DNA from: a virus
Taxonomy: Duplodnaviria > Caudoviricetes
Strand: one strand, 5' to 3'
Length of the DNA stretch: 56,916 bases
IMG/VR virus record: IMGVR_UViG_3300006754_000019
Location: 1 to 56,916 of that record
The notes below the pieces were generated by a model. The model did not search any database. It had not been told where the DNA came from and saw only the letters and a list, made by a program, of their open reading frames with translations. The position numbers and the translations under genes are program-made. This document shows positions 1 to 56,916 of this stretch, one piece after another (position 1 is the first letter of the stretch; each line of letters starts with the position of its first letter).

Positions 1-214
1 GCCATGACAACTCCCGACCTTTTAGGTAAAGCTCTGCTAGTAACTCCCTGTCCTTCGTACTTGTGTAATCATCTGTATATGATGGTAACTCAATCCCTAA
101 AAGTTCTTTATATGCTACACAAATTAAACCCCAACAATCCCAACTCTCCCACGTTCTACCATGAGGTTTAAAAGGGACTCCAATAGCTTTCGTACAGAAT
201 TCAGTAATATTCAT
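1..214 (-). CDS. NlpC/P60 tail tip assembly protein (lambda gpK-like), truncated at window edge
   Basis: Not in ORF track. Manual translation from ATG at 214 (ATGA overlap with upstream stop): MNITEFCTKAIGVPFKPHGRTWESWDCWGLICVAY..., with the G.P...GR....DCWGL NlpC/P60 motif. Confidence 0.85.
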   Translation of the reverse strand, partial: MNITEFCTKAIGVPFKPHGRTWESWDCWGLICVAYKELLGIELPSYTDDYTSTKDRELLAELYLKGRELSW

Positions 215-681
215 GTTACAAATAATCCTTGAAATTGTGCTGGTGAAAATTGACCAATCGGAAAAGGCTCAAGAGCAATATCCTCCATTGATAAATCGCC
301 TGAGACTTTCATCATATCCCATTTAACATTTCGCAAAGTAAAGGGAGCAAAAGTTAATTCTATTGTATCAGGGTCTGCAGCTCTTATTACCGAAATTGTG
401 ATCTTCGGTGCTGTTGAAATACTTCTTATACTCTCCGCAATCTCCCTTGATACATTGTCAATCACTAACTGAGCTGATGGTGTGCCGTCTCCAGTTGAGT
501 CTGGGAGAGTTATTTCAAACGGATATGCGACAAATAAATTACTATCGCTTGTTATATTTTCGTTATTATTAACCACCCTGATGGGAGTGATATCATCATG
601 GGTGATAGTGAGCAACACAAGAAATACATCATCTGTTTCTTGTGCATATGCTGCTTCTTTAAGTGCGTTTGTTATTGCCAT
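211..681 (-). CDS. Minor tail protein, DUF1833 / lambda gpL-like
   Basis: PFEITLP...AQLVIDNVSREI pattern; lies between the gpM-like and NlpC genes. Confidence 0.75.
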   Translation of the reverse strand: MAITNALKEAAYAQETDDVFLVLLTITHDDITPIRVVNNNENITSDSNLFVAYPFEITLPDSTGDGTPSAQLVIDNVSREIAESIRSISTAPKITISVIRAADPDTIELTFAPFTLRNVKWDMMKVSGDLSMEDIALEPFPIGQFSPAQFQGLFVT

Positions 682-691
682 ATATCTCCCT

Positions 692-1060
692 TTAAGGTAG
701 AACTTCTAGTTCATAAGTACTGCTCCATAATCTGTTACTCGCTGAAGAACCACTACCCTCTACATAACCCCATGTAGGAGGCTTTGTGAATCGTACTGTT
801 ATGGTTGAATCATCAACAGGGTCAGGGATAGTAAATGAACCAGAACCCTCTCCTATAGTGGTTATAAAGAAAGTATCAAATGTAGCCCTCTGTGTTCCTG
901 TTAATATCATCTTAACTTTTAAATTCCTTACGGCTGCTGTAAACAACTTTCTAACCTTCGGTGCTCCTGCTTCCATATTACTTCTAATAGTAGCTGTTTG
1001 CCTTTCATCGGTTGCTGACATAAATGCTTTTTGCGGTAAACTCGCTGGATACGCTGGCAT
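692..1060 (-). CDS. Distal tail protein (lambda gpM-like)
   Basis: IRSNMEAGAPKVRK...F...DP...VRF pattern; immediately follows tape measure. Confidence 0.7.
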   Translation of the reverse strand: MPAYPASLPQKAFMSATDERQTATIRSNMEAGAPKVRKLFTAAVRNLKVKMILTGTQRATFDTFFITTIGEGSGSFTIPDPVDDSTITVRFTKPPTWGYVEGSGSSASNRLWSSTYELEVLP

Positions 1061-1066
1061 CTTATT

Positions 1067-3622
1067 TTATCTCCCTGCTAATTGTGGACTCAAATTCGAA
1101 AAGGCTTTTGTCATCGCAGTGAATGTTTTAGACCCAGAGCGGATATTGTTAGCCACCTTCTCGTCTAGGATAACGTCAATTTTTCTCATGCCTCCAGATG
1201 TAGTACTCTCCTCAGTCTTAGTTCCTTCTGGTACTCCAATAACATTAACTTCTACGTTGGTATTTCCTCCACTACCTTGAAATTCTGGAAATCTATCAAG
1301 TGGTATTAATGCCTCTGTTCCTGCTTCACCGAATACACCTGCTGTGGGTTTAGTAGCTACACCACCTTTTGCGTTTTGAGGCAATCCTACTCCAAAGAAA
1401 CCCTCTCCAAGTGTAGTAACAGTTTCCATTCCCAATTGTCTATGAGTAGTTTGTCCTAAAGAATTTGTATTGGAAAAACCAAAATTTAAAATCCCTTTAA
1501 TTAATGGCTCTATTATAGTTATTTGAATTATCATCTGCGTAATCATTTTAGCAAAAGATTTTAATATCCCTTCAAAGGTAGTTTCTGCTCCAAATAATAC
1601 ATCTGTTAATGTTTGGGAGAAACCACTAGCCCATCCTTCTACCGCTGATTTCATATCATCAAAAGTATCAGTAGAGGTCTTTTTCATTTTTCCTGAAGCA
1701 TCAGCAAATTTTATCTCTGATTCTATAATAGCTCTATCAAATGTCTGTTGACCAATCACCCCTGCATCAAATAATTCTTTTAATCTTACTTGCTCCTCCG
1801 ACAGCACTTCTACAAAAGTCCTCACAGACTCCCTTACTTTTATTCCTTCATTAGTCATTTTTTTAAATTCTTCTGCTGTCTTTCCCATTCTTTTTTGTAG
1901 AGCATCGAAAGTCTTTTTTGACTCAGTATCTAAAGCACTTACTTCTATACTTGAAGAGATTGTTCGCCAAATCTCTTTCAATCTTTCTGGAGATTCTATC
2001 ATAGCTTCTTCTATCACTTTGAAACTATCCATTATTACTATCGCTGCTTTGTTTGCTTGAGTAGATGATTCTATATCCAAAGATTTATATGCTTCAGTGA
2101 TCTTTTTTAATTGAGCTACTTTTTCATTTGCAACTTCTGCATTAGCAGCTTTTATTTTATTAAGACTTTCTAATGTTGATTTCATCATCATATTATCCAA
2201 TGTCTCTTGTACTTGTGTATTACTCAGACTCTTGTGACTCATAGCAAAGGGAGAAGCATCAGAAGCAGAAGTAGATTTAGGTGTTGGCGTCCCAAGTCTT
2301 CTATTTGGTTGAGATGTCCCACTCTTTACCATTTTATCAGTGAAATCACTCACAGCGTTATAAGCATCCACTATGGCTAAAAATGCTTTAGCCACTCCAG
2401 TCAACCCTCTAACAATTCCTTTTAAGAGTAGAGTAAATGCTTCTAACCTTCCCCCACTCTTAAAAGAGTCCATAAACGCTATAGTCAATTTAGCAGTTTT
2501 CCTAATTTGAGGAGCAAGGTAAGACCCTATCTCTCTGAATAGATCATTGAACTTAGTCTTTACAGTTTTAAGTTGCTGTGATAATGCTCTTAACCTAACA
2601 TCTAATTCTTTATTGGATGAACCAAAAGAATTAATAGCATCTTTTGTTACCTTAGTTGTTTTCTCTAAGCCATTAAATACTTCCAGTAGTCTCCCTGCCT
2701 GTCTTGCTCCAGCTAATTGAGAAGCTATAAATACTTTCATAGCTGGGTCTAAAGTGGTAAAAGCTTTTTGAACTTCTATTAAAATCTCTTTTCCACTTTT
2801 TAATTCTCCATTGGCTTTGTTTTGAGAAATTCCAATGGCATCAAGGGCATCTATTACTTGTTTATTATCATCTATTAATCTAAGTAATCCTATCTTTAAA
2901 GCATTACCAGCCTCCGAGCCAGACCTAAAGACCTCTATGATAGGGGTAAGGAGTCCAGCTGTTTCTTCAAAGGAAAATCCCATCAACTTTGCTATTGGAG
3001 ATATGATAGCCATACCCCTTCCTAACTCTTTCAAACTGGTTGCATATTTATTAGATACCTCATTGAGAATATCTAATACACGACCAGCTTCTGAAGCTGG
3101 GGCTTTAAAGCCTTTAAGAATAGATATTAAAAGTTCAGAAGCTTCAACTGCCTCCAGTTCCCCTATCTTAACAAGAGTCAATGAACTTTCAACTAACTTA
3201 AAAGCTTCCTTAACTCCAAAGCCAGCTTGTTTAAAATTGGCTGCACTTTGTAGAACATCAGAAGTAGCCTCGCCAAACTTAGAAGATAACCCTTCTGTTA
3301 CTCCTATAAAATCTTTAGCATTCCCTTCCGTATCAGATAAAACTTTTTGTAAATCTAAAAGGGCATCTTCAAATTTTACAAACTCTTGAGTGCCTTTTAC
3401 AACAGCAAAAACAGATGCTCCAATAGCAGCAGTAAGCCCTACCAATCCCAATGTGACAGGATTGAACGCACCTCTTAAAGAGGTGCCCAATCTACGAAAA
3501 CTGCCCTCCATCTTACCAGAAAAGCCTTTGATATCTTTAGTAGCTGAGTTTAAATCTCTCTTCAACCCAGATGTCTTCATCCTTATTGTGCCAAATATAT
3601 TTCCTACACTAGCCATTGCCAT
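1067..3622 (-). CDS. Tail tape measure protein (TP901-family core)
   Basis: 851 aa, helical and Ala/Gly-rich; C-terminal AKGG...FGEAGTEALIPL motif; follows chaperones. Confidence 0.93.
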   Translation of the reverse strand: MAMASVGNIFGTIRMKTSGLKRDLNSATKDIKGFSGKMEGSFRRLGTSLRGAFNPVTLGLVGLTAAIGASVFAVVKGTQEFVKFEDALLDLQKVLSDTEGNAKDFIGVTEGLSSKFGEATSDVLQSAANFKQAGFGVKEAFKLVESSLTLVKIGELEAVEASELLISILKGFKAPASEAGRVLDILNEVSNKYATSLKELGRGMAIISPIAKLMGFSFEETAGLLTPIIEVFRSGSEAGNALKIGLLRLIDDNKQVIDALDAIGISQNKANGELKSGKEILIEVQKAFTTLDPAMKVFIASQLAGARQAGRLLEVFNGLEKTTKVTKDAINSFGSSNKELDVRLRALSQQLKTVKTKFNDLFREIGSYLAPQIRKTAKLTIAFMDSFKSGGRLEAFTLLLKGIVRGLTGVAKAFLAIVDAYNAVSDFTDKMVKSGTSQPNRRLGTPTPKSTSASDASPFAMSHKSLSNTQVQETLDNMMMKSTLESLNKIKAANAEVANEKVAQLKKITEAYKSLDIESSTQANKAAIVIMDSFKVIEEAMIESPERLKEIWRTISSSIEVSALDTESKKTFDALQKRMGKTAEEFKKMTNEGIKVRESVRTFVEVLSEEQVRLKELFDAGVIGQQTFDRAIIESEIKFADASGKMKKTSTDTFDDMKSAVEGWASGFSQTLTDVLFGAETTFEGILKSFAKMITQMIIQITIIEPLIKGILNFGFSNTNSLGQTTHRQLGMETVTTLGEGFFGVGLPQNAKGGVATKPTAGVFGEAGTEALIPLDRFPEFQGSGGNTNVEVNVIGVPEGTKTEESTTSGGMRKIDVILDEKVANNIRSGSKTFTAMTKAFSNLSPQLAGR

Positions 3623-3935
3623 TTTCCTTTTTAACTGATATACCGTTTAAAAGTGCTTTCATTGTTTCTATTCCTTGCTTCTTTGGTTTATCCATTCTGT
3701 AAGCATGAGGAATAAAATCCTCAGGCTTGAATGGTGTGGGAGTCTTCTTAGAATCCCTATTCACATTTCCTAATACAGAGGATATTATTCCAGACTGATA
3801 AAAACCTAACTGCGTTCCGAATGGTTTTGTCTGATAATATACCTCCCACTCTCTTAACTGTGTTCCACTTAATTCTTCTAGCAAATAATCTGGATGAGGA
3901 TAGCCCAACTCTAAGCATAAATCAAACAACATCAT
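3609..3935 (-). CDS. Tail assembly chaperone, C-terminal (gpT-like) frame
   Basis: L.EW..YY...PFG motif; in frame with the upstream gene after a -1 shift. Confidence 0.8.
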   Translation of the reverse strand: MMLFDLCLELGYPHPDYLLEELSGTQLREWEVYYQTKPFGTQLGFYQSGIISSVLGNVNRDSKKTPTPFKPEDFIPHAYRMDKPKKQGIETMKALLNGISVKKENGNG

Positions 3936-3949
3936 GTCAGTTGGGTCTT

Positions 3950-4306
3950 TTAGTTTTTTACTATAGCCTCTGTAGCCTCACTTCCTAAACCAGACATCTT
4001 TTGTGCTTTAAGAAATAGCTTATCCATTACAACAGCTGATTTAGTCTTTAACCATTCTATGTCTTCTTCTGTAAATAGCTTCTCTTTATCCTCTCCTACT
4101 ATAGTCAAAGAAAGCATCTTCATTTGAACTTTAATTAAATCCATCTCTTTATCATCACTTCCCTCAACTTCTTTCCTAAGCTCTTCTCTCTCTACTGCTG
4201 ATAAAGATTTAATAAATACTTTCCCTCCCCACTCTGGTACTTCTACTAATTCCATCTTTACATCTTTTACATTTTTGATATGTTCTTTGGTTAAGAACTT
4301 TGTCAT
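3950..4306 (-). CDS. Tail assembly chaperone (gpG-like)
   Basis: VEVPEWGGKVFIKSLS motif; between tail tube and tape measure; ends ...VKN at a slippery site. Confidence 0.85.
   Translation of the reverse strand: MTKFLTKEHIKNVKDVKMELVEVPEWGGKVFIKSLSAVEREELRKEVEGSDDKEMDLIKVQMKMLSLTIVGEDKEKLFTEEDIEWLKTKSAVVMDKLFLKAQKMSGLGSEATEAIVKN
3953..3959 (-). other. Programmed -1 frameshift slippery heptamer A AAA AAC
   Basis: Minus strand GTA AAA AAC TAA; a -1 slip reads ...K-L-K-D-P-T-D-M-M-L-F into ORF 3609..3935. Confidence 0.85.
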
Positions 4307-4329
4307 TGTACTTCTCCTTCAATTAAGTG

Positions 4330-4731
4330 TTATGATGTCTGAGTTATCTGACCATCAATTTTAATAGATGCTGCCATTGTTACCTTGTCATCTAGAGGGA
4401 CATCTAATGTAATATTAGTTACCCATCCTGAGAATGAATACTCCGTAGCTGCTGTATCAGTCAATACAATAGTATATGATTGAGAACTGCTACTTTCAAA
4501 GTCTGCATTCAATAAATCATAAGAAGCCCTAGTATAATTCATGTTGAGACTTATCTCACCACCATCTCTAAAGCCGCCAATGAACTCCCTGTACCCACCA
4601 GTAGAATCTAAGGTAGTCACATCAATCGTATCTCTTGCCTTATTAAAACCACTAATGGAATTAATCTCAGCCATTGCTACAGCACCTCTTTTGAATACTA
4701 CTCCTACACCAGCAAATGCACCACTTGCCAT
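4330..4731 (-). CDS. Major tail tube protein
   Basis: DTIDVTTLDSTGGYREFIGGFRDGGEIS motif typical of siphovirus tail tube proteins. Confidence 0.9.
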   Translation of the reverse strand: MASGAFAGVGVVFKRGAVAMAEINSISGFNKARDTIDVTTLDSTGGYREFIGGFRDGGEISLNMNYTRASYDLLNADFESSSSQSYTIVLTDTAATEYSFSGWVTNITLDVPLDDKVTMAASIKIDGQITQTS

Positions 4732-4763
4732 AGTTACTTCACCTCCTTTACTCTGTTAAAAAA

Positions 4764-5165
4764 TTAAGCTGTTCTATGAATTCGAAAATTCAAAGTTAAT
4801 ATAGGTCTCTCATTAGAATCATATCCAAGTGAGATGATATCTGATGAAGCCCATATTCCAATATATTTTGTACCATTAATCGTTTGATTCTTAAACTTAT
4901 GCAATACTCCTTTGATAGTCTCTAGAGTAGTATAGGCTGTAGAGTACCCTGTTATAGCTGTCCCTCTAACCCTCACTTGTACTGTTGGAAATTCATACTT
5001 CACATCAGTAGAAGCTGGTTCTCCTCCACCAGTATCAAACACTGTAACTACTACGTCTGGGGACGATGGTTCTCTACTAATAAACAAATCAGTTCCCTCT
5101 GTCAACCCTGTAGCTGAAGAAGACAATGCCAATATTGCAGATACATCTTCTGCTGGACTATTCAT
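4764..5165 (-). CDS. Tail terminator / tail completion protein
   Basis: DTGG...PTVQVRVRG...LGYDSNERP...NF pattern; upstream of tail tube. Confidence 0.75.
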   Translation of the reverse strand: MNSPAEDVSAILALSSSATGLTEGTDLFISREPSSPDVVVTVFDTGGGEPASTDVKYEFPTVQVRVRGTAITGYSTAYTTLETIKGVLHKFKNQTINGTKYIGIWASSDIISLGYDSNERPILTLNFRIHRTA

Positions 5166-5743
5166 ACTCCCAGTCTCCCTTTAATAATTGATTTAATCCT
5201 TCTAGCATTTTTAATAAAAGATTGCTCTAGAAATTTAGCCTGTCCTATTTGAATACTTGCTTTTACACTTCTCCCAAACACCTTACGCCTCCCTTTCTTT
5301 ACATGTGAAGCATTTAAATCTTCATGTACCTTTGCAGCATAACTGGCTGTGTACCCAACCTCAGCAAAAGGAGATAAGCTTGGTTTACTTCTTTTATTTA
5401 AAACATTTATATGTTGAGCAATCATAGCTTCTACATCTACTTTTCTTTTGCTCTTCTTAGATTCACTTTTAAAGTTAGGAGCTTTTGCGGCTGCTTGAAT
5501 CTTAGTCTGTTTCTTTCCTCCACCCCATATAACATAAGCACTAGCTTTTAGATTAGAAGTATCTACTGGAGTAATTCTTTGAGCATCTCCCTTAACTAAT
5601 AGAGCAGCCTCTAGAAGTCCTGAAACAGTAACTCCCTCTATATCATCTAAAGAATCATTGATGTTTTTAAGAACTGTGTCTAACCCTATCCAATCTAATC
5701 GAGTTCCTATATTAGATGAGCCTTTACCTATATTAATTGCCAT
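5162..5743 (-). CDS. Neck protein (HK97 gp10-like)
   Basis: PVDTSNLKAS, YAAKVHE and GQAKFLE motifs. Confidence 0.75.
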   Translation of the reverse strand: MAINIGKGSSNIGTRLDWIGLDTVLKNINDSLDDIEGVTVSGLLEAALLVKGDAQRITPVDTSNLKASAYVIWGGGKKQTKIQAAAKAPNFKSESKKSKRKVDVEAMIAQHINVLNKRSKPSLSPFAEVGYTASYAAKVHEDLNASHVKKGRRKVFGRSVKASIQIGQAKFLEQSFIKNARRIKSIIKGRLGV

Positions 5744-6087
5744 TATAGAATAGCCTTTCTCTCAAAGTCTGTTGCCTTTAAATTAGGAATCTTATTAAAT
5801 GCTCTTACTTCAAATGCCCCATCTACAGCTTTAGGAGAAGCAGCTGATGAAATACTTGCTAATGTTCCAAGATACAAATATCCTTCTAAGTCTACATCCT
5901 GTCCTATGTAAACAAAAGCTTTTGATACTGCTTCCCTTCCTGTACCATCTATAAATACTTCTTGATTGTCCTCCCACCTACCAGTAATTTCAACAGGAGT
6001 AGCAAATGTTCTACCCCCCCATTTGTCCTTAGTAGGAGTTCCCCAATAAACTATTGTTTGTTTATGATTACTTGTTAAAAAGCTCAT
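5743..6087 (-). CDS. Head closure / head-tail adaptor
   Basis: Size, beta-rich sequence and synteny in the neck module. Confidence 0.65.
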   Translation of the reverse strand: MSFLTSNHKQTIVYWGTPTKDKWGGRTFATPVEITGRWEDNQEVFIDGTGREAVSKAFVYIGQDVDLEGYLYLGTLASISSAASPKAVDGAFEVRAFNKIPNLKATDFERKAIL

Positions 6088-6461
6088 GTCATGTCCACCG
6101 CATCTATTGTATCTATCCTCGCCCTACGCTTACCAAGTTGGGATAGAGTCCCTGTCGTATCTAACATCATTGCCTGTTGTCCATAAGTAGTAAGCCCTAA
6201 CCCTTGAAGACCAGTTGTATTAAACCCAGCATACTCCACAGCTGTATTCCCTATCCTCTCCTTCCCTGCCTGTCGTTCTATTGAAACAGCCACAAAGTGA
6301 GCAGACATCCACCTCTCTATCTCCTTCAGATGGTCTGCTGTCATTGTAGCATTCCCTCCCAACTTCTCAGTCACCAACACATTAGCTGTATTAATATGTG
6401 CTGTGATAGTTTCACTTGTACTAATCAATTCTTTTACTTCTGTTGCCGTTACTCTAGCCAT
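6084..6461 (-). CDS. Head-tail connector protein
   Basis: IERWMSAHF...TTYGQQAMMLD.TG.L pattern; first gene of the neck module. Confidence 0.7.
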   Translation of the reverse strand: MARVTATEVKELISTSETITAHINTANVLVTEKLGGNATMTADHLKEIERWMSAHFVAVSIERQAGKERIGNTAVEYAGFNTTGLQGLGLTTYGQQAMMLDTTGTLSQLGKRRARIDTIDAVDMT

Positions 6462-7136
6462 TTAGATACTCTCCTGTTTCCAAAGTTCAGGGCTTATAAA
6501 TTCCTTTACCCCTTGTTCTCTCCATTCCAACCCTGCCCATTTAATAACTGATTCTATTTCCGTATAATTACCATCTATCATTTCCTGTGGGAACACCTCC
6601 ATGATGTCCAATCTATCTTCAAACATCTCCCTAAATCTTTTTACATGTTCCCTTACCCAAGACAACCAACCCTCCCTGTCTTTATACTTAGACATGAATC
6701 CTGTCTTTAAGCAAGATTGAATTACATCCTCACTTCTCCTTCTTACTATAATCCACTTAGCATCAGGGAAAGCCCTATCCCAAAGAGTCCACATCAAACA
6801 CATCTTCGCACCCTTGTACATTAGCGTATCTCTATCTTCTTTGTATCCCTGATACTTCATCTCCTTTAGAAACTTTTCCCTCCATTCACTACTATCTATT
6901 TCTTCAAAGTCTCTTATCTTAGGCAATGGTTTCTGTCCCATTGGGTCTGCCCCCACAGCTATCAATAAAGGTTTAACCATACCCTGAACGATAGCCCTGT
7001 TCTCAAACATACCCTTCTTGTTGTATGGGGTAGCTTGTGCTAACTTTCCTCCCCAAGCCCCACAAAGATGAACAACTCCTGCTGTCATACTTGTTCCTGA
7101 TCTAGCACACCCTGTAATGAATATGGGACTTTTCAC
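6462..7136 (-). CDS. PAPS-dependent sulfotransferase
   Basis: IFITGCARSGTS 5'-phosphosulfate-binding loop; FPDAKWIIVRR...DV..S 3'-phosphate-binding region. Confidence 0.85.
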   Translation of the reverse strand: MKSPIFITGCARSGTSMTAGVVHLCGAWGGKLAQATPYNKKGMFENRAIVQGMVKPLLIAVGADPMGQKPLPKIRDFEEIDSSEWREKFLKEMKYQGYKEDRDTLMYKGAKMCLMWTLWDRAFPDAKWIIVRRRSEDVIQSCLKTGFMSKYKDREGWLSWVREHVKRFREMFEDRLDIMEVFPQEMIDGNYTEIESVIKWAGLEWREQGVKEFISPELWKQESI

Positions 7137-8758
7137 TTTGTAAGCTCCTTCACTTTTCTAGTTAGATATTTAGGGAAAGCATCTTTAGTATTAACCACTA
7201 AGTAAGATTTATTTCTTACTTCTGGAGGACAAGAGTTCCACATAAAATCTTTATTGTAATAATCATTCCAAATAATAACTGTTTTCTGTTTCAATACTGT
7301 TGACATAATAGTAAGCCCTGATGGATACCCTACCACACACTTACTGCCCTTAATCAATCCGAATAGTTCCTCCACACTTGTCTTCCCTCTTAGATCAATC
7401 GAAAAAGGAATGTTATTTATAACATCTGTTTGGTCTTCAAACTCACTATCCCAAACAGCCCCAGCAAATACAGGAACACTATCTGTCTCTTGGCATATCA
7501 TGTTTACAGAATTAATCATCTGTTGTTTAGTAAACTCTCCCTGCCAATGACCATAGTGACCATGAAAGAGGAAGTAGAAAACGATATATTTGCCATACTT
7601 ATTTTTACATGCTTTCTCATAGTTCATTTGATCTAAAGACTCGAACATGTCTGGAATCCAATTACAATCTAACTCTCCATCCACTTCATCTAAAGAGAAT
7701 CCATTACTTAATTGACCATTGTAGGATAAGAAATAATCACACCCACATATATCTTCAAAGACAGTCCTCCCTGCATCCCTATAAGCTTCTAACCAAATCT
7801 CCTTTGGATAGATGGATGTATTAAAAGAGATTTCTGTAGACTTTAAGAAAGGAAACAACTTCAAGAATGGAAAAGCTCTTTTATGTCCCTCCCGCTTCCT
7901 ATCTTTATTACAAGCCACATATACATCTGGAATCTCTCCTTCCTTCCCTATAGTCTCCATGAAGGATTGCATCTTTACAACAGACCAATAAGCATCTCCC
8001 ATGCCAGGAGGTACTAATATCTTTGTCCTCTTTTGCTTTGGTTTGGTACAATAGAAAACTATCTTAGACAGAACAGGCTTCTTATAACAATCAACTTTGA
8101 ATCCTGCTTTAGATAATAAGTCTATCATCTGGGTTTCATTAAGAAACCAAATGTGTTCCTCTTTCCAGTGATGCTTACCCTCTGGACAAAAGAAATTGGG
8201 AACATCTATAATACATTCCCCTCCCTGCTTAGTTACTCTGAACATCTCCTTCACAAAACTAACTGGGTCTTGTATATGCTCCAATACATCATGGCAAGTA
8301 ACCTTGTCAAACATATCTACAGGAAAGTGAACATCTTCAAATCTTTTCTTATATGTAAACTCATCACTCTTTTTATAATGATAGTCAGTTATCTCACACC
8401 CATAAGCCTCAGCCCCTATAGCCCTGCAAGCTTCAATGAATGCTCCACTCCCTGACCCTACATCTAATACTACATCTTTTTCTTTTATCTTATGAGATAT
8501 TACTCTTTGCATTCCTAAATATAAATCATGTTCATAATCTTTAGCTTTATACTCAGGATTAGAAGGAGGGTATTCTTTATAATCAATACTATTTATTCCC
8601 TGCCTAACTATCCCACACTTACATTTATAGAAGTACACTCCATTACTGGTAGTTTCAATAGTCTTACCTTCTGGAGTAACTTCATAGAGTTGTCGATCAT
8701 ATTTATTAAAATCAACACTCCCACATATACATTTTAACTTCTTTGGGTTGGTTATCAT
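7133..8758 (-). CDS. Class I SAM methyltransferase fused to a GT9 (heptosyltransferase-like) glycosyltransferase
   Basis: VLDVGSGSG and HDVLEHIQDP (MTase); PPGMGDAYW and DLRGKTSVEELFGLIKGSKCVVG..SG (GT9). Confidence 0.85.
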   Translation of the reverse strand: MITNPKKLKCICGSVDFNKYDRQLYEVTPEGKTIETTSNGVYFYKCKCGIVRQGINSIDYKEYPPSNPEYKAKDYEHDLYLGMQRVISHKIKEKDVVLDVGSGSGAFIEACRAIGAEAYGCEITDYHYKKSDEFTYKKRFEDVHFPVDMFDKVTCHDVLEHIQDPVSFVKEMFRVTKQGGECIIDVPNFFCPEGKHHWKEEHIWFLNETQMIDLLSKAGFKVDCYKKPVLSKIVFYCTKPKQKRTKILVPPGMGDAYWSVVKMQSFMETIGKEGEIPDVYVACNKDRKREGHKRAFPFLKLFPFLKSTEISFNTSIYPKEIWLEAYRDAGRTVFEDICGCDYFLSYNGQLSNGFSLDEVDGELDCNWIPDMFESLDQMNYEKACKNKYGKYIVFYFLFHGHYGHWQGEFTKQQMINSVNMICQETDSVPVFAGAVWDSEFEDQTDVINNIPFSIDLRGKTSVEELFGLIKGSKCVVGYPSGLTIMSTVLKQKTVIIWNDYYNKDFMWNSCPPEVRNKSYLVVNTKDAFPKYLTRKVKELTK

Positions 8759-8780
8759 AAGTCCAAGTCCCCTTTTGTAT

Positions 8781-9485
8781 TCAATATACCCTCCTACAGA
8801 TATCTACTTCTGTCACTCTCATAGTCGCATAATCCTTACATATATGATATATAAAATTAGAAGCATCTCTTGGTTTCATTAACTTATCGTAGTCCCCTCT
8901 GTGACTTGCCATATCAGTTTGTAAAGCACCTAGATATATACTAACCACTTTTACCCCTGCCCTTGTAGCATCAAACTGTATAGAATCTGCAAAGCCTTTT
9001 AGACCATGTTTAGCTGCACAATATATAAATTCTCCATCAGCCCCAACCTTACCAGCAATGGAGTTTATGAATACTATTAACCCCTCCCTACGTTTTACTT
9101 GTTGCCATAGTTCTTTTGTTAATACCATCTGGGAAGTTAGATTAGTATTTATCATATTAGCGAAGTCCCCTGACTCACATTCCTCTATTCCCATACTCTC
9201 ATGAATACCAGCATTGAGAATTAGAACATCTAGTCCTCCCATTTCTTCTGCTTTCTCTTTTAATTTATAAGCTGTTCTTATATCATTAATATCTCCCTTA
9301 ACAGTTTCACATTCTACATGATAATCTTTTGTATGTTCCCTAGTGAAGGAGAAGTTCTTACTTACACAAGGGAGATCATTCTGCTTACTATGTAAAATGA
9401 GATTATATTCGTGTTCAGCAAAAGCTTGTGCTAATCTTTTACCCAACCCTCTTGATGCCCCTGTTATTAATACGTTCTTTTTCAT
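8781..9485 (-). CDS. Short-chain dehydrogenase/reductase (SDR)
   Basis: TGASRGLG, LNAG, YCAAK motifs; start moved to MKKNVLITG at 9485. Confidence 0.92.
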   Translation of the reverse strand: MKKNVLITGASRGLGKRLAQAFAEHEYNLILHSKQNDLPCVSKNFSFTREHTKDYHVECETVKGDINDIRTAYKLKEKAEEMGGLDVLILNAGIHESMGIEECESGDFANMINTNLTSQMVLTKELWQQVKRREGLIVFINSIAGKVGADGEFIYCAAKHGLKGFADSIQFDATRAGVKVVSIYLGALQTDMASHRGDYDKLMKPRDASNFIYHICKDYATMRVTEVDICRRVY

Positions 9486-9988
9486 AGTATAGGCAACCCA
9501 TCTTTCTTTAAGCAAATGATAGCTGGCTCTCCCATCAAGTAAGCATCCAACATTGCCTTCTCTGTCTCTTCCTGACTTCTAGGAAAGTAACCATATATAT
9601 TTTTAAATAAAGATACCAACCCTTCAGCATTAAGTGGTCTGTGAGTCGCACCATGCGTTGGATAATCACTATTCCCTATTAACATTACTGGCAACTTCTG
9701 TTCATCTATGTCGATCTTTATCTGCTCAAATGGTCTTTCAATTAAGAAGGGAGTAATGGAGTATACAATAGGTCTTAATCCCTCCATAGCCATTCCAGCA
9801 CTTATACTAATCATACTCTGTTCTGTCAATCCAAGATTGAAATATCTATTTGGAAACCTCTCCTTATATTCATTCATCTCTTGCTCTACGTCACCAGTAA
9901 GGAGGACAATGTTCTTATCCTTCTCAGCCAACTTGACTATAGTTTTCCCGAATGCTCTTCTCATATTCTTTATGTCCTCTAAGCTCAC
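9482..9988 (-). CDS. Transketolase-like protein, stand-alone pyrimidine-binding domain
   Basis: FPNRYFNLGLTEQSMI, RPFEQIK, G.TH motifs; no third (C-terminal) domain. Confidence 0.88.
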   Translation of the reverse strand: MSLEDIKNMRRAFGKTIVKLAEKDKNIVLLTGDVEQEMNEYKERFPNRYFNLGLTEQSMISISAGMAMEGLRPIVYSITPFLIERPFEQIKIDIDEQKLPVMLIGNSDYPTHGATHRPLNAEGLVSLFKNIYGYFPRSQEETEKAMLDAYLMGEPAIICLKKDGLPIL

Positions 9989-18734: not shown

Positions 18735-21029
18735 TTACTTAAACAACTTATCAAATAACTTCTCCACCCTTGGATGTAATGAACGATCCTTAAAAGCCTT
18801 AGTAGCAAAGGTTTCATACTTAGAAGAAGTATATGCAGCAAAAGATTCAGCAAACATCTCATTTGGATGCTGATAACTATAATCAGATACTTGCATCTCT
18901 CCCTGTATCTTTCCTTTGCTCCATAATCTATAGTAACTATTTCTTACCTTTGGATTTGTTTCGTATATATGATGACCCAACTCATGCCGTATCATCCCAT
19001 TAAAATCATTTCCTGTTACATTATAGTATTGCTCTCCTACCCTTAACGTATTAGATTTAGAATACTTTTTAAATCCACTTGATATAACATCTTTATCATA
19101 AAAAGCATTTGTCTTAGGTTTGTGCCCTCCAATGAACTCCCAAGCTTCTGCATCATACCCCTTACCAGTGAAATTTATCCTATGTTTATTTTCAAAGTGC
19201 ATCCCCTTTAGAGGGTTTTTCTTCAACAATGCCTTTAACTTTTTCTTCTCCCCAACCGCCCTAGAAAGGTCAGCCCCTAAAGTATTGCCATGTTCTTTTA
19301 TGAAAGCTTTAGTATCGCCAGTAAGCTTTATCCCTCTACCTGTAATCTTGGACATCTGTTTAGTAAATTCTTTTTCTGTCTTTACCTTCTTCCAAGTAGA
19401 AGCTGTCTTCTTTACTACCGTAGAGGCTTTCTTTATCTTCTTTACTTTCTTTATCTTCTTTACTTTCTTAACCTTGTTCAACATATCATTATTAAGTCTA
19501 AATATGCCCTTCAACTCCTTCTGGGTAACTACTCTCATTGATGCCTGTCGAAAAGCACCTACTCCCTGCTTATAGAATATCTGTTTCTTCCTCCCTGGCC
19601 TTTGTTCAAATAATATAGTATGTACCTGAGCCTTGGGATGTTTAGCTGCCTCTGCAAGTTTTCTCAATCTGGAATCCTTACGCATGTGAATCTTGTCAGC
19701 CTTACCAGAAAAGAAAGTCTTGACCTCTATCTGGTGTGCCCTCTTTCCATTTGGATTAAACTTAATTACATCAAAAGGTTTCCTCCCTGTTATATGATTT
19801 GCATCTATCATTTTAGCGAACTTTGCTTCATTCACTGTAGCTTCTTTCAATATCTTTGCGTTTATTGGTACATGTGACTTTTTAGCCCTCTTAGCCCTTG
19901 CAATGTCCTTCTTAGTTACACAGGCTATTGAAGCTAATATCCTAATACCAGAAGTATTAGTTATAGGACATAGAGGAAGATTGCCAGCTACTCCTTTCAC
20001 CGTTTGAACTTTCCTCACTGTCCTTTGCTTAAACTTCTTGTCACTTGGTACGATAGGAATAGCAACACAACGACAATTAGGATGAGCTGGAATTAGTCCT
20101 CTTATATCATCAAGTTTAAATACTCTTCCCTCATTACCTGAACATAGAGGACATACATTGTATCCAGCTGTACTCCATTCAGCCTTAACTGTTACCCCCT
20201 CTATCCCAGCCCTCTCATACTCATTGATAGAGGCATTGTGATGTGCTCTAACTACCTCTGTTCTAGCAAGAGTTTTAGCCCTTGTCAAGCCTATTTTTTC
20301 TATTTCTCCTCCTATCCCTGCTATCTGTTTAGCTATGGTTCTAGGACTATCCCCCCTTGCCATACCTAAAGCCAACTCCCTTGATATAACAGAGTCCATT
20401 GCCCTAGTAATTCCCTTCAAACCCTCAAAGGTCTGCGTGAAAGCTAGTCTAGCTCTATCAGCATGAAAGGGAGCATTAAATACTCCACCCAGTCCCTCAG
20501 TAGTTTGTTGAAACAAAGGAACTTCAACACCAGCTTTATTAAGTTCCTGTTGAGCCCTCACTACCCCCTTCTGATAAGCTGATCTAATGTGTACATCTGT
20601 CCAACTGGCTGATATATCCCTTTCAACTAAACTACCTAGCGTACCCTCTAACCCTGATGCTTGACCTTCAAAGAAAGGAGGGATGTCACCAACAACTTCT
20701 AGTCCACTTTTACCTTTGCTTAGAATGAACTTTTCATTCTGTCTCTCCAACCATTCCATAAATCTAGGTATCTTATTAGCATCATACTTACTTCTCCATT
20801 CGGATGGAGTAGTGTTAAGCGTGAAGTCTAGGAGGACATCGAAGTCGAATGTTAACAACCCATCGTCCTCTATGATGAACTTATTTACTTCAGCCCTTAA
20901 AGCATTGAACCGCTTCTCCATCTGAGCTACAAACCTTTTCCTAGTAGATAGAGTTCTAGTAGGGTCAAAGAGAAGAACCTCATTCGCTGTCAGTTTTCTA
21001 GTTTTATTTATTACACAAGTATTACACAT
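18735..21029 (-). CDS. MuF head morphogenesis protein with C-terminal PD-(D/E)XK-like and zincin metallopeptidase-like domains
   Basis: ARTE, C..C, HPNCRC (MuF); FDV...IEVK (nuclease-like); Lys-rich linker; HELGH...EMFAESF (zincin). Confidence 0.88.
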   Translation of the reverse strand: MCNTCVINKTRKLTANEVLLFDPTRTLSTRKRFVAQMEKRFNALRAEVNKFIIEDDGLLTFDFDVLLDFTLNTTPSEWRSKYDANKIPRFMEWLERQNEKFILSKGKSGLEVVGDIPPFFEGQASGLEGTLGSLVERDISASWTDVHIRSAYQKGVVRAQQELNKAGVEVPLFQQTTEGLGGVFNAPFHADRARLAFTQTFEGLKGITRAMDSVISRELALGMARGDSPRTIAKQIAGIGGEIEKIGLTRAKTLARTEVVRAHHNASINEYERAGIEGVTVKAEWSTAGYNVCPLCSGNEGRVFKLDDIRGLIPAHPNCRCVAIPIVPSDKKFKQRTVRKVQTVKGVAGNLPLCPITNTSGIRILASIACVTKKDIARAKRAKKSHVPINAKILKEATVNEAKFAKMIDANHITGRKPFDVIKFNPNGKRAHQIEVKTFFSGKADKIHMRKDSRLRKLAEAAKHPKAQVHTILFEQRPGRKKQIFYKQGVGAFRQASMRVVTQKELKGIFRLNNDMLNKVKKVKKIKKVKKIKKASTVVKKTASTWKKVKTEKEFTKQMSKITGRGIKLTGDTKAFIKEHGNTLGADLSRAVGEKKKLKALLKKNPLKGMHFENKHRINFTGKGYDAEAWEFIGGHKPKTNAFYDKDVISSGFKKYSKSNTLRVGEQYYNVTGNDFNGMIRHELGHHIYETNPKVRNSYYRLWSKGKIQGEMQVSDYSYQHPNEMFAESFAAYTSSKYETFATKAFKDRSLHPRVEKLFDKLFK

Positions 21030-21081
21030 TTTATTTTCTTATCCGCATCCCTGAAATATTGAACCGCTGTGTCTTGAGTGT

Positions 21082-21537
21082 CTAGTGCCATAATGTTATC
21101 CCTGCGAAAATCAATCCTCCAATACCTACTATCGACCCAATCACTATACCTATCTCCTTCCAAAGACTCCTTCTGCCCTGTGCTATCAATAGTAAAGTCA
21201 TTTGTGTTTCAGCTGTTGTATCTCCCTGTATCTTTAAATCCTTAAGATGCCCATTCTGAGTCTTCTGATGATCTACCAAGTTCTGAACAATCTCCTTCGT
21301 TTCCAGTGACTGAGTACAAGTGTGATTCTCAATCATATCACGAACATCCTTCAGTGATCCTTTTGCTACCACCTCATGCTCAGTAAATCTTATATTTGTT
21401 TTCTCATTCGCCCCTTTAAGATACTCTATGTCCTTACCCATCCCAATTACTGCATCATGGGTCTTTTGTATATATTCTCTCGACCTGTCTTTGCAATCCC
21501 TCTCCTTCTCCCACTTCTTCTTATATCCTACTATCAC
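21082..21537 (-). CDS. Coiled-coil protein with C-terminal transmembrane helix
   Basis: IGIVIGSIVGIGGLIFAGITLW C-terminal hydrophobic segment. Confidence 0.6.
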   Translation of the reverse strand: MIVGYKKKWEKERDCKDRSREYIQKTHDAVIGMGKDIEYLKGANEKTNIRFTEHEVVAKGSLKDVRDMIENHTCTQSLETKEIVQNLVDHQKTQNGHLKDLKIQGDTTAETQMTLLLIAQGRRSLWKEIGIVIGSIVGIGGLIFAGITLWH

Positions 21538-21551
21538 CGTATCTCCTTTAT

Positions 21552-21887
21552 TTAAACCGAGCCATCTCTAATTTGTGTTGTTGTTCTTCTACTAGCTGCT
21601 GTACAATTATACATCATAGTTTCAACATTTGGAATTGCATCTAAGTCTTCCAGAATAGACTCTGTTATTTCATCTGGATAAAGGATTGTAAAAACAACAA
21701 AATTATCTGGATAAGGATATTTAGCACTACTCTCCTTTATCTCACAGATAGTGCAATCATCCATAATAAACAAACACTCTTCACATTCCTTGTAAGGCTT
21801 TGGTTTCCCCTGTCTCCTTTTGAGAGCCATTCGATTCATCTGCTTGTGATTCCTAGTAGAATGTATTAATCCATCATGGAATCCCAT
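21552..21887 (-). CDS. Hypothetical protein with two CxxC motifs
   Basis: CEEC and CTIC; start overlaps the upstream stop. Confidence 0.55.
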   Translation of the reverse strand: MGFHDGLIHSTRNHKQMNRMALKRRQGKPKPYKECEECLFIMDDCTICEIKESSAKYPYPDNFVVFTILYPDEITESILEDLDAIPNVETMMYNCTAASRRTTTQIRDGSV

Positions 21888-22270
21888 TATGTTACCTTCT
21901 CCAAGTTCCTGATTGCCATGTCAATAACGTAACTCCCTGCCTTTGTTGTTGAGCTATATGTCCACTTGAACACAGCTCTATGTCGTTCTACTAAATCACT
22001 CCCTACTATGATTGTGTCTCCTGCCTGAACACTCCATACCATAACCCCAGAACCATCTACTGCTACATTGTTTGCATCCAGAATGTCCTGACCATCTCTA
22101 CTGTTGATAATAGTATTGTCTGCATCATCAAGGTTATACAATGTGAGGGTCAGTGTATCTAAAGCTGTATCTGCAATAGCATTCCCATCCTCATCCTGTA
22201 TGGTAGCTGTTATCTTTGGAGTTGTCCCCTCCATTATGTTGTCTGCTAATATCGTTATGTTTTCTGCCAT
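21887..22270 (-). CDS. Ig/BppU-like beta-sandwich virion protein
   Basis: Thr/Asp-rich beta pattern, W.VQAGDT; in the head module. Confidence 0.5.
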   Translation of the reverse strand: MAENITILADNIMEGTTPKITATIQDEDGNAIADTALDTLTLTLYNLDDADNTIINSRDGQDILDANNVAVDGSGVMVWSVQAGDTIIVGSDLVERHRAVFKWTYSSTTKAGSYVIDMAIRNLEKVT

Positions 22271-22271
22271 G

Positions 22272-22367
22272 TTATTGTTTCGTTAAGGTTATACTTGCTA
22301 AAGAACTCTGTGTGAGAGTTATACTTGCGAAAGATGCTTTCACTTTTGTTATACTTGCTAAAGGCAT
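22272..22367 (-). CDS. 31-aa microprotein with three 10-residue ASIT repeats
   Basis: Not in ORF track. TAATG overlap with portal stop, AAGGAGGAG SD; MPLASITKVKASFASITLTQSSLASITLTKQ. Confidence 0.6.
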   Translation of the reverse strand: MPLASITKVKASFASITLTQSSLASITLTKQ

Positions 22368-23911
22368 TATTCTCCTCCTTCTATCTTAGCTATTTCTTCT
22401 AATCTCTTTCTCTCAGTTGCTCCTTCTGCTATCAACTCTCCTTCTACTTCTTTTCTCATTTCTGCATTTGCTTCCTCATCTATTAAGTCCTGCTCCATCA
22501 TTGTATCCAACTCTCCTTCAATCATCTCTATCTCACCATCTTCAAATCCCATTACTAACTTCAGGAATATCTTAGGGGGTATTACCTCACTAGCCCCTAC
22601 ACTATTTGCATAAGTGGCAATGGTCTCCGCCTTAGTCTTAGCTACCTTACTTTCTTCTTCCTCTGTTGGTACTGTAATGTCCTCCCACTTTACTTCATAT
22701 TCATCTTTAGGTTCTGGGAGGACACCAAACATGATAAGCCTATCTATTAAAGGTCTAATCATCATTGGACTGCAGTAGTTAGTTTGTCTTTCCTTAATCT
22801 TCTTATTCCATGCGTTCTCATCCCTATCTCCACCCAACTCACCTCTTTCAGCCCCTACTAGAATCCTCTTAGGAATCTCCCTAGCTCCAGCAATCAAGGT
22901 AATCAATATCTCAACATGCTTAGAGGGGTCAGCCACTTGAGGGGCTAAGTTCTTAATGTCCATCCCCTGTACCCTCACTGTCCTATTAAGATCGTGTATG
23001 TAGTCATTGATCTCTGTATTCAAAGCTGTCATGTCTTGGGAGGGGTCTATCTCTGCATCCTTGTCTAATAGGAAAGCGAGACCTGGAAATGCTCCCCTCC
23101 AGAACATCTCACCACTGCCCCCTGCTACGAGATGGAGTCCACTGATAAGGTTATATACGTTCATCAGTCTTGGAGTGCCGTAGATGTCATCCTCTAGAAG
23201 CTCATCAGCTACATGAATAACTCTAGTCCAGTGAACTGATGTTGTGGTAGCACTATCTATTATATTTGCATTATCTGACTTGGTGGTTGATACATCTACC
23301 TTGTATAATTCAGGTAGACCATAGCGAGGGTCAGCTGTATCTTGAATGAACTTCTCAATCACTACCCTGTTCTGTTTATATGGTCTACAATATATCAACT
23401 CTGTGGCTGAAGTGACTTCTTCCTCTAATGTTTTAGCTCCATCATTGAATCCCAATAAGAGAATCCCGAAGTCTCCTACACCTGACAACTTATCTACCCT
23501 AGACATATAGTGCCATATCTTCTTCTCCTTAACTAATGTATTCCATTGCTTCTCAAACTCTGTCTCGTCTCCTTCTTCCTGTTCTGTGATTGATGGAGGG
23601 TTTTGCCATGAAGCATTTACTGGGGCATCAATTACCCTCTTAGCTATATGTTCCCTTGTATAGAATCCCCAGTAGTTGTCGAACTGAAGTTCTTTAGGAT
23701 AACCTAGTGCCTTGTATGTATCTCTCGCATCGTTCTTGTAACTTAGACCTAGCCTCCTAGACAGTTCACTCCTTGTCTGCTGTGATTGGAAGTTAGCAAT
23801 CAGAATATTCTTAGTTTCATCTGTTAAGAGGTCAAACCTCCCATTGCCATTACTGTTGGATTTGCCGTTTGTCTTAATCCTCCTTTTGTTTACTGCTGTT
23901 GTTCTTTTCAT
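22367..23911 (-). CDS. Portal protein (DUF1073 type)
   Basis: IAKRVIDAP...W, PRYGLPELY, VHWTRVIH, IPKRILVG motifs; follows terminase. Confidence 0.88.
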   Translation of the reverse strand: MKRTTAVNKRRIKTNGKSNSNGNGRFDLLTDETKNILIANFQSQQTRSELSRRLGLSYKNDARDTYKALGYPKELQFDNYWGFYTREHIAKRVIDAPVNASWQNPPSITEQEEGDETEFEKQWNTLVKEKKIWHYMSRVDKLSGVGDFGILLLGFNDGAKTLEEEVTSATELIYCRPYKQNRVVIEKFIQDTADPRYGLPELYKVDVSTTKSDNANIIDSATTTSVHWTRVIHVADELLEDDIYGTPRLMNVYNLISGLHLVAGGSGEMFWRGAFPGLAFLLDKDAEIDPSQDMTALNTEINDYIHDLNRTVRVQGMDIKNLAPQVADPSKHVEILITLIAGAREIPKRILVGAERGELGGDRDENAWNKKIKERQTNYCSPMMIRPLIDRLIMFGVLPEPKDEYEVKWEDITVPTEEEESKVAKTKAETIATYANSVGASEVIPPKIFLKLVMGFEDGEIEMIEGELDTMMEQDLIDEEANAEMRKEVEGELIAEGATERKRLEEIAKIEGGE

Positions 23912-24035
23912 CTAAAACTGTCCTTTATAAATTTATCCTCTTTCTCTATACGTTCTCTTTCAGTTCTTCCTTTATGTAAGCAGTAATTGCAGAACCACCA
24001 TAACCCAAACACAAGGAGGGTTATCTCAATATATA

Positions 24036-24452
24036 TCATACTTGTTTCCTCTTATAACCTTTATGACCCTTCTTCATTAAGTCTATGAACTCTCTTTGCA
24101 TAACATAAAATAATTGAGTTATTGGGCTGGATGTATCCTCTACATCAACCATATATATCTCAAAATCTGAATCCTCCCTTGGTCTATAAATATAATAGGC
24201 AGTCCTGTCTCCCACTCCGATAAACATCACCCTCGTATGCTTACTGAACACTATAGTATTCTTATTGGCAAAGCAGAGAGCATAGTGGAAGTGTTCTGTA
24301 CTGCACTCGAATGGACTATCACCTATGAACACATTTGTAAAACTGATAACCTCCTGCATGTTCTTTGATACATGGATACACTTGTCATCTGCTACAACAG
24401 AAGAAGTAAATAAGAAGATAGTAAGCAATGAGGCAGCCAAGAGTTTCTTCAA
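24036..24452 (-). CDS. Hypothetical secreted protein (moron-like insert between terL and portal)
   Basis: N-terminal signal peptide MKKLLAASLLTIFLFTSSVVA. Confidence 0.55.
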   Translation of the reverse strand: MKKLLAASLLTIFLFTSSVVADDKCIHVSKNMQEVISFTNVFIGDSPFECSTEHFHYALCFANKNTIVFSKHTRVMFIGVGDRTAYYIYRPREDSDFEIYMVDVEDTSSPITQLFYVMQREFIDLMKKGHKGYKRKQV

Positions 24453-24622
24453 TTAGACTGTCCCCTCCATCAATCTCTCCTCCACCCATTTCAAGTCCAT
24501 CCTTAAATAAGCCAACCGCACATTGTCCTTCTCTCCTTCAATCTTTGCTTCCAGCTCTCTCTTCTGCTTTAAAAGAAACCTATGCTTGATCTGATTCTTG
24601 TTTGTAAGTTTGCTTAGTTTAT

Positions 24623-26095
24623 TTACCATACCCCATACCTCGCCTTCTTAGCTGTTAGTTTATTAAAGCCTCCTGCACTAGCATCTACGTCATCCTTCTC
24701 TTTACCTACAGGAAACGATTCATGGTTACTAAGAAACCCTCTATTCCATTCTGCTTTCAATATAGATACGTTTCCTATTTCTACCTGATTAGCATACGGC
24801 TCAGCCCTCACTTCCTTAGCCCCTGTTACCTTATCTGCCTTTACCCTGAAGCCAGCGAGATTCTTGATAGTTGATTCAGCTGATTCTTTTCCTCCACTCC
24901 CAGGCTCTTGTTCTACCCAGACCGTAACCTCCTTGCCATCTACTTGTGCTGTCTGCTTTATAATAGCCTCCCGCTTCCCTGCACTCCATTGCCCTTTAAT
25001 GACATCTGCCACCAAAAAGCCTCCATCACTCATCACATGCATAAGCACTCCTGCTGTATAACAACCACCACCCTCTGTACCTGCCTTATCCCAATACCTC
25101 ACTGACCTGACTATGTGATGCTTGTTTATCGCATTAGCTATCTTTATCTTATCTACCTGAAACATACCTCCACCCCTAGGGGCAGGTCGCTGTTGTAACT
25201 GTCCAGCTATTGCATACTCAGAAACTAAATCCTTCTTTAATGTATCCAATGCCTCCCTACCATACAGCCCCTCCCACAGTGGTTCGTATTCATCTTCTCT
25301 AGGGTCTTCAAATCCTATATTGGTAAAACACTTTCTATCTTTCTCATACTCCGCTGGTAACATAAGATGCACATAACCTAACTCTTTTGCTAAGATATGT
25401 CCTGTTAAATCATTCTCATGTAACCTTTGCATCACTATAATCTTCCTCCCTGTATTAGGATTATTCAATCTTGTACTCATTACTTCATCCCACCACATTA
25501 AAACCCCATTCCTCTTTATCTCTGACTCTGCTTGCTTTACATTGTGAGGGTCATCCACTACTATATAGTCTCCTCCTTCACCTGTTGCAACTCCATCTAC
25601 ACTTGTTGATAATCTATATCCTGTCTTGTCGTTCTCAAATCTAGTCTTCTGGTTTTGGTCTGTTGTTATCGTATATCTATCTGACCACCTTGCTTGATAC
25701 CATAGGGATTGAATTAATCTCCTACACTTGAGGGAATCCCTTGTGGATAAGTCTTGTGCATAAGAACTGAATAGCCATCTGGAAGAGGGGTCGTTAATCC
25801 AAACCCAAGTTGGAAAGAAAACTGAAACCGCTAATGATTTCATGTGCCTAGGAGGTATGTTTATAATTATGTTTCTGATGTCTCCCTTGAAGACTGCCTC
25901 TAAGTGATCGCATATAGCATCTAAGTGCCAACCCGATATGAATGGAGTAGTTGGTTCAAGTACACTCCATGCCTGTTCAATATATAGCCTGAGGGATACC
26001 TCCGCCCCTGCTATCTTTATCAAGTCCTCCGAAACAATTCTAGTTCTGTCCTGAGGTTGATAGTCTTCTGTTGAGCTCAATAATTGTGTCTGCAC
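24623..26095 (-). CDS. terL: Terminase large subunit
   Basis: IPPRHMKS Walker A, IVVDDPH Walker B, MQRLH, YWDKA, EQEPGSGGK, DDVDA nuclease motifs. Confidence 0.95.
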   Translation of the reverse strand: MQTQLLSSTEDYQPQDRTRIVSEDLIKIAGAEVSLRLYIEQAWSVLEPTTPFISGWHLDAICDHLEAVFKGDIRNIIINIPPRHMKSLAVSVFFPTWVWINDPSSRWLFSSYAQDLSTRDSLKCRRLIQSLWYQARWSDRYTITTDQNQKTRFENDKTGYRLSTSVDGVATGEGGDYIVVDDPHNVKQAESEIKRNGVLMWWDEVMSTRLNNPNTGRKIIVMQRLHENDLTGHILAKELGYVHLMLPAEYEKDRKCFTNIGFEDPREDEYEPLWEGLYGREALDTLKKDLVSEYAIAGQLQQRPAPRGGGMFQVDKIKIANAINKHHIVRSVRYWDKAGTEGGGCYTAGVLMHVMSDGGFLVADVIKGQWSAGKREAIIKQTAQVDGKEVTVWVEQEPGSGGKESAESTIKNLAGFRVKADKVTGAKEVRAEPYANQVEIGNVSILKAEWNRGFLSNHESFPVGKEKDDVDASAGGFNKLTAKKARYGVW

Positions 26096-26714
26096 CTAAC
26101 TTCTCCTTTAGAGCTGCGACATCTACTTTAAGTTCTGCGTTTTCTATATTATTATTGATCTTGAAATTGAAGTTGTTCGATTCTTTAATCATCCCATTGT
26201 ACTTCATCAGGGAGTCTATTGCTTTCTGTCTATTGTAGAATTTAATCTTAGTTGTTCTGCCTGTGTGTACTCTGTTGGAGCCTGTCCCTTCGTATAACTC
26301 TTCTATTTCTAAAGCCTCTATCGCTGACTGTTGGGCGATGTTTAAATTGTTCATTCCCTTGAATGCACCGTTTTCATCATAGAACCCTCTAACGTCTACA
26401 AAAGCTATCTTCATTTGTTCTGCTAAGATTGATTCATTCTTTAAATCAATGGATTCAAATAAGGATTGGAGTTGGCTATCTATCTCCCGAATAACATTAG
26501 GTCTTGCTAGGAACTTACTACCCTCAGCCCTTGCTGATGCTTTTGAGATATCTGGATGAAGTGCGTGATATGCTTCTCCAGCATTGAAACCGTTTATGTA
26601 AACACTAACAAAGAGGGCTAACTGTCTAGCCTCCTTTGCCCCTACCTTTGCCCCTGTCTTCCTAGAAGGTGCTTTCTTCCGCTTAAATGACTTGCTTGAT
26701 TTCTTCGTCTCCAT
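26040..26714 (-). CDS. terS: Terminase small subunit
   Basis: FV..YI.GFNA..AY HTH, IAF.D...YDENG, KIKFYNRQKAID; start set at METKK. Confidence 0.85.
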   Translation of the reverse strand: METKKSSKSFKRKKAPSRKTGAKVGAKEARQLALFVSVYINGFNAGEAYHALHPDISKASARAEGSKFLARPNVIREIDSQLQSLFESIDLKNESILAEQMKIAFVDVRGFYDENGAFKGMNNLNIAQQSAIEALEIEELYEGTGSNRVHTGRTTKIKFYNRQKAIDSLMKYNGMIKESNNFNFKINNNIENAELKVDVAALKEKLGADTIIELNRRLSTSGQN

Positions 26715-26887
26715 GCATAGATTAGACCACATAGAGACATGAAAATCAAAGGTTTTTTTCGTGTGTAACCCCTTATATCTAAAGGACTTAGGACAACAGG
26801 CAATATTTCTTCTGTTTGTTTGTTGCGTTTGTAGCGTTTCAATGCTACAATACACACTGTTCTTTGAAGTTTAGTTTTAGTTGTAAA

Positions 26888-27460
26888 GCTTTTATTAGTT
26901 GGTGTAGCCAATGCATTGGGACACAGGGAGGGCTTACTGAAGCCGATACCTAACACTGACCAACTTAACGAAAGCGGTCAACTATATCCATCGAAACACT
27001 GGCTGGAGGGTTAAGGACAGGGAGACAAACCTGCCACCACCAGTGAAGGAGGAGTAAGTCCTGAGGTCGGTACAGTCCCCGACAGGCTAATCAAATCAAG
27101 ACTACCACACAGAGGGTAACCCTATTGAGGGTTGCAATAACCTAGACCGCATGGAGTACAACATACCACTACAAGAAAAATATCTGCCACCACCCATCAG
27201 GGAGGACAAGCAGACAATTCAAACATCATCTATAGTAATATCAATTTGAGGTCAGGTTATGATTTTAGAATGCCCTTCCAACTACCCTTGTTGGAGGGGC
27301 TAACATATAAACCAAAGGGTTCACCATTTAAATAATCACTGATTGCTTACTATGTCCTCTATCTATTCATCTACCATTATGAGTGTGATACGATGGAGGT
27401 CATAACAGTAAGCATGACGGTAATTATTTTTCTGCCACCATCAGGGAGGGCAGTTAACTT
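26888..27460 (+). ncRNA. Putative structured non-coding leader RNA of the early arm
   Basis: No convincing ORF; several long stems (26888-26974, 27060-27086, 27271-27300, 27330-27430) and three CTGCCACCA copies. Confidence 0.45.
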
Positions 27461-27480
27461 TAATTGAAGGGAGGACTAAA

Positions 27481-27753
27481 ATGACATTAGGAACTAATCA
27501 TGCAGAAAGAAGTAGGAAGGAAGAACTGAAAACTTTAATACTAATGGAGGTGTTAGAACAAGGGTTGGGGATGGAGAAGATGAAGGATACCCAACAAGAA
27601 TTGAGACACAAAAAACTTGCAGAGCTTCAAGAGGACTATAAAAATCTTAGATCAAAAAACCCAAACTTATGGAAGTGTAAGTGTGGAAGGGAGAACTACC
27701 GTAGGAATTTCTGTTGTCCTAGATGTGCAGGACTAATTGACGATGAAGTTTAA
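27481..27753 (+). CDS. Early hypothetical protein with zinc-ribbon C-terminus
   Basis: GGAGG SD; WKCKCG...CPRC. Confidence 0.7.
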   Translation: MTLGTNHAERSRKEELKTLILMEVLEQGLGMEKMKDTQQELRHKKLAELQEDYKNLRSKNPNLWKCKCGRENYRRNFCCPRCAGLIDDEV

Positions 27754-27782
27754 TTTTTAAGTTTTTAAAAAGGAGAAAGAGA

Positions 27783-27971
27783 ATGGTTGATATATGTAAG
27801 ACATGCAAGATTAAAGAAGACAGTTGCACGGGACTCGGCACCTCCATTGGGTTTTGTTCTTTGTTTGACCGTTACATGTTTGTTAGCATGGGGAGATGTA
27901 CTTCAGTAAACGTAGGGAGAGCAACTAAGAATTATGACATGGCTAGTTTTATTAAAGTGCCTTGTAAATAA
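27783..27971 (+). CDS. Small Cys-rich early protein
   Basis: AAGGAG SD; CKTC...C...C. Confidence 0.55.
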   Translation: MVDICKTCKIKEDSCTGLGTSIGFCSLFDRYMFVSMGRCTSVNVGRATKNYDMASFIKVPCK

Positions 27972-28028
27972 CTAACCTTATAGAGGGGTGTGTGGTAAAT
28001 CTGCCACCACCCCCAGAAGGAGGAGATT

Positions 28029-28415
28029 ATGTATAACACAGAAAAAGTAGACGGTATTACATTAGCAATGGAGAAGCATGGTGCATTTTGGGCTTTCAGT
28101 AATAAGCAGTTAGATGAACAGAAGAAAGAGGGTGTTGAATATGTTGGACTTAATGGAGGATTGGTTGCCCCAAAGGAATCAGTTGTCCAACTTATGAAAG
28201 ATATAGCTAAAGTTGGTAGGGAAAGAGCACAGAATGATCTGGATGCTAACACTAAGAAGGAGATCATACACAGGGAGTTGGCTAACTATGAAACTTTCAT
28301 AACAGGAGATATCACTGATACTGTTAATGCTTTAGCTAGTCATGGTATCACAAGGGAGGATGTTCAAGCTGAATATCCTGAGTACTACAATGAAGCTATT
28401 GAATACAATTCATAA
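28029..28415 (+). CDS. Early hypothetical protein
   Basis: Hairpin+SD; GAFWAFS..Q..E and RELANYE. Confidence 0.75.
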   Translation: MYNTEKVDGITLAMEKHGAFWAFSNKQLDEQKKEGVEYVGLNGGLVAPKESVVQLMKDIAKVGRERAQNDLDANTKKEIIHRELANYETFITGDITDTVNALASHGITREDVQAEYPEYYNEAIEYNS

Positions 28416-28425
28416 AGGAGGACAT

Positions 28426-29019
28426 ATGCAATATCTATTTAGTAAGAAAAACATCAAGCATGATGAAGAAGATATTTACAGTAGTAGCCTCCCAGCAGTT
28501 GAAACTTGTTTGGGGGCTACTGCTTATTGTAAAAGAATTTGTATGGCTAGGAGGGGTAACTTCTGTTTCCCTAATGTTCGAGAGGGGTATCAAGAAAGAC
28601 TTGAACTTTCTATGTCAAATGAATTTGTATCAGTAGCAGTAAAGGAGTTGACTAAGCGAAAGCATAAAGGTAAACATATTAAGTTTGTGAGATGGCATGT
28701 ATCGGGAGATGTTTATTCCCAAAGGTATCTTAATAAGCTTACTTTGATTGCTGAACTTTGCCCTCAGGTGGAGTTCTTTATGTATACCAAGTCAACTTCT
28801 TTGAATTGGGATATGTGGTTAGACCTCCCTAACACTGCGTTAATCTTCAGTGATGGAGGTAAGTTTAAGTTGGATAAGAAAAAGCCACATGCTATAATCT
28901 TCGACAAGAAGGAGGACATCCCTTCTAACTATGTAGATTGTAGTAAGTCTGACCTCTTGGCTATGAAGACAGCTAAAGAGGGTCATGGTAGAATAGCGTT
29001 AATTAAACTTGGAAAGTAA
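28426..29019 (+). CDS. Gp88-like protein (radical-SAM-like Cys cluster)
   Basis: C.GAT..C...C.AR, RWHVSGD, YTK; start reassigned after AAGGAGG SD. Confidence 0.75.
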   Translation: MQYLFSKKNIKHDEEDIYSSSLPAVETCLGATAYCKRICMARRGNFCFPNVREGYQERLELSMSNEFVSVAVKELTKRKHKGKHIKFVRWHVSGDVYSQRYLNKLTLIAELCPQVEFFMYTKSTSLNWDMWLDLPNTALIFSDGGKFKLDKKKPHAIIFDKKEDIPSNYVDCSKSDLLAMKTAKEGHGRIALIKLGK

Positions 29020-29071
29020 TTTGAGGGTGTGTGGGAGGAATCTTCTGCCACCACCCTAGAAGGAGGAGATT

Positions 29072-29299
29072 ATGAAAACACTTAAACTAGGTAGTGCAGT
29101 TGTAGTAGTGAAGATGAAGTCAACATGCCACGAGTGTGGAGAAGCACACTACAAGTGTGACATGGAGTACTTCTTTGGTGAAACCTTATGTGTCCCATGC
29201 TATAAAATAGCTGTGGAGGACTTTGAAAGTAAAAGGGATGGAGTTACTGAAGATGATTACATTGAACAAAACCCAATGGAGGTGCCGAATGATTACTAA
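29072..29299 (+). CDS. Small zinc-finger early protein
   Basis: CHEC...CVPC; hairpin+SD. Confidence 0.65.
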   Translation: MKTLKLGSAVVVVKMKSTCHECGEAHYKCDMEYFFGETLCVPCYKIAVEDFESKRDGVTEDDYIEQNPMEVPNDY

Positions 29300-29654
29300 A
29301 ATGAAGACTAAGAAAGTTGTAAAGACTAAAACTGTTGACTACTACCTTAATCTGAAGGCTGAAGAAAAAAGGATTAAGGGAGAACTTGAAAAAACTAAAT
29401 TAGTTTTGATGAAGGAGTTCAAGAAGAATAAAACTAGAAAACTATTTGGTAAGTTCTCTGATGGAGTCCAATGGATTACCAGTGATAAGAGGACTATCAA
29501 TCCATTGAAGTTCTCCAAGAAGGTAACAGCTAAGACTTTCATTGATTGTGTAAGTGTGAAAGTTAAAGATGCTATATTGGTACTAGGAGAAGATGATGTG
29601 AATGCTATCAGTGAGACTGTACCACAGGACAGCATTAAAGTAATTAAGGACTAA
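29289..29654 (+). CDS. Basic early hypothetical protein
   Basis: GGAGG SD before ATG at 29289; N-terminal coiled coil. Confidence 0.6.
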   Translation: MITKMKTKKVVKTKTVDYYLNLKAEEKRIKGELEKTKLVLMKEFKKNKTRKLFGKFSDGVQWITSDKRTINPLKFSKKVTAKTFIDCVSVKVKDAILVLGEDDVNAISETVPQDSIKVIKD

Positions 29655-29710
29655 AATATTTCTAACCTAATTGGGAGGGTGGTTCGCCATCTTCCCTAAA
29701 GGAGGACATT

Positions 29711-30139
29711 ATGAGTAAGGAAACTTATACTTTATTTGGTGAAAGTATGGGACAACTTGGTTCTTATGAAAGCGTGTTGAAGAAGCGTAGGATAGAGTAC
29801 AAGAAGTTAGCTGATTCATTCCTTAACTTGGAGGGAAAAATTGCTAAGTTAAAAGAGAAACAACGTAAGATTCAAGAAAAGGTAATTCAGTTATCAGGTT
29901 ACAGGACAGGAACGAGGGAATCAACCCAATTACTGCATCATGGGGCTAACGCTACAAACGCAACAAAGAGTAAGACTGTATTTGTTAATAAGATCGAAGC
30001 CATGCCTTATGCATACTTGGGAGTTGATAGTGTAAGAGAACATTCTGAACTGTCATGGAATCTGAGATTAAAAGGCAGTAACATCAAAGCAGATGGTAAC
30101 GTAGGGAGACAGAATGACTATTTTCATGTTCATATTTAA
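29711..30139 (+). CDS. Early hypothetical protein
   Basis: Hairpin+SD; coiled-coil N-terminal half. Confidence 0.65.
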   Translation: MSKETYTLFGESMGQLGSYESVLKKRRIEYKKLADSFLNLEGKIAKLKEKQRKIQEKVIQLSGYRTGTRESTQLLHHGANATNATKSKTVFVNKIEAMPYAYLGVDSVREHSELSWNLRLKGSNIKADGNVGRQNDYFHVHI

Positions 30140-30201
30140 CCTTTAACTTTTGAGGGTGGGGTAGGAGGAATCTTCTGCCACCGCCCTAGAAGGAGGATAA
30201 G

Positions 30202-30492
30202 ATGGCTAATTGGATAAACAAGATTAAAGTTAAGCACTTGATAGAGGGATTTCATGATGATAAGAACACGCTTTTAGATGTCAGGGATACTTTAAAGAAA
30301 GAATTAGAAAGAATCCCTACAGTGAATGAGGACATTGATTATGAAAAGCAAGCTATAATTGATGAACTTGATACGATGGATGGAGATACTGAAATATTTG
30401 AGATGGATAACTTGTTGAGGGATATTTATGATTGGGGAGACCAAGAGATAGCAAATGCGTTTCGTAGTTTTAAAGTTTGTTGGATAGGATAA
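30202..30492 (+). CDS. Acidic early hypothetical protein
   Basis: Hairpin+SD; IYDWGD...CWI. Confidence 0.65.
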   Translation: MANWINKIKVKHLIEGFHDDKNTLLDVRDTLKKELERIPTVNEDIDYEKQAIIDELDTMDGDTEIFEMDNLLRDIYDWGDQEIANAFRSFKVCWIG

Positions 30493-30513
30493 CCTTAATA
30501 GAAGGAGGATAAA

Positions 30514-30681
30514 ATGGAAAACAAAACAGAATGGACAACAGAAGAACTAATGGAGGAGTTTGAAGTAGAAGGATTTCAAGCTCCCTTTGTAGTAGTTACA
30601 AGAAAAAGTGATGGTGTTAGAGGGTCTTTACAATTTACACATAGTCCTAGACTATACTTTAATTGGATGGAGGACAAGTAG
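30514..30681 (+). CDS. 55-aa early protein
   Basis: Not in ORF track. AAGGAGG SD; MENKTEWTTEELMEEFEVEGFQAPFVVVTRKSDGVRGSLQFTHSPRLYFNW. Confidence 0.7.
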   Translation: MENKTEWTTEELMEEFEVEGFQAPFVVVTRKSDGVRGSLQFTHSPRLYFNWMEDK

Positions 30682-31176
30682 ATGACCAATGATTCACATG
30701 TTACCATTAACAATTTTATATTCACAAAGGAGGAACTTATGAATGCAGTTACGGAGATGAAAAACCCAATAGCCCTTATCACAGGGGTTGAAATAGATAA
30801 CGCTAACCTTAACATTGATATAATAGATGATAGGGTGTTGGAGAATGATGGTTCAGTTTATGAAGTATGGTATCAGAACAAGATGGAGTTCTATCATGAT
30901 GAAGAACACCCACCTAATCCTCCAAAGGATATGACAGAGACCCACACTAAGGTTGCCAAGATATTCTTTGATACCAATGAGGGTATATGGCAAAATCTGG
31001 AAATGGTTTTCTACATTATGAACCAAGCATGGAGTCCTGAAGGTGAGATGAATGATCTAATCAGGACGAACAAACTACATCATACCTCCATGTCTATAGG
31101 TGATATCGTCAAGACTCCTTCTGGGATATACATGACAGAGAAGAGGGGCTTTGACAGAATTGATGAAGGGAGATAA
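30682..31176 (+). CDS. YodL-like domain protein
   Basis: C-terminal HTSMSIGDIV......Y.....GF resembles the YodL motif. Confidence 0.55.
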   Translation: MTNDSHVTINNFIFTKEELMNAVTEMKNPIALITGVEIDNANLNIDIIDDRVLENDGSVYEVWYQNKMEFYHDEEHPPNPPKDMTETHTKVAKIFFDTNEGIWQNLEMVFYIMNQAWSPEGEMNDLIRTNKLHHTSMSIGDIVKTPSGIYMTEKRGFDRIDEGR

Positions 31177-31181
31177 TAACC

Positions 31182-31436
31182 ATGTGGCTGATTACCTATG
31201 ATATGATTTCAGGGGCAGTAAGCCCTCAAAGAAGGGAAGGGACATCCTCTATTGACCATGTAGAAGGAACCTCCCTGCCTTTCAGATTCAGAACCTTAGA
31301 TGAAGATGGAGAAGTATACTTCATTGGAAGGTCTGATGAACCTACACTCGACCCACTTGATTGGGCGATGTGGGATGCAGGGTGTACAAGCATCGAGTAT
31401 TACAACCCATCGACAAAGAGGTGGGAAACTTTATAA
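31182..31436 (+). CDS. Early hypothetical protein
   Basis: FR.LDEDGEVYF.G, PLDWA..DAGCTSIEY. Confidence 0.65.
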   Translation: MWLITYDMISGAVSPQRREGTSSIDHVEGTSLPFRFRTLDEDGEVYFIGRSDEPTLDPLDWAMWDAGCTSIEYYNPSTKRWETL

Positions 31437-31492
31437 CTTTTGAGGGTGGGGTAGGAGGAATCTTCTGCCACCGCCCTAGAAGGAGGAGATTT

Positions 31493-31735
31493 ATGAAGAA
31501 ATTTAAATTTGATTACATGGATATAATAGAAAAGGACGATGGAAGATTTGTTGTGTATGGTTACGATACATTTCCACGTGACTCTGTCATGGCAGGGCAG
31601 TCAAGAAAGAATTATCTTGATTCTTTCTATAGCTTGGAGGAAGCTCAGAAAGCTTATCCAAAAGTCGAATTGGGGCATCAACTGATGCAACCAGAAAACA
31701 CATTTGACCATCTACCAGAAGGAGGAGATTTATGA
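31493..31735 (+). CDS. Early hypothetical protein
   Basis: Start reassigned to the ATG after the hairpin+SD element. Confidence 0.65.
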   Translation: MKKFKFDYMDIIEKDDGRFVVYGYDTFPRDSVMAGQSRKNYLDSFYSLEEAQKAYPKVELGHQLMQPENTFDHLPEGGDL

Positions 31736-31935
31736 AGAATTTCAAATACAGGATTTACGGAAAGCGTAAGGGGGCTAAGAGGTTCAGTCCCTTTGATGCT
31801 GTTAACAATGTACTATGCGTTAACCTAATCTATGCAAGCATATTCCTAGCTAGTGACTATGATGCATTAGTGAAGGAGGTCAGTAACATGAACAAAGACA
31901 ATCCAGAATATACTTTTGAAATCAGAACCATATAG
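31732..31935 (+). CDS. Early hypothetical protein
   Basis: SD and first codons duplicate those of the upstream gene (AGAAGGAGGAGATTTATGAAGAA). Confidence 0.6.
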   Translation: MKNFKYRIYGKRKGAKRFSPFDAVNNVLCVNLIYASIFLASDYDALVKEVSNMNKDNPEYTFEIRTI

Positions 31936-31948
31936 GAAGGAGGACAGA

Positions 31949-32131
31949 ATGAAGATGTTCTTGAAGATGTTAGTAATTAGTTTTATTATGTTTGTTTTCT
32001 TTACCTTCTATTCAATGATGAGTAAAGAACCAGTAGTAGAGAGCATTAAGAAGGAGGACATTATATTTGAATCCAATGAATACGATACTACGAAGGAGGT
32101 ATTCTTAGTTGACTTGGAAGGAGGAAAGTAA
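31949..32131 (+). CDS. Small membrane protein
   Basis: AAGGAGG SD; N-terminal hydrophobic helix. Confidence 0.55.
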   Translation: MKMFLKMLVISFIMFVFFTFYSMMSKEPVVESIKKEDIIFESNEYDTTKEVFLVDLEGGK

Positions 32132-32412
32132 TGAAACAGTATGAAGGTGGAGGGGTTGACCCCAATGACGTAGAGATGTTAGATGTACTTGAACAGCAGG
32201 AGGGCAAAATATTTCATTGTAAGAACTGCAACAAGATATTCCCATACAATGAGATGTGTCAGTCGGGAGAGATTTGTGCTGATTGTCATTGTGCCTTAGC
32301 AGATGAAAGACGTAACGCACTCAGAATGCGACTTGCAAATAAGGATACTGACTACAAACAGGACGAACCAAATGACATTGATGAAGATGGACACATGATA
32401 GAGATGTATTAA
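32131..32412 (+). CDS. Small zinc-finger protein
   Basis: CKNC...CADC. Confidence 0.6.
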   Translation: MKQYEGGGVDPNDVEMLDVLEQQEGKIFHCKNCNKIFPYNEMCQSGEICADCHCALADERRNALRMRLANKDTDYKQDEPNDIDEDGHMIEMY

Positions 32413-32455
32413 CTAATCGTTAACTTTTTTAACTTTTTGTAGAAGGAGAATAGAA

Positions 32456-33355
32456 ATGGTTATTAATAATGTAATAGTAGAAAGAGGGTATGATCTATCT
32501 GGAAGGAATACTAACTTGGAGCAAGGTAATAGGTTTGATTATACTCGGTTGGAGTCTGTGATGGCTACCACTAGCCACCATAGGACATCGGAGAAGTATA
32601 ACTTTGTCCCGACTGTACAGTTGATTCAACTGTTGGAGAGACATGGTTGGTTTGTTGCCAGTGGTAGGGAGACCAATGCTAGGGAGAACAGGCAAGGTTT
32701 CCAAAAGCACATGTTAAGATTCAGAAGGATTGAAGATGTAGGGAAGGCTTTACAGTTAAATGAAGTGATTCCTGAAATCCTTATGACGAATGCACATGAT
32801 GGAGGTGCTGCCTTTAAATTGATGTCTGCCCTATGGAGATGTTGGTGCAGTAATGGATGTGTGACAGCTGAAAGTACGGTTGGTGATTACCGTATCCTCC
32901 ACAAGGGGTACACTGATGAAAAGGTAATGAATGCTGTTACCCACATAGTAGAGGACACACCGAAGGTAATTGAATCTGTAGATAGGTTCAAGAATGTTGA
33001 ACTGACAGAGGGTGAACGGAAGATATTTGGTGAGTCTGCCCTCCAAGTCCTGTACCCAGAGGATGATAAGCTCCTAAAGTTCCACATGCAAGAAAGTGTG
33101 GACAGGCTTATAAAACCTCAACGATCACAGGATAGTAAGGCTAATCTATGGAACACCTACAACGTAGTTCAAGAAAAGTTCTTGAAGGGTGGGAGATTCA
33201 TGGTTGAGAAAGCTGAAGTAGAGTTCAATCCTAACAACCCTCATTGGGCTAGGGCAAAGAAAACAAAGGAAATCAAAGCGATTGACAAAGACGTTAAGTT
33301 GAATCGTGCCCTTTGGACTCTGACAGAGAAGATGTGTGAACTGAAGAATGCGTAA
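32456..33355 (+). CDS. DUF932-family protein
   Basis: SEKY.FVPT, FQKHMLRFR, NAHDG, R.WCSNG, LWNTYNVVQE, LNRALW motifs. Confidence 0.85.
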   Translation: MVINNVIVERGYDLSGRNTNLEQGNRFDYTRLESVMATTSHHRTSEKYNFVPTVQLIQLLERHGWFVASGRETNARENRQGFQKHMLRFRRIEDVGKALQLNEVIPEILMTNAHDGGAAFKLMSALWRCWCSNGCVTAESTVGDYRILHKGYTDEKVMNAVTHIVEDTPKVIESVDRFKNVELTEGERKIFGESALQVLYPEDDKLLKFHMQESVDRLIKPQRSQDSKANLWNTYNVVQEKFLKGGRFMVEKAEVEFNPNNPHWARAKKTKEIKAIDKDVKLNRALWTLTEKMCELKNA

Positions 33356-33368
33356 CTGACTATTTGTT

Positions 33369-33410
33369 CCCACCCCTCCAATGGAGAGGGGTGGGGTTTC
33401 GGTGGCAGAT
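33369..33410 (+). terminator. GC hairpin (possible weak terminator) followed by inverted GGTGGCAGAT motif
   Basis: CCCACCCCTC/GAGGGGTGGG 10-bp stem with only a short T run. Confidence 0.5.
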
Positions 33411-33437
33411 AATTTCATTTCAATGAAAGGAGGATAT

Positions 33438-33959
33438 ATGAATAAGATACCACCTGAATTATATATGCAATATAGAAGATTAATCCTCCATCAAGCACAA
33501 GTATGGAGTAGAAAAACTAAATTTGACTTTCGTGAGTTGGTCTCCTTTGGTAACCTCATTCTATGTGAATGCTACAATAAATGGGATGGTGAAAGAGACT
33601 TCACTACATTTCTAGTTTCTATCCTGAACTATAAATTTAGGAGTGTGATTTGGGGTAGTAGTATCAGCAGACCTCAATATAATAACAACACAGACATCTT
33701 ACAGGCTGTTGGAGACACTAGGACATCTGCTGGTATATCAGGTGATATAATAGACAACTATGTTGACCCTGTTAAGGCATTGACTAAAGGAATGCCTGAA
33801 GACTGTAAAAGGTTGGTGCAGATAATACTAAGACATGAATTAAAGTCTTTGTCCTCCCTAAGCTACCATTTAAGAAAGAGGGGATGGTCTTGGAAAACTA
33901 TTAACCAAAGAATTAAGGAAACTAAAACATTTTTCAAACAAAGGAGGGAAGCACAATGA
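33438..33959 (+). CDS. Sigma-factor-like transcription regulator
   Basis: FDFRELVS.G...L..CY.KWD....F.TF resembles sigma region 2; start reassigned after AAGGAGG SD. Confidence 0.6.
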   Translation: MNKIPPELYMQYRRLILHQAQVWSRKTKFDFRELVSFGNLILCECYNKWDGERDFTTFLVSILNYKFRSVIWGSSISRPQYNNNTDILQAVGDTRTSAGISGDIIDNYVDPVKALTKGMPEDCKRLVQIILRHELKSLSSLSYHLRKRGWSWKTINQRIKETKTFFKQRREAQ

Positions 33960-35305
33960 TTATTATTAATGTAGGTAGTTACATTACTATATCAGGACTA
34001 GAAGGGAATCCAGAACTGATAGACCAACTGAAAGAGAAGTTAATAATAGACAACCCTCTTTACCTAGATGCAGTTGAAAGAGGAAGATTGACTAAAGGGA
34101 TTCCCATGCACATCAAATTATTAAAGAAGTATAAGAATGGAGACTACTCCGTACCTAGAGGGTATTTATATAAATTGGCAGAAATAATAAAGATGTATAA
34201 TTGTCATGTTAATTATTCTCATCCTAAAGTAGACCTCCTTGACTTCAATTTCCAAGGTGAATTGAAACCAGACCAAAGGAAAGCTGGGAGGGGCATAGTT
34301 GCTAAACGGTTCAGTGTATTGAAAGCCCCTACAGGGTCAGGCAAAACTGTATTGGCAATATGGACTATAGCAAAGAGGAAAGTCCCTACATTGATAGTCG
34401 TACATACTAAAGAACTGTTGTATCAATGGAGGGATAAGGTAGTCCAATTCCTTAACGTCAAAAAGAATCATATAGGATTAGTGGGAGATGGACATAATAA
34501 CTATGGGATAATTACCATAGGTATCGTAAACTCCCTAACCAAGAAAAAGATTGAGTATCCTTTTGGTACAATCATTATAGATGAATGCCATAGAGTACCA
34601 GCCTCCACCTTTGCCAATGTAATCAATAAGGTAAACACTAAATACTTACTAGGGCTGACCGCTACAGACAAAAGGAGTGATGGTTTAGACTTCCTGATTT
34701 ATTACTACATGGGAGAACTTGCACATGAAATTAATACTAAGAAGTTAATGAAGACAGGGAGGATACTAAAGCCTGAAGTGAAGATAGTAGAGACATCTTT
34801 CAATTATTCCATGCGAAACATTTATCAACGGCAAGCTATGTTGAAGAAACTGATAGAGTGTCCTGATAGGAATGCCCTCATTGCTCATAAGGTGAAACGT
34901 CAACTTAAACAACACCCTAATGGAGTAGTGTTGGTAATATCAGATAGGGTTGCCCACATTATTAAACTAAGTCAGTTGTTAGAGGAGGCTAGTGTTATGA
35001 TAGGGGCAACACCTAACAAAGAAAGGAGGGAAACAATAGAAAAACTAGAAAAACTAGAAAGCAGAATACTGTTAGCTACTGGTCAGTTGATTGGGGAGGG
35101 GTTTGATCTACCAGCATTGTCTTCTATCTTCCTCACTACCCCAATCAAATTTAATGGGCGATTACAACAGTACATAGGGAGGGTACTAAGGGTAGCAGAA
35201 GGAAAAGATTCAGCAATCATATATGACTTTGATGATAAATGTTGGTTGCTTCAGCATAGCCTTAAAAGCAGAATGAACTTTTATAGGAAGGAGGGATTCA
35301 TTTGA
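33956..35305 (+). CDS. SF2 DExH helicase (UvsW/XPB-like)
   Basis: APTGSGKT, DECH, TAT, GEGFD, QYIGRVLR. Confidence 0.92.
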   Translation: MIIINVGSYITISGLEGNPELIDQLKEKLIIDNPLYLDAVERGRLTKGIPMHIKLLKKYKNGDYSVPRGYLYKLAEIIKMYNCHVNYSHPKVDLLDFNFQGELKPDQRKAGRGIVAKRFSVLKAPTGSGKTVLAIWTIAKRKVPTLIVVHTKELLYQWRDKVVQFLNVKKNHIGLVGDGHNNYGIITIGIVNSLTKKKIEYPFGTIIIDECHRVPASTFANVINKVNTKYLLGLTATDKRSDGLDFLIYYYMGELAHEINTKKLMKTGRILKPEVKIVETSFNYSMRNIYQRQAMLKKLIECPDRNALIAHKVKRQLKQHPNGVVLVISDRVAHIIKLSQLLEEASVMIGATPNKERRETIEKLEKLESRILLATGQLIGEGFDLPALSSIFLTTPIKFNGRLQQYIGRVLRVAEGKDSAIIYDFDDKCWLLQHSLKSRMNFYRKEGFI

Positions 35306-35676
35306 AATTCAAACGTAAGAAGAATCCGAATGTGAAGAAGGAGGTGAAGCAGGAGGTAAAAAAGAGATTCAAACGTAAGAAGACTTTCACAAGGAAGTAC
35401 TGTCCTAAATGCTATGTGTGTGGAGGGGTTCTTCAAGATTTGATTGATCTGAAGTGGCATCGGGATAAGGACATGGTGTACAGTGATAACTTTGTCAGGC
35501 TTAGAAAGAGGGCACAGGAAAAGATAGTACGACTCCCTGCTGGTGCTGATGGTAAAACTAGCTACAGGCACAACAGAGATTCGTGTGAGCCTGGAGGGAA
35601 GCACTACATGAAGGATGTAAATAGAAAAGAAGCCTATTTAAAACACTTAGGATTAAAGGAGGATTACGATGAATGA
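35302..35676 (+). CDS. Basic hypothetical protein
   Basis: Lys/Arg-rich; CYVCG. Confidence 0.55.
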   Translation: MKFKRKKNPNVKKEVKQEVKKRFKRKKTFTRKYCPKCYVCGGVLQDLIDLKWHRDKDMVYSDNFVRLRKRAQEKIVRLPAGADGKTSYRHNRDSCEPGGKHYMKDVNRKEAYLKHLGLKEDYDE

Positions 35677-35986
35677 ATTGACACAAAGAGAATCGAAAAC
35701 TAAGAAGAAGGGTGCAAGGCATATCAATGGAGGGTATCGTCTAAGGAAGAAAGACCCAAATAGACCTGCACAGAAATTAATGAATGAGTTGAGTGACTAC
35801 AAAAGCTTTGACTCAAAAGATATGCGTGATGAGATAAGCAAAGCTGGGAGATGCAAGACTAGCGGTAAAATGATAAAAGCAATTAAACATCTCAAGCTAG
35901 GGAGGGAGATGTTGGAAAACATGATACAGAAACTTGAACAGAAAGATAAGATGAAAGCTTTGGAATACTTTAAGAACATATTTTAA
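35669..35986 (+). CDS. Hypothetical protein
   Basis: AAGGAGG SD; overlaps the upstream gene. Confidence 0.55.
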   Translation: MNELTQRESKTKKKGARHINGGYRLRKKDPNRPAQKLMNELSDYKSFDSKDMRDEISKAGRCKTSGKMIKAIKHLKLGREMLENMIQKLEQKDKMKALEYFKNIF

Positions 35987-36005
35987 TAGGAAATGGAGGA
36001 AAGCG

Positions 36006-36914
36006 ATGAATAAAACATTTAACTTTACTTCATTCTGTGACGATGAAGGAATAGAGTATTGGACAGAAGGTAAGAACGTCACAGAGGGATGGATTAATAT
36101 ACAGTGTCCTCACTGTAATGATAGAACTAACCATCTAGGATTTGACCCCAGTACAGGGCAGTTTAATTGTTGGAAGTGTGGGTCGCACTCCCTGTGGGAT
36201 ACTTTGATTGAACTACATGATGGACACCCTCAAGACATAGTGATGAACTATCAAACAGATGGGACAGAGGTTAAACATGTCAAGAGGGAGAAGAAGGAAG
36301 TAGGGATGGAGGTTGAACTGCCACCAGATTGCACTAGACCCTCTAACATGTTAGCCAGTGAAAGGAGGATATATACTAAGTATCTTACAAGTAGGGGGTT
36401 TAACATAGCACAACTATCTACCAACTGGAACATACATCTGGGAGGGGTTACTGGTGCTTATAAATTCAGAATCGTTATTCCTGTATACTACAAACACAAA
36501 ATAGTTTCCTATGTAGCGAGGGATGTGACAGGAGAACAAGACCCTAAGTATCTGAATATGCCTAATGTAAACCTCAAGGACTATCTGTACGGCTATGATT
36601 CCTGTGTGGGTGATAGCGTGGTAGTCGTAGAGGGAATCACCGATGTATGGAGGTTAGGAATGGGTGTTGCTGTGGCTACATTAGGAACGCAGACTACACT
36701 TGCCCAAATAAGTTTGCTACGGAAGTTTAAGAAGGTGATTATCTTATTTGATAGAGGAGAAGATGCACAAAAGGAAGCTGATAAGATCAAGCAAACGCTT
36801 TTAGTCCTTGGTGTATCAGTAGTTAACGAACACCTCCCTGAAGGTGTGGAAGACCCTGCTGATATGTTCGATGACCAAGTAGAAGATTTTTTAAAAAAGA
36901 AGTGGACAATTTAA
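36006..36914 (+). CDS. DNA primase (zinc finger + TOPRIM)
   Basis: CPHC...CWKC, PKYLN, VVEGITD, FDRG, DPAD. Confidence 0.9.
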   Translation: MNKTFNFTSFCDDEGIEYWTEGKNVTEGWINIQCPHCNDRTNHLGFDPSTGQFNCWKCGSHSLWDTLIELHDGHPQDIVMNYQTDGTEVKHVKREKKEVGMEVELPPDCTRPSNMLASERRIYTKYLTSRGFNIAQLSTNWNIHLGGVTGAYKFRIVIPVYYKHKIVSYVARDVTGEQDPKYLNMPNVNLKDYLYGYDSCVGDSVVVVEGITDVWRLGMGVAVATLGTQTTLAQISLLRKFKKVIILFDRGEDAQKEADKIKQTLLVLGVSVVNEHLPEGVEDPADMFDDQVEDFLKKKWTI

Positions 36915-37047
36915 TATGGATTGTTATACTGTTGTTTAACTTGCGACCAGACTAGGCAAAATCTAATAGATATACGTTTCAGCCTGTGTATGGTGGAGGA
37001 GTCTGGTCGCAAGCCAAAATATCCTCTAATCATACACAGGCTTTTTT
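36903..37047 (+). promoter_or_regulatory. Sigma70-type promoter and structured leader (pseudoknot/attenuator-like) upstream of the initiator gene
   Basis: TGGACA-N16-TATACT with TG extension; 14-bp IR (36940-53/37000-13); 12-bp-core IR (36981-92/37031-42) followed by a T tract. Confidence 0.65.
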
Positions 37048-37061
37048 ATTGGAGACCTACC

Positions 37062-38141
37062 ATGCATAAAGAAAAACCTAGTTATTGGTCTATCCTCCCT
37101 GCTGATGTTAGATACTGTAAAAAGATAACCGCCAATGCTAAGATACTATATACAGAAATCACAGCACTAAGTAGTAAGGAAGGGTATTGTTGGGCAACCA
37201 ACAAATACTTTGCAGACCTCTATAAAGTATCAGAAGTATCAATTTCCACTTGGGTATCCTCCCTAGTAGATCAAAACTATATCACTTCCGAAATGTCCAA
37301 ATCACCTACTGGTTCAAGAAGAAAATTAAGGACAAATACTGCACAGGGAGGTCATAAAGAAAACTTTAAGGGGGGTCATAAAGAAAACTTTAACCGTAGT
37401 AATACAAGCTCTAGTATACTTACTAAAGTAAGTAACAGTGATTCTGAAGAATCACTAAAGAAACTTTTTGGTTATCGTTGTGTGAGGGAATGGAATAAGT
37501 TTGATTATACTAGATCTCATAAATCAGAAACGATCATCAAGAGGGTTGATAAGTATATGAAGCAGTTATTAAAAGGAACTTTCTTTAATGACAAAGAGGT
37601 TAATAAGGATTTTATGAAGTACCATTATATAAGTACCAATGGGAGAAAGTATACAAAAGAGGAATTATTAAAAGGAATACAAAACACTTCTTTATTATTC
37701 AAAGGAGGGTATTCCAATCTTAAAAACTTACCAAAGGGTTTAGATACCCTTATCTACAATGAGTCATCAGGAACAAGCATGTTCTTATCTGCGTTGTTCA
37801 ACCCTCCTAAACTACTATCAAAGAAGTTTGTTAAAGATTCATACCCAAAGATAACCGAACTGTTTATGAATAATGGAATAGAGGAGAGTAGTAGATTCAA
37901 AATAGTAAAAGGAATTGCTTCTTTAGTTGAATACCAAGGGAGGATAAACTGTAGGATTCCAAAAATGAAAAGACTGTTTGGAACTCCCTACCTATTATGT
38001 AAGACATATCTTGAATGGTTGAATGCACAGGGGTGGGTTAATAAAGTGGAACTAGGCTATATCAAAGCCGATGGGAAAATGTTCAAGAAGTTTATAGTGG
38101 ACATGGAGGAAGAATGTTTCGGGTATTCTTTAATAAAGTAA
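37062..38141 (+). CDS. Phage replication initiator (N-terminal wHTH)
   Basis: LPADVRY...AKILY.EI..L....GYCWA.N.YFA.LY motif; start reassigned to MHKEKP. Confidence 0.85.
   Translation: MHKEKPSYWSILPADVRYCKKITANAKILYTEITALSSKEGYCWATNKYFADLYKVSEVSISTWVSSLVDQNYITSEMSKSPTGSRRKLRTNTAQGGHKENFKGGHKENFNRSNTSSSILTKVSNSDSEESLKKLFGYRCVREWNKFDYTRSHKSETIIKRVDKYMKQLLKGTFFNDKEVNKDFMKYHYISTNGRKYTKEELLKGIQNTSLLFKGGYSNLKNLPKGLDTLIYNESSGTSMFLSALFNPPKLLSKKFVKDSYPKITELFMNNGIEESSRFKIVKGIASLVEYQGRINCRIPKMKRLFGTPYLLCKTYLEWLNAQGWVNKVELGYIKADGKMFKKFIVDMEEECFGYSLIK
37350..37393 (+). repeat. Putative origin iterons GGTCATAAAGAAAACTTTAA x2 (24-bp period)
   Basis: Exact tandem copies inside the initiator gene, as in lambdoid origins. 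Confidence 0.7.
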
Positions 38142-38150
38142 GGAGGATAA

Positions 38151-39638
38151 ATGAACGCTAAGATAGAAAAGAAGATTGTCACAGGGATGATAGTCAGTGA
38201 GGAATTCCTTAAAGGGATAGTACAAATCTACAGACCCCTCCAAGTTCCCTTTGCCAAAGAAGTAGCTGGTTGGTGCTTAGAACACTTCAACGAATACAGG
38301 AAACCCCCTCTAAAGCATATAGAAGATATCTTCATAGCCCACAAGGAGGAGCTATCTGAAGAACAAGAAGATTTAATAGGGGACTTCCTACAACACATCT
38401 CAGAAGAATACGAAGAAGCAGAGACTTTCAATGTACAGTATATTTTAGATACGGCAGAGAAGTACTTCAGGACTATAACCCTCCAAGAACTGAACAAGAG
38501 GCTATCTGCCACCATCACCAAAGGAAATATCAACAAGGGGGAGGCTTTAATAAAAGACTTTGAAAGAGTTGTCCGACCACAGACCAAAGGAGTGAATCCC
38601 TTTGACGTAGAGGTGATACAGAATGCCTTTACAGAAGATCACACCAACAACCTATTCAGGTTTCCCGATGTACTGGGGAACATAGTAGGAAACTTTGAAA
38701 GGGAACATCTTGTGTCCTTTGTGGGAGTGTCCAGTATAGGAAAGTCGTGGTGGCTTATGTGGATGGCTATGTTAGGGTTGTCAGAAGGATACAGGGTTGT
38801 GTATGTGAGCCTAGAAATGTCTGAGAAGCAAATGGTAAAGAGGATACATCAATTTATTAACGCATGTCCTACGAAGGAGTGTGACGTAATTTTACTTCCA
38901 GTTTTTGATTGTACGAAGAATCAGAAAGACATTTGTGATAGAAAGGAAAGGAGGAGCAAATGTGGTATCCAAGATGAAGATGGAAATGACATGGACTTTC
39001 ACCAAGCTAAGAAAGGAGGGTATAAGCCCTGTACCGAATGCACTGAAGACTACAAGCAGGGTCTATGGCATAAGGTAGTAAAGAGGAAAGTGTTGTCTGA
39101 ACAGATGGTGTTGGAGAAGAACAAGCTTGTCTACGGTAGTTTAATAAAGAAGAATAGATTTAAGTTCATCAAGTATCCCTCTAAAGGGGCTACGATGTCT
39201 GAGCTACGTTCCCATTTATTGAACATAGAACAGTATGAGGGATTCATCCCTGATATTATAGTTACCGACATGGCTGATAAGTTTTCAGCAGAGAATACCA
39301 GACAGGATACCAGACACCAGATAGATGAAGTCTGGAGGGCACACAAGTCCCTAGCACAGGAAAGAAAATGTTTGGTAGTAACGGCAAGTCAATCTAACAC
39401 GATGAGGACAGAAAAGGATATACGACAAGGAGATTGGGCTGAATCAGTGGGTAAGATTCAAGAGTCGGACATATCTTTTGCCCTCAATCAGAAACCCGAA
39501 GAAAAGTCCCAAGGGCTGATGAGGGTATCTGTCCTAAAGCAAAGGGATGATGACTTTGACTTGACTACAGAAGTAAATGTATTGATGTCATACAAAATCG
39601 GCAGACCGTATTTGAAGTCTTGTATGAGGGGAAAATAA
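38151..39638 (+). CDS. dnaB: Replicative DnaB-like helicase
   Basis: G.SSIGKS, SLEM, IIVTD..D, TASQ, K.RD motifs; Cys-rich insertion. Confidence 0.85.
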   Translation: MNAKIEKKIVTGMIVSEEFLKGIVQIYRPLQVPFAKEVAGWCLEHFNEYRKPPLKHIEDIFIAHKEELSEEQEDLIGDFLQHISEEYEEAETFNVQYILDTAEKYFRTITLQELNKRLSATITKGNINKGEALIKDFERVVRPQTKGVNPFDVEVIQNAFTEDHTNNLFRFPDVLGNIVGNFEREHLVSFVGVSSIGKSWWLMWMAMLGLSEGYRVVYVSLEMSEKQMVKRIHQFINACPTKECDVILLPVFDCTKNQKDICDRKERRSKCGIQDEDGNDMDFHQAKKGGYKPCTECTEDYKQGLWHKVVKRKVLSEQMVLEKNKLVYGSLIKKNRFKFIKYPSKGATMSELRSHLLNIEQYEGFIPDIIVTDMADKFSAENTRQDTRHQIDEVWRAHKSLAQERKCLVVTASQSNTMRTEKDIRQGDWAESVGKIQESDISFALNQKPEEKSQGLMRVSVLKQRDDDFDLTTEVNVLMSYKIGRPYLKSCMRGK

Positions 39639-39651
39639 AGATTAATTATTT

Positions 39652-39687
39652 TTCAAAAATGCAGGAGTTTTTCTAATACTGGAGTAG
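39652..39687 (+). promoter_or_regulatory. Putative phage middle promoter TTCAAAAAT-N10-TTCTAATACTGnAGTAG
   Basis: Same motif and spacing at 48057-48092; both copies are intergenic at operon starts. Confidence 0.65.
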
Positions 39688-39808
39688 CGGAAGTATTTAT
39701 AACCTTAACCAAAGGAGGAGAACAAATGGGAAAAAGAACCAATTATGGATTTATGGGTTGAAGAATAAAGTTAATTTGAAGTAGAACCCTTAACCAAAGG
39801 AGAGTAAA

Positions 39809-40363
39809 ATGACTAAAGAAGAATCGAAGTTAAAACAAGAAGATTTAGAATTTGCAGTAGATGAATTAAATGAAGTACTGTTTGGAGGGGAAGAAGAAAT
39901 TGGCAAGGCTTTTGCTGATGAAATGGTTGACGAGTTGAAGGAGGCTTCCGAAGAAATAGACAAAGCTGATTCGTTTTCACAAAGAACAGCTGATGTGTTA
40001 GAGGTCTTAGGTGTAAAGGTTGACTTCAAGATAAAGCCTGAAAAGAAAAAGAAGACTAAGGCTAAGAAGGAGTCTAAACCAGCTAAGAAGGAGTCTAAAC
40101 CAACTAAGAAAGAAAAGAAGGCTAAGAAGGAGAAGAAAGCCAAGAAGGAAAAAGGCAAGACTAGGGTAAAGGCTATGCATGAAGTCCTGAAGAAGTGCAA
40201 GAAGGGCAAGTCCTACGAAGACATAGTGGAGGAAGTCCATGATGCATTAGATGGTACTTGTGCTATCAACAGTGTCAAGGGGTCATTGAGGTTTGCCCTG
40301 TCAGTGCTTGTACAGTTTGACGTAATAGAAGTGAAGGACAGGAAGTACCGCTTTATAGGTTAA
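39809..40363 (+). CDS. Acidic/Lys-rich DNA-binding-like protein
   Basis: Acidic N-terminus, AKKESKP repeats, wHTH-like C-terminus. Confidence 0.6.
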   Translation: MTKEESKLKQEDLEFAVDELNEVLFGGEEEIGKAFADEMVDELKEASEEIDKADSFSQRTADVLEVLGVKVDFKIKPEKKKKTKAKKESKPAKKESKPTKKEKKAKKEKKAKKEKGKTRVKAMHEVLKKCKKGKSYEDIVEEVHDALDGTCAINSVKGSLRFALSVLVQFDVIEVKDRKYRFIG

Positions 40364-40364
40364 T

Positions 40365-41105
40365 ATGAAAAAGTTAATATACAAAGAGGGATTAGTGGTC
40401 AGGGAGCCGATTGGGATAACCAACGGTTCTCTGACACTTACCAAATGCACAGTACAACACGCTAGGAAGGGAGTGGTAAAGAATCACTACTCTAGGAAAG
40501 TATCTAGGAACAGTTTTTTATCTTTCGCTGTCAACAAGACAGAGGGATATCTTCAATTAGGCTACGGCATGAATCCAACAAAGAAACATACCATCTCAAA
40601 ATATATTACATTAGACAACCATTGTGAATTTGATCGCATGTGGTTGTCAGACTCCCTACCTAAGTTCAGCGAAAGCCAAGTGATTGCCCTCCTATTGAGT
40701 TACATAAAGCAGATATATCCCAACATACATTTTATAATTACCTATGCTGATGAGGGTGTAGGAAATACTGGTGTGATCTACAAAGCCACCAATGCAATAT
40801 CCCTCGGTAAGCACAAGACGAAGTTCTACATCCTCCCTAATGGGGAGAGAACACATGCCGTATCTTTATGGCATAAGTATAAGACAAGCACAAAGGAATT
40901 TCTGGACAGCAAGGGCATCAAGTCACAGGACACATATCAACATAGATTCCTCTATATATTAAATAAACGATTGCGGAAGAAGTATCAAGAGGAGATACGC
41001 CAGCTTCCAGCTGGAGGGGCAGGTTCGATTCCTGCCTTCCGCTCCAAACATTCCCCTCCTAAGGGAGGGGGTGGTGGCAGATCAAGGTCTGGGAGGGTAA
41101 AATGA
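40365..41105 (+). CDS. Mom-family (GNAT-fold) DNA adenine modification enzyme 1
   Basis: NHYS, EFDRMW......SES, ITYAD...G.TG.IYKATN, HRFLY motifs. Confidence 0.82.
   Translation: MKKLIYKEGLVVREPIGITNGSLTLTKCTVQHARKGVVKNHYSRKVSRNSFLSFAVNKTEGYLQLGYGMNPTKKHTISKYITLDNHCEFDRMWLSDSLPKFSESQVIALLLSYIKQIYPNIHFIITYADEGVGNTGVIYKATNAISLGKHKTKFYILPNGERTHAVSLWHKYKTSTKEFLDSKGIKSQDTYQHRFLYILNKRLRKKYQEEIRQLPAGGAGSIPAFRSKHSPPKGGGGGRSRSGRVK
40973..41046 (+). tRNA. Non-canonical tRNA-Gly(UCC)-like element inside the Mom-like gene
   Basis: GCGGAAG/CTTCCGC acceptor stem + T + CCA; GTAT/ATAC D stem; CCAGC-TTCCA-GCTGG anticodon arm; GCAGG-TTCGATT-CCTGC T arm. Confidence 0.8.
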
Positions 41106-42076
41106 ACATACTAACATTTTCACCAAGTACTAGGAAGGTTTGGACAGATAAGAGGGCAGTCAATCCAGCGTACTTCCTTATGGCTACATTGGTAGCGAAC
41201 CTATCGGAGAAGTATAATGTATATACTATAGATGAATCCTTCAACCCTGTACAGAAGATGAAGAAGTACAACGGAGAACATATTGATTGTGTTATCTCCA
41301 TCGGGGCTATCTATACTCTATCAGATACTAAGAAGAAGTTGAAGTTTGACCCGAACTACAGTAGACATAAGAGGATATTCAAGATAGCAAAGATAACTAA
41401 TGAAGTGTTTGACAAGTACGACCCTCTACATATCAACCTATGTGTGGATGTTAGTAAGTGGTCACAGGAACTAACGGAGATGTTTGGAAAAGAACCAGAT
41501 ACATTTGTTACTGAACAGGAAATGAAATGGCAGACCTTCCTCTATCTATACTGCCATAGACGTACTATATGTAATAACAAAGGGGATGAGTTCTTCTATG
41601 CAGGAGGGGCTAAGAATAGGGTTGCTAGGTTCTTAGAACTGACAAAGGGAATAGACAAGCTGAAGACGATAGCTGGTGGAGGATGGAAAGATGTATTGTC
41701 TAAGGAAGATCGTTATTGGATGCTTGGTTACATTCCGTTCTCCCAATGTCTTGCTATGTCTAGATTTGCAAAGTGGAGTATTGTATTCCAAACTGAACAA
41801 GGCAACATAGAGAATTGGATAACAGGGAGGTTGTTTATGAATCTAGCTACTAAAATGATAGGTTTTGTAGATAAGGAATATGACAAAGAGGGAATGTATG
41901 TTAGGAGGGATTCTCTTTTAAGAGTGTCTGATTCAGATGAAATCAATGCTAAAATAAGGATGTTTAAATATGGTGAATTAATATTAGAGCAAGAAAAGAT
42001 GATTAAATCTCACTGGTTAGAGTGGGAGACCTATACTAAACCTTTTGAAAAGAAGATAAGAGGACTACTGAAATGA
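41102..42076 (+). CDS. T4 beta-glucosyltransferase-like GT-B enzyme
   Basis: YAGG..NR, G.IP, NWITGR, VDKEYD match by eye the T4 BGT motifs YGG..R, GKIP, NFITLR, IDEEFD. Confidence 0.72.
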   Translation: MNILTFSPSTRKVWTDKRAVNPAYFLMATLVANLSEKYNVYTIDESFNPVQKMKKYNGEHIDCVISIGAIYTLSDTKKKLKFDPNYSRHKRIFKIAKITNEVFDKYDPLHINLCVDVSKWSQELTEMFGKEPDTFVTEQEMKWQTFLYLYCHRRTICNNKGDEFFYAGGAKNRVARFLELTKGIDKLKTIAGGGWKDVLSKEDRYWMLGYIPFSQCLAMSRFAKWSIVFQTEQGNIENWITGRLFMNLATKMIGFVDKEYDKEGMYVRRDSLLRVSDSDEINAKIRMFKYGELILEQEKMIKSHWLEWETYTKPFEKKIRGLLK

Positions 42077-42822
42077 AACCAACCTTTATCATAGCAGGAG
42101 GGGCAAGATGTGGAACTACTTTCTTTGCAGACTGTTTGAACCAACATCCAGACATACACCTCCCTACCCCATTCATACCAGAACCTAAAGTATTCACTGA
42201 CCCATTGATGGAGGATGAAGAATACTTAGACCATTATGAATTTATATATGAGCAAAATCCTTTCATAACCCCTGACACAGTGAATGGGGAGAAGACAGTC
42301 AACTATTTAGAAAATCCACTTATACCCTTTACTATTAGGAGGGTGCTGCCTGATGTTAAGCTGTTCTTCTGTTTACGTAATCCAGTAGACAGGGCTTATT
42401 CTGGATGGTGTTGGAGTACTATGAATGGTCATGAAACAAATACATTCAAGGAGGCTATTCATTTAGAACTGACTACAGATAGATGGAAGACAATACCTAG
42501 AGGGATGCATTCACAACCATTCAACTATCTACATAGAAGTATGTATGATGTAATGTTAGAACCTTACTTTAAAGCCTTTAGGAGGGAACAGATACATATT
42601 ATTATTTTTGAAGAACTGATACAGAATATTCATACTACAATTAATAATGTGTATAATATACTGAGAGTCCATGAGCAACATGTGAAGTCTAACTTTAAGA
42701 ATGAAACAGAGGGATTCCCCCCTATGGCTAATGGGTGGAGGCAGTTTTTAAGAGGTTACTTTTATAACAGTATTCAGAATCTAAGTGAATACGTCAACGT
42801 AGATATCTGGGAGGGGAAATGA
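42073..42822 (+). CDS. PAPS-dependent sulfotransferase (Sulfotransfer_1 type)
   Basis: FIIAGGARCGTT, QHPDI, EP..F, GEKT.NYL, LRNPVDRAYS motifs. Confidence 0.9.
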   Translation: MKPTFIIAGGARCGTTFFADCLNQHPDIHLPTPFIPEPKVFTDPLMEDEEYLDHYEFIYEQNPFITPDTVNGEKTVNYLENPLIPFTIRRVLPDVKLFFCLRNPVDRAYSGWCWSTMNGHETNTFKEAIHLELTTDRWKTIPRGMHSQPFNYLHRSMYDVMLEPYFKAFRREQIHIIIFEELIQNIHTTINNVYNILRVHEQHVKSNFKNETEGFPPMANGWRQFLRGYFYNSIQNLSEYVNVDIWEGK

Positions 42823-42885
42823 AAGGGGAATGTTATAAATGCAAAACCCCTGATGTAAAAGTTTGGAATACTTTAAGGAGAAAGC

Positions 42886-43608
42886 ATGGAAATAAAAAAT
42901 ATAAACAACAGGGAGGTTAAAGATTGGTTGTTAGATAAACACTATGCTAAAAGAAGATGTAGTATCTCCTATAGCTATGGATTAATTCATGAAGACAACA
43001 TTATAGGAATAGTAACATATGGAATCCCTCCTTCACCACAAGTAGGGAGAGGGTTTCTAGGGGAAAGGCATAGAACTAAAGTAATAGAGTTGAACAGACT
43101 TTGTATTAATGATGATGCACCTAAAAATTCAGCTTCATTCTTAGTGGGAGGAACTTTAAAAAAACTAATTGATTGGGCTGTTGTGTCCTATGCTGATGGA
43201 AAGATGGGACATGTTGGATATATATACCAAGCAACAAACTTTATATACTGTGGGAGTGCTACATCACATGATTGTGAATATTTAATAGATGGGAAATGGA
43301 TACACCCTAAGACCCTGACTACTAAAGGAATAACATCCCCTTCACAATGGGCAAAAGAGAACAACATACAAAAGAGGACTCCTTCACCTAAACATAGATA
43401 CATTTATTTTGTTAACAAGAAACTGAGGAAGTATTTAAAATATGATATACTTCCATACCCTAAAGGAGAAACAAAAAGATATGAGTCAAAGACAATAAAA
43501 AGAAGGAGGAAAGAATGGGGTTTATTTGACAAAGAACAATTACAATTAAAACATAAAAGGAGGAAGAATGAACAGAATAGAATTACTAAGGGCAGTAGAG
43601 AAGATTAA
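42886..43608 (+). CDS. Mom-family (GNAT-fold) DNA modification enzyme 2
   Basis: KHYAKR, ELNRL, KNSASFLV, VSYAD...GHVGYIYQATNF.Y.G, KHRYIY motifs. Confidence 0.85.
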   Translation: MEIKNINNREVKDWLLDKHYAKRRCSISYSYGLIHEDNIIGIVTYGIPPSPQVGRGFLGERHRTKVIELNRLCINDDAPKNSASFLVGGTLKKLIDWAVVSYADGKMGHVGYIYQATNFIYCGSATSHDCEYLIDGKWIHPKTLTTKGITSPSQWAKENNIQKRTPSPKHRYIYFVNKKLRKYLKYDILPYPKGETKRYESKTIKRRRKEWGLFDKEQLQLKHKRRKNEQNRITKGSRED

Positions 43609-44578
43609 ACCAGCAATGAGTAGTGGATTGGCAGAACAAGACAATCTAATTATGTTTGAACAATATCACGAAGGAGGGAAAGTCAAGTCATTCAACAACG
43701 AGATAATGATGATTAGCCCGATGGTAGAGGGACTAAAGTTTGATGGTGCTGTACCAGCTAATGAAATGTTGACCCTACTACAGAAGATGTATGATAAGAA
43801 TGTCAAGGTTACAGAGAAGGGAGATGAACTAAGGATATCAGGAAAGACCACAAAGGCTGTATTGAAAAAGGCTGAACTAGAAATGCCTGAAGTAACCCTC
43901 CCTAACAAGTTTGCTTCTCTACCTAGTAACTTTACCGAGGGTTTAAGGCATTGTAGATTTACTGTAGCTGAATCTGGTAACGTACTACACAATATATTAA
44001 TAGAGGGGGATAAGATAATATCCAGTGACAACTATAGGATAACAGAATATACATTGGAGAAAGATACGTTCAAAAAGTCACAACTTATCCCTGCACCTAT
44101 TTGTATGACGTTGATCTCCTTTACCCCTACCTCCTTTGCATCTAATAAGAGTTGGTTGTTCTTTAAGAATGAAGATGGGGCTATCTTATGTATACGGAGG
44201 GTAGAAGAACAGCGAAAGTTCCCTGACATACAAGCTATACTAAAACAGAAGTTCAAGGGCACGAAGGTTACCCTCCCTGAAGACTTAAAACAAGCATTGG
44301 AAAGGGCAAAGATACTATCAGCAGAGGACTTGGTGACAGGGAATAGTACTGTAGATGTTACCATAGAAAAGGACAAGGTTCTATGTCAAGGAGAATGTGC
44401 TATGGGGAGGATAGACGAAGAAATAAAGGTAGAATATTCAGGAAAGAAAATCTCCTTTAGTATCGTGCCTGATTTCCTCTATCAGATATTAAACAATACT
44501 GATAAGATGACTGTGGGAGAAGTAAGTCTTAAATTTAAAACTAAAAACTTTCAACATATAGTACAACTAATATCATGA
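43568..44578 (+). CDS. dnaN: DNA polymerase sliding clamp (beta-like)
   Basis: 336 aa, three-domain pattern; SSDNYRI (cf. ATDGHRL), FPD, L..ALER motifs. Confidence 0.75.
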   Translation: MNRIELLRAVEKIKPAMSSGLAEQDNLIMFEQYHEGGKVKSFNNEIMMISPMVEGLKFDGAVPANEMLTLLQKMYDKNVKVTEKGDELRISGKTTKAVLKKAELEMPEVTLPNKFASLPSNFTEGLRHCRFTVAESGNVLHNILIEGDKIISSDNYRITEYTLEKDTFKKSQLIPAPICMTLISFTPTSFASNKSWLFFKNEDGAILCIRRVEEQRKFPDIQAILKQKFKGTKVTLPEDLKQALERAKILSAEDLVTGNSTVDVTIEKDKVLCQGECAMGRIDEEIKVEYSGKKISFSIVPDFLYQILNNTDKMTVGEVSLKFKTKNFQHIVQLIS

Positions 44579-45756
44579 AGGGATTCTTTAAAAAAGAAAA
44601 TCTAAAGAAGAGTGCCTCTAACTGTTCAAAATGTAAACTACATAAGGAATGTAATACTCCTTACATAGGGGTGGCTGGAGAAGGCAAGAAGTCAATTCTT
44701 ATCATAAACGAATCGCCCGAGAAAGATAAGAAGGGTAAGTTACTACAGGGGGAGTCTATAGAAATACTAAGGGAGGCGTTTAACGAATATGGTATTGATA
44801 TAGATGTTGATTGTTGGGTAACTAATGCCGTATCCTGTCGCCCTCCTAAGGGCAGAGCACCGCACAAGCGAGAAGTTAAGATGTGTAATCCTAGGGTACA
44901 GAAGGTAGTAGAGGAGTTAAAACCTAAGATGATATTCTTATTGGGGAGTTCAGCTTTAGATAGTTTCCTGATGGATAAGATCAAAGGTTCTAGTGGAGGG
45001 ATAGATAAGTGGAGGGGTTTTGTAATACCTGACCAAGTAACAAAGGCTTGGATTATCCCTCTTTATCATCCTACATTTGTTAGGGATTTTAAAAAGAAAA
45101 AGAAGATTGTACCTAAGATATTTGAACAGGACATAGGGAGGGGTCTTAGGAAAATCAAAGAACGCTGTCATGTATTCAATCATAAGGTAGAGGTACTTAG
45201 CCAAGACAATGCTAGACACATGCTGAAGACCCTATTGGACAACCCACCACCAAAGATGTTGGCTTTTGATTATGAAACCACTGGAATTAAACCGTACAAG
45301 GAAGGACATGAGATAATATGTGTGGGAGTGTGTTGTTCAGATATAGCTTATGTATTCCTATTGGATGATAAGAGGGTATTAAGTTATTGGAAGAAGATTT
45401 TAAGGACTAGGAGTATTCCCAAGACAGCACAGAATATTAAATTTGAACATGTATGGAGTAGAGTGATTCTAGGGACTATAGTTAAAGGATGGAAGCATGA
45501 TACTATGCAAGCCTCCCACATCATAGACAATCGTAAAGGGATTACTGGATTGAAGTTTCAGTCTTACATTAGATTTGGTCAGGGAGATTATTCTAGTCAT
45601 CTAGATAAATACATCAAGACTACTGGGGAGGAAGAATTTAATACCATTAGAGATGCCCCTATGAATGAAGTGTATAAATACTGTGCTATGGATGCGATCT
45701 TAGAATATAAATTAGCTATACTACAAATGGAAGGGGAGGGAATATTTAATGAATAA
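44575..45756 (+). CDS. Family-4 UDG-like domain fused to 3'-5' exonuclease (N-terminal part of split family A polymerase)
   Basis: CSKCKLH, TNAVSCRPP, YHP (UDG4); AFDYETTG, QNIKFE, DTM, YCAMDA (Exo I-III). Confidence 0.88.
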   Translation: MKGFFKKENLKKSASNCSKCKLHKECNTPYIGVAGEGKKSILIINESPEKDKKGKLLQGESIEILREAFNEYGIDIDVDCWVTNAVSCRPPKGRAPHKREVKMCNPRVQKVVEELKPKMIFLLGSSALDSFLMDKIKGSSGGIDKWRGFVIPDQVTKAWIIPLYHPTFVRDFKKKKKIVPKIFEQDIGRGLRKIKERCHVFNHKVEVLSQDNARHMLKTLLDNPPPKMLAFDYETTGIKPYKEGHEIICVGVCCSDIAYVFLLDDKRVLSYWKKILRTRSIPKTAQNIKFEHVWSRVILGTIVKGWKHDTMQASHIIDNRKGITGLKFQSYIRFGQGDYSSHLDKYIKTTGEEEFNTIRDAPMNEVYKYCAMDAILEYKLAILQMEGEGIFNE

Positions 45757-47062
45757 GAACGCTTACAAACTACTGCATGAAGGAACACTGGCTTTCGCAG
45801 ACATGGAGTACAACGGCATCAAGGTAGATGTTAGGTACTGTAGGAGACAGAAGAAGAATATAAACCAACAGATAGAGTTGTTAGAATTGGAACTAGACAG
45901 GACTGAAGAAATGAAGGTATGGAGGAAAAGGTACAAGGATGATTTTAACCTAGATTCCACAGACCAGCTGAAGAAAGTTCTATTTACTGATTTAAAGATT
46001 ACCCCTCCAGCTTATACTGACAAAGGCAATCCCTCTGTTAATAAAGATAATCTGAATCTTATTGATTCACCTATAGTAGAACCGTTAATTAAATTAAGAC
46101 AGCTGAAAAAACTGAATAATACTTATCTGAAGAACATCATGGAGGAAACAGTTAATGGGTATATTCATCCCTCTTTTAATCTTCACACTGTGCAGACATT
46201 TAGAAGTTCCTGTGATAGACCTAATTTTCAAAACATGCCTATTCGTGACCCATTCATGGGAAAGATTATCAGGACAGCTTTCATACCTAGGGAAAATAGT
46301 ATCATAGGAGGACTAGACTATGCAGGGATAGAGTTGTCAATGGCTGGATGTAATAGCAAAGACCCTCTATTGATTAAGGATTATATTACAATACACAAGA
46401 CTCAAGCAGCTAGATGTTTTGCATTGAAGGAGAAGCAAGTAACAAAGGATATCAGGTACTACGGAAAGAATGGATTTGTGTTCCCACAACTCTATGGGAG
46501 TTGGAATGTGCCGATAGCAGAAAACCTATTGAGGATAACTAAAGGGATGCAGACCGTAGATAACTTAGACCTATATGAACACCTAGAGGCTAAAGGAATC
46601 TCCCACCCAGAGATATTTCAAGACCATATAGAAAATGTAGAAACTAGATTTTGGGAAACTTATTCAGTACATAAGAAATGGCAGGAGGGTTGGATATCTA
46701 ACTACTACAAAAAGGGGTACATAGAGATGTTGACAGGGTTTAGATGTAAAGGCATATTGTCAAAGAACCAACTATTTAATTATGCTAATCAGGGAATAGC
46801 TTTCCATTGCCTCCTATGGAGTATAATACAAATGAATAAGTGGCTAAAGAAGTATAAGATGAAAAGTAAATTGATTTGGAACATCCACGATGACATGGGG
46901 CTTGATATTCACAACACAGAAAAAGAGGACGTACTGCAAAAAGCAAAGGAGATAATGTGTATAGAGATTAAGAAAGCATGGAAGTGGATTATTACTCCGT
47001 TGGAGATAGAGGCTGAATTTTCTAACAAGAATTGGTATGAAAAGGAGAAAGTGAAGATATGA
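45749..47062 (+). CDS. polA: Family A DNA polymerase, polymerase domain
   Basis: PNFQNMP, DYAGIEL (motif A), R...K...F...YG (motif B), IHDD (motif C). Confidence 0.92.
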   Translation: MNKNAYKLLHEGTLAFADMEYNGIKVDVRYCRRQKKNINQQIELLELELDRTEEMKVWRKRYKDDFNLDSTDQLKKVLFTDLKITPPAYTDKGNPSVNKDNLNLIDSPIVEPLIKLRQLKKLNNTYLKNIMEETVNGYIHPSFNLHTVQTFRSSCDRPNFQNMPIRDPFMGKIIRTAFIPRENSIIGGLDYAGIELSMAGCNSKDPLLIKDYITIHKTQAARCFALKEKQVTKDIRYYGKNGFVFPQLYGSWNVPIAENLLRITKGMQTVDNLDLYEHLEAKGISHPEIFQDHIENVETRFWETYSVHKKWQEGWISNYYKKGYIEMLTGFRCKGILSKNQLFNYANQGIAFHCLLWSIIQMNKWLKKYKMKSKLIWNIHDDMGLDIHNTEKEDVLQKAKEIMCIEIKKAWKWIITPLEIEAEFSNKNWYEKEKVKI

Positions 47063-47141
47063 GTGTTCGTATGGCTAAAATGATATTTGTACAGTGCGAT
47101 GGAGATGATGGTGTTCCTTATGAATTAATGGAGGGAAATTA

Positions 47142-48056
47142 ATGAGTTTACATATTCAATACAGACCTGATACGTTGGAGGAAATAGTAGGGAACAAGTC
47201 TACAGTGAAAGCCCTTACTGCCATATTAGAAAGAGATAGGGAGGACATTCCACATACTTTCCTCTTTCATGGTGCTTCAGGCTGTGGTAAAACTACGTTT
47301 GCTAGAATCATTGCTAATCATCTAGGATGTACTGGGGCTGACTTCGTAGAGATAAATGCAGGGAACAACAGAGGGATAGAAACTGCAAGAACCATTTTAA
47401 AGACGATCAACTACAAACCTTTAAGTAGAGGGGTAAAAGTAATATTGTTAGATGAAGTACATGCTACAACTAAAGACTTCCAAAACGCATTAATCAAACC
47501 GTTGGAGGATACACCAGAACATGTTTACTTTATCTTATGCACTACCAATCCCTCTAAGCTGTTGAAGACAGTTATAAATAGATGTACTTCTTTTGAAGTT
47601 AAGAAACTGTCTGTTACCCTCCTTTCAGAATTAATAGAGGGGGTACTGAATGAAGAAGATAAAGAAGTAGAAGAAGAGATGATAGAACTGATGGCTACCA
47701 AGGCTGATGGATGTCCCAGACAGGTTTTAGTCCTCCTTGACCAAGTGATAGATTTGAAACCTAAAGAACAGAAGAGGGCTGTACAGGCATTTGTCACAGA
47801 GGAAGAAAAGATAATAGACCTTTGTAGATTGTTGTTGAATAAGAATAGTAAATGGGATAAGGTAGCTAAGATATTAAAAGGATTGAAGGAAGACCCAGAG
47901 GGTATCAGGTGGGCACTCCTTACCTATATGAACAAGGTACTGCTAGACAAAGAGAATACACAAGCCTCCATCGTCATTAGTTATTTTGAGGAACCATTCT
48001 TCAATTCAGGAAACGCTGGACTTACTCTAGCATGTCTAAAATGTTTAGAAAAATAA
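47142..48056 (+). CDS. Clamp-loader AAA+ ATPase (DnaX/RFC-like)
   Basis: YRP, GASGCGKTT, LLDEVH, NALIKPLE, NRC. Confidence 0.88.
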   Translation: MSLHIQYRPDTLEEIVGNKSTVKALTAILERDREDIPHTFLFHGASGCGKTTFARIIANHLGCTGADFVEINAGNNRGIETARTILKTINYKPLSRGVKVILLDEVHATTKDFQNALIKPLEDTPEHVYFILCTTNPSKLLKTVINRCTSFEVKKLSVTLLSELIEGVLNEEDKEVEEEMIELMATKADGCPRQVLVLLDQVIDLKPKEQKRAVQAFVTEEEKIIDLCRLLLNKNSKWDKVAKILKGLKEDPEGIRWALLTYMNKVLLDKENTQASIVISYFEEPFFNSGNAGLTLACLKCLEK

Positions 48057-48092
48057 TTCAAAAATCAGCTGATTATTCTAATACTGTAGTAG
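48057..48092 (+). promoter_or_regulatory. Second copy of the putative middle promoter
   Basis: TTCAAAAAT-N10-TTCTAATACTGTAGTAG. Confidence 0.65.
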
Positions 48093-48120
48093 GAAAGGTA
48101 TACATTTAATTAAGGAGGGA

Positions 48121-48552
48121 ATGATGGCAAAGAGTAGTGGGTACGAAAAAGACATATTGATTGACAAGAACAATTTAAGTGAACAGTGGGAGAAGCAAGC
48201 TGGTCTTTATCTATACTATGCATTGAAATTGGTAAAAGCAGAAAAGGACAGAAACAATGCGAAGGAGGAAGTAGAAGTTACCAAAGCTAGAGTAGATAAA
48301 ACTATTAGAAAAACTCCAAAAGACTATGGATATGAAAAGGTGACAGAGGCTATTGTTACAAATACTATCTTATTGGATGATGACTACAAGGAGGCTAATA
48401 ATACCTACATAGAAGAATGTTATGAAGTAGGAATATTACAAGCAGTAGTGAGGGCTTTCGATCACAAGAAGAAAGCATTAGAAAACTTAGTAACTTTACA
48501 CATGGGAGGATATAACGCAGAACCTAGAAACAAAACAAGGAGGAGTACATGA
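48121..48552 (+). CDS. UvsY-like recombination mediator
   Basis: Long helical protein with KVTEAIV...I and AFDHKK.ALENLV; precedes SSB and RecA. Confidence 0.6.
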   Translation: MMAKSSGYEKDILIDKNNLSEQWEKQAGLYLYYALKLVKAEKDRNNAKEEVEVTKARVDKTIRKTPKDYGYEKVTEAIVTNTILLDDDYKEANNTYIEECYEVGILQAVVRAFDHKKKALENLVTLHMGGYNAEPRNKTRRST

Positions 48553-48666
48553 ATGACAAAATATTTTATATATGTGTATATGCATTTACATTTGGGGCTG
48601 TACTCGTAATACTTCCCTCCACATGTAGATTCATAATTCAAACCTATTTTAAAGAAAGGAAGAAAC

Positions 48667-49836
48667 ATGACTAAGAAAAATACAAGTTTTGCAGATCGTC
48701 AAAGAAGGAGAAGTGAGCAGGGAGATGCAACTGGTGGACAAAGAAAGTCTGCTTTAAATTTCGACAAACTGAAAAAGGATAATGGACTAGACGAGATTGA
48801 ATTTTACAAACCTAAGAAGACTAAAGGTAAAGAGAGAAACAGGATTGATATCCTCCCTTGGTTAATATCTGAAGAATGGTATCATAATCTAAGGGAAGTC
48901 AAAGGAATCAACTGTGACGTAGAGGTAGGCGAGCCTGAAGGTGCTTTGATTATTCCTGTACATTATGATGTAGGTATAGGAGGGGATACTGTTCTTTGCT
49001 TATCTAATGCCTTTGGAGGGAAGTGTGTTATCTGTGATAAAATGTTTGATCTAATGGATAATGATAAAATTAAGCATGAGAAGCAGATTAATAAACTAAG
49101 GGCTAAGTGGAGATGTTTCTACAGTGTGTTCGATCATGAGGACGAAGAATACGAAGGAATCAAATTATGGGATATGAGTTTCCATAACTTTGAAAAGCAT
49201 GTTAGGAGGGAAAGTAGGGATAGTGATGAGGGAAGTGTTCCTTATGCTAGTCTAGACGTAGGTAAGATCATCTCCTTTAAGGGGATAGAGGATAGCATGG
49301 GTAAGATTAAATTCATTAAAGCTGAGTCTATAGAATTTGAAGACAGGGATGATGAGTATGACGAAGACGTAATGGAGAGTACCTTTAAACTAGATGCTGC
49401 TTTGATTATCCCTACACCTGAAGCTGTCAAGAAGATGTTCTACCATGAAGAAGAACCAGAAGAAGGGGAAGACGTAGAGGAAGAAGAAGTGGATGAAGAA
49501 GAAGCCCCTAAGAAGGAAAAGAAGAAGAAAGATGAACTTCCTGAAGAATTTGAGGAAGAAGAGGAAGACGATGATGAAGAAGACGATGATGAAGAAGACG
49601 ATGATGAAGAAGACGATGATGGAGATGATGAAGAAGTAACAGAGTGTCCAGAAGATCATGAGTTCGGTAAAGACTACGACAAAGAGGAAGACTGCGAAGA
49701 TTGCGATCAGAAAGTTTACGATGCCTGTGAGAAGGCAAAGAAAGCTATGAAGAAGTCTAAGAAGAAAGCTAATAAGTTTGCGAAGGAGACTAAGGAGAAG
49801 AAGGGTAAAAAGAAAAAATCATTTGCAAGGAAATAA
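48667..49836 (+). CDS. Single-stranded DNA-binding protein (T4 gp32-like) with long acidic tail
   Basis: VHY...LC......KC.IC; EEDDD tandem repeats at 49564-49620. Confidence 0.7.
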   Translation: MTKKNTSFADRQRRRSEQGDATGGQRKSALNFDKLKKDNGLDEIEFYKPKKTKGKERNRIDILPWLISEEWYHNLREVKGINCDVEVGEPEGALIIPVHYDVGIGGDTVLCLSNAFGGKCVICDKMFDLMDNDKIKHEKQINKLRAKWRCFYSVFDHEDEEYEGIKLWDMSFHNFEKHVRRESRDSDEGSVPYASLDVGKIISFKGIEDSMGKIKFIKAESIEFEDRDDEYDEDVMESTFKLDAALIIPTPEAVKKMFYHEEEPEEGEDVEEEEVDEEEAPKKEKKKKDELPEEFEEEEEDDDEEDDDEEDDDEEDDDGDDEEVTECPEDHEFGKDYDKEEDCEDCDQKVYDACEKAKKAMKKSKKKANKFAKETKEKKGKKKKSFARK

Positions 49837-49842
49837 ATTAAA

Positions 49843-50034
49843 ATGAATAAACAAACTATTACTACACAACAAGCCGTTGATGAATACCGTAAGGCAGGGC
49901 TTGGAGATATATCTATCCAAACCATAAAAGTCTGGTTGTATAAAAAGATTATAGTAGGTAGAAAGATAGCTGGAAGGTGGCACATTGACAGGAATAAATT
50001 TATAGCATTTTTAAAGGTGGAGGATGGGCAATGA
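49843..50034 (+). CDS. Small HTH (excisionase-like) DNA-binding protein
   Basis: TI..WL......GRKIAGRWHID. Confidence 0.65.
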   Translation: MNKQTITTQQAVDEYRKAGLGDISIQTIKVWLYKKIIVGRKIAGRWHIDRNKFIAFLKVEDGQ

Positions 50035-51083
50035 AAAAATCTTTTAAACGGTCTAGATCAACAACGGTAAGTGAAGTAGAGAATAGGGAACGAAAGGAGG
50101 GTAAGGCAGACAGGGTAGAGTTCCTGTCTACTGGTTCTACATTACTAAATCTTGCTGCTAGTGGCAAAGCTAGAAAAGGTGGATGGGCAAGGGGGAGGAT
50201 TATTAATCTAGTGGGGGACGGTAGCTCTGGTAAGACCCTCCTTGCTCTTGAAGCCTGTGCTCAAGCTTTCTACAATATTCAAAAGAGAAAGAGTAAGTTG
50301 TATCCCAAAGTAAAGAAGGTGACTATTGTATACAACAACAAAGAGGGGGTAATGGATTTCCCCATAGAAGAAATGTATGGAGAGAAGTTTGTTGAAGGGT
50401 TAGAGTGGATATCGTCTACTACTTGTGAAGAATTTGGTAGAGACTATCAAAGGAGGGTTAAGAATTTAAAAGAAGGGGAGTTCCTGTTGTATGTAGTTGA
50501 TTCCCTCGACTCCCTTGATTCCAGTGCAGGGTTAAAGCGTGTTGAAAAGAGTATAAAGACTAACAATGACATTGAGGGAAATTATGGAATGGAGAAGGCT
50601 AAGTACTTCTCTAATGCTTTCTTTAGTCACTTGTGTAGTTCTATGAAAGATAAAGATGCTACCCTGATATGTATTAGTCAAGTGAGGGATAATATTAATG
50701 CTGGGTTGTTTGGAGAGAAGCATAGAAGGGTGGGAGGTAAAGCCTTAGACTTTTACACTCATCAAGTATGTTGGTTGGCTAGGAGACATAAACTAAAGAA
50801 GACAGTTAAGAAACAGGAAAGGGTTTATGGAGTAACACTTAAAGCAATGTTCAAGAGGAACAAGACTGCCAAGCCTTTTAGGGATGCTGAGTTTGATATT
50901 CTCTTTGACTATGGAATAGATGACATGGGAAGTATAGTCAAATATAGAGGGTGGGAGGAAGAAGAACTAAAAGTCATGGAAGCTGACCCTGAACACTATA
51001 AAGAAGTAGTTGATAAGATAGAGGAAGATTGGCAAGACATAGAGAAAGCAATTAAACCTGATAGGATAGGGAGGTTTGAGTGA
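50031..51083 (+). CDS. recA: RecA/UvsX-like recombinase
   Basis: STGS..LN, GDGSSGKT, VVDS, ISQVRD, GGKALDFY. Confidence 0.92.
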   Translation: MKKSFKRSRSTTVSEVENRERKEGKADRVEFLSTGSTLLNLAASGKARKGGWARGRIINLVGDGSSGKTLLALEACAQAFYNIQKRKSKLYPKVKKVTIVYNNKEGVMDFPIEEMYGEKFVEGLEWISSTTCEEFGRDYQRRVKNLKEGEFLLYVVDSLDSLDSSAGLKRVEKSIKTNNDIEGNYGMEKAKYFSNAFFSHLCSSMKDKDATLICISQVRDNINAGLFGEKHRRVGGKALDFYTHQVCWLARRHKLKKTVKKQERVYGVTLKAMFKRNKTAKPFRDAEFDILFDYGIDDMGSIVKYRGWEEEELKVMEADPEHYKEVVDKIEEDWQDIEKAIKPDRIGRFE

Positions 51084-51568
51084 TCTATATTGGAATTGAC
51101 AATGGGGTGACTGGGAGTATAGGAATAATAAATGATAGAGAAGCTTACTTCTTTAAAACTCCATGCTTCAAAGAACAAAACTATACTAAAGTAAAAGGAA
51201 ACATCTCTAGGATAGATCATCATAGATTAGGAGAATTATTAACAGATCGTATATATCAGTATGCTAAAGTATATCTAGAAAGACCAATGGTAAATCCTAT
51301 GAGATTCAAAGCAACTGTTAGTGCATTGAGGGCTTTGGAATCTACTTTGATAGTGGTGGAGACTTTAAAAATTCCTCATGAATATGTTGACTCAAAGGAA
51401 TGGCAGAAGGAGTTGTTACCTAAAGGAGTGAAGGGATCACCTGAGTTGAAGAAAGCCTCCCTTGATATAGGATGTAGATTGTTCCCTAAGTTGAAAGAAG
51501 AAATAGTGAATCATGGAGATGCAGATGGATTGTTAATAGCTGAATATCTAAGAAGGCAGAATAGATGA
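51080..51568 (+). CDS. RuvC-like Holliday junction resolvase
   Basis: IGIDNGVTG, YLE, WQK, DADGLLIA. Confidence 0.8.
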   Translation: MIYIGIDNGVTGSIGIINDREAYFFKTPCFKEQNYTKVKGNISRIDHHRLGELLTDRIYQYAKVYLERPMVNPMRFKATVSALRALESTLIVVETLKIPHEYVDSKEWQKELLPKGVKGSPELKKASLDIGCRLFPKLKEEIVNHGDADGLLIAEYLRRQNR

Positions 51569-52461
51569 TTAACTCCCTGACTATACAAAACTTTCAGAGT
51601 CATAAGAAAACTGAACTGGTCTTTGATAACGGTATTAATATTATCATTGGTCAATCAGATTCAGGGAAGTCTGCCATTCTTAGAGCCTTGAACTGGGTGA
51701 TTAATAATAAACCTAGTGGAGAAGCTTTCAGAAGTAGTTGGGGAGGGGAGACTGAAGTAAACATATGCTTAGATGATAATCAAATACACAGAATCAAAGG
51801 AAAAGAAAACTCTTATCTAATGGATGTAGCTGATTTCAAATCATTTGGACAAGATGTACCAGAAGAAATAAAACAACAAATAAACTTCTCCCCTTTAAAC
51901 ATGGCTGGGCAATTTGATTCTCCTTTCCTCCTAGCTATGTCAGGGGGGGAGGTTGCTAGATACCTGAACAAGATAGTTCATCTTGACGTAATTGATAAAT
52001 CACTTTCTAATATAGGGAGGGTATTGACAAAAGAAAAGACTGATCTGAAGTACAAAGAGGAAGAATATAAAAATGCTAAGGAGAAGGAGAAGGAATTTGA
52101 TTGGTTAGATGAAGCAGAGGGCTGTCTGGTAAAATTGGAATTGTTTGAGAATAATTTAAGACAAAGGAATATGGATTGTTCTAGATTAGCTTTTCAATTA
52201 AGCTGTATAAAAGAAGCATATGAAAAGCTAGATGAACTCCCTGATCTGAGTGATTATGAAATACAAGTCACAGATTTAATATATAGTCAGAAAAAGATTC
52301 ATTATAAGAAAGAGAAGATAGATAAGTTTAATAATTGTGTAGAAAATATATTGGTCAAGGAGGGACAAATTAGAATAATAGAAAAAGACTTAGGGAGTTG
52401 GGAAGCCCAATTTGAAGCAACGATGCCCCAACAATGTCCTTTGTGTGGGAGGGGAGAGTGA
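51565..52461 (+). CDS. SbcC/Rad50 N-terminal half (Walker A to zinc hook)
   Basis: NFQSH, GQSDSGKS, coiled coil, ends at CPLCG. Confidence 0.85.
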   Translation: MINSLTIQNFQSHKKTELVFDNGINIIIGQSDSGKSAILRALNWVINNKPSGEAFRSSWGGETEVNICLDDNQIHRIKGKENSYLMDVADFKSFGQDVPEEIKQQINFSPLNMAGQFDSPFLLAMSGGEVARYLNKIVHLDVIDKSLSNIGRVLTKEKTDLKYKEEEYKNAKEKEKEFDWLDEAEGCLVKLELFENNLRQRNMDCSRLAFQLSCIKEAYEKLDELPDLSDYEIQVTDLIYSQKKIHYKKEKIDKFNNCVENILVKEGQIRIIEKDLGSWEAQFEATMPQQCPLCGRGE

Positions 52462-53393
52462 TGAAAAGAAAAAATAGAAAGAAAAGTAGCGTAACTGCAA
52501 TTTTGTCTTCTGATTGGCACATTAGAGGTGACAGACCAGTTTGCAGAACTGATGACTATATGGAGGCACAAAGAAAGAAGATTACATTCATATTAAATCT
52601 TGCCAAAGATAATTCTTGCCCTATCCTAGTTGCTGGAGACTTCGGACACAAACCTATGTGGGGAGATAGACTACTTAATTACTTTATAGATATATTAAAT
52701 GACTTTCAAGATGTAGTAATATATGTAGTAGTAGGACAACATGACCTCCCTAACCACAGACTTGATAAGTGGAAAGAGGCAGGGTTGGGAGTATTGGACA
52801 AACAATATGGAAAAGATTTTGAAGTGATTGTGAAACCTACCAGAGCTAATGACTTTATTATCTTTCCTTTTCATTATTCAAATAATATAATAAAGTTGGA
52901 ACAAGAAACAACAGATAGAACTACAGCCCTCCTGCACACAATGGTAATTAAATCACAGAAGGAGAAGCTATGGCATGACCAAGTAGCTCACTCTGCTAAG
53001 TGGTACTTGAGGAAGTTCCCTTGCTATGATTTAATTGTATCAGGGGACAATCACCAAAGTTTTGCAATAGAGTATGAGGGGAGATGGTTGGTGAATGCTG
53101 GAAGCTTGATGAGGATGACAGCAAACCAAATTGAACACAAACCCTCTGTCTATCTATGGTATGCTGAGGACAATTCAATAGAAAGGATATATCTACCGAT
53201 AGAAGAGAACGTAGTTAGTAGGCAACATATAGCAGAAGGTCAGCAGAGGAACGAGAGAATAGAAGCATATATAAATAGGTTAAAAGAAACAGAGGAGCTA
53301 GGGCTCAGCTATGAGAGTAATATGAAAGAGTTCTTTAAAACAAATAGGACAAGGAGAAAAATAATGTTGAAGGTATGGGAGAGTATGAAATGA
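52461..53393 (+). CDS. SbcD/Mre11-like nuclease
   Basis: SDWH, AGD, GQHD, GDNH, NAGS motifs. Confidence 0.88.
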   Translation: MKRKNRKKSSVTAILSSDWHIRGDRPVCRTDDYMEAQRKKITFILNLAKDNSCPILVAGDFGHKPMWGDRLLNYFIDILNDFQDVVIYVVVGQHDLPNHRLDKWKEAGLGVLDKQYGKDFEVIVKPTRANDFIIFPFHYSNNIIKLEQETTDRTTALLHTMVIKSQKEKLWHDQVAHSAKWYLRKFPCYDLIVSGDNHQSFAIEYEGRWLVNAGSLMRMTANQIEHKPSVYLWYAEDNSIERIYLPIEENVVSRQHIAEGQQRNERIEAYINRLKETEELGLSYESNMKEFFKTNRTRRKIMLKVWESMK

Positions 53394-53629
53394 CAGAGAA
53401 ACTTGAACAAACACTCCTTGACCTAAAGGAGAAGATAGAACAAGGGAAGGTAAAGAGAAATAAGTTAGAGGGACAGAGGGAAGAAGCCTTAAGCACTTTG
53501 AAGAAAGAGTTCAAGTGTAAGAGTGTAAAAGAAGGAAAGAAAATGCTGAAGAAGATGATAGAAGAAGTGGAGAAGGATTCAAAGGTATTAGAAAAGCAGA
53601 TAGAAAAGTTAACGGAGAAATGTGAATGA
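53390..53629 (+). CDS. Small coiled-coil protein
   Basis: Heptad pattern; lies between the SbcC halves. Confidence 0.6.
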   Translation: MTEKLEQTLLDLKEKIEQGKVKRNKLEGQREEALSTLKKEFKCKSVKEGKKMLKKMIEEVEKDSKVLEKQIEKLTEKCE

Positions 53630-53853
53630 AAATAACAGACATGATATGGTTCAGTACAAATCAGGCTCACACCATTGGAATTATAATGGGCAAGAGTGAT
53701 GTGGATGATACACCAAAAGCACATATTGGATTAGGGAATGGAAAGGATGAGGGAACAGATGCAAAGCTTATAGCAGATCATGGAGTAGAGATTACCAAAG
53801 TGATGGCACAGGATTTGTCTAAACATTTTAAAGAGAAAGGAAAGAAAATGTAG
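53626..53853 (+). CDS. Hypothetical protein
   Basis: WF...IGI...KAHIG...G.DE..D. Confidence 0.55.
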   Translation: MKITDMIWFSTNQAHTIGIIMGKSDVDDTPKAHIGLGNGKDEGTDAKLIADHGVEITKVMAQDLSKHFKEKGKKM

Positions 53854-54028
53854 AAGGATATTATTTGTGGGGAGTAGAGGAATTCTGTTCAGGACATGCA
53901 TGTGGGCAACCACTTCAATCTAGAAAGGAATTGCGATGGGTGTGTGTGTCCTGAACAACTAAGTTAAACATTGGTTATGGGGTCATTGAGGGCAAGGAAT
54001 CACTTGAGCTTGCAGATAAGGTGGGAGA

Positions 54029-54673
54029 ATGAGTCTGAAGGAGATTAGATCAACAATAGAAAGAAGTAAAGGACAGAGAGACTTAATAGAGTCTACTCTT
54101 GCATTCTTAGAGGGAGAAACTACTTCCTTGACGAAGGAGATTAAGTGTTCTGAAAAGGCACAGGTAATTATCCAAAAGGTGGCACAGGACACACAAAGCC
54201 AATTAGAATATCATATCTCCGACATAGTAACAATGGCTTTAGATACTGTCTTTGACGAGCCTTATAAGTTCAAGGTAAACTTTGTTCTCAAAAGAAACAA
54301 GACTGAATGTGAATTGCTATTTGATAGGGATGGAGAAGAAATCAACCCACTGATAGGTAGCGGAGGAGGTGTGATAGACGTAGCCTCCTTCGCCCTACGG
54401 ATAGCCCTATGGACATTGCAGACTCCCAAGGGTAGGAACACAATTATATTAGACGAGCCATTCAAGTTCTTATCCAAAGACCTACTCCCAAGAGCCTGTA
54501 CTCTTCTTCAGGAACTTAGAAAGAAATTAAATCTTCAATTCATAATTGTAACCCACCTTGACGAACTGGTGGGGTGTGCTGATAAAGTTTTTAATGTAAA
54601 ACTTAAAGAAGGTATCTCACATGTCAAAAATTACTATGTATCACTTTCAAACTCCATGCCGTCTGGGTCGTAA
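54029..54673 (+). CDS. SbcC/Rad50 C-terminal half (signature, Walker B)
   Basis: GSGGG signature, IILDEPF, IIVTH. Confidence 0.88.
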   Translation: MSLKEIRSTIERSKGQRDLIESTLAFLEGETTSLTKEIKCSEKAQVIIQKVAQDTQSQLEYHISDIVTMALDTVFDEPYKFKVNFVLKRNKTECELLFDRDGEEINPLIGSGGGVIDVASFALRIALWTLQTPKGRNTIILDEPFKFLSKDLLPRACTLLQELRKKLNLQFIIVTHLDELVGCADKVFNVKLKEGISHVKNYYVSLSNSMPSGS

Positions 54674-54879
54674 TCAGATAATCCAGCATGATATTTATAC
54701 AATCTATATTTATCACATTCCTTCTTTATCGTATCAGCTATTGCTCTTTCTAAATGTCTCAACATTGGATACCCTGTAGGGATTGTTTCATACTCTCCTT
54801 TTACTTCTATAAGTCCTTTAAACTCTATCCACCAATTATAATTATCTACAACGGTTTCTCTTGGAGGTGGTTCAGTCAT
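54634..54879 (-). CDS. Hypothetical protein, last gene of the convergent minus arm
   Basis: TAATG coupling to the upstream gene. Confidence 0.5.
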   Translation of the reverse strand: MTEPPPRETVVDNYNWWIEFKGLIEVKGEYETIPTGYPMLRHLERAIADTIKKECDKYRLYKYHAGLSDYDPDGMEFESDT

Positions 54880-55775
54880 TATACAATTACCCTCATATCT
54901 AATGTTTTAGGATTAAATTGCAATCTAGGAGTACCTATCTCTGCTCCTGCATATCCTGCTTTCTCTCCATAACATGGACTACCTACTGTATATGTCTTTA
55001 AAAACGAACCTGTCATAAATCCTCTCCTCTTTCTAGTCTCAAGGGTATGAGCACGATTAAAACTCTGGGTAGTAAATGAAGTTACTGGCATTGAATGACC
55101 ATGTGCTACCATAACAACGTCTACTGTATTCCATTCTCGCAATAAGTTTTGTATTCTATTTACTTTCGCTCCATCTGTTCTTCCTGATGTATTCCCATGA
55201 GTAACAAGTACATCAAACGATCTACATCCCTTATTGTATTTCTTCCCCTCCCCATGCGTGAAGGATAGCCTCACTACCGCCATATCATATAACAACCTTA
55301 TCTTTGCCTTTTTATAATTATCAGGCGATACAACAACATTGTCTGCTTGTCTTATGGGAGTCTTTATTTCATTTAGACACTTCCACATATCGTAAAGAAC
55401 ATCATGGTGGTATCTTCTCTTTATGGTCTCTTCGTGATTCCCTCTTAACAAACCGAGACATTTGTGTCTAATAGGAAATAATAATTCACAAACGCTGTCT
55501 ATCTGTTCTTGACAGATGTTATCTATACTCCCATTTCTATATTTCTTTGCCAATGAACGAATATCAAATCTTGGATCACTGAAGTTAATAAACTCTCCAT
55601 AATCTCCCATGCCTATCCAATAAGCATTATCGTCATTTAATACTTCATTTATTACTTTCTTTACTGCTTCTGTATCACTTCCAGCACTGCCTTCATGTAT
55701 GTCGCCTATCCCAAACAACGAGAACCATTCGTCCACTTGTCTTTTACAAGGAATAGATATTTGATTAAACTCCAA
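54879..55775 (-). CDS. Calcineurin-like metallophosphoesterase
   Basis: GDIH, GD, GNHE, THG, HGH motifs. Confidence 0.85.
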   Translation of the reverse strand: MEFNQISIPCKRQVDEWFSLFGIGDIHEGSAGSDTEAVKKVINEVLNDDNAYWIGMGDYGEFINFSDPRFDIRSLAKKYRNGSIDNICQEQIDSVCELLFPIRHKCLGLLRGNHEETIKRRYHHDVLYDMWKCLNEIKTPIRQADNVVVSPDNYKKAKIRLLYDMAVVRLSFTHGEGKKYNKGCRSFDVLVTHGNTSGRTDGAKVNRIQNLLREWNTVDVVMVAHGHSMPVTSFTTQSFNRAHTLETRKRRGFMTGSFLKTYTVGSPCYGEKAGYAGAEIGTPRLQFNPKTLDMRVIV

Positions 55776-55946
55776 TTAAAAGTTAATCCCTTCTACATCT
55801 TTTATATATACCATGTCATCCCCTTGCTCCTCTAAAAGCTTCAAGTATAGATTATCTCCGTAAGCTATCTTCATCTTTCAATTAAGCCCCAACCTTGATT
55901 TTCTTCATCCCATGTATACATTTCATCATCTTTCACTACCCCCCAA

Positions 55947-56916
55947 TTAAAATTTATAAAATTTACCTTCAAATGCTTTTGCATCACCCTTCTCTGAAAC
56001 CGTGTGACCAGTATTTCCGCTATCTGTGAATATAGCACCATTACCTGTTGGATTATCAGCTATTGCATTGCCATTTTCTGAAACCGTGTGACCAGTATTT
56101 CCTGAATCTGTAAATGTAGCACCACTACCAGTTGTTCCTGTCTTACTTTCATCTCCATGTATGAGAAGGAGGGTGTTAGAATCACTTGTATAGCGTTCTG
56201 TTGGTGGTGTAAAATCACTTGTCCACCTTGCTGTGTCGGAAATACGAAACTCATCTATAAGCCCTGTATAATCAAAACCTAGAGAATCAAGTGTTCCTAT
56301 CTGCTGAGCAGCAACGGCATCTCCTAGACTTCCATTTATAACATTTGGGGTTCCCTCTTCTGTGCCATCTACAAATAACCTCATAGTGTTTCCGTCTCTG
56401 ACCATAGCTACATGATGCCACACACCATCATTAACTGATGTGGTACTTGTAACCGATTCATCAATCCCACTTGTCGTAGGGTATACTCTAAGGTTTAATT
56501 TGTTTGCGGTAGAATTATTAATGGCTAAACCCATTAAGCCACTCCCAGCGGAAGTTGCCATTCCGTTATAAAAAAGGTATAGATTCCCTGTGTCCGTTGT
56601 TTTTATCCATGCTTCTACGGTAAAGTCATTAGTACCATAATTAAAATCTGAATGTGCAGGAACAGTTAAAAAATCATTTGTACCATCAAAGCTATAAACA
56701 ATGCTATTATCATCGTCAGCAAAAGGAGACTTACTTTCATTTCCATGTATGAGAAGGAGGGTGTTAGAATCACTTGTATGGCGTTCTGTTGGTACTGTAA
56801 TCGTATCAGTTGTTCCTACCACAGGAGAAGCACTAAAAGAATTTGTATTAGTTATTCGGACTTCAGTCATTTTGCCATCAAAAGGATTAGATGACCCATC
56901 GCCTCTTACTCCAAGA
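55947..56916 (-). CDS. LamG (concanavalin A-like) domain tail fibre/virion protein, N-terminus beyond window
   Basis: FDGTNDF, FTVEAWI, WHHVAMVR, IDEFRISDTARW; frame stays open to the window end. Confidence 0.85.
   Translation of the reverse strand, partial: LGVRGDGSSNPFDGKMTEVRITNTNSFSASPVVGTTDTITVPTERHTSDSNTLLLIHGNESKSPFADDDNSIVYSFDGTNDFLTVPAHSDFNYGTNDFTVEAWIKTTDTGNLYLFYNGMATSAGSGLMGLAINNSTANKLNLRVYPTTSGIDESVTSTTSVNDGVWHHVAMVRDGNTMRLFVDGTEEGTPNVINGSLGDAVAAQQIGTLDSLGFDYTGLIDEFRISDTARWTSDFTPPTERYTSDSNTLLLIHGDESKTGTTGSGATFTDSGNTGHTVSENGNAIADNPTGNGAIFTDSGNTGHTVSEKGDAKAFEGKFYKF
56142..56793. repeat. 64-bp near-identical internal repeat (56142-56205, 56730-56793)
   Basis: Two mismatches; encodes PTER[YH]TSDSNTLLLIHG[DN]ESK. 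Confidence 0.85.

What the first reader, a model, noticed from the sequence alone, without database searches (positions are those of the whole stretch)
40973..41046. tRNA-Gly-like cloverleaf hidden in the 3' end of a Mom-like gene: candidate dedicated glycyl donor for DNA modification
Seen: a 74-nt fold with a perfect acceptor stem GCGGAAG/CTTCCGC, discriminator U, encoded CCA, a D stem with GG in the loop, a 4-nt variable loop and a TTCGATT T loop. It begins where the Mom fold ends (HRFLYILNKRL) and is read through as the protein tail. It keeps the bacterial GlyRS identity elements (G1-C72, C2-G71, G3-C70, U73, CC in the anticodon). It departs from translational tRNAs in three ways: A instead of U8, an anticodon arm 2 nt short (5 bp + 5-nt loop, or 4 bp + 7-nt loop), and A51-U63 in the T stem. 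Known: A51-U63 weakens EF-Tu binding, as in staphylococcal non-proteinogenic tRNA-Gly used by FemXAB. From recall, not verified here: Mu Mom has been reported to use glycyl-tRNA as its donor. Inference: the phage makes a private tRNA-Gly that is charged but kept out of translation and feeds its Mom enzymes, encoded inside the enzyme's own mRNA.
Basis: partly seen in the sequence, partly recalled or inferred. Interest (0 to 1): 0.92.

Follow-up and report, generated by a model that had tools for sequence, protein, structure and literature searches.

The report
Phage tRNA-Gly mimic inside Mom gene
A marine phage carries, written into the end of a DNA-modifying enzyme gene, a conserved but oddly built glycine-tRNA look-alike that most likely hands glycine to that enzyme rather than to the ribosome.

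Summary
ARAGORN calls tRNA-Gly(UCC) at exactly 40973-41046. The Rfam tRNA model gives 41.9 bits against a cut-off of 29.

The element belongs to an undescribed family of phage tRNA-Gly-like RNAs.
- A covariance model built only from other loci scores the window at 77.6 bits. Ordinary tRNAs score at most 50.6 bits.
- I collected 78 copies, 58 of them distinct. In these, 96.4% of cells are paired and 16 of 23 pairs carry double changes.
- The D-loop and T-loop covary without exception.
- U precedes G1 in 55 of 58.
- The glycine identity nucleotides are kept: G1-C72, C2-G71, U73, C35, C36.
- The core is not canonical: A8, a C14-G21 pair and a paired 32-38.

The family sits in or beside Mom genes.
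- In virus records picked by RNA pattern, 17 of 18 hold Mom.
- In short metagenome contigs, 15 of 59 hold Mom.
- In control loci, 0 of 178 hold Mom.

Mu Mom uses Gly-tRNAGly (PMC13219725). The best reading, at about 0.58, is a dedicated non-translational glycyl carrier. Processing, charging and use by Mom are inferred, not shown.

The parts
40973..41046 (+). tRNA-Gly-like RNA element (74 nt). Layout: acceptor 5' strand 40973-40979; A8 A9 40980-40981; D arm 40982-40998; position 26 at 40999; anticodon arm 41000-41014 with loop UUCCA at 41005-41009; variable loop 41015-41018; T arm 41019-41035; acceptor 3' strand 41036-41042; U73 at 41043; CCA 41044-41046.
   Evidence: ARAGORN. Rfam tRNA 41.9 bits. 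Family model R1 77.6 bits. Four compensated pair changes against L001/L002. Family covariation.
40365..41105 (+). Mom paralog 1 (246 aa). Its last ~44 codons are read through the RNA element and the 59 nt behind it. Its stop overlaps the start of the next gene (ATGA).
   Evidence: Pfam PF25680 E 2.6e-43, residues 23-215. PHROG 1384. 30.8% identity to Mu Mom. R111, S124 and D149 of Mu are conserved. The frame and the ATGA overlap are kept in L001/L002 despite an 18-nt indel.
41053..41070 (+). 7-bp G+C hairpin 7 nt behind the CCA. It is an 18-nt insertion relative to L001/L002. Function unknown.
   Evidence: Alignment. Fold in context. No terminator-like T run.
41102..42076 (+). 324-aa protein, translationally coupled to Mom1. 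It is a GT-B glycosyltransferase look-alike (T4 beta-glucosyltransferase-like). This is a lead only.
   Evidence: No Pfam, PHROG or PDB sequence hit. Atlas features 0.97 and TM 0.64-0.69 to T4-Gluco-transf / Glyco_trans clusters.
42073..42822 (+). Sulfotransferase-domain protein.
   Evidence: Pfam PF00685 E 1.6e-12 and PF13469 E 3.9e-11.
42886..43608 (+). Mom paralog 2 (240 aa), without an embedded RNA element.
   Evidence: Pfam PF25680 E 1e-45. Catalytic residues conserved. The R1 model finds only one element in the window.

Best explanation
The 74-nt stretch is a selected RNA gene. It is the window's copy of a so far undescribed family of phage tRNA-Gly-like RNAs that travel with Mom-type DNA glycyl-transferases.

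Proposed mechanism:
1. The element is transcribed as part of the Mom operon mRNA.
2. It folds into an L-shaped tRNA-like body.
3. It is cut out: RNase P cleaves between U-1 and G1, and the 3' end is trimmed to the encoded CCA. In relatives that encode C-N-A instead, the end would need repair.
4. The host GlyRS charges it with glycine through G1-C72, C2-G71, U73, C35 and C36.
5. Its non-canonical core (A8, C14-G21) and its shortened or closed anticodon arm make it a poor substrate for the ribosome.
6. It therefore serves as a private glycyl donor for Mom1 and Mom2. These enzymes transfer glycine to N6 of adenine in the phage DNA without draining the host's translational Gly-tRNA.

The 5' ~40 nt also encode the authentic C-terminal residues of Mom1, so the stretch is dual-coding. 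Translation of a transcript and excision of the RNA from it would then be mutually exclusive.

Shown here: the fold, its conservation and covariation, the tertiary covariation, the conserved U-1, the identity nucleotides, and the linkage to Mom genes.
Inferred: processing, glycylation, exclusion from translation, and donation to Mom.
For: (1) Real RNA.
- ARAGORN and Rfam both call it.
- Against L001/L002 (82% Mom identity), the 74 nt carry 10 differences. Eight of them are four compensated pairs (41000/41014, 41003/41011, 41020/41034, 41021/41033). One is at position 34 (U to A). One is in the variable loop. None breaks a stem.
- Both alleles occur in marine DNA runs.

(2) Family.
- Model R1, built from 7 other loci, finds the element in the window and in 10 of the 14 closest Mom loci. 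It finds it in none of 66 more distant Mom loci.
- All 78 collected copies score 72.3-92.1 bits. Ordinary tRNAs score at most 46.7 bits and at most 50.6 bits.

(3) Covariation over 58 distinct sequences.
- 96.4% of 1332 cells are paired, against 70.6 +/- 0.8 in shuffles (0 of 500 reach it).
- With the 3' partners slid by 1-3 columns, 37.5-52.9% are paired.
- 355 cells carry a double change, against 95 +/- 10.5.
- 16 of 23 pairs carry double changes.

(4) Tertiary covariation without exception.
- Position 18 with 55: A with G 45 times, G with U 13 times.
- Position 54 with 58: G/G 41, U/A 16, U/U 1.
- G19 and C56 are each kept in 56 of 58.

(5) U at -1 in 55 of 58, where background T is 31%. 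This holds in Mom loci (23 of 25) and in other loci (32 of 33). It fits RNase P cleavage; the U(-1) preference of bacterial RNase P is recalled, not from a call.

(6) Glycine identity.
- G1-C72 55 of 58, C2-G71 58 of 58, U73 53 of 58.
- C35 and C36 9 of 9 in the sequences found through the protein rather than through the RNA pattern.
- The identity set comes from PMC9976931 (passage read).

(7) Not a normal decoder.
- A8 13 of 13 in sequences not constrained by the search pattern.
- The C14-G21 pair replaces A14/A21.
- 32-38 is Watson-Crick in 58 of 58, with 4 pair types.
- Position 34 is U in 36 and A in 22, and never G or C.
- 19 of 19 ordinary phage tRNA-Gly have U8, A14, GG and a UUCRA T loop.
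- ARAGORN sees 3 of 59 metagenome copies. Rfam tRNA sees 0 of 10.

(8) Linkage to Mom.
- Pattern-selected virus records: 9 of 9 and 8 of 9 hold Mom. It is adjacent in 15 and 11.3-11.5 kb away in 2.
- Metagenome contigs: 15 of 59.
- Controls: 0 of 58 non-cloverleaf pattern loci and 0 of 120 cellular-genome loci.
- The element's position relative to Mom varies: embedded, between paralogs, or just upstream. That argues for a trans-acting partner.

(9) Biochemistry in print: Mu Mom transfers glycine from Gly-tRNAGly to dA (PMC13219725).

(10) Both window Moms keep R111, S124 and D149.
Against: - There is no expression, processing or charging data. No RNA run is listed for this phage.
- 44 of 59 metagenome copies have no Mom in their contig (median 2.7 kb, but up to 9.8 kb of flank). 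They sit in two other contexts: upstream of an Hsp20-like gene and upstream of an AAA ATPase. One 29.6-kb virus record holds the element but no Mom.
- Mu Mom works with all three host tRNA-Gly isoacceptors, and the authors think it reads mainly the acceptor end (PMC13219725 passages; Discussion). A private donor is therefore not required.
- The window's copy keeps GG and a canonical T loop, so it is the most tRNA-like member of the family.
- An open frame spans the whole element in 26 of 32 Mom-linked loci. Translation would unfold the RNA.
- Only about 10 of 58 encode CCA.
- One of five covariation measures does not exceed shuffles: further pair types 46 against 45.6 (256 of 500).
- The metagenome search pattern fixes positions 8-11, 13-17, the 3' strand of the D stem, U33 and C35-A37. 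Their invariance in 49 of 58 sequences is therefore circular.
Confidence: 0.58

Rival explanations
1. A cis-acting tRNA mimic in the Mom operon mRNA. The fold would be a processing, stability or regulatory signal. Examples: an RNase P/Z cut that uncouples Mom1 from the downstream genes; a site where Mom or GlyRS binds its own message; or a 3' tRNA-like end. It would not be a glycyl donor.
For: - It lies inside the transcript and mostly inside an open frame (26 of 32 Mom-linked loci).
- No promoter or terminator excess lies around it.
- In the window a hairpin and the next gene's Shine-Dalgarno sequence lie just behind it.
- mom is known to be under tight translational control in Mu: the record annotates Com as a translational regulator of Mom.
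Against: - A mere processing signal would not need C35, C36, U73 and G1-C72, or an anticodon-loop sequence kept across 58 sequences.
- 44 of 59 metagenome copies are not in or next to a Mom ORF. Several are intergenic.
- The element's position relative to Mom varies, and it is 11 kb away in two records.
Confidence: 0.14
2. A glycyl (or other aminoacyl) carrier or tRNA-like cofactor for a process other than Mom. The frequent Mom neighbourhood would reflect one lineage's gene order rather than a functional pair.
For: - 44 of 59 metagenome copies and 1 of 18 virus records lack Mom in the DNA held.
- Recurrent non-Mom contexts exist: 9 loci upstream of an Hsp20-like gene and 8 upstream of an AAA ATPase.
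- The nearest cultured relatives of those neighbouring genes are large phages.
Against: - Mom is in 17 of 18 pattern-selected virus records, against 0 of 178 control loci.
- Contigs without Mom are short.
- L137 and L143 carry an element identical to that of two records whose Mom lies 11.3-11.5 kb away, beyond those contigs' ends.
- No other aminoacyl-tRNA-dependent enzyme was seen next to the element, though I did not run domain searches on those neighbours.
Confidence: 0.13
3. A working, if unusual, decoding tRNA-Gly. The phage would bring it to supplement GGA/GGG reading, or to replace a host tRNA-Gly that a defence nuclease cleaves.
For: - ARAGORN and Rfam call the window's copy a tRNA-Gly.
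- It has a canonical T loop, GG, U33, A37 and an encoded CCA.
- Phage tRNAs that evade host nucleases are known (PMC11464382; search listing only).
Against: - The anticodon arm is 15 nt instead of 17 in the window.
- 32-38 is a covarying Watson-Crick pair family-wide.
- A8 and C14-G21 replace the universal U8/A14/A21. All three universal features are present in 19 of 19 ordinary phage tRNA-Gly.
- Position 34 flips between U and A in relatives with 82% identical Mom.
- 45 of 58 lack G18 and U55.
- It is the only tRNA in the record, and only 1 of 59 loci holds another tRNA.
- It lies inside an ORF.
Confidence: 0.1
4. A chance cloverleaf, a decaying tRNA pseudogene, or an attP-type remnant of a host tRNA gene.
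For: The 3' 25 nt resemble ordinary tRNA-Gly genes. The pattern hit 13 ordinary tRNA-Gly loci in phage tRNA arrays.
Against: - R1 E-value of 3.6e-17.
- Compensated changes and tertiary covariation.
- The full cloverleaf is present, not a 3' half.
- It lies in a replication module. I ran no domain search for an integrase across the whole window.
- 0 of 120 pattern loci in cellular genomes hold it.
Confidence: 0.02

Closest known systems
Non-proteogenic tRNA-Gly isoacceptors of Staphylococcus aureus and S. epidermidis, the glycyl donors for FemXAB/FmhB in peptidoglycan synthesis
   Same: Both are tRNA-Gly(UCC) bodies charged by the normal GlyRS but diverted from translation to a GNAT-fold aminoacyl-transferase. 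Shared oddities, from PMC7826273 (passages read):
- The T-loop triplet is UGC/UGU instead of UUC. Here G55 occurs in 45 of 58, with loops such as GGCAGUU and UGCGAUU.
- The anticodon stem is 6 bp with a 5-nt loop.
- There are changes at D-loop position 18/19.
   Different: - Virus-encoded rather than cellular.
- The presumed acceptor is DNA adenine, not lipid II.
- It has A8 and a C14-G21 pair.
- The weak T-stem signature (A49-U65, U50-A64, A51-U63) is not conserved here.
- It is often written inside a protein-coding frame.
- Function is untested.
Phage Mu Mom with host Gly-tRNAGly (PMC13219725)
   Same: Same enzyme family: Pfam PF25680, 30.8% identity, with R111, S124 and D149 kept. The same co-substrate chemistry is expected.
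   Different: - Mu encodes no tRNA-like element next to mom: R1 with filters off gives nothing above 7 bits.
- Mu Mom uses any host isoacceptor.
- The paper does not mention phage-encoded or Mom-linked tRNAs: 'tRNA-like' 0 and 'neighborhood' 0 occurrences, and I read the Discussion. Its supplements were not seen.
Ordinary phage-encoded tRNAs
   Same: Cloverleaf, phage-borne, and a similar 3' half to phage tRNA-Gly genes.
   Different: - Ordinary ones sit in tRNA arrays and keep U8, A14, GG, UUCRA and a 7-nt anticodon loop (19 of 19).
- They score at most 50.6 bits on R1.
tRNA-like structures in messenger or genomic RNAs (plant-virus 3' TLS, mascRNA-type processing signals). Recalled, from no call.
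   Same: A tRNA-shaped fold embedded in a longer coding transcript, possibly processed by the tRNA enzymes and possibly aminoacylated.
   Different: Here the acceptor stem is a plain 7-bp helix and the cloverleaf is complete with glycine identity nucleotides. The host is bacterial. The fold overlaps the coding sequence itself.

Membership tests
Canonical elongator tRNA (Rfam RF00005 / translation-competent tRNA-Gly) | Cloverleaf detected by tRNA finders above threshold | tested here: met
   ARAGORN tRNA-Gly(tcc). RF00005 41.9 bits against 29. But 0 of 10 other family members are hit at E<=1, and ARAGORN sees 3 of 59.
Canonical elongator tRNA (Rfam RF00005 / translation-competent tRNA-Gly) | U8 with A14 and A21 (core triple) | tested here: not met
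   A8, and a C14-G21 Watson-Crick pair, in the window and in 58 of 58. At positions free of the search pattern, A8 is 13 of 13. Ordinary phage tRNA-Gly have U8 and A14 in 19 of 19.
Canonical elongator tRNA (Rfam RF00005 / translation-competent tRNA-Gly) | Anticodon arm of 17 nt: 5-bp stem and 7-nt loop with an unpaired 32-38 | tested here: not met
   The window arm is 15 nt. In the family the arm is 17 nt, but 32-38 is Watson-Crick in 58 of 58 and covaries: AU 35, CG 14, UA 7, GC 2.
Canonical elongator tRNA (Rfam RF00005 / translation-competent tRNA-Gly) | G18 G19 in the D loop and U54 U55 C56 ... A58 in the T loop | tested here: met
   Met in the window and in 13 of 58. In 45 of 58 it is replaced by A18 with G55, and in 41 of 58 by G54 with G58.
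Canonical elongator tRNA (Rfam RF00005 / translation-competent tRNA-Gly) | Binds EF-Tu and decodes on the ribosome | not testable with these tools
   Needs biochemistry.
Substrates of bacterial GlyRS | U73, G1-C72, C2-G71, C35, C36 (PMC9976931, glycine identity passage) | tested here: met
   All are present in the window. In the family: G1-C72 55 of 58, C2-G71 58 of 58, U73 53 of 58. C35 and C36 are 9 of 9 in protein-selected sequences. Three members have a 1-72 mismatch.
Substrates of bacterial GlyRS | Actually glycylated | not testable with these tools
   Needs a charging assay.
Non-proteogenic tRNA-Gly (staphylococcal type) | T-loop UGY instead of UUC | tested here: not met
   The window has UUC. 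The family majority has G at 55 (45 of 58). The feature is taken from PMC7826273.
Non-proteogenic tRNA-Gly (staphylococcal type) | Weak EF-Tu T stem: A49-U65, U50-A64, A51-U63 | tested here: not met
   The window has G49-C65, C50-G64, A51-U63. Family pairs 49-65, 50-64 and 51-63 vary freely.
Non-proteogenic tRNA-Gly (staphylococcal type) | Genetic and functional pairing with an aminoacyl-tRNA-dependent GNAT-fold transferase | tested here: inconclusive
   Genomic linkage to Mom is strong: 17 of 18 virus records and 15 of 59 short contigs, against 0 of 178 controls. The functional pairing is untested.
Mom family (Pfam PF25680), for the host ORF | Profile match above cut-off, with the catalytic R111 and S124 of Mu Mom | tested here: met
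   148.5 and 156.4 bits against a cut-off of 27.1. R111, S124 and D149 are invariant in the alignment with Mu Mom; R151 is not kept.
attP / integration-site tRNA remnant | 3' part of a host tRNA gene next to an integrase, identical to the host copy | tested here: not met
   The full cloverleaf is present, with compensated divergence between relatives. It lies in a replication module. 0 of 120 cellular pattern loci hold it.

The most novel reading that the evidence does not exclude
Phages that modify their DNA with Mom-type enzymes have evolved their own non-translational glycyl carrier RNA. It is a tRNA-Gly derivative with a rebuilt core, invisible to tRNA finders. It is charged by the host GlyRS but withheld from the ribosome. 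In many lineages, including this one, it is written on top of the enzyme's own C-terminal codons. One transcript would then yield either full-length enzyme or its co-substrate. This would be the first virus-encoded dedicated aminoacyl carrier, and the first known for DNA modification.
Probability: 0.5. Interest if true: 0.92.

Novelty: new variant of a known kind. Interest (0 to 1): 0.86.

Why it matters
The co-substrate of Mom was only recently identified as host Gly-tRNAGly. The published discussion treats it as a resource scavenged from the host. A conserved, phage-encoded, non-canonical tRNA-Gly that travels with Mom genes would change that picture in four ways:
- Some phages would supply the carrier themselves. 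That would shield translation and perhaps tune the modification.
- It would be a natural example of a tRNA body that stays orthogonal to the ribosome but is still charged by a native synthetase. That is of interest for tRNA engineering.
- It would be a clear case of overlapping protein and RNA coding.
- It shows that a whole class of tRNA-derived RNAs escapes ARAGORN and Rfam, and that many database 'Mom' C-termini are translations of an RNA gene.

The idea can be tested directly with the published Mom assay.

Tried and rejected
Searches that found nothing or could not run:
- The Rfam gathering search of the whole window found nothing. It was superseded.
- RNA evidence: no RNA holder is listed for this stretch. 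The single read-laying run used four DNA contig runs. It showed only that the window-type and L001-type alleles co-occur.
- Cultured phages: blastn of the window element and of a marine-type element against 50,697 records gave no match.
- R1 over the whole records of Melnitz, PX29, MT835576, PMBT69, pAEv1818, LR756508, Mel-JY01 and Mosig, and over the Mu mom locus, found no family member. The best hits were ordinary tRNAs at 46-50.6 bits.
- Asking whole metagenome records for Mom was not possible because the records are not held. I used an HMM iterated on the held loci instead.

Analyses that did not settle the question:
- The promoter and terminator scan showed no excess over shuffles.
- The non-Mom marine contexts could not be resolved to genome level. 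Their neighbouring genes resemble those of large phages that lack the element.
- The window holds no recognisable GlyRS, CCA-adding enzyme or RNase among the ORFs scanned.
- No structure or complex job was sent, because the tools fold proteins, not RNA.

Readings rejected:
- An attP remnant, a chance fold or a pseudogene, all contradicted by the covariation.
- The A51-U63 / EF-Tu argument, because the pair is not conserved.

Literature. Nothing on Mom-linked or phage-encoded non-decoding tRNA-Gly came up in four full-text searches:
- Mom / glycyl-tRNA / bacteriophage Mu.
- Mom + tRNA-like + phage + DNA modification.
- momylation / Mom-like / tRNA gene / aminoacyl-tRNA / DNA hypermodification.
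- phage-encoded tRNA / non-canonical tRNA / tRNA-like / anticodon loop / viral tRNA / glycine.
Full report
THE OBSERVATION

The window is a whole IMG/VR virus record of 56,916 bp, estimated 75% complete. Its DNA is held by marine metagenome runs.

- a perfect 7-bp acceptor stem;
- A8 and A9;
- a D arm with GG in the loop;
- an anticodon arm of only 15 nt (5 bp plus the loop UUCCA);
- a 4-nt variable loop;
- a T arm with loop UUCGAUU;
- U73 and an encoded CCA.

ARAGORN calls tRNA-Gly(tcc) at the same coordinates, and it is the only tRNA in the record. The Rfam tRNA model gives 41.9 bits against a gathering score of 29. A whole-window gathering search missed it because of its speed filters. The fold is more stable than 199 of 200 shuffles. 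It stands out as a G+C peak of 0.50-0.51, against 0.29-0.45 in the other 200-nt windows of 38000-45000.

The ORF 40365-41105 is a Mom-family protein (Pfam PF25680, E 2.6e-43). It reads straight through the element. Its stop overlaps the start of the next gene.

CLOSE RELATIVES

Two IMG/VR contigs (L001 and L002) encode a Mom that is 82% identical. They carry the element at the same place.

Within the 74 nt there are 10 differences:
- Eight form four compensated pairs: 41000 with 41014 and 41003 with 41011 in the anticodon stem, and 41020 with 41034 and 41021 with 41033 in the T stem.
- One changes position 34 from U to A.
- One lies in the variable loop.
- No stem pair is broken.

The amino acids encoded there change freely: Q to H, A to D, G to E, G to R, A to E, A to S. 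So the RNA is the constrained reading in that part.

The frame nevertheless stays open. It survives an in-frame 18-nt indel behind the element, and it ends in the same ATGA overlap. Both tails are Arg/Gly-rich. That argues that translation through the element is also real.

Contigs of four DNA runs from marine metagenomes show both alleles.

A FAMILY

Many of the 120 best Mom1 homolog clusters have odd conserved C-terminal tails. I printed the DNA behind 25 Mom loci. It showed the same cloverleaf in contigs whose Mom is only about 50-60% identical, and ARAGORN does not see them.

I built a covariance model, R1, from seven of these, without the window or L001. On those seven, 95.0% of cells pair, against 70.0% in shuffles. 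13 of 23 pairs carry changes on both sides. No shuffle out of 500 reaches any of the five measures.

R1 results:
- It finds the window's element at 77.6 bits, E 3.6e-17.
- It hits 10 of the 14 closest Mom loci and none of the 66 more distant ones.
- Ordinary phage tRNAs, tRNA-Gly included, score at most 46.7 bits. Those of a 484-kb phage score at most 50.6 bits.

I then searched by RNA pattern alone:

| Collection | Pattern hits | Family members |
|---|---|---|
| IMG/VR | 19 and 13 | 9 and 9 |

The family is therefore viral, mostly marine or aquatic, and large.

ANATOMY OF THE FAMILY

The 78 copies give 58 distinct sequences (alignment A6).

Secondary structure:
- 96.4% of 1332 cells pair, against 70.6 +/- 0.8 in shuffles (0 of 500 reach it).
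- With the 3' partners slid by 1-3 columns, 37.5-52.9% pair.
- 355 cells carry a double change, against 95 +/- 10.5.
- 16 of 23 pairs carry double changes (4 of 500 shuffles reach that).
- One measure, the number of further pair types, does not exceed shuffles: 46 against 45.6.

Consensus:
- a 7-bp acceptor stem in which 7-66 is mostly a G.A mismatch (43 of 58 unpaired);
- A8 and A9;
- a 5-bp D stem whose fifth pair, C14-G21, replaces the universal A14/A21, with a 6-nt loop;
- a 6-bp anticodon stem whose last pair is 32-38 (AU 35, CG 14, UA 7, GC 2), leaving a 5-nt loop U-(U/A)-C-C-A;
- a 4-nt variable loop;
- a 5-bp T stem.

Tertiary contacts covary without exception:
- A18 goes with G55 (45 sequences), or G18 with U55 (13).
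- G54 goes with G58 (41), or U54 with A58 (16).
- G19 and C56 are each kept in 56 of 58.

So the RNA keeps an L-shaped elbow but builds it differently in most members. The window belongs to the minority with the canonical elbow. Together with L001, it is the only lineage whose anticodon stem is one pair shorter.

U precedes G1 in 55 of 58, where background T is 31%. This holds in Mom-linked and in other contexts alike. It is what a bacterial RNase P site looks like; that preference is recalled, not from a call.

Behind U73 the family has C-N-A: C in 50, then A 27 / U 20 / C 11, then A in 54 of 58. CCA is encoded in only about 10 of 58. I cannot explain this.

A caveat on circularity. The metagenome pattern fixes positions 8-11, 13-17, the 3' strand of the D stem, U33 and C35-A37. 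Their invariance is therefore circular for 49 of the 58. Independent support comes from two sets:
- The 9 distinct sequences found through the protein: C35, C36 and A37 in 9 of 9.
- Those 9 plus 4 from a pattern that leaves 8-9 free: A8 in 13 of 13.
The acceptor stem, the discriminator, the 32-38 pair, the T arm, the loops' variable positions and the flanks were all free.

As a control, 19 of 19 distinct ordinary phage tRNA-Gly have U8, A14, GG and a UUCRA T loop.

LINKAGE TO MOM

In pattern-selected IMG/VR records, Mom is present in 9 of 9 and in 8 of 9 (L005, L008 and L356 lie on contigs already known).
- It is adjacent in 15.
- It lies 11.3-11.5 kb away on the same strand in two.
- The exception is a 29.6-kb fragment estimated 17% complete.
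- Three pattern hits that are not cloverleaves have no Mom.

In the metagenome set, 15 of 59 element loci hold a Mom ORF by an HMM iterated on the held loci, and 12 by tblastn. The controls are 0 of 58 non-cloverleaf pattern loci and 0 of 120 cellular loci. The element loci are also the shorter ones: median 2.7 kb against 6.2 kb.

The element's place varies:
- It is read through at the end of an upstream Mom in 17 loci.
- It lies in an open frame that runs from one Mom into the next or into a long extension in 5 loci.
- It lies just upstream of a Mom in 4 loci (L113, L116, L176, L188) and in L101.
- The Mom ORF stops inside it in 4 loci.
G1 falls on codon position 1 in most loci, and on position 3 in the window and eight others. 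So no single protein reading explains the conservation.

Against the link, 44 of 59 metagenome copies have no Mom in the contig. Two other contexts recur: upstream of an Hsp20-like gene (9 loci) and upstream of an AAA ATPase (8 loci). Two of these contigs carry an element identical to that of the records whose Mom lies 11 kb away. Contig length therefore explains some of these cases. I could not resolve the rest.

DUAL CODING

I aligned Mom1 with Mu Mom and with the window's second Mom. Mom1 residues 203-215 are encoded by the element's acceptor 5' strand, D arm and the first half of the anticodon arm. They correspond to the genuine C-terminal segment of the family. Mu Mom ends 10 residues after the aligned proline.

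The first ~40 nt serve both readings.

At least 37 of the 120 best homolog clusters in the protein collection carry tails that look like translations of the element. This is my regex, and it is an undercount.

CONTEXT IN THE WINDOW

The element lies in the replication module. The gene order is: primase, HTH protein, DnaB-type helicase, a Lys-rich protein, Mom1 with the element, a GT-B glycosyltransferase look-alike, a sulfotransferase, Mom2, sliding clamp, UDG plus exonuclease, family-A polymerase, clamp loader, RecA, SbcCD-like proteins.
- No promoter or terminator excess surrounds the element.
- No synthetase, CCA-adding enzyme or RNase was recognised among the ORFs scanned.

HOW IT MOST LIKELY WORKS

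Mu Mom transfers glycine from Gly-tRNAGly to N6 of adenine in dsDNA. It needs the terminal riboadenosine. It accepts all three E. coli isoacceptors but not Gly-tRNAAla. Its authors suggest that it reads mainly the acceptor end (PMC13219725: abstract, Discussion and passages).

Bacterial glycine identity rests on U73, G1-C72, C2-G71, C35 and C36 (PMC9976931, passage). All are kept here. The features that the ribosome and EF-Tu rely on are altered.

The closest precedent is the staphylococcal non-proteogenic tRNA-Gly. It has UGY instead of UUC in the T loop and a 6-bp/5-nt anticodon arm. It forms no complex with EF-Tu, and it feeds a GNAT-fold transferase (PMC7826273, passages).

I therefore read the element as a private glycyl carrier. 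It would be excised from the Mom operon transcript, charged by the host GlyRS, and used by Mom1 and Mom2. I put this at about 0.58.

Shown: the fold, covariation, tertiary covariation, U-1, the identity nucleotides and the linkage.
Inferred: every biochemical step.

RIVALS
- A cis-acting tRNA mimic for processing or regulation (0.14).
- A carrier for something other than Mom (0.13).
- An unusual decoding or nuclease-resistant tRNA-Gly (0.10).
- Chance, pseudogene or attP remnant (0.02).
The evidence for and against each is in the fields above.

NOVELTY

Nothing like it turned up in four full-text searches, in the Mom paper, or in a survey of jumbo-phage Mom genes (PMC7824862, passages). Supplements could not be seen.

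Rfam has no family for it beyond the generic tRNA model, which misses 10 of 10 other members tested.

It is a new variant of a known kind, the non-proteogenic tRNA. It differs in being virus-borne, aimed at DNA modification and overlapping a coding sequence.

LIMITS
- There is no RNA evidence of any kind.
- Copies are not deduplicated across collections.
- The sequences are related, so shuffle controls overstate independence.
- Genome-level co-occurrence with Mom is unresolved for the largest marine group.

Noticed in passing
window 41102-43608: Between the two Mom paralogs lie a GT-B / T4 beta-glucosyltransferase-like protein (an Atlas lead only) and a sulfotransferase-domain protein, all inside the replication module. 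This looks like a multi-step DNA hypermodification cluster that goes beyond plain momylation.
   Followed up: partly
window 41053-41070: A 7-bp G+C hairpin lies 7 nt behind the CCA. It is an 18-nt insertion relative to L001/L002. Its C-rich arm could also pair with the GGGAGGG Shine-Dalgarno sequence of the next gene (41090-41096).
   Followed up: partly
family alignment A6, columns 73-76: Behind U73 the family keeps C-N-A (C 50, then A 27 / U 20 / C 11, then A 54 of 58). CCA is encoded in only about 10 of 58. The conservation of positions 74 and 76 without 75 is unexplained.
   Followed up: partly
L108/L150 3283-4929; L029 2689-4254; L028 3765-5315; L180 278-3106: A single open frame runs from one Mom domain through the RNA element into the next Mom domain, or into a long extension (943 codons in L180). 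This could be a fused two-Mom protein with an RNA-coded linker, or it could be chance.
   Followed up: no
L375 1501-1574 (Methylophilales phage Melnitz MZ577097.1 68570-68643): ARAGORN calls tRNA-Trp(cca) inside an annotated hypothetical CDS, about 930 nt upstream of that phage's Mom-like gene. It scores 46 bits on R1, so it is not a member of this family.
   Followed up: partly
L045, L046, L051, L053, L056 (about 1.1-2.4 kb from the Mom match, opposite strand): ARAGORN calls a tRNA with anticodon CTA (listed as Pyl, so suppressor-like) near more distant Mom genes.
   Followed up: no
proteins P0001-P0120: At least 37 of the 120 best Mom1 homolog clusters end in tails that look like translations of the RNA element. 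The last positions of the Pfam Mom profile match such residues in the window's Mom1 (residues 203-215).
   Followed up: partly
window 39809-40363: A Lys-rich 184-aa protein with tandem KKESKP / KKEKKA repeats lies directly upstream of Mom1. It has no Pfam or PHROG family.
   Followed up: no
window 1-56916: The whole-window Rfam search at gathering threshold returned no match. Yet the tRNA scores 41.9 bits, above the cut-off of 29, when searched in a short stretch. Large-window searches can therefore miss such elements.
   Followed up: yes

What the first reader, a model, noticed from the sequence alone, without database searches (positions are those of the whole stretch)
40365..43608. DNA hypermodification cassette: Mom-like, BGT-like glycosyltransferase, sulfotransferase, Mom-like
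Seen: four closely packed genes between the helicase region and the clamp/polymerase genes. Known: Mom acylates adenine, T4 BGT glucosylates DNA bases, and the sulfotransferase has intact PAPS-binding motifs. Inference: a pathway that may build a glycosylated and sulfated base alongside or on top of Mom-type adenine adducts. I know of no described sulfated DNA base. Two divergent Mom paralogs may differ in target sequence or donor.
Basis: partly seen in the sequence, partly recalled or inferred. Interest (0 to 1): 0.85.

Follow-up and report, generated by a model that had tools for sequence, protein, structure and literature searches.

The report
Phage Mom–tRNA–sugar–sulfate DNA modification operon
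An uncultured marine phage carries a tight operon of two Mom-type adenine-modifying enzymes, a glycine tRNA-like gene, a T4-type DNA sugar transferase and a sulfate transferase, which may build a sugar- and sulfate-bearing DNA base of a kind not yet described.

Summary
The four genes are real and sit exactly where stated: Mom-like A (PF25680, E 2.6e-43), a 324-aa protein, a PAPS-type sulfotransferase (PF00685/PF13469) and Mom-like B (E 1e-45). The 324-aa protein has no Pfam hit. It is still a distant full-length relative of T4 beta-glucosyltransferase, with the catalytic Asp and two UDP-binding Arg kept.

Mom is now known to take glycine from Gly-tRNA(Gly) (PMC13219725). The same element sits at Mom 3' ends in 10 of 80 related viral loci, with strong covariation.

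Mom-A, the transferase and the sulfotransferase stay together in the one other lineage whose DNA I read. A more distant locus has transferase plus Mom without the sulfotransferase. Remote transferase relatives sit beside thymidylate-synthase-like genes instead; this phage record has none.

The acceptor, the sugar and a sulfated DNA base remain inference. Structure prediction could not be run.

The parts
40365..41105 (+). Mom-like A: GNAT-fold adenine N6 aminoacyl-transferase homologue. The last ~44 codons of its frame run through the tRNA-like gene.
   Evidence: PF25680 E 2.6e-43 over residues 23-215. Mu Mom structure 8bv8 E 2.8e-25. The equivalents of Mu H58, Y59, R111, S124, D149 and Y159 are kept. 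R151 is Gly here and Ser in 111 of 122 clade members. Stop overlaps the next start (ATGA).
40973..41046 (+). tRNA-Gly-like gene (anticodon UCC, encoded CCA end) embedded in the 3' end of the Mom-A frame. It is the only tRNA in the 56.9-kb record.
   Evidence: ARAGORN tRNA-Gly. Rfam RF00005 41.9 bits against a gathering score of 29, E 1.3e-6. Family-specific model R1, built without this sequence: 71.1 bits, E 1.5e-15. Compensatory changes against the L002 copy. On 9 distinct copies, 98.9% of cells pair and 12 of 21 pairs change on both sides.
41102..42076 (+). Distant T4 beta-glucosyltransferase-family (GT-B) sugar transferase. Small clade linked to Mom genes.
   Evidence: No Pfam hit. Own-family profile against PDB: T4 BGT is the top hit, E 0.014, collinear. 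The 46-sequence profile that includes it: T4 BGT E 2.1e-26 over the full length. D116, G168 and R173 are invariant; T241 and R243 nearly so. Atlas structure search: TM 0.68 over 293 residues to a cluster that is 100% PF09198.
42073..42822 (+). PAPS-dependent sulfotransferase, carbohydrate O-sulfotransferase-like
   Evidence: PF00685 E 1.6e-12 and PF13469 E 3.9e-11. PDB: 3rnl E 3.8e-19, heparan sulfate 3-OST-1 E 2e-12. The motifs GGARCGTT, GEKT (Glu73) and LRNPVDRAYS are conserved. ATGA overlap with the transferase gene.
42886..43608 (+). Mom-like B: second, divergent Mom paralogue. No tRNA-like element is attached.
   Evidence: PF25680 E 1e-45. 8bv8 E 5.7e-21, with the R151 equivalent Lys. 31% identical to Mom-A. 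Up to 44% identical to Mom-like genes of Bacillus and Staphylococcus phages. Model R1 finds no second element in the window.
39809..40363 (+). K/E-rich 184-aa ORF directly upstream of Mom-A. An ORF of like size (183 aa, not compared) holds the same place in L002. Function unknown; membership of the cassette uncertain.
   Evidence: ORF list. No family above cut-off. L002 has a 183-aa ORF at 6734-7285 in the same place.

Best explanation
This is a post-replicative DNA hypermodification operon built around Mom.

- Step 1 (inferred from family and context): the embedded tRNA-Gly-like RNA is cut out of the transcript and charged by the host glycyl-tRNA synthetase. Mom-A uses it, or host Gly-tRNA, to put glycine on adenine N6 in double-stranded phage DNA. 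The adduct rearranges to N6-carbamoylmethyl-dA, as in Mu.
- Step 2 (inferred): the BGT-family GT-B enzyme flips the modified base out and transfers a sugar from a nucleotide sugar. The most likely acceptor is the Mom adduct, whose terminal carboxamide is chemically an asparagine side chain.
- Step 3 (inferred): the sulfotransferase O-sulfates that sugar from PAPS.
- Mom-B modifies adenines in other sequence contexts. Relatives fill that slot with an N6/N4 methyltransferase.

Shown: gene identities, conserved catalytic and cofactor residues, operon packing, recurrence of the linkage, and the tRNA-like element with its covariation. Not shown: any chemistry.
For: - Tight packing inside the replication module, with ATGA overlaps.
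- Mom-A keeps 6 of the 7 Mu Mom active-site residues listed in PMC13219725 section 13.
- A tRNA-Gly-like gene lies at the Mom-A 3' end. It has the acceptor stem GCGGAAG/CUUCCGC, a U discriminator, C35 and C36, and an encoded CCA.
- The element recurs at Mom 3' ends in 10 of 80 related loci and in 0 of the 62 more distant ones. Covariation is strong. Mom's co-substrate is Gly-tRNA(Gly) (PMC13219725).
- The transferase is a BGT-family homologue with the catalytic Asp kept (D100 is named as catalytic in preprint 10.1101/2023.12.21.572611, legend passage read).
- Every context of this transferase clade that I could read has a Mom gene beside it: the window, the L001-L005 lineage and L006, 3 of 3 lineages. 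Contigs of 75433 and 7140 bases each hold a transferase and a Mom-A homologue, judged by matching contig length.
- Remote relatives of the transferase lie in thymidylate-synthase-like contexts, with no Mom within 10 kb. The window and G001 have no such gene: 0 of 2 against 2 of 2.
- Apart from one uncharacterised sulfotransferase (3rnl), the sulfotransferase's nearest solved relatives sulfate sugar hydroxyls.
- The cassette is near-identical in 4 further marine runs.
Against: - No chemistry was tested.
- N6-carbamoylmethyl-dA has no hydroxyl, and every known DNA sugar transferase uses one (PMC13326640 abstract).
- The record is only 75% complete and G001 only 49%, so a hydroxymethylase could lie in the missing part. 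The Tet_JBP search had a silent control.
- The Mu-essential R151 is Gly in Mom-A, though that is clade-wide.
- The sulfotransferase is absent from L006.
- Most Mom-A-clade loci (76 of 80) have neither transferase nor sulfotransferase within 3 kb, so the linkage is rare.
- The tRNA-like element could simply serve translation.
- Rfam's general tRNA model did not report 4 of the 6 related copies searched at E <= 1.
- No 3D model of my own could be made.
Confidence: 0.45

Rival explanations
1. Classical pyrimidine route. The transferase glycosylates 5-hydroxymethyl- or 5-hydroxy-pyrimidine made by enzymes that lie in the unsequenced part of the genome or come from the host. The sulfotransferase decorates that sugar. 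The two Moms work independently on adenine.
For: Every characterised BGT-type enzyme uses a base hydroxyl (PMC13326640 abstract; preprint 10.1101/2023.12.21.572611 passages). Remote relatives of this transferase sit with thymidylate-synthase-like genes. The record is 75% complete.
Against: There is no PF00303 match in the window or in G001. The replication module from 27 to 54 kb holds no nucleotide-metabolism gene. The transferase clade is flanked by a Mom gene in 3 of 3 lineages read.
Confidence: 0.15
2. Targets other than DNA. The transferase and sulfotransferase modify a host envelope glycan, a virion protein, a small molecule or the tRNA-like RNA. They merely share an insertion hot spot with the Mom genes.
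For: The preprint reports that about 65% of phage transferase-bearing contigs have no neighbouring base-modification enzyme. Sulfotransferases of this family are mostly bacterial and of unknown substrate. The slot is variable, holding Mom-B or a methyltransferase. A separate sugar-tailoring gene island lies in the structural module.
Against: The genes overlap a Mom gene by ATGA in two lineages. The transferase's only solved relative with a strong match is the DNA enzyme T4 BGT. Transferase and Mom stay adjacent even in the distant L006 locus, which has a different gene order.
Confidence: 0.2
3. Sulfate as a leaving group. The sulfotransferase activates a hydroxyl on the sugar or base for elimination or substitution, as 5-hmdU kinases do with phosphate. 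The final DNA then carries no sulfate.
For: Activating a base hydroxyl before substitution is established for thymidine hypermodification (PMC8989533 and PMC11472151, search listings and abstracts only). The sulfotransferase fold is related to P-loop kinases, and sulfate leaving groups occur in natural-product biosynthesis (both recalled).
Against: No candidate downstream transferase or lyase lies in the cassette. The nearest solved relatives make stable sugar sulfates.
Confidence: 0.08
4. The tRNA-like element is an ordinary phage tRNA for GGA/GGG codons, or a remnant of an integration site. It has nothing to do with Mom chemistry.
For: Phages often carry tRNAs; L010 has ten. The window copy has a canonical T loop and a UCC anticodon. 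Pairing between positions 32 and 38 is also seen in the ordinary tRNA-Gly of L010.
Against: It is the only tRNA in the record. It always lies at a Mom 3' end, in 10 of 10 loci, on Mom-A-type and Mom-B-type genes alike. Three of 9 distinct copies have the anticodon ACC and 4 of 9 have non-canonical T loops. Ordinary tRNAs score 25-35 bits against 63-98 for the family. The copies are full length and no integrase lies nearby.
Confidence: 0.15

Closest known systems
Phage Mu Mom (8bv8), which makes N6-carbamoylmethyl-dA from Gly-tRNA(Gly)
   Same: Both window Moms are clear homologues (E 2.8e-25 and 5.7e-21; about 31% identity for Mom-A). The equivalents of H58, Y59, R111, S124, D149 and Y159 are kept.
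   Different: R151 is Gly in Mom-A and Lys in Mom-B. There are two paralogues, and they sit in a replication-module operon with a transferase and a sulfotransferase. A tRNA-Gly-like gene is embedded in the Mom-A frame. A search of the Mu paper's main text with six terms found no mention of phage-encoded tRNAs (supplements not seen).
T4 DNA beta-glucosyltransferase (1bgt; PF09198)
   Same: Full-length collinear homology through intermediate sequences, and a predicted GT-B fold. The window residues D116, R173 and R243 align with BGT D100, R195 and R269.
   Different: There is no direct Pfam hit, and identity to the intermediate relatives is about 17-21%. The genomic partner is a Mom gene, not a hydroxymethylase. 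The clade is very small: 5 proteins at E <= 1e-3 in the 5.8-billion-protein search and 9 at E <= 1e-10 among 1.84 billion representatives.
Phage transferase gene clusters linked to thymidylate-synthase homologues or 5mYOX/TET (preprint 10.1101/2023.12.21.572611; PMC13326640)
   Same: Post-replicative sugar transfer to DNA by GT-A or GT-B enzymes encoded next to the enzyme that makes the acceptor.
   Different: Those acceptors are hydroxylated pyrimidines. The preprint's main text contains none of 'sulf', 'Mom' or 'adenine'. Here the neighbouring base-modifying enzyme acts on adenine N6.
Heparan sulfate 3-O-sulfotransferases and the bacterial sulfotransferase 3rnl
   Same: PAPS-binding loops, and the Glu of the EKT motif aligns.
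   Different: About 250 aa with no extra domain, phage-encoded, and placed between DNA-modification genes. The substrate is unknown.
HMW1C-type cytoplasmic N-glycosyltransferases (GT-B fold; glucose onto the Asn carboxamide) - recalled, not searched
   Same: A chemical precedent for a GT-B enzyme glycosylating a -CH2-CO-NH2 group, which is what N6-carbamoylmethyl-dA displays.
   Different: No sequence relation was tested here. This is an analogy only.

Membership tests
Mom family (PF25680) | Profile match above the curated cut-off | tested here: met
   148.5 bits (Mom-A) and 156.4 bits (Mom-B) against a cut-off of 27.1
Mom family (PF25680) | Mu Mom active-site residues H58, Y59, R111, S124, D149, Y159 | tested here: met
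   All are aligned and identical in both paralogues. Each is conserved in at least 118 of the 122 aligned sequences: Mom-A, Mom-B and 120 Mom-A-clade homologues.
Mom family (PF25680) | Mu Mom R151, essential in Mu | tested here: not met
   Gly in Mom-A and Lys in Mom-B. Ser in 111 of 122 clade members.
Mom family (PF25680) | Transfers glycine from Gly-tRNA(Gly) to adenine N6 of dsDNA | not testable with these tools
   Indirect only: a tRNA-Gly-like gene at the gene's 3' end
T4 BGT family (PF09198, GT-B) | Direct Pfam match | tested here: not met
   No Pfam family at E <= 0.1. phrog_7922 only at E 1.5e-3.
T4 BGT family (PF09198, GT-B) | Full-length homology to T4 BGT | tested here: met
   The 46-sequence profile that includes the window protein scores E 2.1e-26 over BGT residues 1-341. 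The own-family profile scores E 0.014 over the C-terminal 78 residues.
T4 BGT family (PF09198, GT-B) | Catalytic Asp (BGT D100) and UDP-binding Arg (R195, R269) | tested here: met
   D116 and R173 are invariant and R243 is at least 90% conserved in 46 sequences. Their columns align with D100, R195 and R269. That the Arg bind UDP is recalled; D100 is named as catalytic in the preprint.
T4 BGT family (PF09198, GT-B) | Two-Rossmann GT-B fold | tested here: inconclusive
   The Atlas's own model (pLDDT 0.70) aligns at TM 0.68 over 293 residues to a PF09198 cluster.
T4 BGT family (PF09198, GT-B) | Acceptor is 5-hydroxymethylcytosine in DNA | not testable with these tools
   No thymidylate-synthase-like gene in the record, which is 75% complete
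PAPS sulfotransferases (PF00685 / PF13469) | Profile match above the cut-off | tested here: met
   47.8 bits against 22, and 44.1 against 27
PAPS sulfotransferases (PF00685 / PF13469) | 5'-phosphosulfate loop, 3'-phosphate motif and catalytic base | tested here: met
   The 5' loop is GGARCGTT; the Lys position is Arg here and in 59 of 121 relatives. LRNPVDRAYS has Arg102 and Ser110 in 121 of 121. Glu73 is kept in 112 of 121 and aligns with the EKT motif of 3-OST-1. The roles of these motifs are recalled.
tRNA (RF00005) | Covariance-model score above the gathering score | tested here: met
   Window 41.9 bits against 29. Of 6 related loci searched, L021 (36.9) and L025 (31.7) pass; L013, L015, L016 and L024 were not reported at E <= 1.
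tRNA (RF00005) | Cloverleaf kept by compensatory changes | tested here: met
   98.9% of cells paired against 74.5% in shuffles and 40-53% when the partners are slid. 12 of 21 pairs change on both sides. The alignment was fitted to the model.
tRNA (RF00005) | Charged with glycine and used in translation | not testable with these tools
   The sequence shows G1:C72, C2:G71, G3:C70, U73, C35 and C36. That this is the bacterial GlyRS identity set is recalled.

The most novel reading that the evidence does not exclude
The phage makes a sulfated glyco-adenine. Glycine is delivered by a dedicated, phage-encoded tRNA-Gly-like RNA that no longer needs to decode. Mom-A places the glycine on adenine N6, and it rearranges to carbamoylmethyl. 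A BGT-derived enzyme that has switched acceptor from hydroxymethyl-pyrimidine to the Mom adduct then N- or O-glycosylates it. Finally the sugar is O-sulfated from PAPS. This would be the first sulfated DNA base, the first glycosylated purine adduct in DNA, and the first case of a virus carrying its own donor tRNA for DNA modification.
Probability: 0.2. Interest if true: 0.92.

Novelty: new variant of a known kind. Interest (0 to 1): 0.8.

Why it matters
Known phage DNA hypermodifications put sugars on hydroxylated pyrimidines and, separately, a carbamoylmethyl group on adenine. This operon joins the two toolkits and adds a sulfotransferase, an enzyme class that no paper in the searched library mentions together with 'DNA hypermodification'.

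If the pathway works as the gene order suggests, it enlarges the chemistry of natural DNA. It would also yield new enzymes for site-specific DNA labelling, and DNA resistant to many nucleases.

The glycine tRNA-like gene built into Mom genes matters independently. It is genomic support, from uncultured phages, for the 2026 finding that Mom uses Gly-tRNA(Gly). It also gives a direct test of whether viruses supply their own donor tRNA for a reaction outside translation.

Tried and rejected
**No close relatives in cultured phages**
- DNA and protein searches of the cassette, transferase and sulfotransferase against 50,697 phage records found nothing.
- Single-protein scans of viral contigs also found nothing.
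- A scan of genome contigs with the transferase alignment found no relative.

**Contexts that could not be read**
Linkage there rests on matching contig lengths only.

**Ideas dropped**
- I considered that loss of R151 marks a transferase-linked Mom subtype. Rejected: the whole clade lacks it.
- I considered that pairing between positions 32 and 38 makes the anticodon loop unfit for decoding. Rejected as diagnostic: the ordinary tRNA-Gly of L010 pairs there too.
- I considered a Ser- or Thr-tRNA donor that would give a hydroxyl for the transferase. This became less likely once the glycine tRNA-like gene was found.

**Weak or empty results**
- ARAGORN at a threshold of 80% gave more hits in control regions than near Mom genes (27 loci against 15), so only thresholds of 90% or above were used.
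- The Tet_JBP search of the record was empty, but its control was silent too.
- The Psychrobacter phage paper that mentions both Mom and sulfotransferase concerns a PAPS reductase and is not relevant.
- The transketolase and alcohol-dehydrogenase genes of the minus-strand island were not found in G001, G002 or G003, with no positive control.
- No RNA holder was listed among the sequencing runs. The contigs laid showed no joints or variants of note.
- Promoter- and terminator-like sites were no more frequent than in shuffles.


Full report
**1. The observation**

The window is a whole IMG/VR virus record of 56,916 bases, linear and estimated 75% complete. It has a minus-strand structural module from about 1 to 27 kb: terminase, portal, head proteins and tape measure. 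A plus-strand replication module runs from 27 to 54 kb: primase, helicases, DnaB, clamp, split family A polymerase, clamp loader, RecA, resolvase and an SbcCD-like nuclease.

The four ORFs of the finding are exactly as stated: 40365-41105, 41102-42076, 42073-42822 and 42886-43608. The first three overlap by ATGA. The fourth has its own Shine-Dalgarno site after a 63-base gap.

No cultured phage is close. The family A polymerase is at most 29% identical to any record, and the cassette has no DNA match. The cassette is held near-identically by several marine metagenome runs. Twelve of 22 listed runs hold at least half of its sampled words, and 4 of those may be the source. Four others that I laid showed one base difference in all.

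**2. The two Mom genes**

Both match Pfam Mom far above the cut-off and match the Mu Mom crystal structure 8bv8 (E 2.8e-25 and 5.7e-21).

The 2026 paper on Mu Mom (PMC13219725; abstract and sections 13 and 14 read) shows three things:
- Mom transfers glycine from Gly-tRNA(Gly) to adenine N6 in double-stranded DNA.
- The glycyl adduct then rearranges on the base to N6-carbamoylmethyl-dA.
- R111, S124 and R151 are essential, and H58, Y59, D149 and Y159 are important.

From the printed alignments, both window Moms keep H58, Y59, R111, S124, D149 and Y159. At R151, Mom-A has Gly and Mom-B has Lys. In an alignment of Mom-A, Mom-B and 120 Mom-A-clade homologues (122 sequences), that position is Ser in 111, Thr in 5, Ala in 3, Gly in 2 and Lys in 1. 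The change is therefore a trait of a large marine clade and does not mark this cassette.

The two paralogues are 31% identical over 134 residues. Mom-B's nearest cultured relatives are Mom-like genes of Bacillus and Staphylococcus phages, at up to 44% identity. Pairs of A-type and B-type Moms recur elsewhere: L024 and L025 each have both.

**3. A glycine tRNA-like gene inside the Mom-A frame**

ARAGORN finds one tRNA in the whole record: tRNA-Gly(UCC) at 40973-41046 on the plus strand. Rfam's tRNA model scores it 41.9 bits against a gathering score of 29. It starts at about codon 203 of the 246-codon Mom-A frame. The frame stays open through it and stops in the ATGA overlap with the next gene.

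The sequence shows an acceptor stem GCGGAAG/CUUCCGC, a U discriminator, C35 and C36, and an encoded CCA. From memory, these are the bacterial GlyRS identity elements.

The homologous place in L002, L003 and L005 holds a tRNA-Gly with anticodon ACC. Its anticodon stem and T stem differ from the window copy by paired, compensatory changes.

I built a covariance model from four other copies (L016, L021, L024, L025). Its results:
- It found the element in the window at 71.1 bits, E 1.5e-15.
- It found the element in 10 of the 80 Mom-A-clade viral loci fetched: L013-L016 and L021-L026.
- It found none in the 62 more distant loci, L031-L092.
- Ordinary tRNAs of L010 scored only 25-35 bits.

Every copy lies at the 3' end of a Mom domain. 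In L024 it lies between two Mom-B-type domains within one 515-codon open frame.

On 9 distinct copies, 98.9% of base-pair cells are standard pairs, against 74.5% in shuffles and 40-53% when the partners are slid. Twelve of 21 pairs show changes on both sides. That alignment was fitted to the model, which favours it.

Results that weigh against the reading:
- Rfam's general model reported only L021 and L025 among six related loci at E <= 1.
- ARAGORN at its default threshold called only L013, L014, L024 and L025.

Three of 9 copies have the anticodon ACC and 4 of 9 have non-canonical T loops. This hints at relaxed selection for decoding. Pairing between positions 32 and 38 is not diagnostic, because the ordinary tRNA-Gly of L010 has it too.

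As a rough proxy, 35 of 120 Mom-A-clade proteins carry in their C-terminal tail the peptide that the 5' half of the element encodes.

A search of the Mom paper's main text with six terms found no mention of phage-encoded tRNAs.

**4. The 324-aa protein**

Direct evidence is thin: no Pfam hit and phrog_7922 at E 1.5e-3. The family itself is tiny. There are five proteins at E <= 1e-3 in the 5.8-billion-protein search and 9 at E <= 1e-10 among 1.84 billion representatives.

Profile evidence is much stronger:
- The own-family profile puts T4 BGT first among all PDB chains (E 0.014). Its residues 224-301 align with BGT residues 248-323.
- The representative search found 82 proteins at E <= 1e-3, mostly about 300 aa long.
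- Of 10 of those sampled, 4 reach the Pfam cut-off for Glyco_trans_1_2 and 6 match the BGT PHROG at E <= 2e-4.
- A 46-sequence profile that includes the window protein matches T4 BGT over its whole length at E 2.1e-26.

In that alignment D116, G168 and R173 are invariant, and T241 and R243 nearly so. These columns align with BGT D100, R195, T267 and R269. D100 is named as the catalytic residue in the preprint 10.1101/2023.12.21.572611.

The ESM Atlas holds this protein. Its model (pLDDT 0.70) aligns at TM 0.68 over 293 residues with a cluster whose members all carry PF09198.

**5. The sulfotransferase**

It is above the cut-off for two Pfam sulfotransferase families. Its best solved relatives are a bacterial sulfotransferase (3rnl, E 3.8e-19) and the heparan sulfate 3-O- and N-sulfotransferases.

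Among 121 aligned sequences:
- The 3'-phosphate motif LRNPVDRAYS is almost invariant.
- Glu73 is kept in 112. It aligns with the EKT motif of 3-OST-1.
- The Lys of the 5' loop is Lys in 61 and Arg in 59, and Arg here.

It therefore looks like an active, sugar-type O-sulfotransferase. The roles of the motifs are recalled.

**6. Linkage**

Lineages I could read:
- Window: Mom-A (with tRNA-like gene), transferase, sulfotransferase, Mom-B.
- L001-L005 (and their duplicates L007, L008, L013, L014), with a transferase 65% identical: Mom (with tRNA-like gene), transferase, sulfotransferase, N6/N4 methyltransferase, clamp, polymerase.
- L006, with a transferase 44% identical and a higher G+C content: a ParB-like ORF (judged by eye, not searched), transferase, then a Mom gene cut by the contig end. 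There is no sulfotransferase.

By matching contig lengths only:
- The 48299-base contig holds a transferase and a sulfotransferase.
- The 75433-base contig holds a transferase, a sulfotransferase and a Mom-A homologue.
- The 7140-base contig holds a transferase and a Mom-A homologue.

As a contrast, three loci with remote relatives of the transferase (L009-L011) have no Mom gene and no sulfotransferase within 10 kb. They have a family B polymerase instead, plus a thymidylate-synthase-like gene in L010 and kinase- and dUTPase-like genes in L009. PF00303 is present in 2 of 2 of those records, and in 0 of 2 for the window and G001. All four records are incomplete.

Conversely, 76 of the 80 Mom-A-clade loci have only a single Mom gene within 3 kb. 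The full cassette is therefore a rare elaboration.

**7. Mechanism**

The gene order, the translational coupling and the switch of partner, from a hydroxymethylase to Mom, make the Mom adduct the most economical acceptor for the transferase.

The difficulty is chemical. N6-carbamoylmethyl-dA offers a carboxamide and not a hydroxyl. GT-B enzymes that glycosylate the asparagine carboxamide are known (HMW1C type; recalled, not tested here), so the step is not without precedent.

The sulfotransferase's kinship to sugar O-sulfotransferases fits a final sulfation of the sugar.

In relatives the Mom-B slot is taken by an N6/N4 methyltransferase. This suggests that the slot simply adds a second modification at an exocyclic base amine.

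All of these steps are inference. The rivals are listed separately.

**8. Novelty**

No paper in the library holds 'sulfotransferase' together with 'DNA hypermodification', or 'Mom-like' with 'glycosyltransferase' and 'phage'. The transferase preprint's main text contains none of 'sulf', 'Mom' or 'adenine'.

I rate the cassette a new variant of a known kind, namely phage DNA hypermodification operons. It has a realistic chance of new chemistry. The tRNA-like element built into Mom genes is, as far as these searches show, undescribed.

Noticed in passing
L013-L016 and L021-L026 (for example L016:3618-3692, L021:3621-3695, L026:3582-3657): A distinct family of glycine tRNA-like elements sits at the 3' ends of Mom-like genes in 10 of 80 related viral loci, mostly inside the open frame. 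Anticodons are UCC or ACC, and some T loops are non-canonical.
   Followed up: yes
L024:3771-5318 (and L025:2689-4254): One 515-codon open frame holds two Mom-B-type domains with the tRNA-Gly-like element between them and no stop codon. A Mom-A-type gene lies just upstream. The tRNA may act as punctuation between cistrons.
   Followed up: partly
window 7133-13986, minus strand: A metabolic island lies inside the structural module. It holds a 541-aa protein with a methyltransferase domain, a short-chain dehydrogenase (8781-9515), a split-transketolase N-terminal subunit (10845-11588), an FkbM-type methyltransferase (11582-12331) and a Zn alcohol dehydrogenase (12324-13349). It looks like sugar tailoring and could supply an unusual donor for the transferase or decorate the virion. 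The two genes tested were not found in G001.
   Followed up: partly
L002:9766-10686: In the related phage lineage the place of Mom-B is taken by an N6/N4 DNA methyltransferase (PF01555).
   Followed up: partly
L006:2-568: The ORF upstream of the transferase in the distant locus looks ParB-like by eye (not searched). A ParB/sulfiredoxin gene also precedes the Mom-like gene of Psychrobacter phage vB_PmaS_Y8A (L012:5355-5966).
   Followed up: no
window 44575-47062: The family A polymerase is split into two overlapping ORFs. One carries a uracil-DNA-glycosylase-like domain plus the 3'-5' exonuclease; the other carries the polymerase domain.
   Followed up: no
window 39809-40363: A lysine- and glutamate-rich 184-aa ORF with KKE(S)K repeats lies one base upstream of Mom-A. 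An ORF of like size holds the same place in L002. It matches no family.
   Followed up: no
window 51565-54673: An SbcC/SMC-like ATPase appears in two pieces (51565-52461 and 54029-54673), with a metallophosphatase (52434-53393) between them.
   Followed up: no
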